Source: Octopus vulgaris
Taxonomy: Eukaryota
Assembly (NCBI GenBank): GCA_951406725.2
Contig: OX597822.1
Coordinates: forward strand, 81,902,001-81,966,000
Length of the DNA: 64,000 bases
Direction: 5' to 3'
Positions 1 to 64,000 of this stretch are shown piece after piece. The notes beneath the pieces were generated by a model. That model was not told where the DNA came from. It worked only from the letters and a program-made list of their open reading frames with translations, and did not search any database. The position numbers and the translations under genes are program-made. Positions within the stretch are counted from its first letter, which is position 1, and the number at the start of each line of letters is the position of its first letter.

Positions 1-15
1 AATAAGAGTGCTAAA

Positions 16-435
16 CCGTATTTAATTGTGAATATAAGTCACATTATACTCTTTTACTTGTTTCAGTCATTTGACTGCGGCCATGCTGGAGCACCGCCTT
101 TAGTTGAGCAAATCGACCCCAGAACTTAATCTTTGTAAGCCTAGTACTTATTCTATCTGTTTCTTTTGCCGAACTGCTAAGTTACGGGAACGTAAATACA
201 CCTGCACCGGTTGTCAAGCAATGTAGGGGGACAAACACAGACACACACACACACACACATATATATACATATGTACAGCGGGCTTCTTTTCAGTTTCTAT
301 CAACCAAATCCACCCACAAGGCTGTGGTCAGCCCAAGGCTATAATAGAAGACACTTGCCCAAGCTAAGTTATGGCGACGTAAACACACCAGCATCGGTTG
401 TCAAGCGATGTTGGGGGGGGGGGGAACAAACACAG

Positions 436-473
<38 letters not shown>

Positions 474-742
474 GACGGGCTTCTTTCAGTTTCCGTCTAC
501 CAAATCCACTCACAAGGCTTGCCGAAGGTGCCATGTAGTGTGACTGAACCCAGGACCATGTGGTTGGTAAGCAAGCTACTTACCACACAGCCACTCCTGT
601 GCCTATATATTATATTTGAATTTTAACTGAAAACTAGGTGTGACTTATACATGTGGCAAAGCTAAAACTTGGAAGTGAAGAAATTTTGCATCGTGATTTA
701 ACTCTAAATTAGGTATGCAGTTTATACACCGGTAGAACTGAT
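16..742. mobile_element. pogo/Tigger-like MITE interrupted by a SINE
   Basis: ccgtattt left end and ...gcagtttatacaccggta right region; homologous interrupted copy at 13054-13671. Confidence 0.5.
48..603 (-). mobile_element. tRNA-derived CORE-type SINE (family A), internally duplicated
   Basis: A/B-box head, accttgggcaagt CORE-like motif, internal (TA)n(TG)n, gtaaaaga tail; sequence restarts at ~363. Confidence 0.85.
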
Positions 743-927
743 ATGTGTGCACATGTATAAATAAAACAAGACCAATTCCAAGCAGGGATGTAATGACTCA
801 TTACTTTTGAGTAAGTCATCTCTGCAGCATTTCATATCGTACATCCAAACATATTTCCATATGTAATATATTCAAGTATATAAACAAATACATAAATAAT
901 ACATACACACACATATATAAAATTATA

Positions 928-1308
928 GACGTAGGAGTGGCTGTGTGGTAAGTAGCTTGCTAACCAACCACATGGTTCCGGGTTCAGTTCCACTGCATGG
1001 CACTTTGGGCAAGTGTCTTCTACTACAGCCTCAGGCCGACCAAAACCTTGTGAATGGATTTGGTTGACGGAAACTGAAAGAAGCCCATCATATATATAAA
1101 TGTGTATGTTTGTGTGTCTGTGTTTGTCCCCCCCATCATCGCTTGGCAACTGATGTTGGTGTGTTTACGTCTCGTAATTTAACAGTTTAGTAAAAGACAC
1201 TGATAGAATAAGTACTAGGCTGACAAAGAATAAGTCTGCAGTCGATTTGTTTGACTAAAGGCGATGCTCTAGCATGGCCGCAATCAAATGACTGTAAAAA
1301 TAGAATAA
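928..1308 (+). mobile_element. SINE family A
   Basis: Full-length match to other copies in the window. Confidence 0.85.
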
Positions 1309-1763
1309 AATATATATATAAAGAAATTCTCATCACAGTCACATGACCTGCTAGAAATAGCAACCAAATCACCCTCAAACCACACTTTACCATTCTCGAA
1401 ATGGACAGTCATCAATGTGGTCCCACATGCTCAATGCTTGGTGGGGGAAATATTCAGCACCCCACATACTCACCACCATCACCCTCAAAACAAAAATTAA
1501 ATGATCATGACTTTTGATTGTTGGTCAGCTTGTTCAGTGCAGACTTGGAGTTAAGCAACAGCACTCACACACACACACACACACACACACACCTTGGTTT
1601 CTTCCCCCAATTAATTCTTTGTGATTTTTTTTTCTTTTTCCTGTTTTCTGGTGAAAATCAGTTTATGATGGACAGACATTTGGGAGCCCTGAATATTGTT
1701 TTTTTAATTGGTAGGTCTGAAGGGATGGGGTGTTCTTAACAACATTTGTAGTCCTTTTGAGAT

Positions 1764-2713
1764 CAGGAGTTCTCAACAGGGGTCCATATAAGATTTTATC
1801 GTTAAAATTTATCTGCAATAAATTGCTTATATTTCTACAAAATAGGCACAGGTATGGCTGTGTAGCAAGAAGCTTGCTTCATAACCACATGGTTCTGGGT
1901 TCAGTCCCATTGTGTGGCACCTTGGGCAAGTGTCTTCTACTATAGCTTCAGGCTGACCAAAGCCTTATGAGTAGATTTAGTAGATGGAAATTGAAAGAAG
2001 CCCATCATATATATATATGTGTGTGTGTTTGTGCCCCCACCATCGTTTGACAACCAATGTAGGTGTGTTTACGTCTCTGTAACTTAGCAGTTCAGCACAA
2101 GAGACCAATAGAATAAGTACTAGGCTTACTAAGAATAAGTCTTAGGGTGGATTTGTTCAACTAAACACAGTGTTCCAGAATGGCCACAGTCAAATGACTG
2201 AAACTAATAAACTAAATAAACAAAACATTTTAATTCTTTTATACAATTCCTAATAATATTTAACCAAAAGAAAACAGTTAGATTTTTTTTTTCCAGAGCA
2301 CTCAGCTTTAACATTTACTCTTTGATTAACTGATGCTCTGTTCTCCTTTTTAACGCTTTCGTGTTTAGACTCGTCATATCTGCCCCCAAATACTCTACAT
2401 GTTTTATATTCAAACTATCCCTATCTAGCCTCTCAGACCTAACCGACATTGTCATTCTAAAAATAAATAATCGTCCACTCTGCTGAGTGGTTGGTGTTAG
2501 GAAAGGCATCCAGCTGTAAAAATCCTGCCAAAACAGTCACAAAAGTCAGGTGCAGGCTTCGGCCTGGCCAGCTTTTGTGGTACTGTCCCCACCCATGCTA
2601 GCATGGAACACAACATTAAACGATGATGATAATGATCAAATGGCTATGGAGGTCCAATAGAATAAAACAGGAATCAGAGGTGCCCATGGATAAAAAATGG
2701 TTGAGAACAACTG
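1764..2713 (+). mobile_element. hAT(Charlie)-like MITE with nested insertions
   Basis: TIR caggagttctcaac / gttgagaacaactg; decayed 8-bp TSD tttgagat / tgtaagat; uninterrupted copies at 11600-11842, 16636-16873 and 36191-36454. Confidence 0.75.
1845..2212 (+). mobile_element. SINE family A nested in a hAT-like MITE
   Basis: Full-length match; interrupts the MITE at 1764-2713. Confidence 0.85.
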
Positions 2714-2989
2714 TGTAAGATCAATTCAGTTGTGTTGCTGCAGTGGGGCTAAGGAAGGAATTGCAATGGGTATCTGTTGATATTAGAAGCGGAAATAAAA
2801 TTTAAAGTAGGCTAAATATTATCAATAGAATTTGAAGACAATGCTTAGTTACCATTATTGTTCAGTTAAATTTGAATCTTAGGAAACAAGGACAGCCTCG
2901 AAGAGAAAGCAGCAAATTGGTTGCCAGGGTGCTTTGTTTGTATGGCCTAATCGGTGGAGAAAGTGTACAGCACTTTTTATTCTTTTATT

Positions 2990-3381
2990 TTCTTTTACTT
3001 GTTTCAGTTATTTAACTGCGACCATGCTGGAGCACCACCTTTTAGTTGAGCAAATCGACCCCAGGACTTATTCTTTGTAAGCCTAGTACTTATTCTATCG
3101 GTCTCTTTTTGCCAAACCACCAAGTTACGGGGATGTAAACACACCAGCATTGCATGTCAAGCGATGTTGGTGGGGTGGGGGCAAATACAGACACACAAAC
3201 ACATGTATATATACATATATACGATGGGCTTCTTTCAGTTTCCATCTACCAAATCCACTCACAAGGCTTTGGTCGGTCCGAGGTTATCATAAAAGACACT
3301 TGCCCAACATGCCACACAGTGGGACTGAACCCGGAACCGTGTGGTTGGTAAGCAAGCTACTTAACACACCAGTACAGCCAT
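2990..3381 (-). mobile_element. SINE family A
   Basis: Full-length reverse match. Confidence 0.85.
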
Positions 3382-4564
3382 GATTAACAAGGAAATGGAA
3401 GCAGAATGGACTTAAGAGACAGGTGGTATTACGGTGGGTAACAGTGAAGGTTAGGGATCTGAGTTCAAACTGTCTCCTCTCCAAGTGAGGACTAGTGGAA
3501 GAGGGCAAAGGAAAGTTATTTAAAAGGAAGGAAGAGAATGAAAATGAAAACTTAGGTCAGCATCTAGCATGCCCTCTGGCAGGGCAATGAGAGAACTGTG
3601 GCAGGGATATGTGTAGAAGGAGTAATAAACAGACAAAAGAATAGAATAGAATTTAACTGTTTGTGTGAGCCGACTTGTTGTCTGCCAAGGCAAACAGCGC
3701 TACGAGTGGGGCAGGGAGTGTTTGGCCTATAATCAAAAGAAGAAACTTGTGAAGCAGAAGATATTTTCATCAAACGAATGACATATTGATTTGGACAGAT
3801 TCTTGTTTGTCAGTGTCTTTACATGATGAACTAACCACATCTATTAACCCCCAACAAAGAAAAAAAGTTTCAGTCTTTAATACTTAATTCATTTAACTAT
3901 ATCTCAAGTCAAGTACATGTATGTGCTTTACATGCATTCACACACACACATATTTACACATAGACATTTATACTTATAAACACACACACAACCTCATCAT
4001 AATAGCGAGAGGTGGTGGTCATCGTCATTTTTGTTGTTACAATTCTCAAATAAATTGTATTTTCTGCTCTCCTCCAGAATATTCAAGCTTAGCTAAGGGC
4101 CCTGGTCTCTTGCCATATTTCTTAATGAACCATCGTAAAATTACAGCCAAATTGACCAAGAGAGAAACCACCTCGAAACAATTAAGTTTCTCATCTTAAT
4201 CAATACCAGTTTGATGGTAAACAATATATTGATAGTGAAGAATTCGGTATTTAGAGAAATTTTTTGCAATCCTTTCAATCCATGGTGGTGAAATGAGCAG
4301 AAACTGCTACATGTGCTGAATTTCATTAAAGGAAAGAAAAGAAAGAAGTGAAATGATATGTTACAAATGGATGACATATTCGTTGGCATGGATTCTTGTG
4401 CTCCCTGTCCTTGGACAAATATATTTGATGCCAGCCTTGGACTAATCGATGTCTTGAGTAAGGAAGTAGATGGTAATTATGCAGAATCCCATATATATAG
4501 TCAGACGCCATGATAGATCATTAGCCACTACACACATTTTTTTCTCTCCTTGTTTTGTGTGTCC

Positions 4565-4600
4565 CTTTCTGTAGAAGAGCGTTGGCTCGAAACATAAAAG
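4565..4600 (+). ncRNA. Hammerhead-like motif in a third repeat family (unit ~4512-4700)
   Basis: CTTT-CTGTAGA-a-GAGC(gttg)GCTC-GAAA-CATA-AAAG: stems I and II pair; core position 6 is non-canonical; CATA may be decayed CGTA. Confidence 0.5.
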
Positions 4601-6485
4601 ACTTTTTCTATTCCTGAGCATTATACTAATACCTCTGTTTGTTTTGTACACCACCTGTCTTCATCTTTTGTTTTTTTTGTAAACTCTCCCTATATATATA
4701 TATATATATATATATACAAGCTTGCTTACCAACCACATGGTTCTGGGTTCTGTCCCACTGCATAGCCTCGGGCCGACCAAAGCCTTGTGAGTGGATTTGG
4801 TAGATGCTGGTTGGAGTTCTACCTGCAGTTCAGAATGACCTGCTGCTACAACTCCAATCAGCACCACCACCACGGTCACTACTACTCTCACCACCACCAC
4901 CAACGGTCTCTGCTATTACGGCTAATGGTCATTTTCAACAATTGGCTCATGTAGCTCTATTGCTAAATAGTGGAACTTGTTTTTGACTACACACTACACA
5001 GTGATTGGCACCTTTGAAGTTGGTAGGATTGACATGTCAGAGGTTACAAGACAATCCATTACACAGTGGCTGGCACCTTTCAGGTTACTTCCTTTGAGAT
5101 CTGGAACTACACAACATTTCAGAGTTTGAAAACCTCAAGTCATAACACCAAGGACTTGAGTGTGGCTTTATAACAACATTGTGTCAACTTTTCAACTGAC
5201 TTGATGCTTCATGTATGACTAACAACCAATAAACAGAGACAAACTTCCAAAGACAGGTAAATAAGTACAACTTCAACATGGTCAGCTGACATCTGTATAT
5301 GTTTATATTATGTAATTGCTTTTTTAACAATGTACTCAGTGACATGTATTTATTATTGTTAACCCAGGGGCGTGTGGGGAGGGGTTAGTTTTACCTTATA
5401 ACATCGAGTTTTTTTTGTTTTGTTTTTTTGTCTTTCATCCCTTGACATATTGACAAAATTTAATTTGTTATTATTGGCATTGTCTTTTATTTCTCTCCCT
5501 CACCCCCACCCACCAATGCTTGATGACTCTCCAGATGGCATCTTTCAGTAGGACAGATTTAACTAAGTACCAGTTTAGCTCTGTAGTTAGCTAGATCAAT
5601 AGAGATAGCCTCTAGTTTGTTTGATATTATCAATGGCAGCTGAGGTTGTTTCTCATGTCTGAGAATTTCCATTTTTCCCTGTTGAAGAACTATTAACAGG
5701 AAGAAATGCCAGAGTGACTCTCGCTTTGGTTTCAAGACCACCATCTGTGGCACATAGATATAGGTAGTATAACATGATAGAATTGGACTGTCATCAATAC
5801 AGAATGGTGCCTTCTGAGCCACATTGCTGGCCTTTCCCTTTTCCACCACTCTCAAAGTGGTTGACGTTAGGAAGGGCATCAAGCTGTAGAAACTGTGCCA
5901 GATCAGATTGGAGCCTGGTGCAGCCATCTGGTTCACCAGTCCTCAGTCAAATCGTCCAACCAATGCTAGCATGGAAAGCAGACGTTAAACGATGATGATG
6001 ATGATTCACTTCAGCCATTGTTATTTTCTATGTTTGTTCTGTAGTTGAGGTTCTTCAAGAGGATTTGGTCATGTTCCGTCTGGATTATTGCCTTCAGCCT
6101 CATATTTGTTTTACACCCATTTTTTTTTTTTCGAAGATGGTTCTGCATTGGACAGACTCAAAATATCTTGTATCAGTAATCATTGTAACCCTTCGTGTTT
6201 TAGCACACATAACAACAGAATGATTGACTCTGTTGTTGTGCTGGTCAGATTTCCATGACTAGATTTCCTCACCAACACTATTTCACAGCTTGGACTATAT
6301 GCATTTTATTATGCCATCTGCATAGAAGGATTGGCGTAACGAAACCAAGGATTCTCCTCTCTCGCTTCTGTTCTTTCATGTGGAATGGTTTTTAAAAATT
6401 TTTTATATCACTGGATGTTTTTCATATCGTCAACAACTACACAGTTTGTACTGGTTGTATTTTACAGTGCCACATGTGTGGATAA

Positions 6486-6810
6486 GCCTCGCCTGGCCCC
6501 CGTGCCGGTGGCACGTAAAAAGCACCATACGATCGTGGCCGTTGCCAGCCTCGCCTGGCCCCCGTGCTGGTGGCACGTAAAAAGCACCATCCGTCCGTGG
6601 CCGTTTGCCAGCTCTGTCTGGCACCTGTGCGGGTGGCACGTAAAAAGCACCCACTACACTCACGGAGTGGTTGGCGTTAGGAAGGGCATCCAGCCGTAGA
6701 AACACTGCCAGATCAGACTGGGCCTGATGCAGCCTTCTGGCTTCACAGACCCCAGTTGAACCGTCCAACCCATGCTAGCATGGAAAGCGGACGCTAAATG
6801 ATGATGATGA
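6486..6810 (+). mobile_element. RTE-type retroposon 3' end with three 62-63 bp tandem units and (gat)n tail
   Basis: gagtggttggcgttaggaagggcatccagccgta...ccatgctagcatgg...gatgatgat; related tails at 2475-2635, 5845-6004, 8045-8330(-) and 39780-39960(-). Confidence 0.7.
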
Positions 6811-7715
6811 TATATATATATATTAGTGCAGATGTGGCTGTTGGTTAAGAAGTTTGCTTCCCAACCACTTGGTTTCAGGTTCAGTCCTGCTGTGTGACAC
6901 ACACACATATGGGTAGTGTGTATGTTTATGTCTTCCTGTCTTGACATCACATAATTGTTGTGATTGAGGAGGTGATGATGATGTATTTTCTTTTAACCTC
7001 TCAGCTGTGGCCATTTCCACAACCCTCCTTCATTTAGTTTTGTTTCTTGCCACGGTGTTGGTCCAACTGGGAGCTAATATAAAAAGATGCACAAGGTTTT
7101 CTTAAAAACTAATACATCTACTCTATGTAGCTTTCTTAAGATTTTTAGCAAGGCACTGAAGAAATGTAGGTCATTGAGCCCTAAACTGTTACATTATTCA
7201 GATCTGATTCTTGATGGGGTGGGTGGGACCTGTGATATTCTGCAATGACATTTTCTTAGTGGATTGGTACAGCTTTCACTCTCAAAATTTGATGCTAAAC
7301 CCTCCAGGATTTTCTATATATATCTATATCTATGTATGTATGTATATATGTATGTATTCATATCTTGCATGCCTTTATTCTTGGGAATAGCATCACTGTT
7401 CTTTTAACCTCTACCAGTTGCAATGAGCCAAACATTTTTGGGTAACAGTGTTACTGCTTCAGGTTCCATTCTTAGTTTGATAGCACACACACACACACAC
7501 ACACACACATGTATAAGAATATCTCAAAGCACACACATAATACTATAAATAATGGGTTGAAAACCCCACTATTCATATGTTATTATTTATAACGTTATGT
7601 GCGTGCTTTGAGATATTCCAATTATCTCAGAAAATAATTAGTTCACGTTCTCTCAAAAGTTTATAAAATTCTTATGACATACACACATTCACAATCTTAT
7701 CTATGTGTGTATGTA

Positions 7716-7766
<51 letters not shown>

Positions 7767-7767
<1 letters not shown>

Positions 7768-7995
7768 GGTGGCAAGCTGGCAGAAACGTTAGCACACCAG
7801 GCAAAATTCTCAATAGTATTTCATCTGTTGTTACATCCTGAGATCAGTTTCTGCTGACGCCAACTTAGCCTTTCAACCGATCAAAGTCAATTAAATAAGT
7901 ACCAGTTATGCACTGGGGTCGATGTAATTGTCTTAATCCCTTTGTCTTTCCTTGTTTGTCCCCTCTATGTTTAGCTCCCTGTGGGCAATAAAAAA
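7767..7995 (+). mobile_element. tRNA-derived SINE family B
   Basis: ggcggcgagctggcagaa head, gagttcaaattcc B box and gactttgcctttcatcctttcggggtcgat core, all decayed. Confidence 0.75.
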
Positions 7996-8560
7996 ATATA
8001 TATATACTAAAAATTAAAATAAACAGTCAGGCACTATGTGATACCATCATGATCATTATTATTTAACGTCTGTTGTTCATGCTGGCATGGGTTGGACGGT
8101 TTGACCAGGATTGGTAAGCTAGAAGGCTGTACTAAACTCCAGACTGATTTGGCATGGTTTTCTATGGTTAGATGCCCTTCCTAATGCCAACCACTCCGAG
8201 GGTCATTTTTACATGCCACCAGTATGGGTACTATTTGCATGACACCAGGGTGTGTTTACATGCCACCGGTACAGGTGCCAATTTGTGTGACACTGGTATC
8301 CTCCACAACTGTGGTTTTGCTCAGCTTAGGATGCTGGAGCACCTACATTGCTAGAAATAAGAGTTAAAATACTCCTAATGCTGTAGGAAGAGTGCATAGA
8401 GTCTATATACACACACACACACATGGGGCACAATTGTTGTAAATAAATGTCACTATCATACAATACAGATGTGCTTTCAGTGAAAGCACATCTGGAAATA
8501 ATAACAACATTAACAACATTTGTTGTCACCACCAGCTTAATAATAATAGTAATAATAATA

Positions 8561-8987
8561 ATCCTTTCTACAATAAGCACAAGGCCTGAAATTTTGTGGG
8601 AGGGGACTACTCAATCATATCAACTCCAGTGTTTCACTGGTACTTATTTCATTGACCCCAAAAGGATGAAAGACAAAGTCGACCTTGGCAAGATTTGAAC
8701 TGAGAACTTAGCGACAAGTGAAATACTGCCAAGCATCTTGCCCAGTGTGCTAACGATTCTGCCAGCTCACCACCTAAAAGGAAGGAAATAATCTTTTCTA
8801 CTCTAGACACAAGTCCTGAAATTTGTGTTAGATCGACCCCAGTACACAACTGGTACTCAATTTATTGACCCCGAAAGGATGAAAGGCAAAGTCGACCTCA
8901 ACGGAATTTGAACCCATAACATAGTAACAGGCAAAATACTGCTAAGCATTTCGTCCAGCATGCTAACGATTCTGCCTGCTTGCCGCC

Positions 8988-9026
<39 letters not shown>

Positions 9027-9240
9027 GTTTCAAATTTTGGCACAAGGCCAGCAATTTCAAAAGAATAGATGTGTCAATTACATTGACCCCAGTGCTCTGG
9101 TACTTATTTTATTGACCCAAAAAAAGGATGAAAGGCAAAGTCCACCTCGGCAGAATTTGAACTCAGCATGTGAAGATGGACGAAATGCCACTAAGCATTT
9201 TGCCACACGTGCTAACGATTCTGCCAGCTGACCACCTTCT
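8561..9240 (-). mobile_element. Three tandem family B SINEs separated by (aat)n
   Basis: Three consecutive reverse matches. Confidence 0.8.
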
Positions 9241-9654
9241 TAATAATAACAATAATAATAACAACAACAATGATAATCACCAAGGTAAAGATAAAACTGG
9301 TCCTGCCTGCAGCTGCAAAGTGGAACGGATTAGCATCTGTGGTAAACACCTGTCCTGTTGTTGTCGGGAGGAGTGGGTAGAGATGATGATTATGAATGAG
9401 ATGACAGTAATCATTATACTTGTTCGTTTATTTTACAAGCTACAATGCCTAAGGAAGATTTTCGAATATCACACATTTGCATGTGTGTGTGTAATGTAAT
9501 GTGGTAGAAATAGTTTGATGTGTGTTGTGGAGTAAATACGTTTTAGTTAAAGCTTTGTATTTTCTCTGTGGCTTCAGGTTCCTTGCTAGACAGGCAATCT
9601 TTATATTAACAAAAAAGTTTTAAATGCTAATGTGTCTAAAATATTTTAAATATT

Positions 9655-10030
9655 TGTGTGGTAAGTAGCTTGCTAACCAACCACATGGTTCCGGGTTCAG
9701 TCCCACTGCGTGGCATCTTGGGCAAGTGTTTTCTGCTATAGCCCCGGGCCGACCAATGCCTTGTGAGTGGATTTGGTAGACGGAAACTGTAAGAAGCCTG
9801 TCGTATATATGTATATATATATATATATGTGTGTGGGTGGGTTTGTGTGTCTGTGTTTGTCCCCCTAGCATTGCTTGACAACCGATGCTGGTGTGTTTAC
9901 GTCCCCGTCACTTAGCAGTTCGGCAAAAGAGACCGATAGAATAAGTCCCGGGGTCAATTTCATTGACTAAAGGCGGTGCTCCAGCATGGCTGCAGTCAAA
10001 TGACTGAAACAAATAAAAGAGTAAAGAGTA
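9655..10030 (+). mobile_element. SINE family A
   Basis: Near full-length match. Confidence 0.85.
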
Positions 10031-10504
10031 TACCACCTCAAAAAAAAAAACTAGTAATACAAGTAGTCAACTTTAATATAGAGAGATAGACATCTTCTTC
10101 ATCATTTTAACGTCAACTCTTCCATGTTTGTTTGGGTCAGACAAGTGTATGTTGGGGTAGGGTTTTCTACAGCTGGATGCTCTTCCTGTCACCAACCCTC
10201 ATTTGGAAACAAGTGAGGTAATAATTTCCCAGTTTATCAAACGACAAACTGCCTAAACATGTTCCTGTGAAGACCCGGGAACAAATGACTGGATGAATAC
10301 CCCACTTTTTTTTTTGCCATGATTGCATAACATATCTCTTTTATGTATGTATATATGTATGCATATTATGTGTAAGCCAGCAAGTTGGCAGATACATGCA
10401 TGCATGTGCGTGTGTGTGTATTGAAATTGTAATTGTAATGATCTTTTTGACGTTGACTGATGTGGAATTAGCTATGAATTTTTTTAATGTTTTTTTTTAA
10501 CACA

Positions 10505-10901
10505 CACGCGCATGTATCCAGAGTTGTATTTAATAAAAGGTTATTTCAGTTCCATGGCCCTCAATATTTGCTTAGTGCAGATGAATGTCCAGACCTTCAA
10601 AATCATAGTAAGAAGAATTTAAAGACCCGGCAATCACATACAGCTAGCTGGCATTCAATTGGCGTATCAAGTTTCGGGCATTTTGATTGGGATTTGGATA
10701 GAAAATTTACAAAAAGTCACTTCTGTTGATTTTTTTTAATGGCTTTGCTGGGTGACTGGGGAAATGTAAAGATGTGCACGACCACCCTTGGATGGTTTTG
10801 AATGACCATAGAAAGTGTGAGCCCTCTAACTGAAAAATTGTGGATTTGTATAAAGGATATGCACACACAGACAGACATTTTGCCGTTTATATATATAGAG
10901 A
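10505..10901 (-). mobile_element. Non-autonomous Helitron 5' portion
   Basis: Reverse strand begins tctctatatatataaacggcaaaatgtctgtctgtg, typical of Helitron 5' ends; left boundary uncertain. Confidence 0.5.
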
Positions 10902-11095
10902 TTAATTGGGTGAGGGTAGGCAGTCATTATTGTCTAATTGTATCATATGAATAATTTTATAAAACAGCTGCAGTCATTTGGAAATGGTTTCACATGACTG
11001 TTGGGAATTTGACAATATCAAAAATTGCTTGTGGTGACAGAAAGTTGTTCCACATGGTCAAGCAAGCGATCTAGCAACGTCAGCTTACATGTGTC

Positions 11096-11110
11096 ATGGA
11101 TTGCTGCATG
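11096..11110 (+). CDS. Candidate alternative first coding exon (MDCCM)
   Basis: gtcATGg start context, in-frame upstream TAG at 11072, perfect ATG|gtgagt donor in phase 0, unique sequence; possible acceptor at 10966-10967. Confidence 0.45.
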
Positions 11111-11915
11111 GTGAGTATTAGATGGGGTCTGGCAGACCACAATAATAATAATAATAATAATACATAGAAGGGAAATTATCTCACTATGGACTTAATTTAT
11201 CGGCTCTGAAAGGATGAAATGTAAAGTTGACCTCATCGGAATTTGAACTCAAAACATAGCACCAGGGGAAATACTGCTAAACATTTTGTCTAATATGCTA
11301 AAAATTCTGCCACCTTGCCACCTTCAATAATAATAATGCTGATATCCCATAAAAATCACCTTAGCCCTAACTGAATCCGTGCAGGGGTCACTTAGGGCTA
11401 AGGTGGTCTTTATAGAATATCAGTAGTGGGAGATTATTTCCTTTGTCCATTATGACATCAACTGACATGCTCCTCTTCCAAGTAAAAACATGTATAAAAT
11501 TATCTGATGTTGCTGTTCTGTCAAACTGTTCATATTCTCACCCAGAAACTATCTTTAAGATCTCCCTATTCTGACTTTGTACATCTGATGGAGTAGATGA
11601 GTGGTTCTCAACTGGGGTCTATACAACCCTTCAGGGTCCACTTAAGATTTTGTTGTTAAAATTCATACACCATAGATAGGTTCAACATCTACAATACACA
11701 AAATACAACATTTTAATACAATTCCTAATAATATTTAATTCTAAAAATACAGGATTTTTTGAATATTGAATGGCTATGAGGGTCCAGTTGAGGATGCAGG
11801 AATCAAAGAGGCCCATTGGTAAAAAATGGTTGAGAAACACTGGCTCACCTGTGTCTATGGAACTTGGAGGAATACAGAGCTGAATCAATCTGGATTTTCT
11901 TTTTTTTCTTTACAT

Positions 11916-12240
11916 AGCATGGCTATGTAGTAAGATGCTTGCTTCTCAACCACATGGTTCTGGGTTCAGTCCCACTGCCTGGCACCTTGGGCAAGTGTCT
12001 TCTACTACAGCCTCGGGCCAAGCAAAACCTTGTGAGTGGATTCAGTAGACGGAAACTGAAAGAAGCCTGTCATGTGTGTGTGTTTATGTCCCTATAACTT
12101 AGCAGTTCAGCAAAAGAGAATGATAGAATAAGTACTAGACTTCAAAAAATAAAGTCCTGAGATCAATTTGTCCAACTAAAACCCTTCATGGTGGTGCTCC
12201 AGCATGGCTGCAATCAAATGATTGAAACAAGTAAAAGATA
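11916..12240 (+). mobile_element. SINE family A with internal deletion
   Basis: Head, CORE-like motif and tail present. Confidence 0.8.
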
Positions 12241-13086
12241 ATTGAAATCATGTCTCAACATTTTATGGCCAGACGCTCTTCCTGCTGCTAACCCCTTTTG
12301 GTTTCCCCCTAACAACATGCAAAGACTCAGTTTACCTGTTCTAAAGCCATTCCTGGAATAATATGTGTGTGTGTATAAAATATATTTATGTTCTTGTGTC
12401 CTAAATAACAGAAATGGTTTCAGTTCTTGTGAAAACGATAAACAAAAAGGTTTAATCTACTGTGAAACGGATTATCTAAGCTGATTATGTTTACATTTAA
12501 AGAAGTAGGTAGATTATCCTGTATTCAGTTTTGTATGTTCGGCAAAGAACTTATTAGTTTCCTAAGACCAATCGTTTCATTTTTCCTTGTGCCTACATTA
12601 TCTAGTATGTCTGTCTATCTTTCCTTTTTTAAGGCATTAAGGGGATAATTTGAGGCCAGATTTAGCTGCATTTCTACAACCATATACAAGCTACTCACTA
12701 GATAGCCTATCTGTGATTTATGAGATGTTTGTATGGTGATGGTTGATTGCCATGAAATGTATGTTGTGGAACCAGGAGAAGGTTAGATCTTTTGCATGTT
12801 GTATCATATAGTTGTGAAATGTAGGTGGTGTCAATAGTGAAATATGAACGGTGGAGGAGCAACACTGAATAATTGTTGTGAAATGTTGGCAGTTTAAAGA
12901 ATGTGAAATATGATCATTGATGGAGAAATATAGTAAATAATTGTTACTATGTAGGTATAAAGTGTGGACAATTGTGGAAGAAGACTTATAAAGCTGTGAA
13001 ATGTGAACAATAAATGTAGAATAAAATGGAACCAATTATGGTTAAAGAACTCTTACTACATTTACACATGAATCTCACTATTTTTA

Positions 13087-13523
13087 TACTCTTTTACTTG
13101 TTTCAGTCATTTAACTGTGGCCATGCTGGAGCACTGCTCTTAGTTGAGCAAATGAGCACCACTCTTAGTTGAGCAAATCAACCCCAGAGCTTATTCTTTG
13201 TAAGCCTAGTGCTTATTCTATCGGTCTCTTTTGCTGAACCGCTAAGTTACGGGGACGTAAATACACCAGCATCGGTTGTCAAGCGATGTTGCGGGGGTGG
13301 GTGGGCAAACACAGACACACAAAATACTTATACACACACATACATAATATATATATATACAACGGGCTTCTTTCAGTTTCCGTCTTCTAAATCCACTCAC
13401 AAGGCTTTGGTCGGCCCAAGGCTGTAGTAGAAGACACTTGCCCAAGGTGCCACGCAGTGGGACTGAACCTGGGATCATATGGTTGGTAAGCAAGCTACTT
13501 ACCACACAGCCACTCCTGCACCT
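13087..13523 (-). mobile_element. SINE family A
   Basis: Full-length reverse match with a ~25-bp tandem duplication near 13130-13180. Confidence 0.85.
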
Positions 13524-15471
13524 ACTTGATTTTAAATTGAAAAACTGGGGTGCAACTGTACATGGGGCAAAACTGATAACAAGTTTGAATCTGAACGGGG
13601 GCGGGAAAATTGGAACCAAGATTTAGCATTAAATTAGGAGTGCAGCTTCTATGCATGAGTAAATTATGGTAATTCTACTTGTCTCGGTTCATCTTAATCA
13701 GAATAGGTGGGTGCCAAATCATGTGGAAATATTACCTGCTTAATTGGGATTGAGGTGATTTGGTGCTAAGCAACAAGAGTATCTTAGTGTAGCTTTGTTA
13801 TGATGCTGTAGACCAAGGGACTCTTCTGATGGGTGTGTGACATTCTGTTTATTTAGTCACCTGCAATAATTAAAGATAAAATATATACCAAATTAAACTT
13901 TGCGGAAACATAGTCTGTTGCTTTGCTGAGATTAGGTACATCGAAGTATTTTATTAAACGCTTAAGTAATAATCTCTAACAATAATAATAACTATAATAC
14001 GCACACACACATATATATGTGTATATGAATATATTTGTATGTGTGTATGTATATATATATATTTGTATATATAATCATAGGATTATCTGTATCAGTGATT
14101 TATTGATTTTTCCAGCACGTGATTGGCACTCTTTGGCTAATAGTGTGCACACACTCACACATTAATGTTCCAAATCTTGTTTATTTTTGTTCTTGTTGAT
14201 CATGATGCTGCTGCCGCTGCTGATGATGATGGTGATTACAATTTATTTATGTTTTAAGTAGCTGCAAACCATCGTCTTACTTTGTAGTGCACATATAGTT
14301 GTTTGTTCGCTTCAAGTGTGTATTTTAAATTGCCTAAACTGCTGTGAATATAAATAATTCAAATAATGAAGGAAACTTTATGGTTTGAACAATCTTCAGG
14401 TATAAAAATTTATTGCACTCTTTCAAGTATTTGGATTGCATTTTTTGCCAATGTAGAACAACGCTAGTTTCTCTGGATTCTGCTGCTTCAATCTATATTC
14501 TTCATAATTACCGTTATATACAAACATACAGCCACACACACACACTAATGTTTTCATATATGCAGTCTTGAACAGTAGCCTTGTTGTATATTTCCCCTCA
14601 GAGAAAGTTCCAGCTGGCTGACAACTTCACTGCACACACTCACACACATACTAAAACACTGATAAACAAACACACACACACTGGTTGTCAGGACATGTAA
14701 GGAAGGAACAAGATTCTTTGCTGTTGCCACGGATGGAAATGTGTTCCTCTGTGAAAGCTGTATGGTTAGCATTATTCATATTCAAGATTTTTAGTTTTGC
14801 TATAAGCCAGTATTGGAATATTGGAATCTTATTTTATAATCCTGAATAGAGAAAAAGAAAAGGAACCGAAATATATCCAAACTGGAGAAGTAAAGATATG
14901 TGTAGATATATTGATTTAAGTTAAGACAGCAAAATCAGCAAGCATCAAGGAATTTTTATCAAAGAAAATCTCAGGAACATTTTGCCATTTCCATAATCAG
15001 GATTTATACATACATAAATACACACACACACACATGTGCACGTGCACACACATGTGTGTGTTATTTTGATTTCTTTTATCTATCTACATACACATGAAAA
15101 TCCAGTTGGAACTTAAAGCTATTTATTAATAAAATGAAAAGGAAATATAACATGGATATAAAAATTATTTGAATTGTAAAATGCAGAAAAGAAAAAATAA
15201 TTATAAAATGTACAAAATCTATTTTTGAAATTTTCATTCCAAAAATCTTTTGCATTTTCTAACTCTCCAGAGTAAGTAACTATTGACATATTTCAAATAT
15301 TTGATAAACACCTCAAGTGAACTGTTAAATCTCTTCACAATTTAAACTATTATAATTCTTGTCGGTGTTGTTGGTGTCGTCTTTATATTTACCTAAAATG
15401 TCACACTGGGACCATTAATTAATTTATTTTCTTCCCTGGTGCCAGAATATTTTTGGACATAATTTTTGAAA

Positions 15472-16065
15472 ATGTCTGATGTTCTTTTTGTTATGGATAA
15501 AATCTTAACCAAATGGGATCGCAAACAAGAAATAGTTGATCTGTGGCATTCCTTAGCCTATCGGGCCAAATCAAGACCGAAATCTAAATCATATGCCTTG
15601 AATGTGAAAAATAAAATTGGCCCCGTAAAACGGAAAAGAGATGCTTCACTTCAAGCTTGGAAAAACTCCTTTGGGCCTTCATTACAAACTATGCCTTGCC
15701 ACAACAAATGGAAACCAGCAAATACTTCGATAACTTACAGGAGATCTTTTTCAAATGATGCCATACACTTGGGTGCAAAGGACTGGAATTGTTCAAACTA
15801 TTCTGGAAATTGTACCAAACAAAACTCTAGACCCCTTCGAAGGTATCAGAGTTCCCCTATTATGGTTCGACCTGCTACCCCTATAAGACCCTCTGCATTC
15901 CCACCCTTGAAAAACTTCAGTTGCCAAACACAAATGGAAAGAAGTCAAAGTGATAAAATTGATAATATTAAAGAGTCTAAAACATCACAAGAAACTCCTC
16001 CAGTGACTTCTTCAAATGTTCCAATTTTCTGTTTAAAATCTTATTTAAAGAACTACACAAAATTG
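15472..16065 (+). CDS. Candidate long alternative first coding exon (198 aa, basic, Ser/Pro-rich, likely disordered)
   Basis: Longest ORF in the window and not repeat-derived; acceptor-like ttttcttccctggtgccag at 15445; TTG|gtaggt phase-0 donor at 16066 (a phase-1 gtaatt donor at 16070 also exists). Confidence 0.6.
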
Positions 16066-16098
16066 GTAGGTAATTTCTTCATTTCTTTCATTTCTTAA

Positions 16099-16572
16099 CC
16101 CTTTCGTTACCAACCTGGCTGAAACTGCTTCTGGCTCTGTAGTACAAATGTCTTGTTTTCAAAAGTTCTGAATTAAAATCTTCCACCAAACCTTAGTCAC
16201 AATTTATGTTCCTAACACTAGCTGAATGATAACTAAGTTATTTTTACTAAATTCTTTTTTTATATTTAAAGTAATTGAAAGAAACACAGCATCTCAACAG
16301 AAATATGGTAATGAAAGGGTTAAAATATATAATAGAGAAACAATTCTTAACCCTTTCAATACCAACCCAGCTAAAACTGGCTCAGGCTCTGTTCTACAAA
16401 TGGCTTGTTTTCATAAGTTTTGAATTGAAGTCTTTCACCAAACCTTACTCACAATTTATGTTCCTAACACCAGCTTAATGATAACTAAGTTATTTTACTA
16501 AATTCTTTATTATATTTAAAATTAATTGAAAGGAACACAGAGACTCTCAAAATAAATACAGTAACAAAAGGG
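16099..16572. mobile_element. Two tandem piggyBac-like MITEs (16099-16319, 16351-16572)
   Basis: Each reads TTAA-CCCTTT...AAAGGG-TTAA with homologous interiors. Confidence 0.85.
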
Positions 16573-16635
16573 TTAATTCAGTTCTTTGAGGCGGTGCACA
16601 GCATTAGATTCCCTACAGCCTTTAATCATCTAAAT

Positions 16636-16873
16636 TAAGGGTTCTCAACTGGGGTCCTTATGACCTTAGGGTTTCATATAAGATATTTTTGTTGAAATTG
16701 CTTGTACTTCTACAATGCACAAATTATTTTGACAATTTTTCAATACAGTTCCTAATTGTATTTAAATATAAAAATACAATAGGGTTTTTTAATCATTGAA
16801 TGGCTATGAGGGCCCACTTGAGTAAAATAGGAATCAGAAGGGTCCACAGGTAAGAAATGGTTGAGAACCATTG
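16636..16873 (+). mobile_element. hAT(Charlie)-like MITE
   Basis: TIRs plus TSD atctaaat / acctaaat. Confidence 0.75.
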
Positions 16874-17229
16874 ACCTAAATTCAAATCCTGCCTCCGTTG
16901 ACTTTTCCTTTCATCCTTCTAAAGGACGTTCATCCAATTAGCTGTAGCCCATCTGCTACAAATTTGTGGCCTTGTAATGTTAGGAAGCAACAGCATCTGG
17001 AAACATTAAAGAAAAGATAGCCATAGATCAGAATGTCTTTGATCATGAGTCTGCTCACACAGAATTAACCTGGAGATAAACAACATTAAGAAAGATGTCA
17101 GGTTTGGTAGAATTACTGGTGCACGGGATAATAGTATTTAGTGTCATTCTTCAATGTTTTGTGTTCAGACAATCCGGAAGAAGATCCCATGTTCTTTGTA
17201 GGCTGTTCAAGACCAGTGAGGTCAACAGA

Positions 17230-17535
17230 GTTGATGCAGATTGATGTTCTTGGGCAGCTGCTAGTTGATGGCTACAAATTTCTTTCCTGTTCAAAAAGCA
17301 TTGAACAAGGGAGGAATTTGAGATGGTTGATGCTTTTGGTAGTAATGATGGTGCCGGGTGGTTAGTGTGGCTGTAAGATGAGGGGATGCAGTCTAAATGG
17401 CAAGAGGAGGAGAGAGATGAGTCAGATGAGACTTGTAGGCAGAAGGTATCATCATGCTAAGAGACAGAGTGATGAAACAGCACATCGGTGGGCCAGAGGT
17501 TTTAGCTCTAAAGCAATACACAGAACAGTGAGCAA
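17230..17535 (-). pseudogene. Degraded CR1-group LINE remnant
   Basis: Reverse translation LKPLAHRCAVSSLCL resembles the CR1 motif LQPLSHRRxVASL. Confidence 0.45.
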
Positions 17536-18444
17536 GTAAAGTTAAACTAAAAAGGATGTCCTTGCACCTAAATTTCTTTAAGCCATACTCTATTCATTAT
17601 CATCACTTAACGTCTACTTTTCCATGCTTGCTTGGGGTTGGCACAATTCATTGAGGTAGATTTTCTACAGTTGGATGTCCTTCTTGTCACCAGCCTTCAC
17701 CAGCTTCTAAACAAGGTAACATTCCCTCATGGCTTGACATGTTTTACACAAGATAGACTGGAAATAGACAACCCCGGTTGTATAACATTGATACTTATTT
17801 ACAACTATCATTTGATGTCTAGACAAGAGTATACGCACACATGTCCGTGCACACACAACAGGCTTCTTTTAGTTTCCATCTATCAAATCCACTCACAAGG
17901 CTTTGGTCAGCCAGGGGCTATAGTAGAAGACACATTGGATAATGTAGTCCTAAATAAATTATGTCTGAATAAGACACTAGACAGTTACAGTTGAAACCTT
18001 TTTATTTATATATCTGCCAGAGCATTTTTAACAACCAAAGCTAACAGACCAATAAGGAATGTAGTCATGTTTTCTGCTCAAAATAGCTAAATTGCCCTCA
18101 AAATTAGATCCTACCATTGTTTAAATAAAAACGAATGATGCATTGGTTAAGACAGTTCCATATTCACCATGTCTGAATAAAAGACACAATGGTCATGTAA
18201 CTTCAGTTTTAACCTGTGTGTGCTTTATGGTAATTGATTAAAGAAGGAAATAATTTGTAAGGCAATGGTTATGATAAGTGGAAAGCAACAACAAAAACTA
18301 CATTGGAACAACAAGCAAAATATTCAAAGTGGGGTTTAAACAACCTATCAATTCTTTCTGCAACATATACGAAAGGAATACAACATCTTTGTTACAATGT
18401 CCTTGGAACCTAGACAGAAATTTTAAACAAAAATGTTGAGTAAT

Positions 18445-18585
18445 AACTTTGCTGTGTAGATGTAGAGACTCAAAGCTAATACCATCTGGCTTTTGAATAT
18501 AACGGCACCAGTGGATTCATATAAAGCTAGAAGAGTAGCAGCAAGGGCAGGACATGCCCTCGTCCTTGAGAGGATCCATTACAAA
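18445..18585 (+). pseudogene. Penelope-like ORF N-terminal fragment, same family as 38733
   Basis: TLLCRCRDSKLIPSGF, frameshift, ITAPVDSYKARRVAARAGHALVLERIHY; 18509-18585 is near-identical to 38731-38806. Confidence 0.6.
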
Positions 18586-19244
18586 GCCATCTAATAATTA
18601 GTAGTATAGTGTACCGGTGTAAACGCTAATACATAATCATATTGAAAAACTGGTCCCAATTGCTGACAGCGTAACTCACTGAAGTTTGTACAATAGTGAC
18701 AGAATGGCTGAATGGCAGCCCTATAATGATAACCATTATAAGCTTTGCCTTGTAATCATCCTCATCACATGAATAAGACTAACAAACAAACAGATTTCCA
18801 AATGCAATGATCAGTAACCTATAACTGAATAACTAGTTGCCATCCGAAAGATTGCAATGCATGAAAGTTGACTGCTAGCCAATACGTATGGTTCAATAAA
18901 TATATGAATAAATTCTATATTTTTTGTCAAGTATTTTCTCATCTGATTACAACTGCAATGTTTGTGTGTGTGTGTGTGTGTATGCATGCAATTAAAAAAA
19001 AAGGAAAAATTTGCCAGTATGATTTAAAAAAAAAAATCAAATATTGAAAACAGATGTTCCTTTACAACTTATTCATCATGTCATGCACGTATTACACATA
19101 TGATGTAAACATGTAATGAAAATATAACTGGGTTTTCTCTTGAAATATATTACTAGTTTTTTTTTTCTTCTTCTTTGCGAGTTCCTTGCAGTCACTCAAG
19201 GCCTCTGTGGTTGATGGAGTCATTCCAATGGAATTTGTTGTGTT

Positions 19245-19612
19245 TACTCTTATTTGTTTCAGTCATTTGACTGTGACCTTGCTGGAGCAGCGCCTTTAGT
19301 CAAACAAATCGACCCCAGGACTTATTCTTTGTAAGCCTAGTACTTACTCTATCTGTCTCTTTTGCCGAACCGCTAAGTTACGGGGACATTAACACACCAG
19401 CATCGGTTGTCAAGCGATGTTGGGGGGGACAAACAGATACATATACATATATACGACGGGCTTCTTTCAGTTTCTGTTTACCAGATCCATTCACATGGCT
19501 TTGGTCGACCCAAGTATATAGTAGAAGACACTTGCCCAAGGTGCCACGCAGTGGGACTGAGCCCGGAACCACGTGGTTCGTAAGCAAGCTATTTACCACA
19601 CAGCCACTCCTA
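19245..19612 (-). mobile_element. SINE family A
   Basis: Full-length reverse match. Confidence 0.85.
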
Positions 19613-20922
19613 CTCCTTTTTCTATTATTTCTGTTCTGTGCTCAACTTTGTAGCACCCATTCTCCACCTTTTCAGGTACTTCCCCCTATAAAAGTTCCGT
19701 CTAGGAAGGACCCCCCCCCCCCCCAAAAAAAAAACACCTCTTCCCTCGCAGCTACACTATTGTCTGATGTATTTGGACAATTCCAGATGCATTCACGTTT
19801 TCTTTGAGAAACGGTTGCTTTTGCATTAACCCTAATCCTATCCACTTTTAGCCTTCTAAGACCCTTTTAACGGTGTGACCCAAGCAATCCAGAGAGAAGG
19901 ACTGGGGACTTATTACTTTTCTTGGCTGTGAAAGGATGAAAGACATAAGTTGAACTTAATAAAATTCGAACTCGGAGCTTAGAAACAAATTTTACAAGGA
20001 ATGTTTCCTCCGCTGTTCCAATGCCTCTACCAAGTTCGCTGCTTTCCAAAGTCTTCAGCTCAATGCAACATTTTATGAAGCAGTGTTTTTATTGAATTTT
20101 TATCTGGTGTAATGTGAATATATAATCTAATGTTCTGTCTAACATTTATGATATTTCGATAAACTGTTAGCAATAATGCAAGTACCATCAAAACAACCAG
20201 CCCAGCCATCACCAACAACGACTACAACAGCAACAACAATCATAGGATAAAATAACTAGTACAATAACAACAGCAAGATGAATCTATCAAAAATAAATCA
20301 AAAGCTCAATGAAAGATGAAAGAAAATAAAATAAACAAGAGGGAAACTGTTTGATGTTTTCTAAACAGACATGTTTTAGTCGTGGTTCTATGTAAAAACA
20401 ATTCAAACATTGATACAAACTATAAAATTAGGAATTATAAACAGTGTGTGTCTGTGATATGGTTCATGTACGTGTGTATTGTATTCTGTGTAGATGTAAC
20501 GCTGGATGTGTGTGTGTGTATTGTTATACATAGTGTATATAAATGTGTTCATAACTGTGTGTGTTTGTATATGCGTGTGCGCTCTTCTTTCTCTCCTTCT
20601 CTCTCTCATCCGTATTTATTCGTCGTATACTAGTTGCACCCCAGTTTTTTTCTCAATTGAAATCAAGTATAAAATAATGCGATATATACACAGGTACTCT
20701 CGGTGTTCGTGTCCTTACACATACACACACACAGAGAATATGTGTATGTCCTGCTTTTAGAACAGGTACACTGTGTTCCTATGCGACTAAAAGAGCGCAT
20801 CCAGCAGTAAAACAATTGACCTTTGGTGTTCCAGATTCATCTACACACATTCTTTCGTGTGTCTCACTTCAGGCTCTGAGACTCAACACAGTTTTCTATC
20901 TTAAACAATTACCAATTACTCA

Positions 20923-20994
20923 ATGTACCCGCTGCCTACAGCGGTAAATTTTAGCAGGGTGGATGTGTACGTTTTCCTTCTCAGGAGGAATTCG
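20923..20994 (+). CDS. Candidate alternative first coding exon (MYPLPTAVNFSRVDVYVFLLRRNS)
   Basis: ATG-initiated 24 codons ending TCG|gtgagc in phase 0; unique UTR-like sequence upstream in a CpG-retaining zone. Confidence 0.45.
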
Positions 20995-21083
20995 GTGAGC
21001 AAATGGTGCTTTGACTTGAAAAAATACTGCATCATTATTGATATTGTGTTCGCAAGATTGGTTCTCCTTAATATTGGTTTTAG

Positions 21084-21306
21084 AGGGCGGCCAGCCGGCA
21101 GAATCGTTAGCATGCCGGGCGAAATGCTTGGCGGTATTTCGCCTGCCGCTACGTTCTGAGTTCAAATTCTGCCGCCGTGGTCGACTTTGCCTTTCAATCT
21201 TTCGGGGTCGATTAAACAAGTACGAGTTACGCACTGGAGTCGATTAATCCCTTTGTCTGTCCTTGTTTGTCCTCTCTATGTTTAGCCGCCTGTGGGCAAT
21301 AAATAA

Positions 21307-21310
<4 letters not shown>
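21084..21310 (+). mobile_element. SINE family B, CpGs intact
   Basis: Full monomer. Confidence 0.85.
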
Positions 21311-21343
<33 letters not shown>

Positions 21344-21462
21344 TTTTAGAGTTTGTCACTAGGCCAGCAAGTTCCGGGGAGGAGATAAATTGATTGATTT
21401 GACCTCAGTGCCCAACATGTACTTATTTTATCGATCCCGAGGGTGAAAGGCAAAGTCAACCT

Positions 21463-21872
21463 GGCAAGACTTCCTTTTGTACTACTCCCACTTTTTTTTT
21501 CTACACAAACCCCCGTTTTCGGCTACGGAGAATACGAATCTGCAAAAAAAAAAAAAAAAAGGCAAAAATCAGCATTTTGTCATTTCGCCCCCTCCCCCTT
21601 CCATCCCCCAATAACTTCATTTTTTCTTGCTTTTTTAGGGATTTTTTGTTTTTTTAATATGTGGAAAAATATGGAGATTATGATTCTGAAAAAAAAATTC
21701 CAAAAATTTCTGTAGTTAGGGAAAAAAGCTAAGAAATGGGGCGTGGGAAGGAGTCAAAATTTCAAAACGTCGATATTTGGCAATTTTCCGGAATCTCCGT
21801 ATCCCAAAACGGAGGGTTGTGGGGTGGGGGGGAAGAATTGAGATGAAATGGGGCAGGGGAGGAAATCTTAAT
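21463..21872. mobile_element. Merlin-like non-autonomous DNA element inserted in a family B SINE
   Basis: 8-bp TSD gtcaacct at 21455-21462 and 21873-21880; left TIR ggcaagacttcct; internal inverted repeats. Confidence 0.6.
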
Positions 21873-22308
21873 GTCAACCTCGGCGGAGTTCGAACTCAGA
21901 AGGTAAAGAAGAACAAAAAATACCGCTAAGCATTTGGCCCGACTCGCCAACGTTTCTTCCAACTCGCCGTCTCTGCTTTCCTTAATATTGATTTTTAAAG
22001 GATATTAATAACCGGTTGATGTAAAGTTGTTACTGTTATGCAATAAATTATGTTATACACAGAACCATTTATTTCTTCTCATAGCTAAGGGAAAATCAGG
22101 ATGGGGGAGAAATACAGATAGAAACTGTGTTCTCGTGTCTGCTGTCTCCTCTCTGGTTCGCTCTGAGACACACTCCAGCCTCTGAACTACAGGCTGTCTC
22201 TTCTTTCTGTCTCACTGTTTATATCTCTTTGGTTCAGAAGGAACAGTTGATGTTGCAAAATTCTGTTCTTTCTTGCTGCTATTTTTGGCAGCACTCAATG
22301 CCATGTGA

Positions 22309-22332
22309 ATGCTGGTCCAGATGGTCGTCAGG
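22309..22332 (+). CDS. Candidate alternative first coding exon (MLVQMVVR)
   Basis: AGG|gtaact phase-0 donor after a ~200-nt unique leader; short enough to be chance. Confidence 0.3.
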
Positions 22333-22586
22333 GTAACTGTTCTGTGTGTTGTTCTTGATGGTGTTTAGTTCTGAGGCAGGTCTGCTCGCGAAGACTTTTC
22401 TATTTTTTCCTTATAAGAGGCGTTCCAGCCATAATCATTCCATCTTCTTTTCTTTCAGGGACTAAACTGTCAAATGATTTTTGTTTTTCTATTTTAAGAA
22501 CGTTGGTATGAGATTTCAGGGAAATTTGACTGCTATTTCTAACAGGTAGAGCGATTGCGTGATTATTCTTTCACTGGTTCAGACAT

Positions 22587-22740
22587 CTCTTTTACTTGTT
22601 TTCAGTCATTTGACTGCGGCCATGCTGGAGCACCGCCTTTTAGTCGAGCAAATCGACCCTGGGACTTATTCTTTGTAAGCCCAGTACTTATTCTATCGGT
22701 CCCTTTTGCCGAACCGCTAAGTGACGGGGACGTAAACACA
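22587..22740 (-). mobile_element. SINE family A 3' fragment, CpGs intact
   Basis: Matches the tail half of the family. Confidence 0.8.
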
Positions 22741-23085
22741 TGTTTATTTGTATTTCTCATATAAAAGAAATTTTTGAAGAAAAGACTTTGTGTGGGGTGA
22801 GGGTTGTTGCTCTGGCCCTGAACAATCAGACTTGGTTCAAAAAGAGTCCGGCAGTGACCATCCTGCAGGATTTTTTTTTTATAGTATATTAGTATAATAC
22901 ATACACTGGGTTATAAATCACATCGGTTTTTTTTATCGGTTTACTATATAATTGGTAATTAATTAATCGGTCAATTAATTGACCGATTCACCTAATTGCT
23001 AATAAAATAAAGTAAATTACGATCAGTGCAAACGTTTTATTAGAATAACTGTAGAATTACATTATTCCTTGGTTGATGGCAGGTA

Positions 23086-23566
23086 TCTATACTATAATAA
23101 AGCTGTATGTTGATTAGTTTGGAGTATATATCTTGTACGAAAAGAAAAGAATTATCAAAGTCTACACTACTTCGAAAATTCTTATAAATTCCAATTTTAA
23201 TGATTTTTTTTAAAATTAAAAAATGTGGTTTTTAAGATTATTAATATTATTGAAGACTTCAACGGCACAGTTCAATCATAAAACAGTCGTGCAAGTGACT
23301 ATATTTTATTTCTTCGTAAATTTTGATGCTTTACGTGTTTGATGTTATTCTAAATTTATTTACTGAGTTGATAAAGGATACGAAAGGAAATTAGTTGTAA
23401 CGATCAGAAAAATTACTCAAATTGCGAATCAAAAGTGTAAATATTTAGCGAATAGCAGAAAACCGACCGGAAGGTTGTCTTTCTAGAATGCTTCATTTTA
23501 TAAAAAAAACATGTGCCTGACCGTTTTCTGTTGAAGAAATGCAGCAAGTCTTGCACCAAATGCTAG
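23086..23566 (+). mobile_element. Possible non-autonomous Helitron
   Basis: a|TCTATACTATAATAAA start; gcaag-t-cttgc hairpin followed by CTAG. Confidence 0.4.
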
Positions 23567-24687
23567 GTGTGCTATAAAATTGAGGTATTTATCCAATTGA
23601 ACAATTATTAGTAGACATTAAATGACCTCTTCCTCGTTCTAATGATTTGGGATGTATTCTGACTGGAATGGACTTTGGAGTTGTCACCCTTGACTTGAAC
23701 AAAAGTTATCATAAACACTAATAATCAGTCTTTACAGTACAGTTAATTTTTAAATTATTACCATCTGTGCGGGGCCGGGGTGCTAATTACATTAAATTAT
23801 GTTAGCTCTCACTTAACTATGTATACATTATGCAGAAGACATCTCTGCGAAATATTTCAATGTCGTTACAAAAACTAGACGGATTATTTATTTATTTATT
23901 TATTGTATCACATGATCGCCTGTTTTGTCACTTTATGTCGGCATCCTCTTTGCCCTATATAAACACATCATCATCCTTCTCGCTACCAGCCTCCCCACCA
24001 ATAGCAACGATCTTTTTTAACCCCCCCCCCCCCCCCATGCTTCCGTCCTTCCTCTGTCACTCGTAATTTATTTTTTGGGTCATGCTGGTTGCGGTGAAGA
24101 ATTAAGTGTATATATGTAAGCATGCATGTAATACATGGAGGTTATTTACATAATGTATGTATGTTTGCGTGCGTGCATGCATATGCACTCAACATGTTGC
24201 AAATGATGGGAAATGGATTGTGTGTGTATGCGTGTGTGTGAGCATGCAGAAGGTATGTATACATAACTGTGCGTGTATGATTATGAATATGTATGTGTGC
24301 GCGTGCGCGTGTGCTTCAGTAAATTATTTAGTGATGGTTAAAGCACGTTCAAGCACATTCATTGCCGTGAATTGACTCTTGATGCTGTTCTTTATTAGTT
24401 CCTAAGACAACCCCGATCGTATCGACTTCTGAATCGAAAGAGTTTTAGCTGTGATCATCGCCCACCTTCCCTCGAGTAGGCATGTCAATATGCCCTACGC
24501 TTTCAGGAAGATTTGGCTGCTGTTTCAGGCAAACTCAGTGGCTACGTAGATGATGTCTCCCTCGTTGGCTCGCTTCTTTTCTTATATTGCTTATATTTGT
24601 AATAAATAACAAGGATACATTCTTCAAGAACAGCTGACTGAGGTTTCGTGTGTCATGTATATAAACACAAGCACGCACACCCTCACG

Positions 24688-24703
24688 ATAGATAGATGGG
24701 ATG

Positions 24704-24772
<69 letters not shown>

Positions 24773-25116
24773 GCAGATAGAGATATGATGGATAGATAGA
24801 TAGATAGATAGGCAGATAGAGATATGATGGATAGATAGATAGATAGGCAGATAGAGATATGATGGATGGATAGATAGATAGGCAGATAGAGATATGATGG
24901 ATGGATAGATAGATAGGCAGATAGAGATATGATGGATGGATAGATAGATAGGCAGATAGAGATATGATGGATGGATAGATAGATAGGCAGATAGAGATAT
25001 GATGGATGGATAGATAGACAGACAGATAGATAGATAGAGATATGATGGATGGATGGATAGATAAATCGATAGACAGTCAGATAGATAGATAGATAGATAG
25101 ATGATATGATAGATAG
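24688..25116 (+). repeat. (GATA)n microsatellite with 35-bp higher-order units
   Basis: ggcagataga recurs at 24811, 24846, 24881, 24916, 24951 and 24986. Confidence 0.95.
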
Positions 25117-26049
25117 GACTTCACTAGCATGTTTGGTCTTGGTTGCTAACTAGATGTGTGAAGGAGGGAGGCGGTGCTTTGTTTTTAGAAATACTTGCTG
25201 CAGTTTATTTTCTCATTAACTGCATCTTTATATATGGTGTTGAAAATATGTGTGTATAATTGCACATACACACACACACATAAGTGAAGTACCTGTCAAA
25301 AATGATGCAGTTTTTCAACTTTCATTAATTCTTAACGTTTCTAACGCTTCAAGCTTTTCTCAATTTTCTCCTCATATATCATTTTGTCATCTTTCGGCTA
25401 TTCCCAATTTCTTTTTTTTACCTCCAAACTTGCCTGTTTTTTATTGTCTTAAAAAAGACCAGCGAACCGAATACCATAACCTCTACAAGAAAACGAAAAT
25501 ATCTACCCTGTGGACCCAAATGAAAAGCAGCTTTTTTTCTCTCTCTCTTGTGTTCTGGGCAAATGGAGTTCGTTGAATGAACAGGCCTATACTCAAAAGC
25601 GTTCCAGTCATGACCATTTCGTGGTGTTTGGAATGGGATAATCCTACGTATTCTTCATATTCGTTACAAAAAAAAAACAGCGATAGGATATGAACTGAGG
25701 GAGATTTAGCTGCTGTTTCCAACAGTTCGGGTAACTTTGTAGAGGCTTCCTATTTCACTGTGACGTCTCTATTTTGAGAAGGTGCAAAGGACATGATTGA
25801 TACCAATATCAGGGCAATGATAGAAGTTTCCAGCGAGGAAACAGTCGATCGTATTGACTGACCATTCATTTTATTTAACCTGGAATGATAAAAGATACAG
25901 CTCACCACGATGGGATTTGAATTCAGATGGTAAAAGAACGGGCATTAATACCACAAGGTATTTATCCTCATTTTTCTTCAATCTCTGAAGGATATGGGAA
26001 TAAATACCTGGCGATGTTTGTTCCCGCACTTTACAGATAAACAAATAGA

Positions 26050-26547
26050 TTGCTTTTATCTATTTAAGTCATTGGACCCAGGCCATGCTAGAGCATTACT
26101 TTGAAGGGTTTTTTTTTTTAGTTGAACACTTCGACGCCTGTGCTTTTTTTTTTTTTTTTTTGATGTCTATTATTTTATCGTTCGCTTCTGACACCAAGTT
26201 AAAGGAACGGAAACAAACCAACGGTGGTCAAGCGGTGTTGGGAGACAGACACAAAACACACACACATACATACACATACAAACATACATACACACACGCA
26301 TATACATATACATACGTATACATATATTCTTTTATTCTTTAGTGTTCCCTCTCTACGGCCATGCTGGAGCACCACCTTGAATTTTTAGTTGAATGAATCA
26401 ACCGCAGTATAATTATTTTTTAATTAAGTTTGGTAATTATTCTTTCAGTCTCTTTTGCTGACTTGCTAAGTTGCAGGGACATGAACATGCCAACATCGGT
26501 TGTTTAGCAATGGTGGCGGGGGGGGGGGGGGGGAAACAAAGACAGGC

Positions 26548-26584
<37 letters not shown>

Positions 26585-26950
26585 CGCAGGAGTGGCTGTG
26601 TGGTAAGTGGCTTGCTTACCAACCACATGGTTCCGCGTGGCACCTTGGGCAAGTGTCTTCTAATATAGCTTTGGGCCGACCAAAGCTTTGTGAGTGGATT
26701 TGGTAGATGGAAACTGAAAGAAGCCTGTCGTATATATATGTGTGTGTGTATGTTTGTGTGTCTGTCTTTGTCCCCCACCATCGCCTGACAACCGATGTTG
26801 GTGTGTTTACGTCCCCGTAACTTAGCGGTTCAGCAGAAGAGACCGATATGATAAGTACTAGGCTTACAAAGAATAAGTCCTGGGGGGTCGATTTGTTCGT
26901 CTAAAAGGCAGTGCTCCAGCATGGCCGCAGTCAAATGACTGAAACAAAAA
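26050..26950. mobile_element. Cluster of family A SINEs (two minus partial copies, one plus full copy at 26583-26950)
   Basis: Inverted copies separated only by (TA)n. Confidence 0.8.
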
Positions 26951-27052
26951 GGAAAAAAAAAACAATTAAAATTTAGCTAAAGACAGGTTTTATGTATCAC
27001 AACAAACAGCTCTTTCTTTCTTTCTTTCTTTTTTCTCTCTTTCTCCCTCAAT

Positions 27053-27084
<32 letters not shown>

Positions 27085-27819
27085 AGTACATGCCTCTATC
27101 AAAAACGAGTTGTTTACAGTCATGAATTATGTATAAATATCCAATGAAAAATTGCGTTGAGGCTCTCTTTATACTTCCATACACAAACTTAATAAGTTTT
27201 GTGCGTAGAATGTTATGCATAGATTTATGTTAATACAGGTTTCGTGCACTCATTCGTGTCGTTTGTTAACCCCCAAGTCTGCCCTGATCCAGCCCTACCC
27301 TGTATTCCATCCATGACCATCATTCATTAGCCTAGTACCCTTTCTTTGTCAATATGGAAGGATGTAATTATTTGGAGCTGATGTAGTAGTCCCCTCGTCT
27401 CGTGTTTATCAGCAGTTACTGCACATAGATTAAGTGAAGCAGGGGTGGAAAGGATTACGAATTAAGGCTTCTGTGCCTTAAGGCTTAATAGCATTGTCTG
27501 CTCTGTAAGAATAAGAATGCAATGAGAAAGCAGAGCGTCGTATTTTTAATGATGTCTTACAAACTATTATTATCTGGCTGTTAGTGTTTAGCTGTGAACT
27601 TGAAAGGGAGTTGCTTGCTATCTCTAGCAAGTCGAGGGTCCTAGTACAGGCTTCCTCACTGGCTCCACATTCTCTTTACTGACAGTGCGGAAATATAAAT
27701 TAATTTGATTCTGTACTGGGAACTGTTATATATGTGTGCGTGTGTGTTTATGTCTATCTTAAAAGAGGCATTCGTACTGAAATCACACACAAACACACAC
27801 ATACATTCAATTCTATGCA

Positions 27820-28120
27820 ACCGGCCGTTTTCGTAACGACAAACGTGTAGGGAGAAATTTACTGTTTTTTAATGCCGTTTTTTAATGCCGTCAGAGCAAA
27901 TTATATACCGTTATTTATTGTTATTATTATTAACTGTTATCATCAATGCTGATTGCCGCCACCGACCGAATGAATCGCTCGACTGTCGTCACAAGTCCCA
28001 AGGCGACCCGCCCCCCACTCGCCATCCTATACCTACAATGACAAGCTGAGACTTTATTTGTGAAACAGCTGGAGAAATATTGTTAGAAAGCGGCCGACGA
28101 CGTATACGTATGTAGTTACA
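27820..28120 (+). promoter_or_regulatory. CpG-rich promoter-like region upstream of the 28284 exon
   Basis: Dense CpGs in unique sequence (ccggccg, gccgccaccgaccg, cccgcccc GC-box, gcggccgacgacg) against a CpG-poor background. Confidence 0.5.
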
Positions 28121-28283
28121 GTTGAGGCTATCTTCGTCTATCTGTCTTTAAGTTTATTCTCTCCTCGAACTATGAACTACCATAATACCGGATTGCTGTG
28201 TGGATAAATAATAGCATACTCACATCTACGTATATATATACATATATTTACATATCGTTGGAATTGTACCGTTGGTTGTAACC

Positions 28284-28319
28284 ATGAAGATGTTTAATCC
28301 TTACAAATATTACTGCAAG
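28284..28319 (+). CDS. Candidate alternative first coding exon (MKMFNPYKYYCK)
   Basis: accATG context, AAG|gtactg phase-0 donor, directly downstream of a CpG-rich promoter-like segment. The join gives PYKYYCK-GVNGFEEL, resembling the aromatic motif that precedes FCH domains. Confidence 0.55.
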
Positions 28320-28676
28320 GTACTGTATTAATTAATTTTAAGTTTTTATTTGTTAGTTAATGTTATTTGATCTCCTCACATGGTGTGTTTAAAGCGAAAC
28401 CATTACATACATGGTGGTATTGTCATGATAAAAACACATGTAACATTATATTCACATTTGTTTTGATTTAGCGAACTGGTTTGTTCTTTTGTAATAGAAT
28501 TATATACTAAAAAGTTTCACTGTCAGGTTACTGACACAGTTTCACTACATTTTATAGTTTAATCATTATTGTGAAGTAGTAATATAACTATAGAAAGAAT
28601 GGTAGGTGACGATCGGTAGCGGCCTTGCTTCATTTACTGTGGTTTTTACATTCTGGGTTCAAATCTCAGAATACAA

Positions 28677-28736
28677 AGACTTGCTCTTAACTTATCTCGG
28701 ATCAATAGACTTGCATTTAACTTATCTCGGATCAAT
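28677..28736. repeat. 30-bp tandem duplication
   Basis: agacttgcNNttaacttatctcggatcaat twice. Confidence 0.9.
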
Positions 28737-28873
28737 AATCGACTATGCAAATTTCTGGCCTGGTACGGTTCTTGGAAATTATTTTTGTTGACGCTTAGTT
28801 TGGTCGTCTTGCATTCTTTTTTTTTTTTTTTTGACTAGGAAAAGACAATGGATTTTAAGACAGGCAGAATCGA

Positions 28874-29272
28874 AGGCGGCGAGCTGGCAGAAACGTTAGC
28901 ACGCCGGGCGAAATGCATAGCGGTATTTCGTCTCTTTACGTTCTGAGTTCAAATTCCACCGAGATCGACTTTGCCTTTCATCCTTTCGGGGTCGATAAAT
29001 TAAGTACCAGTTACGCACTGGGATCGATATAATCGACTTAATCCGTATGTCTGTCCTTGTTTGTCTTCTCCTCTGTGTTTAGCCCCTTGTGGGTAGTAAA
29101 GAAATAGACATTTCGTCTGTCTTTATGTTCTGAGTTCAAATTCCGCTGAGGTTGACTTTGCCTTTCATCCTTTCGGGGTCGATAAATTAAGTACCAGTTG
29201 CATACTTGGGTCGATCTAATCTACTAGCGCCCCTCCTCCAAAATTTCGGGCTTTGTGCCTAGAGTAGAAAAG
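28874..29272 (+). mobile_element. Dimeric SINE family B
   Basis: Full monomer followed by a headless second unit with a different tail. Confidence 0.85.
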
Positions 29273-30529
29273 ACAGGTAAAATAGATAGAGCATTTGACA
29301 AAATACTTTGCGGTATTTAGTTTCGTCGCTTCACGTTGCGTGAATATAAATCCCACCAAGGTCAACTTTGCCTTTCATTCTTCCGGGGGCGGGTTGACAA
29401 TATCGTCTATACCCCCACTATCCACCACCGCACATACAATGTGTGGCGTTTTGTTTATGATAGAAAATTTGGGCGTCTTTTTTTATCGCTTCTATGACAT
29501 CTCTGTTTATCGAAAATTAAAATTATATAAACAGGTAAAAGCAAACATACTGGTAATTTGGTGAAGGTTTATCTTTTTTTTTTTCACGTTATAATTTCTC
29601 CCGTAATTAAGCGGGGTTTCATTCTACTAAAATTATTAGATAGTAGTTTTGATGGCCAGCTAGGATAAGAAGCAATTTATTTGTGAACCGGCTTTTAACA
29701 TCAGTCCTTTTCAGTCGTGTGGCATATTTGGAGCTTGGGCAGTTCGTTAACCAGAGGATCATAAGGGTGGGGAACGAAATTTGCTTAAGGGTCGCAAACC
29801 TAAGTCAACTCCAGATGTTCCACCTCAAAAAATTAAGGGGTATGCTTGCACACCCGGCACCCCTTCTTCCCGAGCCTATGCAAGAGGTCCTTTATTACCA
29901 GGTGTCGATCAAACAGCATGCAGTTACATCATCCATTTAATACACGCGCTTCTATTATTTTGTGTAATTATATTTCAGTTTCTGCATTTTCAAAAAAATT
30001 ATCTAAGTTAAACGCATTTTACATAAAGTCAGACATTACAGTTCTAATTTTGATTCAGATTCATTTAATACATTTAACGATTATCCGTTTACCCTATACT
30101 TTACATGATTAATTAATTAATTAGCTTCATTTCAGTGCCTTTCTCTTTGTTGATCACCATTATTAAAAATCTTCCAAACATATTAGGCACCCTTATGACA
30201 AGGAAAAACAATTATAATTACTCTTAATACACCCATGATTTGGCGAATCAGTCGAGGAAATTCATGGTTCCTCGTTGCAATGAAAGAGAAGAGAAAAACA
30301 CTAGGAAACATGGCGTCATAAGTTACAATGGAAATCCAACAGAAAGCCAGAAGAATTTTAAGAAGAAATACAAAGTGTCTTTTATTCTTCACTCCTTTTC
30401 TCTAATGCTAGTCTTGAGTTGTATTCTTTTATTCTTCCGGTTTTGCCAAACCACTAAGTTAAGTGGATGAAAACAAACCAACACTGGTTGTCAAGCAGTT
30501 GAGAGCCAAACAAAAATTCAGATACATTG

Positions 30530-30748
30530 TTCTTTTACTCTTTTACTTGTTTCAGTCATTTGACTGCAGCTATGCTGGAGCACTGCCTTTAGTTGACCAA
30601 ATCGACCCCAGGACTTATTCTTTGTAAGCCTAGTACTTATTCGATCGGTCTCTGTTGCCAAACTGCTAAGTTACGGGGATGTAAATACACCAACATCGGT
30701 TGTCAAGCGATGGTGGGAGGACAATCACAGACACACAAATACATATAA

Positions 30749-30805
<57 letters not shown>

Positions 30806-30985
30806 TATACATATATATATTTGACTGGCTTCTTTCAGTTTCCATTTATCAAAAGCACTCGCAAGGCTTTGGTCAGCCTGAGGTTATAGTAGAAGACACT
30901 TGTTCAAGGTTCCACGCAGTGGGACTGCACCCGGAACCATGTGGTTGGGAAGCAAGCTTCTTACCACACAGCTACTCTTGCTCCT
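30530..30985 (-). mobile_element. SINE family A
   Basis: Full-length reverse match with expanded (TA)n. Confidence 0.85.
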
Positions 30986-31745
30986 ATATACACATTCTAT
31001 ATGTGTGTATAGTTAAATAAGATTTGGGCCAAAGTCTTGTATGCTTTATCCAGCATTCTGACACTGAGTGAAATGACTGTATGATCTAAGAAAGGACTTC
31101 TCTAAACGATCACCTGAGGAGGCACATTTTACACCTTGGGTGTACGATAATGATTACACAACCTGTCACCAGCGTACTAATGGTGTAATTCCATTTTCTA
31201 TCATTTATCTACACACACTCATACACACATGCATGCATGCACACACAATGTGCTTCTGCAGTTTCTGTCCACCAAATTCACTCACAAGACATCATTTCAA
31301 TCTGGGGCTTTCCGAAGGTACTGCGCAATGGAACTGATTCCAAAGCTGCAAAGTTTTGAAGTCTATTTCTTAACCACACGACCATGCATGCAAGCATTTT
31401 CTGAAATCCCAAGAAATTCCTCAGCCCAGATATACTGTATCCCTGGCATATCTCTCTCATAAGGCCCTGAATAACACATTAAAGTTCAGCTCATTTAACA
31501 TGAAAAGAAATCCTTAAACATTTCTTTTGCATTTTCTTTTTTTTTTTTCATTTTTGTTGTTGTTATTTAACATTAATATTAAACATAAGAAGTTTCAATG
31601 TTGACCTTGTTCTATTCTTAGAAATCATGATTATCCTTCAAATACTGGTGTTGATATAATCAAATCTTCTTTCTACTCTAGATTTGAGATCTTGTTGTAC
31701 CTGATTTAGAAATTATTATTATTATCATTATTATTAATATTTTTA

Positions 31746-32200
31746 TGGTAGTGAGCTGGCAGAATCGTTAGCACGTTGGATGAAATTCTTAGCGATATTT
31801 CGCCCATCGCTATGTTCTGAGTTCAAATTCAGCTGAGGTCAACTTTGCCTTTCATCCTTTTGGGGGTCAATAAATTAAGTACCAGTTACACACTGGGATT
31901 GATGTAAATGATTAGCCCTCCTCTCCTCGCAAATTTCAGGCCTTTTGCCTATAGTAGAAATTACTATTATTATTATTATTATTATTGGTAGCAAGCTGGC
32001 AGAATTGTTAGCATGCTGGACAAAATGCTTAGCAATATTTCGCCCATCACTATGTTCTGAGTTTGAATCCTGCTGAGGTCAACTTTGCCTTTCATCCTTT
32101 TAGCATTGATAAATTAATACCAGTTGCATATTGGGGTTGACGTAAACAGCTAGCCCCCAACTCTCCAAAATTTTGGGCCTTGTGCCTAGAGTAGAAAAGA
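31746..32200 (+). mobile_element. Two tandem family B SINEs, CpG-decayed
   Basis: Two matches separated by (tta)n. Confidence 0.8.
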
Positions 32201-33628
32201 ATATTATATAATTTGTATACAATACTATGATAATAATTATAATAAATTCATAGCGTCCCTCAATCCACTACCTTCTTCCTAGCCCCTTTTTTACTACCAC
32301 CCCCTTAAGCACTAGCGCCCCACAGGGGTGGGGTGGCAGTAGCACTTACTTTGAGAACCTATGGTCTAAAACATGTCTGTGTGTCTACTTATATACAACA
32401 CAAACACACAATCATTTTACACATTAAGAAAACATGCATACAATTTAACTGTGTCTTCTAATGTTTAGCACAAAGACTCAATTACTACAAACATCAAGAA
32501 AATATGCAACATGAACCGTCACGCTTGTTAATTTACTGAGGTTGGTGCATATCCTTGGTATTGCAAAGTCTGGCTGCTACTAACTGCTAACCTTAAACTG
32601 CTGCAAGTAAATGCTTGCGACAGTGTATGGACAAAAGCTTAATACATTGTTGAAACTCTAGTCTGAAAAATAAAATCAAGACTGTTAATTTTAAAACATC
32701 TGTATTTCATTTGGTGCTTCCCTCCGACCACCCTATCTCAAAGTCCTCTCCCCATTCCCTCCCCTATCTCACTGCAAAATTCCCTTTCTTGGGGGGCCTT
32801 AAGTTCCGATCAACTGGTGCATTATAAATCTGTTGCGATGAGGGTAACACGCTAGCTAATGTGATTTATTTGGCTTTTATTTTCTTTGGGTGTTGTTTTT
32901 GCCCTCTAAGCAAGGTTTTACAAAATTATTTTTTGTTTTGTTTGGGAAGTAGTGGGAAGTGGGGGTGATGTACTTAATCCTGTTTCAACTTCTGTGTGTT
33001 ATTCTTTGTATTATTCTTTGTATGTACATGTGTGTATATATATATATATATATTTATGTAGATGTGTGTTGGTCTATGTGAATACATATGTATGTTGGTC
33101 TATTTGTGTATATGTATGTATGTATATTTGTGTGTTTTGTATCCATTGTTACTGAAGGAAATGGGAAAATGAGACAAAAAAATAATGAAAACATTTGGGG
33201 TAAAGGAAACGGAAAGAAATGGTGATTCCCAGTGAAGGTGGCTGGGAGTAGAAGGCAAACATTCCAGTTCCCTTGTGGATAAAATACTGGAGAAATTACC
33301 CGATGTCATATAGAAGTTCTTTTATTTCAGTATAATGAAACAATTGTTTAGATATGTGGTGATATATGAGCGAAGGAGGATTACCAAAGGGCTCTGAAGG
33401 ATAATTATGGTAATTGTGATGCTGGTGGCAAGGAGGGGGGTTACACCCTTATCACTTTAAATGTAACCTTATCCAGGGGAAGATAACTCTTGGTTACCTT
33501 GTAGATGAAACACCAAGAGATTTTGTTAGATTGAGCTAACATAATAATGAAAGCCATTCCACTTGTGACAGTCCTGTCTCTATGAAGGGAGTGTGGGACC
33601 AGATTAATTAATGTATTTGCTCATTTAA

Positions 33629-33844
33629 TCCTTTAGCATTCGGATTATTCTGTCCAATCTTGTGCTTATTTATTCATGCTGTTGTCAATTAATCATGCAT
33701 TGTAGCTTTGAGATTTCGATGATGTAACTGTTTACTTTTAGAATGACATTGTAGGGTAGGTATGAAAAGTTGGATCTGGCCAGTTTGATCATGAAACAGG
33801 AAGAATATTTGGGCTGTATTATGGTCAGTTTAATTGCTAAAGGG
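33629..33844. mobile_element. piggyBac-like MITE, second family
   Basis: TTAA flanks, cctttagca / tgctaaaggg TIR; other copies at 44512-44726 and a reverse fragment at ~2350-2472. Confidence 0.75.
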
Positions 33845-35806
33845 TTAAGATGAGATGATGGGGCATGATTATGCAGGAGATTTAGGTTACTATTTCAAGC
33901 AAATTGAGTAACTATGTAGAAGCTTCTTTGTTGGCTCCTTTGTTCTGGAGTGGAGTGCAGTCATCCTCTTCAGTTCATAGGAAAGGTCAGAACTCACCCT
34001 CCCCTGCAAGTAAACAAAAACATTCTATATAAATTAACTGCTCAGATTTTAGTATATATAATTATTGATTTCCTACATTGGTGCTACATGAATGAGCAAA
34101 ATCAATAATAACTTTATTTTATTAACCCTACCCCTGTATTTTATTGGTATTTTATTTTATTGATCCTTGGAAAGATGAAATGTAAAATTGATCATAGCAG
34201 TGTTTGAACTCAGAACATAAAAAGAAACCATAACTAAATGCTGGATCCACCACAAGATCTAGTGTTTTGTTTTGTTTTGGTGTGGCGGGTTATGTCTCAA
34301 TGACCCTGAGAACTAAACCAGTGGAGTACAACCTCTGGTTGGGTTTCCCATGCTGAACAGGTCAAAGGTTAGAGGCCAGACTAATATAGGCCACCTCTTT
34401 CCTGAGGTAAAAATGGGTTTGCATGAGGTCAACATCCTCCCACACTTAGGGAAAAAGCAAAGTTACAAAAGCAGTGAAACTAACAAAACCTGGAAGAGAG
34501 AGGGCCTCAAAGAAGAGCAGATCTTGAGGTGCAAGTGAGGATTGACAGGTCACACTATAAATCCCTGGGTTGACAACAGTATAGGTCACCGATGACCTAT
34601 GTTCTTAGGCAGCAAAGAGCTTATAAATAATGCATAGTGTTTTTGTCCGACATTTTTGCAGTTTTGCAAATCCAAATGATATACGACCTTATAAGTACTA
34701 ATTTGAGGCTGAATAGAACAATGGATTCTCGTGCTGAATCTATCAATTACTGGGTGACTGTTTTTACTGATTATACTAGTTGTGTTTGCTGTTTCATAAA
34801 ATTAAAATTAAATAATTGGTACAAATTGTTTGTTATAATATCTTGTTTGAAAAGATAGCATTACAAGTGTTCTGTTATCTGCTCAGTCAAAGATGACTTG
34901 TGGTTAAATAATATCCTAATCAATTTGTTTTGTCATCAATAATCATTGGCCTCTATTTTCCAGTTAACTGGTTCAGTGGTGTCTCTTCCTGAAAGTCATG
35001 TAGATTATAGAGAGTGCCATAGTTTAGTGGGTTGTTGGGGCACCATTGAAATCTTTGTCTCCATGTGCCACAATTTATCTGTGTTACATCAGCATTTGGT
35101 TAGAGCAGCTCTAAGAAATAGCAGTCAAATCACGTTCAAATCACACCCAACCGCCTTAAGAAAGGGAAGGGCTTGACGTACAAAAGCATGGAATAAAATA
35201 TCCACAGCTGAAACACCTTTTGGTCATAGGTTTACTCAGTTGCGGCTGACCCAGGGCTAAACAACAAATAGTATTATGAACAACAGCATGTTGTTAGCAT
35301 TAAGTGGTGGTGGTGGTGGTGGTGCTTCTTTACAGCTAGTTGATCTAGTTTATTCATGAATGACATCTGATTGATACATGGCTGTACTCACAGCTCAGTC
35401 ACTCAGCCATTTAATGTGCTTAATTTATTGTGAATCCATTTCAATAGGCTGGTTAATTGTAGGAACAGAAAAGTCAATTGTGTGGCAACAGGAAAGGCAT
35501 CCAGCTATGGAAAATCTGCCTCAACAAATTCCATCTGACCTTTGCAAGCAAGAAAAAGGGGACATTATGATGATGATGATAAACAGTGTTACTTCATTAG
35601 AAATAGTCCTAAAAGGGTTGAATCCATTTCTCAACTCAGTCTTTCGCCTACTGCATCTAAGATTAGTGGTTTTGTTTTCTTTTTTTCTTTTTGTGTCCAA
35701 AGGTAGTATTGATAATAAATTTCAATACAGTTCTGTATTTAAAAGATGAGGAATTATGTACATTATTTATATTTGACGGATATTTGTCCTCATCTTGTTT
35801 GTTGTT

Positions 35807-35852
35807 AACACAACGTTTAGGCTGATATACCCTCCAGCCTTCATCAGGTGTC
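35807..35852 (-). ncRNA. Hammerhead motif with GAAA mutated to TAAA (probably inactive)
   Basis: Reverse strand reads gacac-CTGATGA-aggctg...cagcc-TAAA-cgtt-gtgtt. Confidence 0.65.
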
Positions 35853-35997
35853 TTGGGGAAATTTTGAACCTGGGTTCTCATTCCTAAGGTATTTTTCGAT
35901 GTTATTATTATTATTATTCAGGTCACTGCCTGGAATCGAACTCGGAATCTTGGGGTTAGAAGCCCGCGCTCTTAACCACTACGATTCCAGGCAGTGG

Positions 35998-36032
<35 letters not shown>

Positions 36033-36079
36033 TTGAAAAATACCATAGGAATGAGAACCTAGGTTCGAAATTTCCCCAA

Positions 36080-36125
36080 GGCACCTGATGAAGGCTGGAG
36101 GGTATATCAGCCGAAACGTTGTGTT
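36080..36125 (+). ncRNA. Minimal type-I hammerhead ribozyme motif, core intact
   Basis: ggcac-CTGATGA-a-GGCTG(gagggtatat)CAGCC-GAAA-CGTT-gtgtt: stem I, core, stem II, palindromic AACGTT stem III, GUU cleavage triplet. Confidence 0.8.
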
Positions 36126-36529
36126 AACAACAAACAAGATGAGGACAAATATCCATCAAATGTAAATTGAATATACTTGAGTTGCTTTAACACTGTATTT
36201 CTCAACTGGGGCTCTATATGACCCTTGAGGCGGGGTCCACATAAGATTTTGTTGTTGAAACTTATGTGCAATAAACTGGTTATTCTTCTACAAAACACAA
36301 AATATTTTAACGATTATTTTACACAATTCCCCAGGATAATTATTAATAACGAAAATGCAATAGTATTTTTTAATCATTGAATGGCTGTAAGGGACCATCC
36401 AAGGAAAATAGAAACCTAAGGGGTCCCTAGGCAAAGAATGGTTGAGAACCCCTGGTTTGGCATAACTCCTCTTGTCTTTCCACTGCAGTAGTGATTATCT
36501 CATTGGCATTGCACTATAACAATCTTTCC

Positions 36530-36775
36530 TTATTGTGTCTGGGGAAATTCATTATCTTTTAGTACCTTATTATTTAACACACTAACCAGTTTGATTTTCA
36601 CTGCGTCTTGCAACCTTTTCAATAGTCATTGAATGGACAGAATCAACACCTATTGAAAAGGTTGCAAGACGCTACGAAAATTTTAGAAAGACTAAATAAT
36701 TGAGTGGAAATCGAACTAGTGAGTTTGTTAAATTATAAGGCACTAAAAAAGAATGACTCTCCCCAGACACAATAA
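36530..36775. mobile_element. Second fold-back element family with a U3-A8 hammerhead variant
   Basis: Outer arms ttattgtgtctgggga... / ...tccccagacacaataa; perfect inner arms 36603-36625 / 36650-36672; ribozyme-like motif 36650-36686. Confidence 0.65.
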
Positions 36776-38613
36776 AATATGCTTCAACACACGAATTCAC
36801 ATAAAGAATCTGGCAAACCAAATCCAAAAGCGAAATCTTTCCTTAGACTTGATTTTAATTCTGGTTGCATTCATTTTGAATTTCTCTTCCTCCTGAGCTG
36901 TGACATTGGTGATTGTGTGTTAGAGGGTGGTGTATTGCGAAAGTATTATGAAATGGAAGATGGAGATGGATGGGTTAGCTTTAGGTCTACCCTAATTGAA
37001 CTGATCCATGATTGAGTTCCAGCCATGACCATCTCATCTTTATTTTTCTAAGTATAGTATATCTAGGGCTACATTATTGAGTGTACTCAACGTTATTTAA
37101 GATGGTGGTATGTCATTCAATAAAGATTTAGCTATTATTTCTAGCAGATCGAATAACCATATAGAGGTATCTCTCTCTCTCTCTCTCTCTCGATATTTGT
37201 AGATCGTTAAATATAACGATCGTTAAATATAATGGTGATGACTATGATAACTGTGGTATACTTTTGTCTGTCTGTCTGTCTATCTGTTTGTCCTCTATTC
37301 TTACTCCTAAAAGGAAGTGACAGAGGTGACAGTGGGAGTAATATATGGTTTAGTAATGTATCAGTCTGTCTCTCTAACCCCCCTCCCCATCTCTCTGTCT
37401 CTTTCACTCACCTTGCCACTTTCTCACCCCCCCCTTCTCTCTCTCAGCATAGTGGTAATACTATGTGAAAGTGACAGTTCTGAAATGAAGGTCGTGGTGG
37501 TGGTGGTGGTGGTGGTAATTTCAAAATTGGGACGGGTAGTAGTGGGTGTAGTGAAAGTGATGTTATGAAATTTAATAAGTTAGGGAACTCGGGAGTGGTG
37601 ATGACAAGCCTGGAGAAGAAGGTGGCACAGATTTTAATGTGCTGGGAGGGGAGGGGCAAGGCAGAGTAAGATTTAGTTTAACAATTTGTTGTAATGATGA
37701 TGATTGGGAAAAATGTATGTGTGTGTGTTTAAATCTCTCTCTCTCTTTCTTCCCCTCTCTCTCTTTATCCTCTTTCTCTGTGTGTCTCCAAGCTGTAAAC
37801 AAAAACAAAACCGTAAATAATCATAGAAAATTATTAAAAAAAAAACAAAACATAATTAATGTTATTAGTTGATGTTTAATTTGTTGTTAATGTCCCATTT
37901 CCATTTTTCAGTAATCAGATTTGTCACTGTTAGTCAGCAATCCCAATTGAATGAGACACAAAACAGGACATACACAGATTTTTTTCTTTGTTGTTTTTTT
38001 TTTCACACATCTTCCATTTTTTCACCCAATCTCCTCCCCCACAAGTCTATGATAGTTATTTCTGCCCCCCACCCACCCCCGCCATTAACATCGTCTTGCA
38101 GTCTCAACATAAACATTCCTGATAACTTAACATGAAGGAATTTGTTTTTGTTTCTTTGTGTGTGTATATGCCCGTCAATGTATGTATTAATTAATTAATT
38201 AGTCAGGGACAGAAAATGGAACCCACTAGATTCATTTATTCAAATCCTCTACAATTGTTTCAACTCTTCCTGCATTTGTACCCCACAGGTGAGATGCTGA
38301 ACAATCAATGGCCAACAAAGCAGACTGTCACCTGTGTTTATTTTTTTGTGTGTGAGATGCTGAACAATCAATTATCTTGTATCTCCTCAGGTGACTTTTT
38401 AAACAAGTACCTCACTCTTTCTTCCTTCCATTTCACCCAGCTCTATTAAGATATATTTTTAGATTTTTTCTACATTTAAGAGATGAGGAATTATATACAT
38501 TATTTATGAATACCAAACAATAATACTGATAATACAGTTCTATATTTAAGAGATGAGGAATTATGTACATTATTTACATTTGATGGATATTAGTCCTCAT
38601 CTTGTTTGTTGCT

Positions 38614-38659
38614 AACACAACGTTTCGGCTGATATAGCCTCCAGCCTTCATCAGATGTC
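38614..38659 (-). ncRNA. Minimal type-I hammerhead ribozyme motif, core intact
   Basis: Reverse strand gacat-CTGATGA-a-GGCTG...CAGCC-GAAA-CGTT-gtgtt. Confidence 0.75.
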
Positions 38660-38732
38660 TTGGGAAAATTTCAAACCTGGGCTCTCATTCCTAGGGTATT
38701 TTTTCGATGTTAATATTATTATTCAAGTCACA

Positions 38733-38978
38733 GTGGATTCATATAAAGCTAGAAGAGTAGTGGAAAGGGTAGGACATGCCCTCGTCCGTGAGAGGATCTA
38801 TTACAACTGTTGGAAAAAACATTAACTAAATAACAAAATCAAAGAGAGGTTATCTTCATCACTTGGGAAAATAACCAGAGATGATGATGGAAAGAGAATC
38901 CAACAAGATCTGGAAAAGAAAGAATTTGAAATTGTGAAGACACATCAGATTAAGAAGTTTATGAAACTCAAAGGTCAT
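38733..38978 (+). pseudogene. Penelope-like retroelement ORF N-terminal fragment
   Basis: VDSYKARRVVERVGHALVRERIYYNCWKKH*LNNKIKERLSSSLGKITRDDDGKRIQQDLEKKEFEIVKTHQIKKFMKLKG, one frame with one stop; A..L..ERI and Q.KKF..L motifs recalled from PLE pre-RT regions. Confidence 0.65.
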
Positions 38979-40140
38979 CTGAGTTCAATTCCAGGCAGTG
39001 ACCAGAGTAATAATAATAATAATAACATCGAAAAATACCTTAAGAATGAGAACCCAGGTTCGAAATTTCCCCAAGACACCTGATGAAGGCTGGAGGGTAT
39101 ATCAGCTGAAACGTGTTAACACCAGACAAGATGAGGACAAATATCCGTCAAATGTAAATTATGTATTTTTAGATGGTTTGCTACATTCTAGCAGTTTTCA
39201 TAAGAATCAAATGTTGAAACAATTGTAGTGGATTTGAATAAAGAATCCCATGAATTCCATTTTCTGTGCTTGATCTATTTATATAAAACTCCACAGACCT
39301 CAAGGAATTCATGAAATAAATCCAGTAGCATATGCTGATGTTGACACCAGGTAGCCAGTAACAGTGGATGTGCTTTACACAGTATCCTATAAGGTTTATC
39401 CCCAAATATAATTGTATATGTATATTTGTGCATATGTGTCTTGGTATTCAAAGTGGTGCCCCAGAATGGCTGCAGCGATACAAGTAAAAGATGACAGATT
39501 TGCAGAGAATTCAGGAACACATTATTGAGTGTGTCCATTTCTAAAATGCTAGGTTTAATTTGAGGGAGATTTAGTTGCCATTTCTAGTTGGTCAAACAAC
39601 CATACAGAGGTTCTTCAGTGACTTATTGGTGTGATGCAGTTTGAAAGACATTTTGTTGCTGTTTCTAGCAGATCCAGTGAAGTGACCAAAAGCTAAAAGT
39701 CAGCCTAGCAGGGGAAGCAGCTACAAAGAAGGTCCCACATCTCTCGTTTATCCAAGTTAATTTTTGTGGATGTCATCCTCAACATCATTTAAAGTTTTGT
39801 CCATGTTGGCATGGGTTGGACGGTTTGACAGGATCCAGCGGGCTGTAGGACTGCTTTGTGCTCCAACGTCAACTTTGGCATGGTTCCTATCACTTGATAC
39901 CCTTTCTAATACCAACCACTTTACAGAGTGTAGGGGTGCTTTTTTCATGCCCCTGGCATTAGCGCGGTCAAAAAGATCATGGTAAAGGGGAGTGCATGTG
40001 GTGGGGAAGATGGGTTTATGCCAGGTGCTGAGAGCTTAAAGTATAATAAAAGGACAAGCATAGGGGAATACAGTTTGCCAGATTAAAAGCACTCCAGCCA
40101 TGACTAAACCAACTATTTATGTATCTAGGACTACATCATC

Positions 40141-40522
40141 CAATATAGTTCTATATTTGAGAGATGAGGAAATATATACATTATTTACATTTGACGGATA
40201 TTTGTCCTCATCTTATCTGTTAACACATTTCGGCTGATGTACTCTCCAGCCTTCATCAGGTCTCCTGGGGGGAATTTCAAACCTAGATTCTCATTCCTAA
40301 GATATTTTTCAGATGTTATTATTGTTATTATCATTGTCACTGCCTGGAATTGAACTTGGAATCTTGGGGTTAGTAGCCTGTGCTCTTAACCACCTTAGGA
40401 ATGAGAACCCAGGTTTGAAATTTCCCCTAGACACCTGATGAAGGCTGGAGGGTATATCAACCGAAACGTTGTGTTAATAAACAAGATTAGGACAAAAATT
40501 CGTCAAATGTAAATAATGTACA
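40141..40522. mobile_element. Fold-back element copy C with target-site duplication
   Basis: Minus arm 40141-40394, plus arm 40392-40522; tacatcatccaat at both 40132-40144 and 40519-40531. Confidence 0.8.
40430..40475 (+). ncRNA. Minimal type-I hammerhead motif with one stem II mismatch
   Basis: gacac-CTGATGA-a-GGCTG...CAACC-GAAA-CGTT-gtgtt. Confidence 0.7.
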
Positions 40523-40954
40523 TCATCCAATGTTTCCTTTCAGTGATTTTATGAGACAATTGACTGCTATTTCTAGCATGGCAAATAAACACAGAAAAAT
40601 CCCACGTTGGCTCATTAACTTAATTGTCGCTGTAGATGTGGTAGCTTGCAATTATTCAGTTACCCAGATTAACAATCTCATTGTTTTTCTTCATCTTTGT
40701 TGCAGTTATTTCTGAATTCCCATTGTATCAACAAAACATATACACACCAATGTGCCTTAGGTATTTAATATATGCCCATGTCTCTCTCTCTCTCTCCCTC
40801 TCATGCCTACCAATCTGGGTTTTTTTTTATGTCTATATATGTCTAAATATGTCTTTGTGGCTCAGTATCTATCAGTAATCTGCCTATCTCTATATTTGTC
40901 TGTCCCTATCTGTTTGTATGTCTGTAACTATGACATCATTTGTCTCCATCCATC

Positions 40955-41167
40955 ACTCTATCTATCTATTTATTTATCTGTCTATCTTTCTGTCTGTCTG
41001 TCTATCTTTCCATCTATCTGTCTATCTTTCCATCTATCTAGCTATTTTTCCATCTATCTATCTATCTATCTTTCTGTCTATCTATCTATCTATCTTTCTG
41101 TCTATCTATCTTTCTGTCTATCTTTCTGTCTATCTATTATCTTTCTGTCTATCTATCTATCTTTCTG

Positions 41168-41202
<35 letters not shown>

Positions 41203-41270
41203 GTCTATCTATCTTTCTGTTTATCTTTCTATCTATCTGTCTGTCTATCTATCTATCTGTCTGTCTATTT
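40955..41270 (+). repeat. (TCTA/TCTG/TCTT)n compound microsatellite
   Basis: Seen directly. Confidence 0.95.
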
Positions 41271-41424
41271 CTCAAAACAATATGTTAAGACATGTTAAGA
41301 CGCAGTGCAGACAGGAAATAGTTTCAGTTTGAAGCCCCTGGGGGGTTGTCACCAAACATAAGCTTTCTCAAGCTTTCTAACATTACCTTCCCATTTCTCT
41401 CCCCCCCCCCCACCTCTCTCATAA

Positions 41425-41466
<42 letters not shown>

Positions 41467-41509
41467 CAAACATTAAATTATGTTAGCGTATGGATGGATG
41501 CATTGAGAC

Positions 41510-41915
41510 AACTATACTACTGATTGGGTCAGGTTGTTGTGAAAAAGAAAATTCCTAATAATGATGAAGAATTATGCTGGATGAAGAGAAAAGAAATGTG
41601 CTGGAGAATGGTACCATAGGGTACTCCTGATAGATGCTGATTTAAGAAGATTTAGAATATCGTAGGTAGTTCGAGCAACATAAAAGGAATAGCACTTTAA
41701 AGTGCTGCCACTGCAGATGTTCTATCTTATCTTTAAACGTTTATTTCTGATAAATTCCTCTCAGAACACTCTGGTTTTTTCTCTATAAGTAAATTTTTCT
41801 ATCTTGTAAATTTACTTTCTGGTTCATTCGTTCTTACTTCACAGCAAGTTTTTCTGAAGGATATACTAGGATATGCATGCTGATGAGGTCAGAATAAGAG
41901 TGAAACATGATCAGA
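41510..41915 (+). mobile_element. Degraded Penelope-like 3' end
   Basis: Interrupted ...QVVVKKKIPNNDEELCWMKRKEMCWR... resembling a GIY-YIG C-terminal RE..W motif, followed by CTGATGA...GAAA at 41880-41905. Confidence 0.3.
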
Positions 41916-43183
41916 ATTTTCTCCTATACTTACTGAAGGTGATGGAGGGGAAAATTAAAATAATTTTAGTTACTGACTAATATTGTCTTTACATCATCAC
42001 CTAATTATTTATTATTAGATTTTTAGTGGTTTTTGCATTAAAATTATTAATAGTAATTTACCACAAACTCACACACACTACTTGCAGATATACGTAATGT
42101 GTATATATATATATATATATATATAAATATAAAAATGGAACGAAAACGCAATAGTGGGCATTAAGACGTTCGGACAAATAAACAATACAAAGATGGGCAA
42201 GAGAAACAACAATTAGAAGGACAGGCAAAAAAAGATGGATCGTTCTTGGCTTTCTATCATCAGTCAAGTCCCAGAAGTCACAACCATTTCGGGCAGTTAC
42301 ACTCAAGGTGGTTTGATCTGGTTGCCCCCAAAAAAGTCTAAGCTAAGAGTATTAGACCCCTTTGTAAGAAAGTTTGCGGATGTGTATGGCAACAAAGATA
42401 AAAACACACACAAACAAAATGGAGAACATGGTACACAATTACGAATACAAACAACAAGAAATAACAACAGATGTCTTTCAACTACACTCACATACACACT
42501 CACACTCAGGCTGAGAAGCACTCACTCTTTCTCTCTCTCTCTTTCTCATGTCTAGTCATACTCACAGAAAGAGGTATGCACATACACACAGCTAAATACC
42601 CCCACATGAGGAGATGATGCACATTTATACACTCGTATATGTGTGTACATCCAAACACCTACTAGTCAGGGTAGTAAAACTGAAAGTCAACAACAAGTCT
42701 CTCAATTGAAGCCTGCTGTTAATGGAAGGAAGATGAAAGCTTCAGTCAACATTGAACTTATTGTTATGCTTAGCTTACCTCTTTCTCTCTCTCTCTGATA
42801 ATTAATTTCTAAACCAGATTTCCTCATTAGTACGTTTAAATATCTAAATAAGATATCTAAATAGCCAAGGAAGACATTAAGAGACACACAGACAATATAA
42901 GAAGTCATGTCATTGTTTAACCCTGGTCCAACCCTCATCGAGTAGATCAAATGCTTATTTCTGAGCAAAGGCATTCCAGCTGTAAGTCAGACCAAACCAG
43001 GGAGTTGGGAGTCAAGTCTGGGGCTAGTAAGCACCATCATCATCATTTAACATCTACCTTCCATGCTGGTATGGATGGACCTGTGATTTTGATATGGGGA
43101 TTCTCCTTTTGTTAGAGGTAAAAGGAAGGGGTCTCAGTCAGCTTTATATATATATAGTTGAAATTTACAGAAAAACAAAAGAC

Positions 43184-43642
43184 CTATCTAAACATGTCCT
43201 TTGAGAAGGTGTTCATCACCCTGACCATAGCAACATCTGATATGACCTTCATAGCCTCCTGCGAAGACAACTCCTTGTCCTCTGTCCAGGGCATGGGCTC
43301 CTTCCTCCGGTCATCCAGCATCTCTATGTAGCTCTGTATTGCCCCTCCCTTCTGGAAGATGATGACAAAATCATGTCTCCTGGGAGGGGCTGCTTTTTCC
43401 TCTGTCAGTGGCACACATCCCACCGACAAAGTTTCCGGGCATGCCGACAGTTCACCATCAACTCTCGGTGGTGTCCCATTCTTTTTCTTTTCTCCTTTAC
43501 GACGGGAGGGTGGAGTTCCTCCTTCATGTCCAGAAGTCCTTCCTTCCCTCCCACCGCCTCAGGATCCATAGGGGATCATCCATTTTTGCCCACCTTCTTT
43601 CTTTTTTTTCCTTTCTTTTTCGAAATGCCTCTTTGGGCCATC
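43184..43642 (-). pseudogene. GC-rich decayed reading frame of unknown origin, possibly a LINE ORF1 tail
   Basis: ~150 codons in one frame with one internal TGA; composition differs sharply from the flanks. Confidence 0.4.
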
Positions 43643-44819
43643 AAATACAGTATAGGATTTTTATATGAACTAATTCTTTCTCTAATTTAATTTTTGCTTC
43701 ATCTAATGCTTTAAGATTAGAGTGGTGTAAGATGACTGTAAAATGAAAATAAGAGTTCTGCAAGAAAGTAATTGGAAACTGCAGCCCTAATTCCTAGAAG
43801 TGAGATATGAGAACAACTTTTAAGGGACGGTGCTTAGCTTATGTGACATTATGTTCATGATAGATTTGGATAGGAATGAATGCCACTCTTTCAAAAACAT
43901 CATCACCAAACAATCTTGTACCAGTTTCTGATAAATAGCCCAAAAATCTATGTTCCTTGTAAGATTCTGAATGAAGGACATTTTCTTTTTGTCTCCTTAC
44001 ATTAACAAATAATTCCGTCTCATTAATTTTCAGTTACCAAAAATAAATACGTAAATACAAGAGAAAGTAAAAAGAAATTCTTTGTGTTCTTCCATTGTCT
44101 CTTTATCATTAAGTTCAACTGCTTAGAATAAACTGTATTGTTTTGATATAATAAACAGCTTGGCCAAAGTAAACTCTTTAACGAAGCAATTATGACTTAT
44201 CTATTATCAAATCCTGCACCAACCCTCCTCCTTAACAGACTAAGCTGATCGAGCAGGATTATTGATTGGTCGTTTGCTGTTGTTTAACCCCAGGTCAGCC
44301 TGGACCCAGCACACTTAAGGATGAAATATGGTGCAGCTCTGATCATCTTGTCTTCTGGTCTTTTATTTTTTTTCTTTCTTAAGATAGAAATGTTTGTAGG
44401 ATTTGGTTGCTATTTCTAACAGAGAGGTTCCCTTATTGTCTTGTCAAAAGATGTCTGCTCAAAATGAAGATTTAGGCAAGCACAGAATGCTGAAATGCAT
44501 TAACTGTTTAAGCCTTTGGCATGACTCTGTCAAGTATAACACTTATTTATTCACATTGTTTTGAATTAATCATGCATTATCTTGTAGCTTTGAGATTTTT
44601 GATGATGTCATTGTTTATTTTTAGAATGTCATTGTAGGGTGAGTGTGAGAGGTCAGATCTGGCTGTGTTGAACATAAAACTGGCAGAATATTTGGGTCAG
44701 ATATGACCAGTTTAAATGCTAAAGGATTAAAGTCTGTTGTACCTTCTCTGTAGAGATGAAATGACCAGTGGACAGTTAAATCATTTTGCTCAGAATATTT
44801 CACTTTAGATAGTTCCAAT

Positions 44820-44981
44820 CAGGGGGGGGGGGATTAAGCCATCGGTCAATTGGGCACTGCCTGAGGACCCACAGCTCTGAGGGGTCTGCACTCTACATGT
44901 TAACTCTACTAAAATACACATTCAAAGGGGCCTGGTAAACAGTTATGCCCAGGGGCCCTTAACACTCTCAGTCCACCCCTG
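44820..44981. mobile_element. hAT-like MITE
   Basis: cagggg...cccctg ends; TSD gttccaat / attccaat. Confidence 0.7.
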
Positions 44982-45637
44982 ATTCCAATTTATTTAACAA
45001 TAGGTTCCCATTTGGGAATGTTCAGTGTCAGACCAGATACTAACAGTTTTCTGTTTTAAGTCCTATTTCTCTATAGATCCAGATTCTAGTTCTGGCCATT
45101 ATTCAAGTTGCTATTGTTGTCTTGCTCTAGGTCAGTCCTGATCAACAGTTCAAATCCACAAAGGCCCCAATGGTTCTTTCATCATCATTATTATTCAAGC
45201 AATTGTACCCAGGACTGAACGTGAACCAGCATAGGAGTCTGTATCTGATCTTGCTAATTGTTAGACATAGCAGCCAAATCTCCTCCAGTTGTCCTAAAAC
45301 TTGAAGACTCTTTGTGGACAACAGTTATATGATATATAAAAATAGGACAAGGACAGCTTTAAACAAAGATCAGCAGCTCAAACAGTGCTGAGAGGACAGC
45401 TAAACAACAACACAATGGAACTAGAGCTTAATGTCCTGCAAACTTGCCAAGATAAGTGGTTGTGGTGGTAGCAAAATGGCTGACCAGATAAAATTTTACT
45501 GCATTGTTAACTCAAGATTTTGAGTTCCTATCCATTTTAAGCCTCTTTCATTCATTCATCGAGTGATTCCAGTTGTACACGTAATTGCAATCAGTTCACT
45601 TGGTTGTAAGTATGGATTAAATGGGGCATTAGGTGAA

Positions 45638-46022
45638 TATTCTTTTCTACTCTAGGCACAAGGCCCGAAATTTTTTGTGAAGAGGGGGCAAGTCGATCAG
45701 ATCGACCTCCAGTACGCAACTGGTACTTAATTTATCGATCCCGAAAGGATGAAAGGCAAAGTCGACCTCGGCGGAATTTGAACTCAGAACGTAGCAGCAG
45801 ACGAAATACCTATTTCTTTACTACCCACAAGGGGCTAAACACAGAGGAGACAAACAAGGACAAACAGACGGATTAAGTCGATTATATCGACCCCAGTGCG
45901 TAACTGGTACTTAATTTATCGACCCCGAAAGGATGAAAGGCAAAGTCGACCTCGGCGGAATTTGAACTCAGAGCGTAACAGCAGACGATATACGGTTACG
46001 CATTTCGCCCGGCGTGCTAACG
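45638..46022 (-). mobile_element. Dimeric SINE family B
   Basis: Same composite structure as 28874-29272, reverse strand. Confidence 0.85.
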
Positions 46023-46099
46023 ATTCTGCCAGCTCGCCGCCTTACATTCGGTGAATATTGACTTCATTCCTTTGGCTTCGGGCAGCATGAAGCCTAAAC

Positions 46100-47650
46100 T
46101 GAGTACTGCTGCTCTTTGAGCTGTTACCTGGTTCTGTTGCTAAACACCAAGTCTGTTTTGACGAAACCAACTTTTCACCCATCTCTCTGCCTTCGACACT
46201 TTTTCAAGCGCGCAAACTATCTTTAAGACCTTTTTCTTTTGGTCTTCCTTCTATGATGGTGGGGTTCGAGAAGCTTGCTTGTAGTGTGTAATAAAGGGAG
46301 TGAAGAAGAGAAATTGCTTTTAATTAAATGACTTAGAATTGTTTGGTCACTAACAGTTGGTGGTGGCAATGGTGGTCAGCCTGGCTAATTGGTTGTTATG
46401 TGACAATGGCTGTTGGTGTTTGTAGTAGCTATTGCTTTTAGTGGTGATAGTAGCAGAGGAACAGATGCGAAAGAGAAAAGGAAAAGCAAGCAGCTAAAAC
46501 AAACAAAAGAAATAGACAGGAGAGAGAGAGCGGCGTGGAGAAGGCTGTCATTGACCACATTGCAAGTAATTCTGTTAAGAAAGTCAGTCTCCTGTGAAAA
46601 GATTTTCTCCAGAAATTTTATTAATCTATGCTTCACAACGACCCTTCCAAATGTCGCCCGAAATATGTGGATATTCAGTTTGAAAGGTTCTCGGTTCAAG
46701 GTGCGTCCTGTGCATGTTTATATCTATCTATCTATCTATGTATATAGTCGAAAGGAAACAATTTCCTTTTTGCAGCCCCGTTTACATGTATTTGTATGAG
46801 TTCCGCAGATACGGAGATTTCATATTCCTGCCGTTAAATTTAATTTAATGGATCAATTAAGGAAGACTTTGGCGTTCAAAAGTTTGAGATTGAGGGTTTT
46901 CTTTAAAAATGCACACAGCAGTTCTTACGATGTGCCTTCACTCATCATAAAAGTACGTACTTATATTTTAACTGTTGTTCGATACACACACATACACATT
47001 TACATTTACATACATATATATGTATATGTGTATATATATAAAGGTATTTTTTAATATGCTGGCCATTGATAGAATGTTTTTTCGAAAAATTTTATCCTAC
47101 ATTAGATGTATATATATAATTGGAGTGGAAGGTTATATAGAAGTTGTTCGGTACTTTTGTTACTATGAATGAGAATTCTGTTACTATTTTGGAGTCTGTG
47201 TTGTATCCGTTATCTAATCTGTATTTGTTTTGATATGTAAATAGAACTGTGTGTTTTACTTTCTTTTTTCGTTCTTTAAAAGTGTATTCGTCTGTTATTG
47301 CAAGTTGTATGTTAAGTGTGTACTCTAAATTTATTAATTCGAATCATTAAAGTTTTAAGTTACATTGTGAGAAAATTCGCGCGGGATATACTGCATGTAA
47401 AAAAATTAAAACACACACAAACACTCCACGTGTATTTGTGTTGTTTTACACGAGTTTGTACGTGTCGAACGACAAAAGAAGTGTTTTAATCTTTTTGTGG
47501 GGAGAATGTTCAAGCTATTGAAAACTATATTTTGGTGTAAATTTGTTTTTAAATTCGAATCGTTGGCATTCTCAATAAGTGTGGAATACAGCATCACGCG
47601 CGCATTTATGATTGCACGCTTGCTTGTTAATGATTGCTTGCTTGCTTGTT
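46100..47650 (+). promoter_or_regulatory. CpG-retaining promoter/first-intron region around the 46665 exon
   Basis: Unique sequence retaining gcgcgc, cgcgcg, cacgcgcgc; the adjacent SINE at 45638-46022 has intact CpGs. Confidence 0.4.
46665..46700 (+). CDS. Candidate alternative first coding exon (MWIFSLKGSRFK)
   Basis: aatATG context, AAG|gtgcgt phase-0 donor, purine-rich leader 46450-46664, in a second CpG-retaining zone. Confidence 0.55.
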
Positions 47651-47831
47651 CAACCCCAGGCTGGGTTGAACGAGCAGGTTTTGAATTATTACTATTTCCA
47701 CATTCAGTCTACTTAGAACAGCATTAATGCAATGCGTCCTTCTTTTTATTCTTTGTCCTTATTTGGACGGTGAGAAATGGTGTGAAGGAGATTCGGTTGC
47801 TACTTCGAGCAGGTTGAATGCCCATGTTGAC

Positions 47832-47965
47832 CAGGGGTTCTAAGAGAAGGTAAAACACAAGTCAAAGAAAAAATGCTAATATTTATAGAGGGAAGACTGT
47901 CGGAGGTCAGCGGAAGGGTGTTTGAGGGCCGCATGGGGCCTGAGAGCCATGGTTAAGAACCGCTG
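47832..47965. mobile_element. hAT-like MITE
   Basis: caggggttct / agaaccgctg ends; TSD atgttgac / atgttgat. Confidence 0.7.
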
Positions 47966-48656
47966 ATGTTGATACTCCGTAGTTATCTCGTTTTTCTTCA
48001 TTACTTCCAATGTAAAATTCTACAGTTGTCTTCTGGTACCAATTTCTCATTCATACTCAAACATGTGACCCCTTTGGTTACATTGGTGTTCTATGTTAGG
48101 AATGTAGAAAATGCTGGGAGTGAAGCCCCTACTGTTATTTGATTGTTGATATTTTATCAGATAACCTTAAACTGATAAATAAATAAAAATAAAAAAAACT
48201 ATGATGATAAACCTGCCCACTATGACCATCCCGTCTTTTTAACAATATTTCAGACTACTTTATCTGAAATAAAATGCTGTTATTTATATAATGCTCTTTC
48301 GCTGGCTTGTTTCGTGAATGTGTGTTCGTGGGTATGATGTCCTTTAGTTAAGATAGGGGAGTATGATTTTTATGAATATTTAACTGCTGTTTCTAGTAAG
48401 TCGAGCAACTAATTGGAGTCTTCACCAGCATTGGTTCGTTAGGATGATCTACATGCAGATCAAATCATAGGCAAACCGCGGACTGCATACAACCTGAAGG
48501 ACTTTCTGAATGGCACGCTCGACGAAAAATTACCTTCAGTTTTTCTTTAGTGGTGCGGCCCACTTGATGAGGAGAGATGTTTCATGCGACCCGCTTCTTG
48601 AAAAAGTTTACCCATACCTAATCTAGATATTATGTCAAATGAGAGGCCAGCGGTTT

Positions 48657-48767
48657 GTGTGAGATCAAGTGCTGGAGTGGCTTCTCTGGCATTGCTTCAC
48701 TGGACCCACAGGATTGTGTGAGTGAGATCAAGTGCTGGAGTGGCTTCTCCGGCATTGCTTCACTGGA
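48657..48767. repeat. ~50-bp direct duplication
   Basis: gtgagatcaagtgctggagtggcttctcYggcattgcttcactggac occurs twice. Confidence 0.85.
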
Positions 48768-49099
48768 CACGGGACTGCAAGGATTAAAAGATTTTCGTTC
48801 CAACAATGAATACACTTGAATTGTGAGACTTCGCTGACTTTCATCTTTAGTGATCAAAGGCTGTGTGTGAGCTTGCACTTGACTGCTAGCTATCTATCAT
48901 GGGGGACCATTTTGAAAGATTTTAGTCAAACAAATCGACCCCTACCCCAAAGTACTTTTTTTTATTTTGAAGTCCAGTACTTATTCTATCAATCCGTTTT
49001 GTTGAACTGCTAAGTTACAGGGACATAAAACAGACCAGCACCTGTTTGCAAGAAGTGGGGGAAACAAACACACACACACAACAGCAATAATTACAAACT

Positions 49100-49430
49100 A
49101 GTGGAGGCACATGGCTCAGTGCTTAGTGAAGACACATGGCTCTGAGGTAGTGAGTTCAATCTCCAGATCGGGCTGTGTGTTGTGTTCTTGAGCAAGACAC
49201 TTTATTTCACATTGCTCCAGTTCACTCAGCTGTAGAAATGAGTTGTGATGTCACTGGTGCCAAGCCGTATTGGCCCCTTTGCATAACATCAGTGGCTGGA
49301 GAAGGGAGGCTGGTATGCATGGGCAACTACTGGTCTTCCATAAACAACCTGCCTGGACTTGTGCCTTGGAGGGTAACTGTCCAAGTGCAATCCCATGATC
49401 ATTCATAAGCAAAGGAGATCTTTACTCTTT
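49100..49430 (+). mobile_element. tRNA-derived SINE family C
   Basis: A/B boxes then cttgagcaagacactttatttcac core; related copies at 52125-52240(-), 55340-55595(+) and 63160-63415(-). Confidence 0.7.
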
Positions 49431-51204
49431 TTATCTACAAACAAGGGGTGAAGGAAAAACCATGCCACATTCGAAGAAGTTTCTTATGAGGCATTGTGTG
49501 ACTGTTTAGTTCAGTCTGTCCTAGAACCTGGAGTTGTCTTGTACAAATGTCTGGAACTCTTGGATGTGACAAGAATGGAAGCACATGTCGCTCACCTACC
49601 TCAACGTTCTGCAAAGAGTTTAGGTGCCAAAAAGCGGTCTTTTATAGGATACAAAAAAAAGATTCTAGAAAATTGAATCACATGATGGCTTGATGCTGAT
49701 TGGTTGTTTAACAGACCAATCACATGAAACTATTGTGATTCATTTGAGGTTTTAGAGAATAATTCTGCTTCAGAGTTAAATGTCTTGATCATAAACACAA
49801 CACAGTCTCAGCTATAGAATATAAACTGTTAGTCTCTCGGTTGATTGCTTCTCTAAATTGTACCCTACTAGCTCAACCATCTGCACTCAAACCTTATTTT
49901 AAGCCCCTAAAATACTGACGAAGGGCTCTGCCTAATATGGCAGATATTTCAGTTTGTAATGGCATAGCATTGTGCACATGCATATATATATATCTGTATA
50001 TGCACCACATTTGTGTCTCTGTGTGCATATATATCTCCATGTGGCTGTCTACACATGTGTAAAAATACTGATATCTATAGAAACATGTTTGTATATGGGG
50101 GGCATATTTTCTTTTAATGTTTACTTAAGTTAAAGAAACTTATGTACTTTTTTGTTTTGTTTTTTAAACTTTTATTATTTGTCTTCTCTCTGCCCCTTTA
50201 TGCTGGTCCCTCTTAAACTTGAGGTCTACATCATCTCAACACCATACCTTCATTCTATGGCTACCATCTGTTTATTACATATCTAGCTTTTCCTGATTAC
50301 TTGACTGGCATTCTTGGTACTTTCTTATAACAACAACCATTGTTATTGTTGTTCTTTTGCCCTAGATCAGCTCTGATCAAGCTGAGTATGATTTGAGCAT
50401 TTCCAGCCATGACCACCCCATTTACAAACTATATATCCAAGATTACCCTGTCCTATACATCCTTTGTCTTTTTATAGATAGGCTGGTATTGGTTGAGGAG
50501 AATTTGTCTGCTATTTCTAACAGGTCTAGTGATCACATGCAGGTCACTCGTTGGCCCGAGTTCCTTTGAAGTAGAGTGGGGCAATGCTTTACAAAACATA
50601 TATGTCAGCTTGGTCGGTTCACTTCGATACAGAAAAGTGTTGGGGTGGGGGGTTGTGAATCAAAGAGTTGTTCTTTTCACTTTTCCAATAATTTTCCTAA
50701 AGAGGGAATTTCTTAATAAAAGATTTCTGAACATGTTATTAATAAGCATGGAAAATCCATTCTAATAAAAGCTATCTATAGAATTAACCATTTTCAACTG
50801 CTTTAGTCTGCCCATTCCACCTCTGGTCAGGTAATAAATTGGTCCTGTGTTCACTGCTATTTCCATTAAAGATGGAAAATGTTTCTGATAAAATTATAAC
50901 GTCTGGCATTTTCTCTTTTCATTTTTAATATTCTATTATCTGGCAGAATCTAAAATGCAAATTACTAATGATAATGGCAATTTCTTTAGATTTTTAACTG
51001 CACATTTTCAAAGTAGTGATGTAGTTAGCTAAATGGACCCCAATACATGACTGATATTTTTTCATTGGCTTTGGAGGGGTAAAAAGAAAAAAATTAGTCT
51101 TGGGCTGAAATTGAACCCAGGGAAACATTAAAGGTACTTTTTCCATTGTACTACCAATTCTGTTCGTCTACTGTCATAATAATAATAATAATATTAATGA
51201 TTTT

Positions 51205-51766
51205 AAGTGGCAAGCTATCAGACTTGTTAGCATGCTGGGCAAAATGTTCAATGGCATTTCATCTTTACATTCTGAGTTCAAATTCTGCCGAGGTGGACTT
51301 CGTCTTTCATCCTTTTGCAGTCGTAAAATAAGTACCAGTTATGTACTGGGGTTGATGTAATAGACTTGCCCTTTCCCCGAAATTGCAGGCTTTGTGTCAA
51401 AATTAGAAACCAATAATGGTCAGCATCATCATAATTTAATGCCCATATTCCATGTTGGCATGGGTTGGACAGTTTGACAGGATACAATGGACCCAAGGAC
51501 TGCATCATGCTCCAATGTCTTCTTTGGCAGGGTTTCTAGGGTTGGATGCCCTTCCTATCACCAGCCACTTTACAATGTAGCATGCCGGGCAAAATGCTTA
51601 GCAGTATTTCATCTGTCTTTATATTCTGAATTCAAATTCCACTGGGGTTGACTTTGCTTTTCATCCTTTCGGGGTCAATAAATTAAGTACTAATTACATA
51701 CTGGAGTCGATCTAATCAACCAGGGGCCCCAAAAATTTTAGAGCTTGTGCCTACAGTAGAAAAGAA
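51205..51766. mobile_element. Two + strand family B SINEs flanking a - strand RTE-type tail
   Basis: Matches at 51205-51410, 51425-51575 and 51578-51766. Confidence 0.75.
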
Positions 51767-53254
51767 TGTGTACAGAGTGCTTTTTTTCATAACAGCAACA
51801 TTAGTAAGGTTTGCCACTGTATATAAAATTCATCATCATCATTTTAATATCCACTTTCCCATGCTTGCATGTAGTAGTAGTAGTATATTGGCATGTGTTG
51901 TAACAGCACATCACTGCACCCACCATTTGTTGGTGATTCCCTTCTGGCAGATGACACCTTTGCACCACCCAGGCAACAACCCTCCTGCCCATGGGTTTCT
52001 TTTAGTAGTCATTGCTCATGAGGTCAGAGGGCAAATCCTGCCTAAACCTCTTTTAATCACTTTTTTACAACATGCAGAGGAAACGTTGCGTCTATTCTTT
52101 GACATGCTGGTCTCCTCACAGCACTAGAGAAACACGAAATGAAGTGTTTTGCTCAAGAACTCAACGTACCACCTGGTCCAGGAATTGACCCTGCAATCTG
52201 GCAATCATGAATGCAACCTTCTAACCACTTAGCCATATACCTCCAATATTTGCATGGATCAGACAAAATTTGTCGAGGCATCGTTTTACAACCAGATGCC
52301 ATTCCTGTTGCTAACCCTTGCTTATTTTTCAAATAAGGAATCTCATACAATATGCCTTTGAATGTGCTAAACCAGCAGACAATACATTAACAGAAGAATT
52401 GATAACATCACCTACTAACTTTTTTCTGTGTAAATCTTGAATATATCTATGTATAATTCGATATACATTAATAAAGATAAGTTTAACACATAATGTCTTC
52501 ATTAACGCCCCACTGAATTTAGGACATTTATATTACTTATGCAGTATTTTATATTTTTCAGCTAGAGTGTAGTTGGGTTTCAAGGGGGTGTTACAAACCT
52601 AGCAATATGTGTTTTATAGTGAAAACAAAATTTCCAATCAAATGGCAATTACCAGATGATTTCTGTTCGAGTCTAACCGTTTTAAGCCATAGTGGAAACG
52701 CAACCTATGTCGCAAATAGGCATATTGTTTAAATTTTATAATTGAAAAATTTATATTTTGCACATATGAATATATTGGCCTGTGGGTGCAATTGTGCCCG
52801 TGGGCGGGTGTTTCTCCACCTCTGGTTTTAGTGGATGACGCTCACCCAAGGTTACTGCAGAGTGGGATTGAACCCCAAAACATGTGGTTGGGAAGTTATG
52901 TATGGTTAACCATACTCCTATGCTCGCATGTGTTAGATGAATATGTTATTGTTTTATAGCTGAATTCCCTTCCCTTGCCAGTCCTGACCTGTTTCCTTTC
53001 CTTTGTTTGACACCTCCTTGAAGTCCCAAAGTGAGCCCACGATTTGTTGACAGGAGAAGCACCAACACCAACAAGAGCAACATTGCTGGTAGCAAGCAAC
53101 CTTCACAGAGCCCAAATATAAACAAACACACCAATATTTACATATAAGAGGCTTCACAAGGCTTTGGTTGGCCCACTGCCTTAGGTGCCATGCAGTAAGA
53201 CTGAACCAGGAGCTATGTTTGGAAAGCATGCAGCCACCCATACCTGTACCTAAT

Positions 53255-53692
53255 AATGGTTTCAAATTTTGGCACAAGGCCGGCAACTTTATCGGGAGGG
53301 GACTAATCAGTTACATTAACCCTGGTGTTTGTTTTATCAACCACAAAAGGGTGAAAGGCAAAGTTGACCTCAGCAGGATTTGAACTCAGAACGTAAAGAT
53401 AGACAAAATACCACTTAATGTTTTGTCTTGCATGCTAACGATTCTGCCACCTTAAAGGTGTAACTAATAATAATAATAATAATAATTGCTTCTACTGGAA
53501 GCACAAGGTCTCAAATTTGGGGGAAGAGATTAAGTCAGTTACATCAATCCCTGGTACTTGTTTAATCGACCTTGAAAGGATGAAAGGCAAAGTCAGCACC
53601 GTTGGAATTTGAACTCTGAACGTAGTGGCAGATAAAATACTGCTAAGCATTTTGCCCAGCATGCTAACGTTTCTGCCAGCTCACCACCTTAA
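53255..53692 (-). mobile_element. Two tandem family B SINEs
   Basis: Reverse matches separated by (aat)n. Confidence 0.8.
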
Positions 53693-54150
53693 AAAATAGT
53701 AATAATAATAATAATACTTATTCAGGGACCTTTTGAGTGGGATGGCCTACTCAACCTGAAGAAAATTCTAACTGGGCCCCACCTGCAAGGTCATGCGCTG
53801 TTTATCTTGATATGAGATCACTATGTCATGCACATATGGTTGTGGTGTATGTGCCTGGTGGGGTTTTGTATATTTTACCCCAGTGTCACTTTGATGGCAT
53901 GCACTGCTCTCTCACTCACTCACTCAATAATAATAATAACTGTTTCTAACAAGAGCACAAGGCCCGAAATTTGTGGGAAGGTGACAAGTCTATTACATCA
54001 ACTCCAGTACTTGACTGGTACTTTATTTTACTGACCCCCCAGAATTTACCTTAGTGACCTTAGAATGTAAAATGCTGCAAAAGGTACTGCAAGGTATTTT
54101 GTCAGATGCTCTACCAATTTCTATGAATCCTCTGTTGTAGGTAAAGATCA

Positions 54151-54335
54151 CACTTTTTCCCTTGAACTGCTAGACTTTGGAACTCTCTTCCATTTCATTA
54201 TTCTCCCACTTCTTATGACCTGAACTCTTTCAAATCTGAAGTAAATTCATTCCTTTTATCTTAACTTCTCTTTCTTTAAAACCCCTGACACTAAGTGGCT
54301 TCTCACCTTGTTTGGAACTTTCTAATTAAAAGAAA
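54151..54335 (+). pseudogene. CR1-group LINE ORF2 C-terminus and 3' UTR
   Basis: HFFP*TARLWNSLPFHYSPTSYDLNSFKSEVN (FFPRT..LWNSLP motif), then an A-rich tail. Confidence 0.75.
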
Positions 54336-55604
54336 AATATTTGGAAACTGGGTAGAAGCCCCTTTTGATGTATTTGTTCTTGAGTAGCAGACCTAATACA
54401 TATCCCCTCCTTCATAGTCCCTTCCATTGAGAGGTTTCTCGCCAAAAAGACAAAAACAAAACCCTAACACTTGACTCGCTTATTTTATTATGGTGAGATT
54501 TGAACCAAGACTAAAAGGTCCATAGCTAAACACCATGAAGCATTTTTTCCCCCCAGTGCTTTTCCACATTTCACTCTCCCAGCCTCTTTCTCTCTCTCTC
54601 TCTTGTATTTTTCTCTTTAAAACATTTACAGATGATGTTCCATCACTGCCCTCTCCCCACGACCCCTTTACCTCCCCTCCATACCAAACCATTAGCAATG
54701 CACTCTGATGTTTTTTCATGGCCCTCTCCACCTCTTCCAGGACTTTCAGGCCACTTATGAAATATGGATTATCATCATCAGCACCAGCATCAATCTTATT
54801 TGTATTATTTTCTTTCCTGTGCTTCATCTTTAATTCCATTGATTTTTGGTTAATGAAGCTTTCCTCTCCCAGCCCCTCTCTTTCCTTCTCTCCTACCCTT
54901 TTCCCCACTTCTGTCTCTACATTTTTTCCCCTCTCATCTCTCTCTCTGTTTTTATCTCTTTTTTTTTTTAGCTTTCCTATTTTTTATTTCAAGTTCTTTA
55001 TCACTTGTTGATGATGATGATGGTGGTGGTGGTGGAAGTTTTTTTTTTTAATATTTTAGTTTCAACTTTCTTGTTGTCTTCACTTTTATTACTGTTATTA
55101 GTTAACATCTCGTCCCCTCTGCCTGCTTTCTACTCTCTCTCTTTCTCTCAACATTTATTGATGTACCAGACAACCATCACTCCACTAGAAGCCATTTCCA
55201 CCATCACATACTTTTATAGTCATCATCATCATAATTTTATGGTACAGTATGATATTACTATGGTGATAATGATTATGGGAAAAAAATACCCCCAAAATAT
55301 GAATATCAACAGCACCCAAATTAAGTATAATTCGGGTTCTTGGTTAAGGTATTCAGCTTACGACTTTGTCCTTGAGCAAGACACTTTATTTCACATTGCC
55401 CCAGTCCACTCAGCCGGCAAAAATGAGTTGTACCTGTAATTCAAAAGGGTCCAGCCTTGTTACATTCTGTGTCACACTCAGTCTCCTGAGAGCTACATTA
55501 AGGGTACGCATGTTTGTGGAGCGCTCAGCCACATGCATGTTAATTTTATGAGCAGGCAGTTTTGTTGATCGGCTCAACTGGAACCCGTCAGTTTTCATAT
55601 ATAT

Positions 55605-55800
55605 ATTCTTTCATTTGTTTCAGTCATTTGACTGTGGCCATACTGGAGCACCGCCTTTAGTCAAGCAAATCAACCCCAGGATTTATTCTTTGTAAGCCTA
55701 ATACTTATTCTATTGGTCTCTTTTGCCGAACTGCTAAGTTACAGAGACATAAACACACCAGCATCAGTTGTCAAGTGATGTTGGGGTGACACACACACAC
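55605..55800 (-). mobile_element. SINE family A 3' half, CpG-decayed
   Basis: Matches the tail half with many CG>TG/CA changes. Confidence 0.8.
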
Positions 55801-55836
55801 ACAGACATATGTATGTATGTATATATACATAAATAC

Positions 55837-55882
<46 letters not shown>

Positions 55883-57388
55883 TGGAGTAAGCACATTCTA
55901 ACAAAACTGTCCAACAAACAGGAACATGAAACTCTGAGTAACAATTTTAGTGCTATTTCTGCTGCTTTTAATAAAGTGTGTGTGTGTGTATGTATATATA
56001 TGTTATATATATAGGAAAAGCGTATATTGTGTACACAAATGAACGGAAGACAGACACAGATAGTCCTTAATTTTTGATCACTTATCAACCAGATATTACT
56101 CAGTTTTGCACCATATATTTATATATTGGATTTATTTTCATTTTAAATTCATATGTGGAGTTTTATCTGTTTTGTAATTGATCATAGGCAAGATATTTGT
56201 CATAATTTTGGTGGTTGAGATAAAAAGTCAATAATTGAGATTAGGTTTCAAGTTTTAACAGCAGGTCCTCTTCTCCTTTTTCACTTTCTTTCTTTTCAAC
56301 TTGAACATTCCGACATGGAGTAGTAATATGCAAGGGGGGAGTGCCAAGAAAAACCAAGCCCCCCCCCCTCACCCTGGTTTGCAACCTGACTCGGAACAGT
56401 GGTTTTTGGAAATCAGTTATGGAGACTTTATGTTGTTTGTCTGTCTGTTAGAAATAGCAGCCAGATCTCTCTCAAGGAAGGATGGATATTTTAAATGATG
56501 TAGTCATAGGTACAGACTCGATGGCCAGAGCTGGAATTGGAAAGAGAGTAGAACACTTGACAAAATGCTTTAAAACAGTCCTAATCTTGTTCTCTTCTCC
56601 AAGTTCAACTCCTACTAAAGTTAACTGAATTCTTTAAGAGTGATTTTTTTTTTCTCCTTACTTTTACATGAGTTGTCATCACCATTGTCATTGTCATCAT
56701 CATCAACATTTTCCCTGCTGGCATGGCTTCTATGGCTGGATACCCTGCCTAACACCAACCACTTAACAAGTGTACTGGATGTTTTTTTTTTTTCATTCCA
56801 CTGACACCAGTGAGGTTGCCGAGTAATTTTCCAGATAGAAATAGAACTGAGAAAGTGGGGAAAGCCCCAGCAACTGGATGGGGTGGGGGAAGATTTGGGA
56901 GTGGGGAGCAGCTACTGAGAGGGAAATACATATGCAAGGACTAAAGATGTACTTGTAACAGTTTTTATGAACTTTACTCTCTCCCTTACAAAAACAGTCC
57001 GTAGACAGCTGAATGAACAGGATACTTGCTAATCGATGTAATTGACTCATTCCTTCCTCTCAAAATTGTTGTTCTTGTGTCTAAATAAGAAACAGTTCTG
57101 AGAGTTCACATCATTAGAAATTGTCTCTCTGAAAACTGCTTGTGTCCATATTCCTGACAATAACCTGCACTGATTACTTCTATTAATCAACTTAAAAGTC
57201 AGACCAAGGAGAGCTAAAATGTACCCTGAGTCTTTTACTGGTTTCACTCATTAAACTACAGCCATACTGAAGCACCACCTACAAAGGTTTAGTTAAACAA
57301 ATTAGGGAATAGGATTCCAAACTTTCAGGGAAAAATTCAATTGAGTAATACTAAATCAAATTGCACAATATATAATGCATGTATATAA

Positions 57389-57682
57389 ATTAGAGAAGCA
57401 CCACCAGGTAAAAATTAAACAATGATATACTTAAATCATACTTTATAGAAAAAAATTAAAGATACGATAAAACATTTACCTAGAACTAAATAAAGTACGA
57501 AATAATAAATAAATAGTATATAATTAGTAAATAGACATAAATATTATATAATTAGTAAATAGAGATACTATTTATTTATTCGTACTTTATTTAGTTCTAG
57601 GTAAATGTTTTAACGTATCTTTAATTTTTTTCTATATGGTATGATTTAAGTATTTCATTGCTGAATTGCTACATGGTGGTTC

Positions 57683-57688
<6 letters not shown>
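57389..57688. repeat. AT-rich fold-back inverted repeat with ~125-bp arms
   Basis: 57389-57519 is the imperfect reverse complement of 57565-57688. Confidence 0.85.
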
Positions 57689-57734
<46 letters not shown>

Positions 57735-57736
<2 letters not shown>

Positions 57737-57952
57737 CTTTATTGGCCACAGGGGTCTGAACAGGGAGGGGACAGACAAAGGGATTAAGTCGATTACATCG
57801 ATGCCAGTGCATAACTGGTACTTATTTGATCGACCCCGAAAGGATGAAAGGCAAAGCCAACCTCAGCGGGATGTGAACTCAGAATGTGACGGTAGACGAA
57901 ATACTACTAAGCATTTCACCCGGCGTGCTAGCGATTCTGCCAGCTCACCGCC
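57735..57952 (-). mobile_element. SINE family B
   Basis: Full monomer between (TA)n tracts. Confidence 0.8.
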
Positions 57953-57985
<33 letters not shown>

Positions 57986-59245
57986 CACACACACACATGT
58001 ATGTATGTATATTCTTACCGTCTGTCCTCCCTCAAGTTGTGTTAAACTTTTGATGATCTTCTGGATATGCCATCCCCAATTCTTTCGGTTCCTTTATCCT
58101 TCCTATTTTCTCCCACATTTCTGGAGCTAATTCCTCTTTCACCCTCCATCTATCCACATCATGCGTGTTTGTCCCTTTTCCCTAACATAGCACTCTTGTT
58201 TCCATGCCATCAGCCCTCATAGCATGAAGAAAGAATTTCAATATTTTGTCTTGACAATCAATGCTTGCAAAGTGCTCTCATCTATATTGCTTATAATGCT
58301 ATTAGACACCAAATGGCTTTTGTCTGTCTTCACCAAGCCTCCACCACTTCAGTCTATTCATTTAGATTCTTCATATTTACCAAGCTGTGTTTACTAACAG
58401 CTTTTCCTTCCCTGTCATTAGGCTTCTGCTTCTCCCCCCACCTCTCACATTAATGATAATTCCAGGACATGCAACGGTTTCTTGTTCCATGATGATAATA
58501 ATAATATACAATATGTCAGATAATTGAGGGGAGGAACCCTTCTTCTGTTTATCTTTTTTTTCCCCTTTCTATCTGTTAATTTATTTGCTTTCTATATTTT
58601 CATTTGAACATGTTTATTCTTCAGTGGTGGTCAGGCAACCCATCCTGTGTGGCATAGTATTATTTTTTAAACAATATGTACGGTTGTTTATTTAAAAATC
58701 GTCCATAGCACAAATGCAATCTATATATAGCTTGCTGAGTATTATAGAAATTATCCATCAATTATCTTAATCTTTTCTACTCTTAAGTCTGTCTGTTTGT
58801 CTCTCTGGTTGTCTGTCTGTTCATCTGTCCCACTGTCTGTCTGTTTGTCTCACTGCAGGGTTTCAAAGCTTTGACAAAAGTTGTTATTGTTAGTTGAAGA
58901 GTGGCGTGACAGAAATAGTAGATTGCGTGTTACTATTTAAATTACATCTTTTTGCTGAATTACTATTCCCAGTTCAAATCCCATTGGAGTCTGTCATCCT
59001 TCTGTAATCAGTAAAATAGAAATACTGTAACACGTCATATGTAATTATGTAATGAAATGAAAAACTTGACTTACTGATATTATCCCAGATGTTTAAAATC
59101 AAGAAGCAAGATAAGTTTAATAAACCAACTGGTGAAAGCAAGGGACATGTTTCAGTCTTATTAAACCTCCTCAGCAAAGACTTCTAATAAGAAAATAAGA
59201 ACTAATTGTTGTTTTACTCTGAGGAATTTGTTTGTGTTGCTGAAG

Positions 59246-59392
59246 CAGGTGTGGGCAACCATTTTCAAGAATTAGGATGCATAAGACATAACTTTTATCA
59301 TCTGGCAGGATGCACTCCTAAGCAATTCAAGGTAATTTTTTGTTAGGCATACCATCCAGAAACTCCAGTGGGCCACAAGTTAGCCATAGTTG
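59246..59392. mobile_element. hAT-like MITE
   Basis: caggtgtgggcaac left end; TSD tgctgaag / tgctgaac. Confidence 0.6.
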
Positions 59393-59593
59393 TGCTGAAC
59401 CCTTAGTCTTCTTCTTACCCTTTCTGGTAACGTACGGTACCACAACTACTACTGTTGATGTTTCTTATATTTCTACATTATTTTTTTACCTTTTTTTTTT
59501 TTTTTTTTTTTTTTTGTTAGAAAAAAATTCTTTTTTTTGTGAGCTGTAAAAATCCAATAAGTTTAATGGGTTGTGTTCTTCTCTGTTTTGCAG

Positions 59594-59679
59594 GGGGTGA
59601 ATGGGTTTGAAGAATTACGGAAGATAGTAAAGCAGGGGGCTGAGTTTGCCAAAGATGTGGCAAATATTATGCAAGAAAG
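59594..59679 (+). CDS. NOSTRIN: Internal coding exon, start of F-BAR (FCH) domain of a Nostrin-like protein (GVNGFEELRKIVKQGAEFAKDVANIMQE-R)
   Basis: Polypyrimidine tract plus ttttgcag acceptor; AG|gtaagt donor; 86 nt, phase 0 to phase 2, no stops. The peptide fits the invertebrate Nostrin pattern GxNGFEELRxxVKQGxxFxKxxxxIxQER. Confidence 0.85.
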
Positions 59680-59889
59680 GTAAGTCTTTTTAGATTTTCT
59701 TCAATTTACCTTTGTCTCTTTTTTCCTGAATGAAATAAAATCGGTGGAAACTGTGAGGAAGAGCCATCGGTAGACTGTTCTTGCATAGATTTTATGTTTT
59801 GTCCAGTTCAGCATTACCGATTGGGTCTTGAATGTCTTTAACAGATTCCTTTATGTTGCAGAGATTTGGAAAGATTTAGTAAAATTAAT

Positions 59890-60290
59890 CATTCATCCAT
59901 TTTCTCAACCCACTATTTTTGGGATGGTCATGGAGGTGCAATTATTTTGCTAGAATCTTCAGGCACCTTCTCCATAGAGTCTTATCAAAAGCAACTGTCA
60001 TTACACTTTCTGACAGGATTTCCAAGCATGACCAACTCAAATATGGTTATCATCCAGTCATCTTGTTCTTGGTCTACCCCTAAGTCTCCCTCCAGTTGGC
60101 TTGACTTGAAGAATTTGTCTTGAGAATTTTATCAGTAATGTTTTAACCACCTGCCCACGTTATCAGAGTTTTGGCTTCTCAATATGAAGAAAAAGTTGCC
60201 CAACCTGGAGAGATTGCCTGATCTCTGAGCTATGCACCCTATTTAGTAATGTTACTCTAGAAATTCTTCCGAAAAACCCTTTTCAGTCAC
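59890..60290 (-). pseudogene. RTE-clade LINE ORF C-terminal remnant
   Basis: Reverse translation GFFGRISRVTLLNRVHSSEIRQSLQV...HIEKPKL**RGQV...PTGGRLRGRPRTR*LD matches the RTE C-terminal GRRPRGRPRTRW motif. Confidence 0.8.
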
Positions 60291-60690
60291 TAGTATTCAG
60301 AACCCCATTTTGGCCACTTGTATTAGGAACCCTATTTCAACCAGTTAATCATTATAAAATTTTTAAAAAAGCATTTAAATGCTTCTCACATAAAACTATG
60401 TTGGAAGTTTTAAATTTAAGTATGAACAGTTTAAATCTTGAGGTTTTTGTATCATAGAACCAAGATCAGTCTGCTGTGGCTTGTATGGAAAGGATTGCAT
60501 CATAACTTCTTATTGTTTAACTCCAGGTCAAGCCTTTGATTGAAAAGCATTCCAGTTATGACCATCCAGTCTTTCAAGGAACTATATTGTACAATATAGT
60601 CTTTCTTTTAAAACAATAAAGTGTGAGTTGATTAGATTTTAGCTGTTATCTCAAGCAAGGCAAGTGACCATGTAGTGACTCATACATTGG

Positions 60691-61040
60691 TTATTACCTC
60701 CGCCATAGCAAAGGCAGAGGCATTGTTTGTCTGTGGAGAAGATATCTCAAGAATCACTGGTTGGATTCGGTTGAAACTTTCAGGGATGTTTGACCTCGTG
60801 ACTGGCACGAAATGATTAGATTTTGGGAACAATCCGATACCGGACAAGGATTCGGGATTATTTTTCCTGTCTTTTTACCTAATTTTTTGAGAGCGGTCAG
60901 GTTCATTTTTAGTATTCTCGTTTGTGAGAGCAGTCCAGTTTATTTCAGATATTCTCATTTTAAAAGCCATTCCGGCTAATCGTTGAGAGGACATTGGTGT
61001 TGCCTTGGCGGAGGTCTGCACTCTCTGAGTGCTCTTGTTT
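60691..61040 (+). mobile_element. Helentron-associated element (HINE/DINE-1-like)
   Basis: SubTIR acctccgcca / tggcggaggt, partial IR ggcagagg, gtttgtctgt tract, 3' hairpin gcactc-tct-gagtgc, T-rich flanks. Confidence 0.75.
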
Positions 61041-63617
61041 ATAATTGTTTCTTGAAGGCAGCAGAATCATTAGCATGCTGGCCAGAATTTTGTTGTTTTG
61101 TTGTCTCTATGGTCTGAGTTCAAATTCTGCCAAGGTCGACTTTGCCTTCCATCTGTTCAGGAGTCTATGAAATAAGTCCCATTTAAGCACTAGGATTAAT
61201 GTCATCAACCAGCTCCCTCCTTTAAAAATTTTCACACCATTTTACTTATGAGAAAGGATAATTAATGTTTTCATGTTTGTGTATTGTTTAATTAATCTAA
61301 AGAAAAAGAATATAGAATGAACTCTACCTGTACACAAACATCTTAGGACTCATTGAAATATGAAATGGCCCAGTCCACTGTAGTGGGTGCCACAGGTTAG
61401 GAACAATATGTGGCTGTAATCTGCCATACTGCTATAAAACTGACAAATGCATCAACTACTTGTGGTGCAAAGTTCAACCCCTCCTGTAGCTGACTTGTCT
61501 AAATATATATACTACAGGTCTGTTAAAATGTTCTGCTGTGACCTTTATAACCGATCCAATTGGTTATGAGCTCATTGACTGCTCTTTCTAGCAGATTAAG
61601 TGACCACATAGAGCAATGATATTTAATCTACACTAAAAGTGTTACAGAACACCACCAGCTTCTGAAAGGTGTTGTTGTTATATAAAGTAAGTCTTAAAAT
61701 TGTTTTAAATTGAAGATTAGTGCATGTGTTGCATTCTGCTGTCATTGCATTAAAAAAGCACCAAAGTATTTTCTGACTCATCTCAAGAACTTGCAACACA
61801 CTGTGATGGAAAACTTTTCGCATATTGAGGGGTCCTTTTTGGCTGGTGGTGGTGGTGGTGGTAGTGGTTGTGGCAGTGGCATTTTCTTTTTTCCTTTCTT
61901 GGTGGAGTAGCAATGCATCAGCTTATCTTAATGAAGGAGACACCACCTGTTGATAGCAGATAACAGTGTGTGTGTGATTGAAGTGGCTAAATGATGTGGA
62001 CTTTCCACCCATTAATTTAGCTGATTACATTTTATTTTTTTTATTACTATTTTTCTTTAATTAAAATCTTTGGTCTGGATGCAATCACAAGTGTCTCTTC
62101 AAATTCACAAAGATAATTTTTTGCGCTCATTTTATTTTGTTTATTTATATATTTATTCTTTGGTGGCTTTCTTATTTGCTTATTGTTTCTTTTTTTTTTC
62201 TTATTTGCTTCTGGTTGTTGTTGTTGTTATTATGGAAGTGGTACTGTTTGTTGTTGTTTTTCTTGTTGTTATTGTCTTTTCCAAGTTTGTTTTTCTCTTA
62301 CTTTTAATTGTTAATTATAATTTGCTTTCTGTTTTCTCTCCCTCTCTCTCTCTCTCTCTCATTTTCTCACTTTTCCTTCTTGGATTACCTATCTCTCTCT
62401 CTCTTTACTTTTGTATATGTGGGTATGTGTGTGTATTTCATCCAATGACTCAAACATTCTCTCTCACATAATCAGTCCTCTTATCACAATACAACTATTT
62501 TAAAATCAACTTCTAAATTAGAATTAAACCATCCTTACATTTTTTCTGTCTTTAAATACTTTATTTTCCCTAATTTTTTTTTAAACATATTTGTGCATTT
62601 CAAGCTCTGGTTCCCATGATTCTCTAGTTTCATGTCACATCTGTGCAAAAGGTTTGTGTGTGTGTGTGTATGTTGTTTTTTTTTTAAGGAGATGGAGGAC
62701 ATTTGACTTTTCAAAACGACCTCTCTCTCTTTCCCATTATAATATTAAATGAATCTGGTTTTGAATTTACATTTTCAGTGAATCACGGTTTTTATTGAAT
62801 ATAGTTTTGGAGTTTTTTATCCTGCCATTCGACTTTTCCAGAGGTGGTTGTTTGTTTTATTAAGACAATATCTAGGATTACATTATTATCCAGTGTGTCA
62901 GTTGTAAGATTTGACTGTTATTTCTAGCAAATTGAGTGACATGGAAACTACTTTTTTATTCTATCATTTAGTTAGAGAAGAAGGGCAGTGAAAATATGAT
63001 AGAGGAGATGGGAAAGGAGGAAGAGGTAGTAAGAGATGAGAGGAGAAGAGAATGAGTAAATAGAGAGAAGAAGAAAAGGAAGGTGGCTAAGAGGAGATGA
63101 GGGAGAAAATAAATTGGAAAGAGAGAAAGATTGTGGTCATGATGGTGCGGGGTGGGATTAAAGGGTCAATGACCATGAAATTGCACCTAGAAAGTTCCCC
63201 TCCAAGGCACAATTCCAGGCAAGATTATTTTTATGGATGACCAACGGTCACCCATGCATACCAGCCTCGTCTCTCCACGCCACCGATGCTATCCAAGGTA
63301 AAGGGGCCGATACAGCTTGGCACCAGTGGCGTCGCAATTCATTTCTACAATTGAGTGAACTGGAACATCATGAAATAAAGTGTCTTGCTCAAGAACACAA
63401 CACACAGCCCAGTCAAGGAAACAAGGAGCAGAGAAAGAGATGAGAAAGATAGCCGAATAAAGTGAGAGGGAAAACAGAAATGTTTAAAATGAAACAGGTA
63501 TCAGAATAAGTACCAGACTTAAAATTATGTACGGGAGTTGATTTGAGTGACTAAACTCAACACAGAACCCAGAATGGTTGCAGTCCAATGACTGAAACAA
63601 GTGAAAGATAAATATGG

Positions 63618-63720
63618 GGGTAGGAGTGGCTGTGTGGTAAGAAGCTTGCTTCCCGACCACATGGTTCTGGGTTCAGTCCCACTGCGTGGCACCTTGGGCA
63701 AGTGTCTTCTAATATAGCTT
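63618..63720 (+). mobile_element. SINE family A head fragment
   Basis: A/B boxes and CORE-like motif. Confidence 0.8.
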
Positions 63721-64000
63721 TGTAGACTGAGATGATGTCCAACAGCACAAGTAAAATGAAACAAACATCTGACTGGATTTGAACATATTTTTATCATTAT
63801 TACACAGGTACATGCTAATTTAATTAACAAGTTTTTTTATCTTAATGTTTGGTGACAACAAGTCTCCTCGAATCTCAAGAATTTTTTTTAGGATTCTTGC
63901 AGAATATAGAATGGTACATTTCTGCCGGTCGACCATGTGAATTTCAGTTCCAATCTCCCTGAGCCTTTTAGGTAGCATTTTGGGTGCCGTGCCAAGTGTA

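Follow-up and report, generated by a model that had tools for sequence, protein, structure and literature searches.

The element examined here in Octopus vulgaris resembles Poseidon_Ac from the green anole in (i) a hammerhead lying over the ORF start, which in Poseidon_Ac overlaps the start codon, (ii) two RT start sites in the 5' part of the ORF, (iii) AT-rich targets, and (iv) an N-terminal domain ahead of the RT and GIY-YIG domains, as far as the accessible part of that account goes (PMC11167929). The two internal start sites of Poseidon_Ac were demonstrated in vitro, with RT starting 111-118 nt into the ORF and a 30-40-nt tail lying between the two sites (accessible part of PMC11167929). 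The same portion of text mentions no tRNA-derived head, whereas the octopus element displays a tRNA-like head and an (AAT)n tract about 45-110 nt upstream of its ATG.

Minimal type I hammerheads of metazoan Penelope-like element (PLE) pseudo-LTRs, predicted to work as dimers, show a palindromic or absent helix III, a bulged base before helix II and a 4-5-bp helix I in the accessible part of their description (PMC4209133); the octopus motif displays the same traits, and the predicted octopus ribozyme showed no difference from them. For the incomplete Pen2 derivative of Adineta vaga, the accessible part of the report describes a microhomology-mediated deletion, whereas the octopus join is blunt; moreover, the word tRNA is absent from the main text of that paper, whereas the octopus arm contains a tRNA-like head (PMC3846280). 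The SINE-like hammerhead repeats of Schistosoma comprise a polymerase III promoter followed by a hammerhead in each unit, an order shared by the octopus unit with its putative promoter, but they are non-coding tandem repeats in the accessible part of the review (PMC6765202), whereas the octopus unit includes a PLE start codon and an N-terminal peptide and occurs as inverted tailed pairs. Helenus, Ajax, Cassandra and TRIMp3 offer a further likeness, a small-RNA-derived polymerase III promoter placed inside the terminal repeat of a retroelement; they are, unlike the octopus element, non-autonomous LTR elements without a hammerhead (accessible part of PMC10886601). There, polymerase III is argued to be too weakly processive for autonomous partners, and the term 'Penelope' is absent from the main text (PMC10886601).

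With respect to classification, the octopus locus displays features of EN+ Penelope-like elements, namely (i) ORF homology to proteins having an RT domain plus a GIY-YIG domain at the C terminus, (ii) a hammerhead over the ORF start, and (iii) an inverted truncated copy with a tail; an inverted 5'-truncated copy with a 30-40-bp tail is listed among PLE features in the accessible part of PMC8557442. Set against tRNA-derived SINEs (SINE2), the octopus unit carries a PLE start codon and an N-terminal peptide. In descriptions of non-LTR retrozymes, units that each bear a type I hammerhead follow one another head to tail in tandem (accessible part of bioRxiv 10.64898/2026.07.22.740005), and assignment to this class was rejected because all three insertions are inverted pairs and not head-to-tail tandem units. 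A PLE pseudo-LTR with a tRNA-derived head was not found in the openly accessible literature; subscription papers, supplements, Repbase and Dfam may hold the family.

Overall organization of the insertion

The window, i.e., the whole 64,000-nt stretch of DNA analysed, is AT-rich animal DNA in which short repeats are abundant. The locus is a single decayed insertion of the Penelope/Poseidon type (Table 1); the label 'Poseidon type' is used in a qualified sense, reflecting domain order and likeness to Poseidon_Ac, with no RT sequence in the window. A decayed duplication of about 26 bp, the score of which was equalled in one of 2000 random window pairs, flanks the entire 684-nt structure of tail scrap, minus arm, ORF piece and plus arm. 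Since this single duplication brackets all the parts, they constitute one insertion with inverted pseudo-LTRs, a layout already known from earlier PLE work. The sequence-only reading had drawn the limits at 38533..39164, where the arms are indeed found; the insertion, including the additional tail scrap, extends over about 38477-39160. The tail scrap overlaps the left duplication by 9 nt and is followed by ~24 nt of filler.

The minus arm starts at the 3' end of the tRNA-like head, has its ATG at 38688 and ends at +158 from it. The plus arm (38978-39165), 88% complementary to the minus arm over 158 columns (BLASTN), comprises in order the head, (AAT)n, the ATG, the hammerhead and an end about +120 into the ORF, and the middle ORF piece lies in the same sense. 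Identity among the arms amounts to 86-96%, and that between the ORF piece and the scrap at 18.5 kb to 92%, values that place them in one age class.

Two sister inverted pairs in the window lack the ORF piece, and all three pairs display an inverted 5'-truncated copy with a tail at one end. The pair at 35723-36168, for which no flanking duplication was found, has in its minus arm the tRNA-like head of greatest length, together with an ORF start that is open over 55 codons; the pair at 40141-40526 is flanked by a perfect 13-bp duplication (13 of 2000 random pairs score as high). The isolated N-terminal scrap at 18442-18586 has no arm nearby; the proposal that it shares its start base with the middle piece was rejected, the scrap extending further upstream.

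Table 1. Features of the insertion and related copies in the window
Feature	Position	Strand	Basis or remark
Isolated N-terminal scrap of the same ORF family	18442..18586	+	70/76 identical to 38731-38806
Sister inverted pair without ORF piece	35723..36168	.	BLASTN
Left copy of decayed target-site duplication	38451..38476	+	22/27 columns identical to 39161-39187
Additional PLE tail scrap	38468..38506	-	37/39 identical to 38538-38576 (BLASTN within window)
Inverted 5'-truncated pseudo-LTR arm with ~37-nt tail	38531..38731	-	BLASTN of 38400-39300 against window
Minimal type I hammerhead, intact by eye	38614..38659	-	Sequence read directly
N-terminal piece of PLE ORF	38731..38977	+	Residues 105-186 of relative P0006
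3' third of tRNA-like head: T arm, B box (38983-38992), acceptor-like 3' strand	38978..39003	+	BLASTN, sequence reading
(AAT)n spacer between head and start codon	39008..39025	+	Sequence
PLE ORF start within plus arm	39046..39165	+	ATG 39046; end +120 from ATG; tail absent
Plus-arm hammerhead	39075..39117	+	3-nt deletion at predicted cut site
Right copy of decayed target-site duplication	39161..39187	+	Paired with 38451-38476
Sister inverted pair without ORF piece, head in minus arm	40141..40526	.	BLASTN

The ORF piece

The middle piece comprises 247 nt, i.e., 82 codons, and has no start codon of its own. The frame of ~82 codons between the inverted arms thus has the length given by the sequence-only reading, but it is not open, an in-frame TAA at 38823-38825 interrupting it. 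Most contigs of the sequencing runs carry C instead of T at 38823, so that the stop is private to few copies. Compared to P0002, three codons are missing near 38917, and contigs show 9 extra letters behind 38917.

The closest named proteins for this region come from Octopus sinensis. P0002, a gene model of that species, is identical to the fragment at 58 of 76 positions (76%) and shares 66% identity with P0003 over 93 residues; residues 105-186 of P0006 match the middle piece at 30 of 82 positions. A PLE profile was built from 11 long relatives (at least 700 aa; 742-853 aa), all 11 of which matched RVT_1 and two of which matched GIY-YIG, weakly and below the curated cut-off. P0003 aligns to this profile through the RT and endonuclease regions (E 3.5e-196), and the ORF fragment matches it with E 7.2e-13, which identifies the peptide as PLE N-terminal sequence and bears out the PLE N-terminal motifs reported earlier for it. 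In a six-frame profile search of the window the fragment was the best match (E 7e-11), and the scrap at 18.4-18.6 kb was the only other one (0.007-0.016). Fragments of the RT or the endonuclease were not found anywhere in the 64 kb, and the locus itself contains neither domain. Pfam returned nothing useful for P0001, P0002 or P0003, and searches of metagenome, viral and prokaryote contigs with P0003, P0006 and P0002 disclosed no relative.

The arms as the start of the ORF

Translated in the sense direction, the arms align with residues 10-54, i.e., the N-terminus, of P0006, a 345-aa relative that is 50% identical to P0002. The score of 82 compares with 59 for the best of 2000 shuffles and 47 for the next best among the other 152 proteins compared. 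Taken alone, the stretch that follows the hammerhead scores 52, a value reached by none of 2000 shuffles (E 2e-8 in a separate search), and the distance from the initiator Met to the hammerhead-encoded Pro amounts to 11 residues in the arm and 10 in P0006. As judged from these sequence matches, the arms encode the first ~53 codons of the PLE ORF; since the arm and the middle piece both match P0006, they belong to an ORF of one kind, in which some 50 codons separate them. The link to PLEs is stronger than the sequence-only reading supposed: a connection of the hammerhead unit with an autonomous PLE is upheld by the arm encoding the ORF start, the junction not being the link. For the hammerhead part, the same identity of arm and ORF start contradicts an autonomous element with unrelated terminal repeats, an outcome that the sequence-only reading had allowed for.

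The connection between arm and ORF passes through P0006, a 50%-identical relative and not a member of the arm's own family.

The ends of the arms are fixed. Measured from the ATG, the plus arms end at +118 to +126 (three of three) and the minus arms at +154 to +159 (three of three), and loose ends in the public sequencing runs (three of DNA, one of RNA) accumulate at 38530-38535 and 39165. The two fixed 3' ends, together with the Poseidon_Ac parallel, identify the arms as ordinary pseudo-LTR ends.

Among longer proteins, two of three candidates matched the arm peptide, neither being an ORF-bearing PLE: P0155 was rejected as a gene model using the arm as its first exon, and P0156 as the product of reading through an inverted pair. 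The idea of an intron in the arm was abandoned once the continuous frame had matched P0006.

Hammerhead motifs

The motif at 38614-38659 comprises a CUGAUGA core, a bulged A, a 5-bp stem II, GAAA and a 5-bp stem I, with U as the cut-site base and a palindromic ACGU replacing stem III. The plus-arm motif at 39075-39117 is likely dead. A hammerhead core is present in all six arms of the window; by eye, two are intact, one has a stem II mismatch and three show damage in the core or at the cut site. Rfam recognised no hammerhead in the arms, its matches falling below the gathering score and reflecting hairpins or simple repeats, and the exact hammerhead pattern had 0 matches in metagenome contigs. 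Single-strand folding of heads and hammerheads disclosed no unusual stability (z -0.26 to 0.91), an outcome to be expected if, as predicted, the motif requires a dimer, and one given no weight as evidence.

The tRNA-like head

The locus has a single unusual feature, the tRNA-like head that precedes the ATG. In the two longest arms (35.9 and 40.4 kb) it extends over ~60 nt and comprises a D-loop GG, a YU-NNN-R anticodon-like loop and a T-loop B box at tRNA spacing, positions following the usual tRNA numbering. A tRNA skeleton pattern, handwritten after the head had been seen, has two matches in the window, both in the hammerhead-arm family and hence not independent, compared with a mean of 0.12 and a maximum of 3 in 100 Markov resamples. 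ARAGORN and Rfam recognised no tRNA in the head, pairing in the anticodon and T stems is incomplete, and no copy in the window includes the 5' end of the head with the 5' half of the A box. The head is likely tRNA-derived, and it is a putative internal RNA polymerase III promoter ahead of the PLE start codon, both assignments being predictions from its motifs.

Head, (AAT)n and ATG are collinear in each of the four arms extending into the head, and a fifth arm begins within the final bases of the head; the six arms of the window show no alternative sequence ahead of the ATG, and the window contains no head outside these arms. The two arms extending furthest upstream both end in the D-loop, ~4 nt apart, the pattern expected of a short RNA initiated at the head. 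Five consecutive T are found nowhere on the sense strand of the six arms or of the ORF piece, pieces so short and A-rich that the absence weighs little; with no such run in the arms, polymerase III could read through. In the one, unstranded RNA run, no pile-up of molecule ends was found on 38400-39300.

The junction between the ORF piece and the head

The right join of the ORF piece, 38977/38978, is blunt, with no shared letters, and lies 5 nt upstream of the B box at 38983-38992, in agreement with the fusion of the peptide to the B box of the plus arm described in the sequence-only reading; the left join has one shared base.

Region 38400-39300 was compared with four of 24 listed public runs, comprising three DNA runs and one RNA run; together with the proteins, these runs are the source of the family-level evidence. 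Among the 24 longest contig pieces listed (98,196 more exist), 13 lie on the ORF piece; seven of the listed pieces have their start at 38730-38731, and three stop at 38977, with differing letters beyond. None of these 24 longest pieces, from the three DNA runs, crosses either join. Contig depth on the ORF piece amounts to 4,700-12,700, 470-1,820 (X3) and 2,650-5,960, and in the bin 38989-39019 to 116, 18 and 20, a drop weakened by the skipping of repeats at 39000-39035 and by the loss of rare variants from contigs. No run contained more than 0.35 of the locus words, and the window's own source may be absent from them; in runs X18-X20, insect and termite metagenomes left out of the comparison, the share was 0.05-0.06.

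The junction is therefore likely rare or unique, a one-off scar of copying or deletion; it documents one joining of ORF and head, not the architecture of the family. The sequence-only reading had set a unique junction against its proposal, and the junction does look one-off. For that reason it cannot, taken alone, decide between the element's own pseudo-LTR and a switch between two RNAs.

Proposed mechanism and alternatives

The pseudo-LTR carries the ORF start and the hammerhead; we consider it probable that it carries the head as well, and that the ORF piece came to lie at the B box through a one-off RT jump or skip, or through a deletion. The endonuclease of the element would cut AT-rich DNA, and RT would initiate within the 5' region of the ORF at two internal sites separated by ~37 nt; the inverted arm would thereby acquire a tail and the direct arm none. 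To form the direct arm, RT would copy backwards across the hammerhead and the (AAT)n tract as far as the T arm of the head and proceed from there on ORF codons ~186 to ~105, either (a) by skipping about 2 kb of a unit-length or tandem RNA, a later deletion being the equivalent, or (b) by jumping to a more 3' point of a short RNA beginning at the head. The head would be an internal RNA polymerase III promoter. Since the head would lie in the element's own pseudo-LTR, one RNA is enough.

Some observations run counter to this account. No copy was seen with the head behind the endonuclease-coding end of an ORF or with an arm running on into the ORF, and the right join lacks microhomology. A plain skip, in particular, is at odds with the D-loop stops ~4 nt apart, with the lack of an RT or endonuclease piece and with both ORF scraps being N-terminal. 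Scraps from the N-terminus only are likewise not predicted by plain 3'-anchored truncation, two being too few to weigh much.

It is possible, and we propose it tentatively, that an autonomous Penelope captured a tRNA gene as an internal polymerase III promoter, short head-initiated RNAs being copied as SINE-like units. Such RNAs would run into the 5' part of the ORF, be bound there and be copied from the internal RT start sites, the coding element thereby mass-producing its own SINE-like, hammerhead-bearing copies. A jump of RT to the 3' part of a short RNA, of which the ORF piece would be the trace, would explain why the ORF scraps are only N-terminal.

Rather unlikely, in our judgement, is an origin of the head in a separate SINE-like derivative, comprising a tRNA promoter and a PLE pseudo-LTR with ORF start, from which RT switched once to the autonomous mRNA and captured the ORF piece. 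It would account for the two longest arms ending in the D-loop with none reaching further upstream, and for the excess of arm over ORF piece by 2-3 orders of magnitude in summed contig depth, which is no copy number, and in raw RNA reads, which per bin number about 700-4,000 for the arm compared with 3-6 for the ORF piece; the lack of a five-T run in the sense strand of the six arms also fits, and PLE pseudo-LTRs can mobilise other sequence in trans according to the accessible part of PMC3846280. The same pattern would arise, however, if the autonomous element itself were transcribed from the head. Furthermore, none of the six arms has another sequence ahead of its ATG, and two RNAs are needed where one suffices.

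That the ORF piece, head and hammerhead form a propagating, internally deleted subfamily with copies of its own agrees with the presence of all parts in one sense within a single insertion and with the transcription of deleted PLE copies, as in the Chlamys-3 copy with a 2.84-kb deletion (accessible part of PMC8557442); we regard it as very unlikely, since no listed contig piece crosses the junction, depth collapses past it in the three DNA runs, and the ORF piece is missing from both sister pairs. Scarcely credible is an older ORF scrap in or beside which the two arms landed independently: arm-free scraps of the same ORF do exist (18442-18586), but one duplication brackets the whole structure, the tailed and untailed inverted layout is that of the two sister pairs, and the ORF piece shares the sense of the plus arm and a similar divergence.

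Implications

The junction is an ordinary scar and matters little; the tRNA-headed character of the family matters more. On the reading of the head given above, a tRNA-headed PLE pseudo-LTR would be new to the openly accessible literature, its components being known from elsewhere, as promoter plus hammerhead in Schistosoma and as promoters in Helenus, Ajax and Cassandra. The transcription and translation of PLEs are poorly known. Should polymerase III transcribe a coding PLE from the head, this would show how an autonomous PLE can give rise to a SINE-like family, and such a polymerase III-driven coding PLE would, if true, give a simple test system.

Organization of PLE remnants and other repeats

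All three inverted pairs of the arm family, the pseudo-LTR copies that carry the hammerhead and the start of the PLE ORF, fall inside 4.8 kb of the 64 kb (35723-40526), and in each of the three the tail, the extension of the minus arm, lies at the left. Both scraps of the PLE ORF present in the window are N-terminal in origin and belong to the same kind of ORF, the one outside the studied locus being isolated, frameshifted and devoid of an arm. The PLE insertion is surrounded by an older inverted repeat of ~75 nt (84% complementary), and the PLE may therefore have landed within a MITE-like element. Two further hammerhead-like cores probably represent the ends of a different PLE family.

The window also contains a near-perfect hairpin of ~35 bp, possibly a small MITE, for which the Rfam miRNA matches all fell below the gathering score, and at least two further abundant families of short interspersed repeats, with which the tRNA-like head of the arms shares no common sequence within the window.

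Repeats, ORF scraps and hammerhead-like cores in the window
Feature	Position	Strand	Description
Hammerhead-like core	41880	+	short stem II and GAAACAUG; sequence unrelated to arm family
Hammerhead-like core	59174	-	short stem II and GAAACAUG; sequence unrelated to arm family
PLE ORF scrap	18442-18586		isolated
PLE ORF scrap	38731-38977		studied locus
Flanking inverted repeat	38190-38264 / 39213-39286		around PLE insertion
Hairpin	36590-36687		
Short interspersed repeats	47-324, 925-1116, 8591-8780, 45858-46047		examples

Arm copies in transcripts and gene models

In the public raw RNA run X23, read counts over the arms (38538-38680 and 39040-39165) range from about 700 to 4,000 per bin, with both strands represented; because 79% of the mapped reads continue into unlike sequence, these arm reads mostly correspond to copies within other transcripts. 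In Octopus sinensis, isoform X2 of the gene model LOC115224785 (P0155) starts with the ATG of the arm and 36 arm-encoded residues, followed by a Cys-rich, membrane-protein-like sequence. In this host gene model an arm serves, or is predicted to serve, as a first exon.
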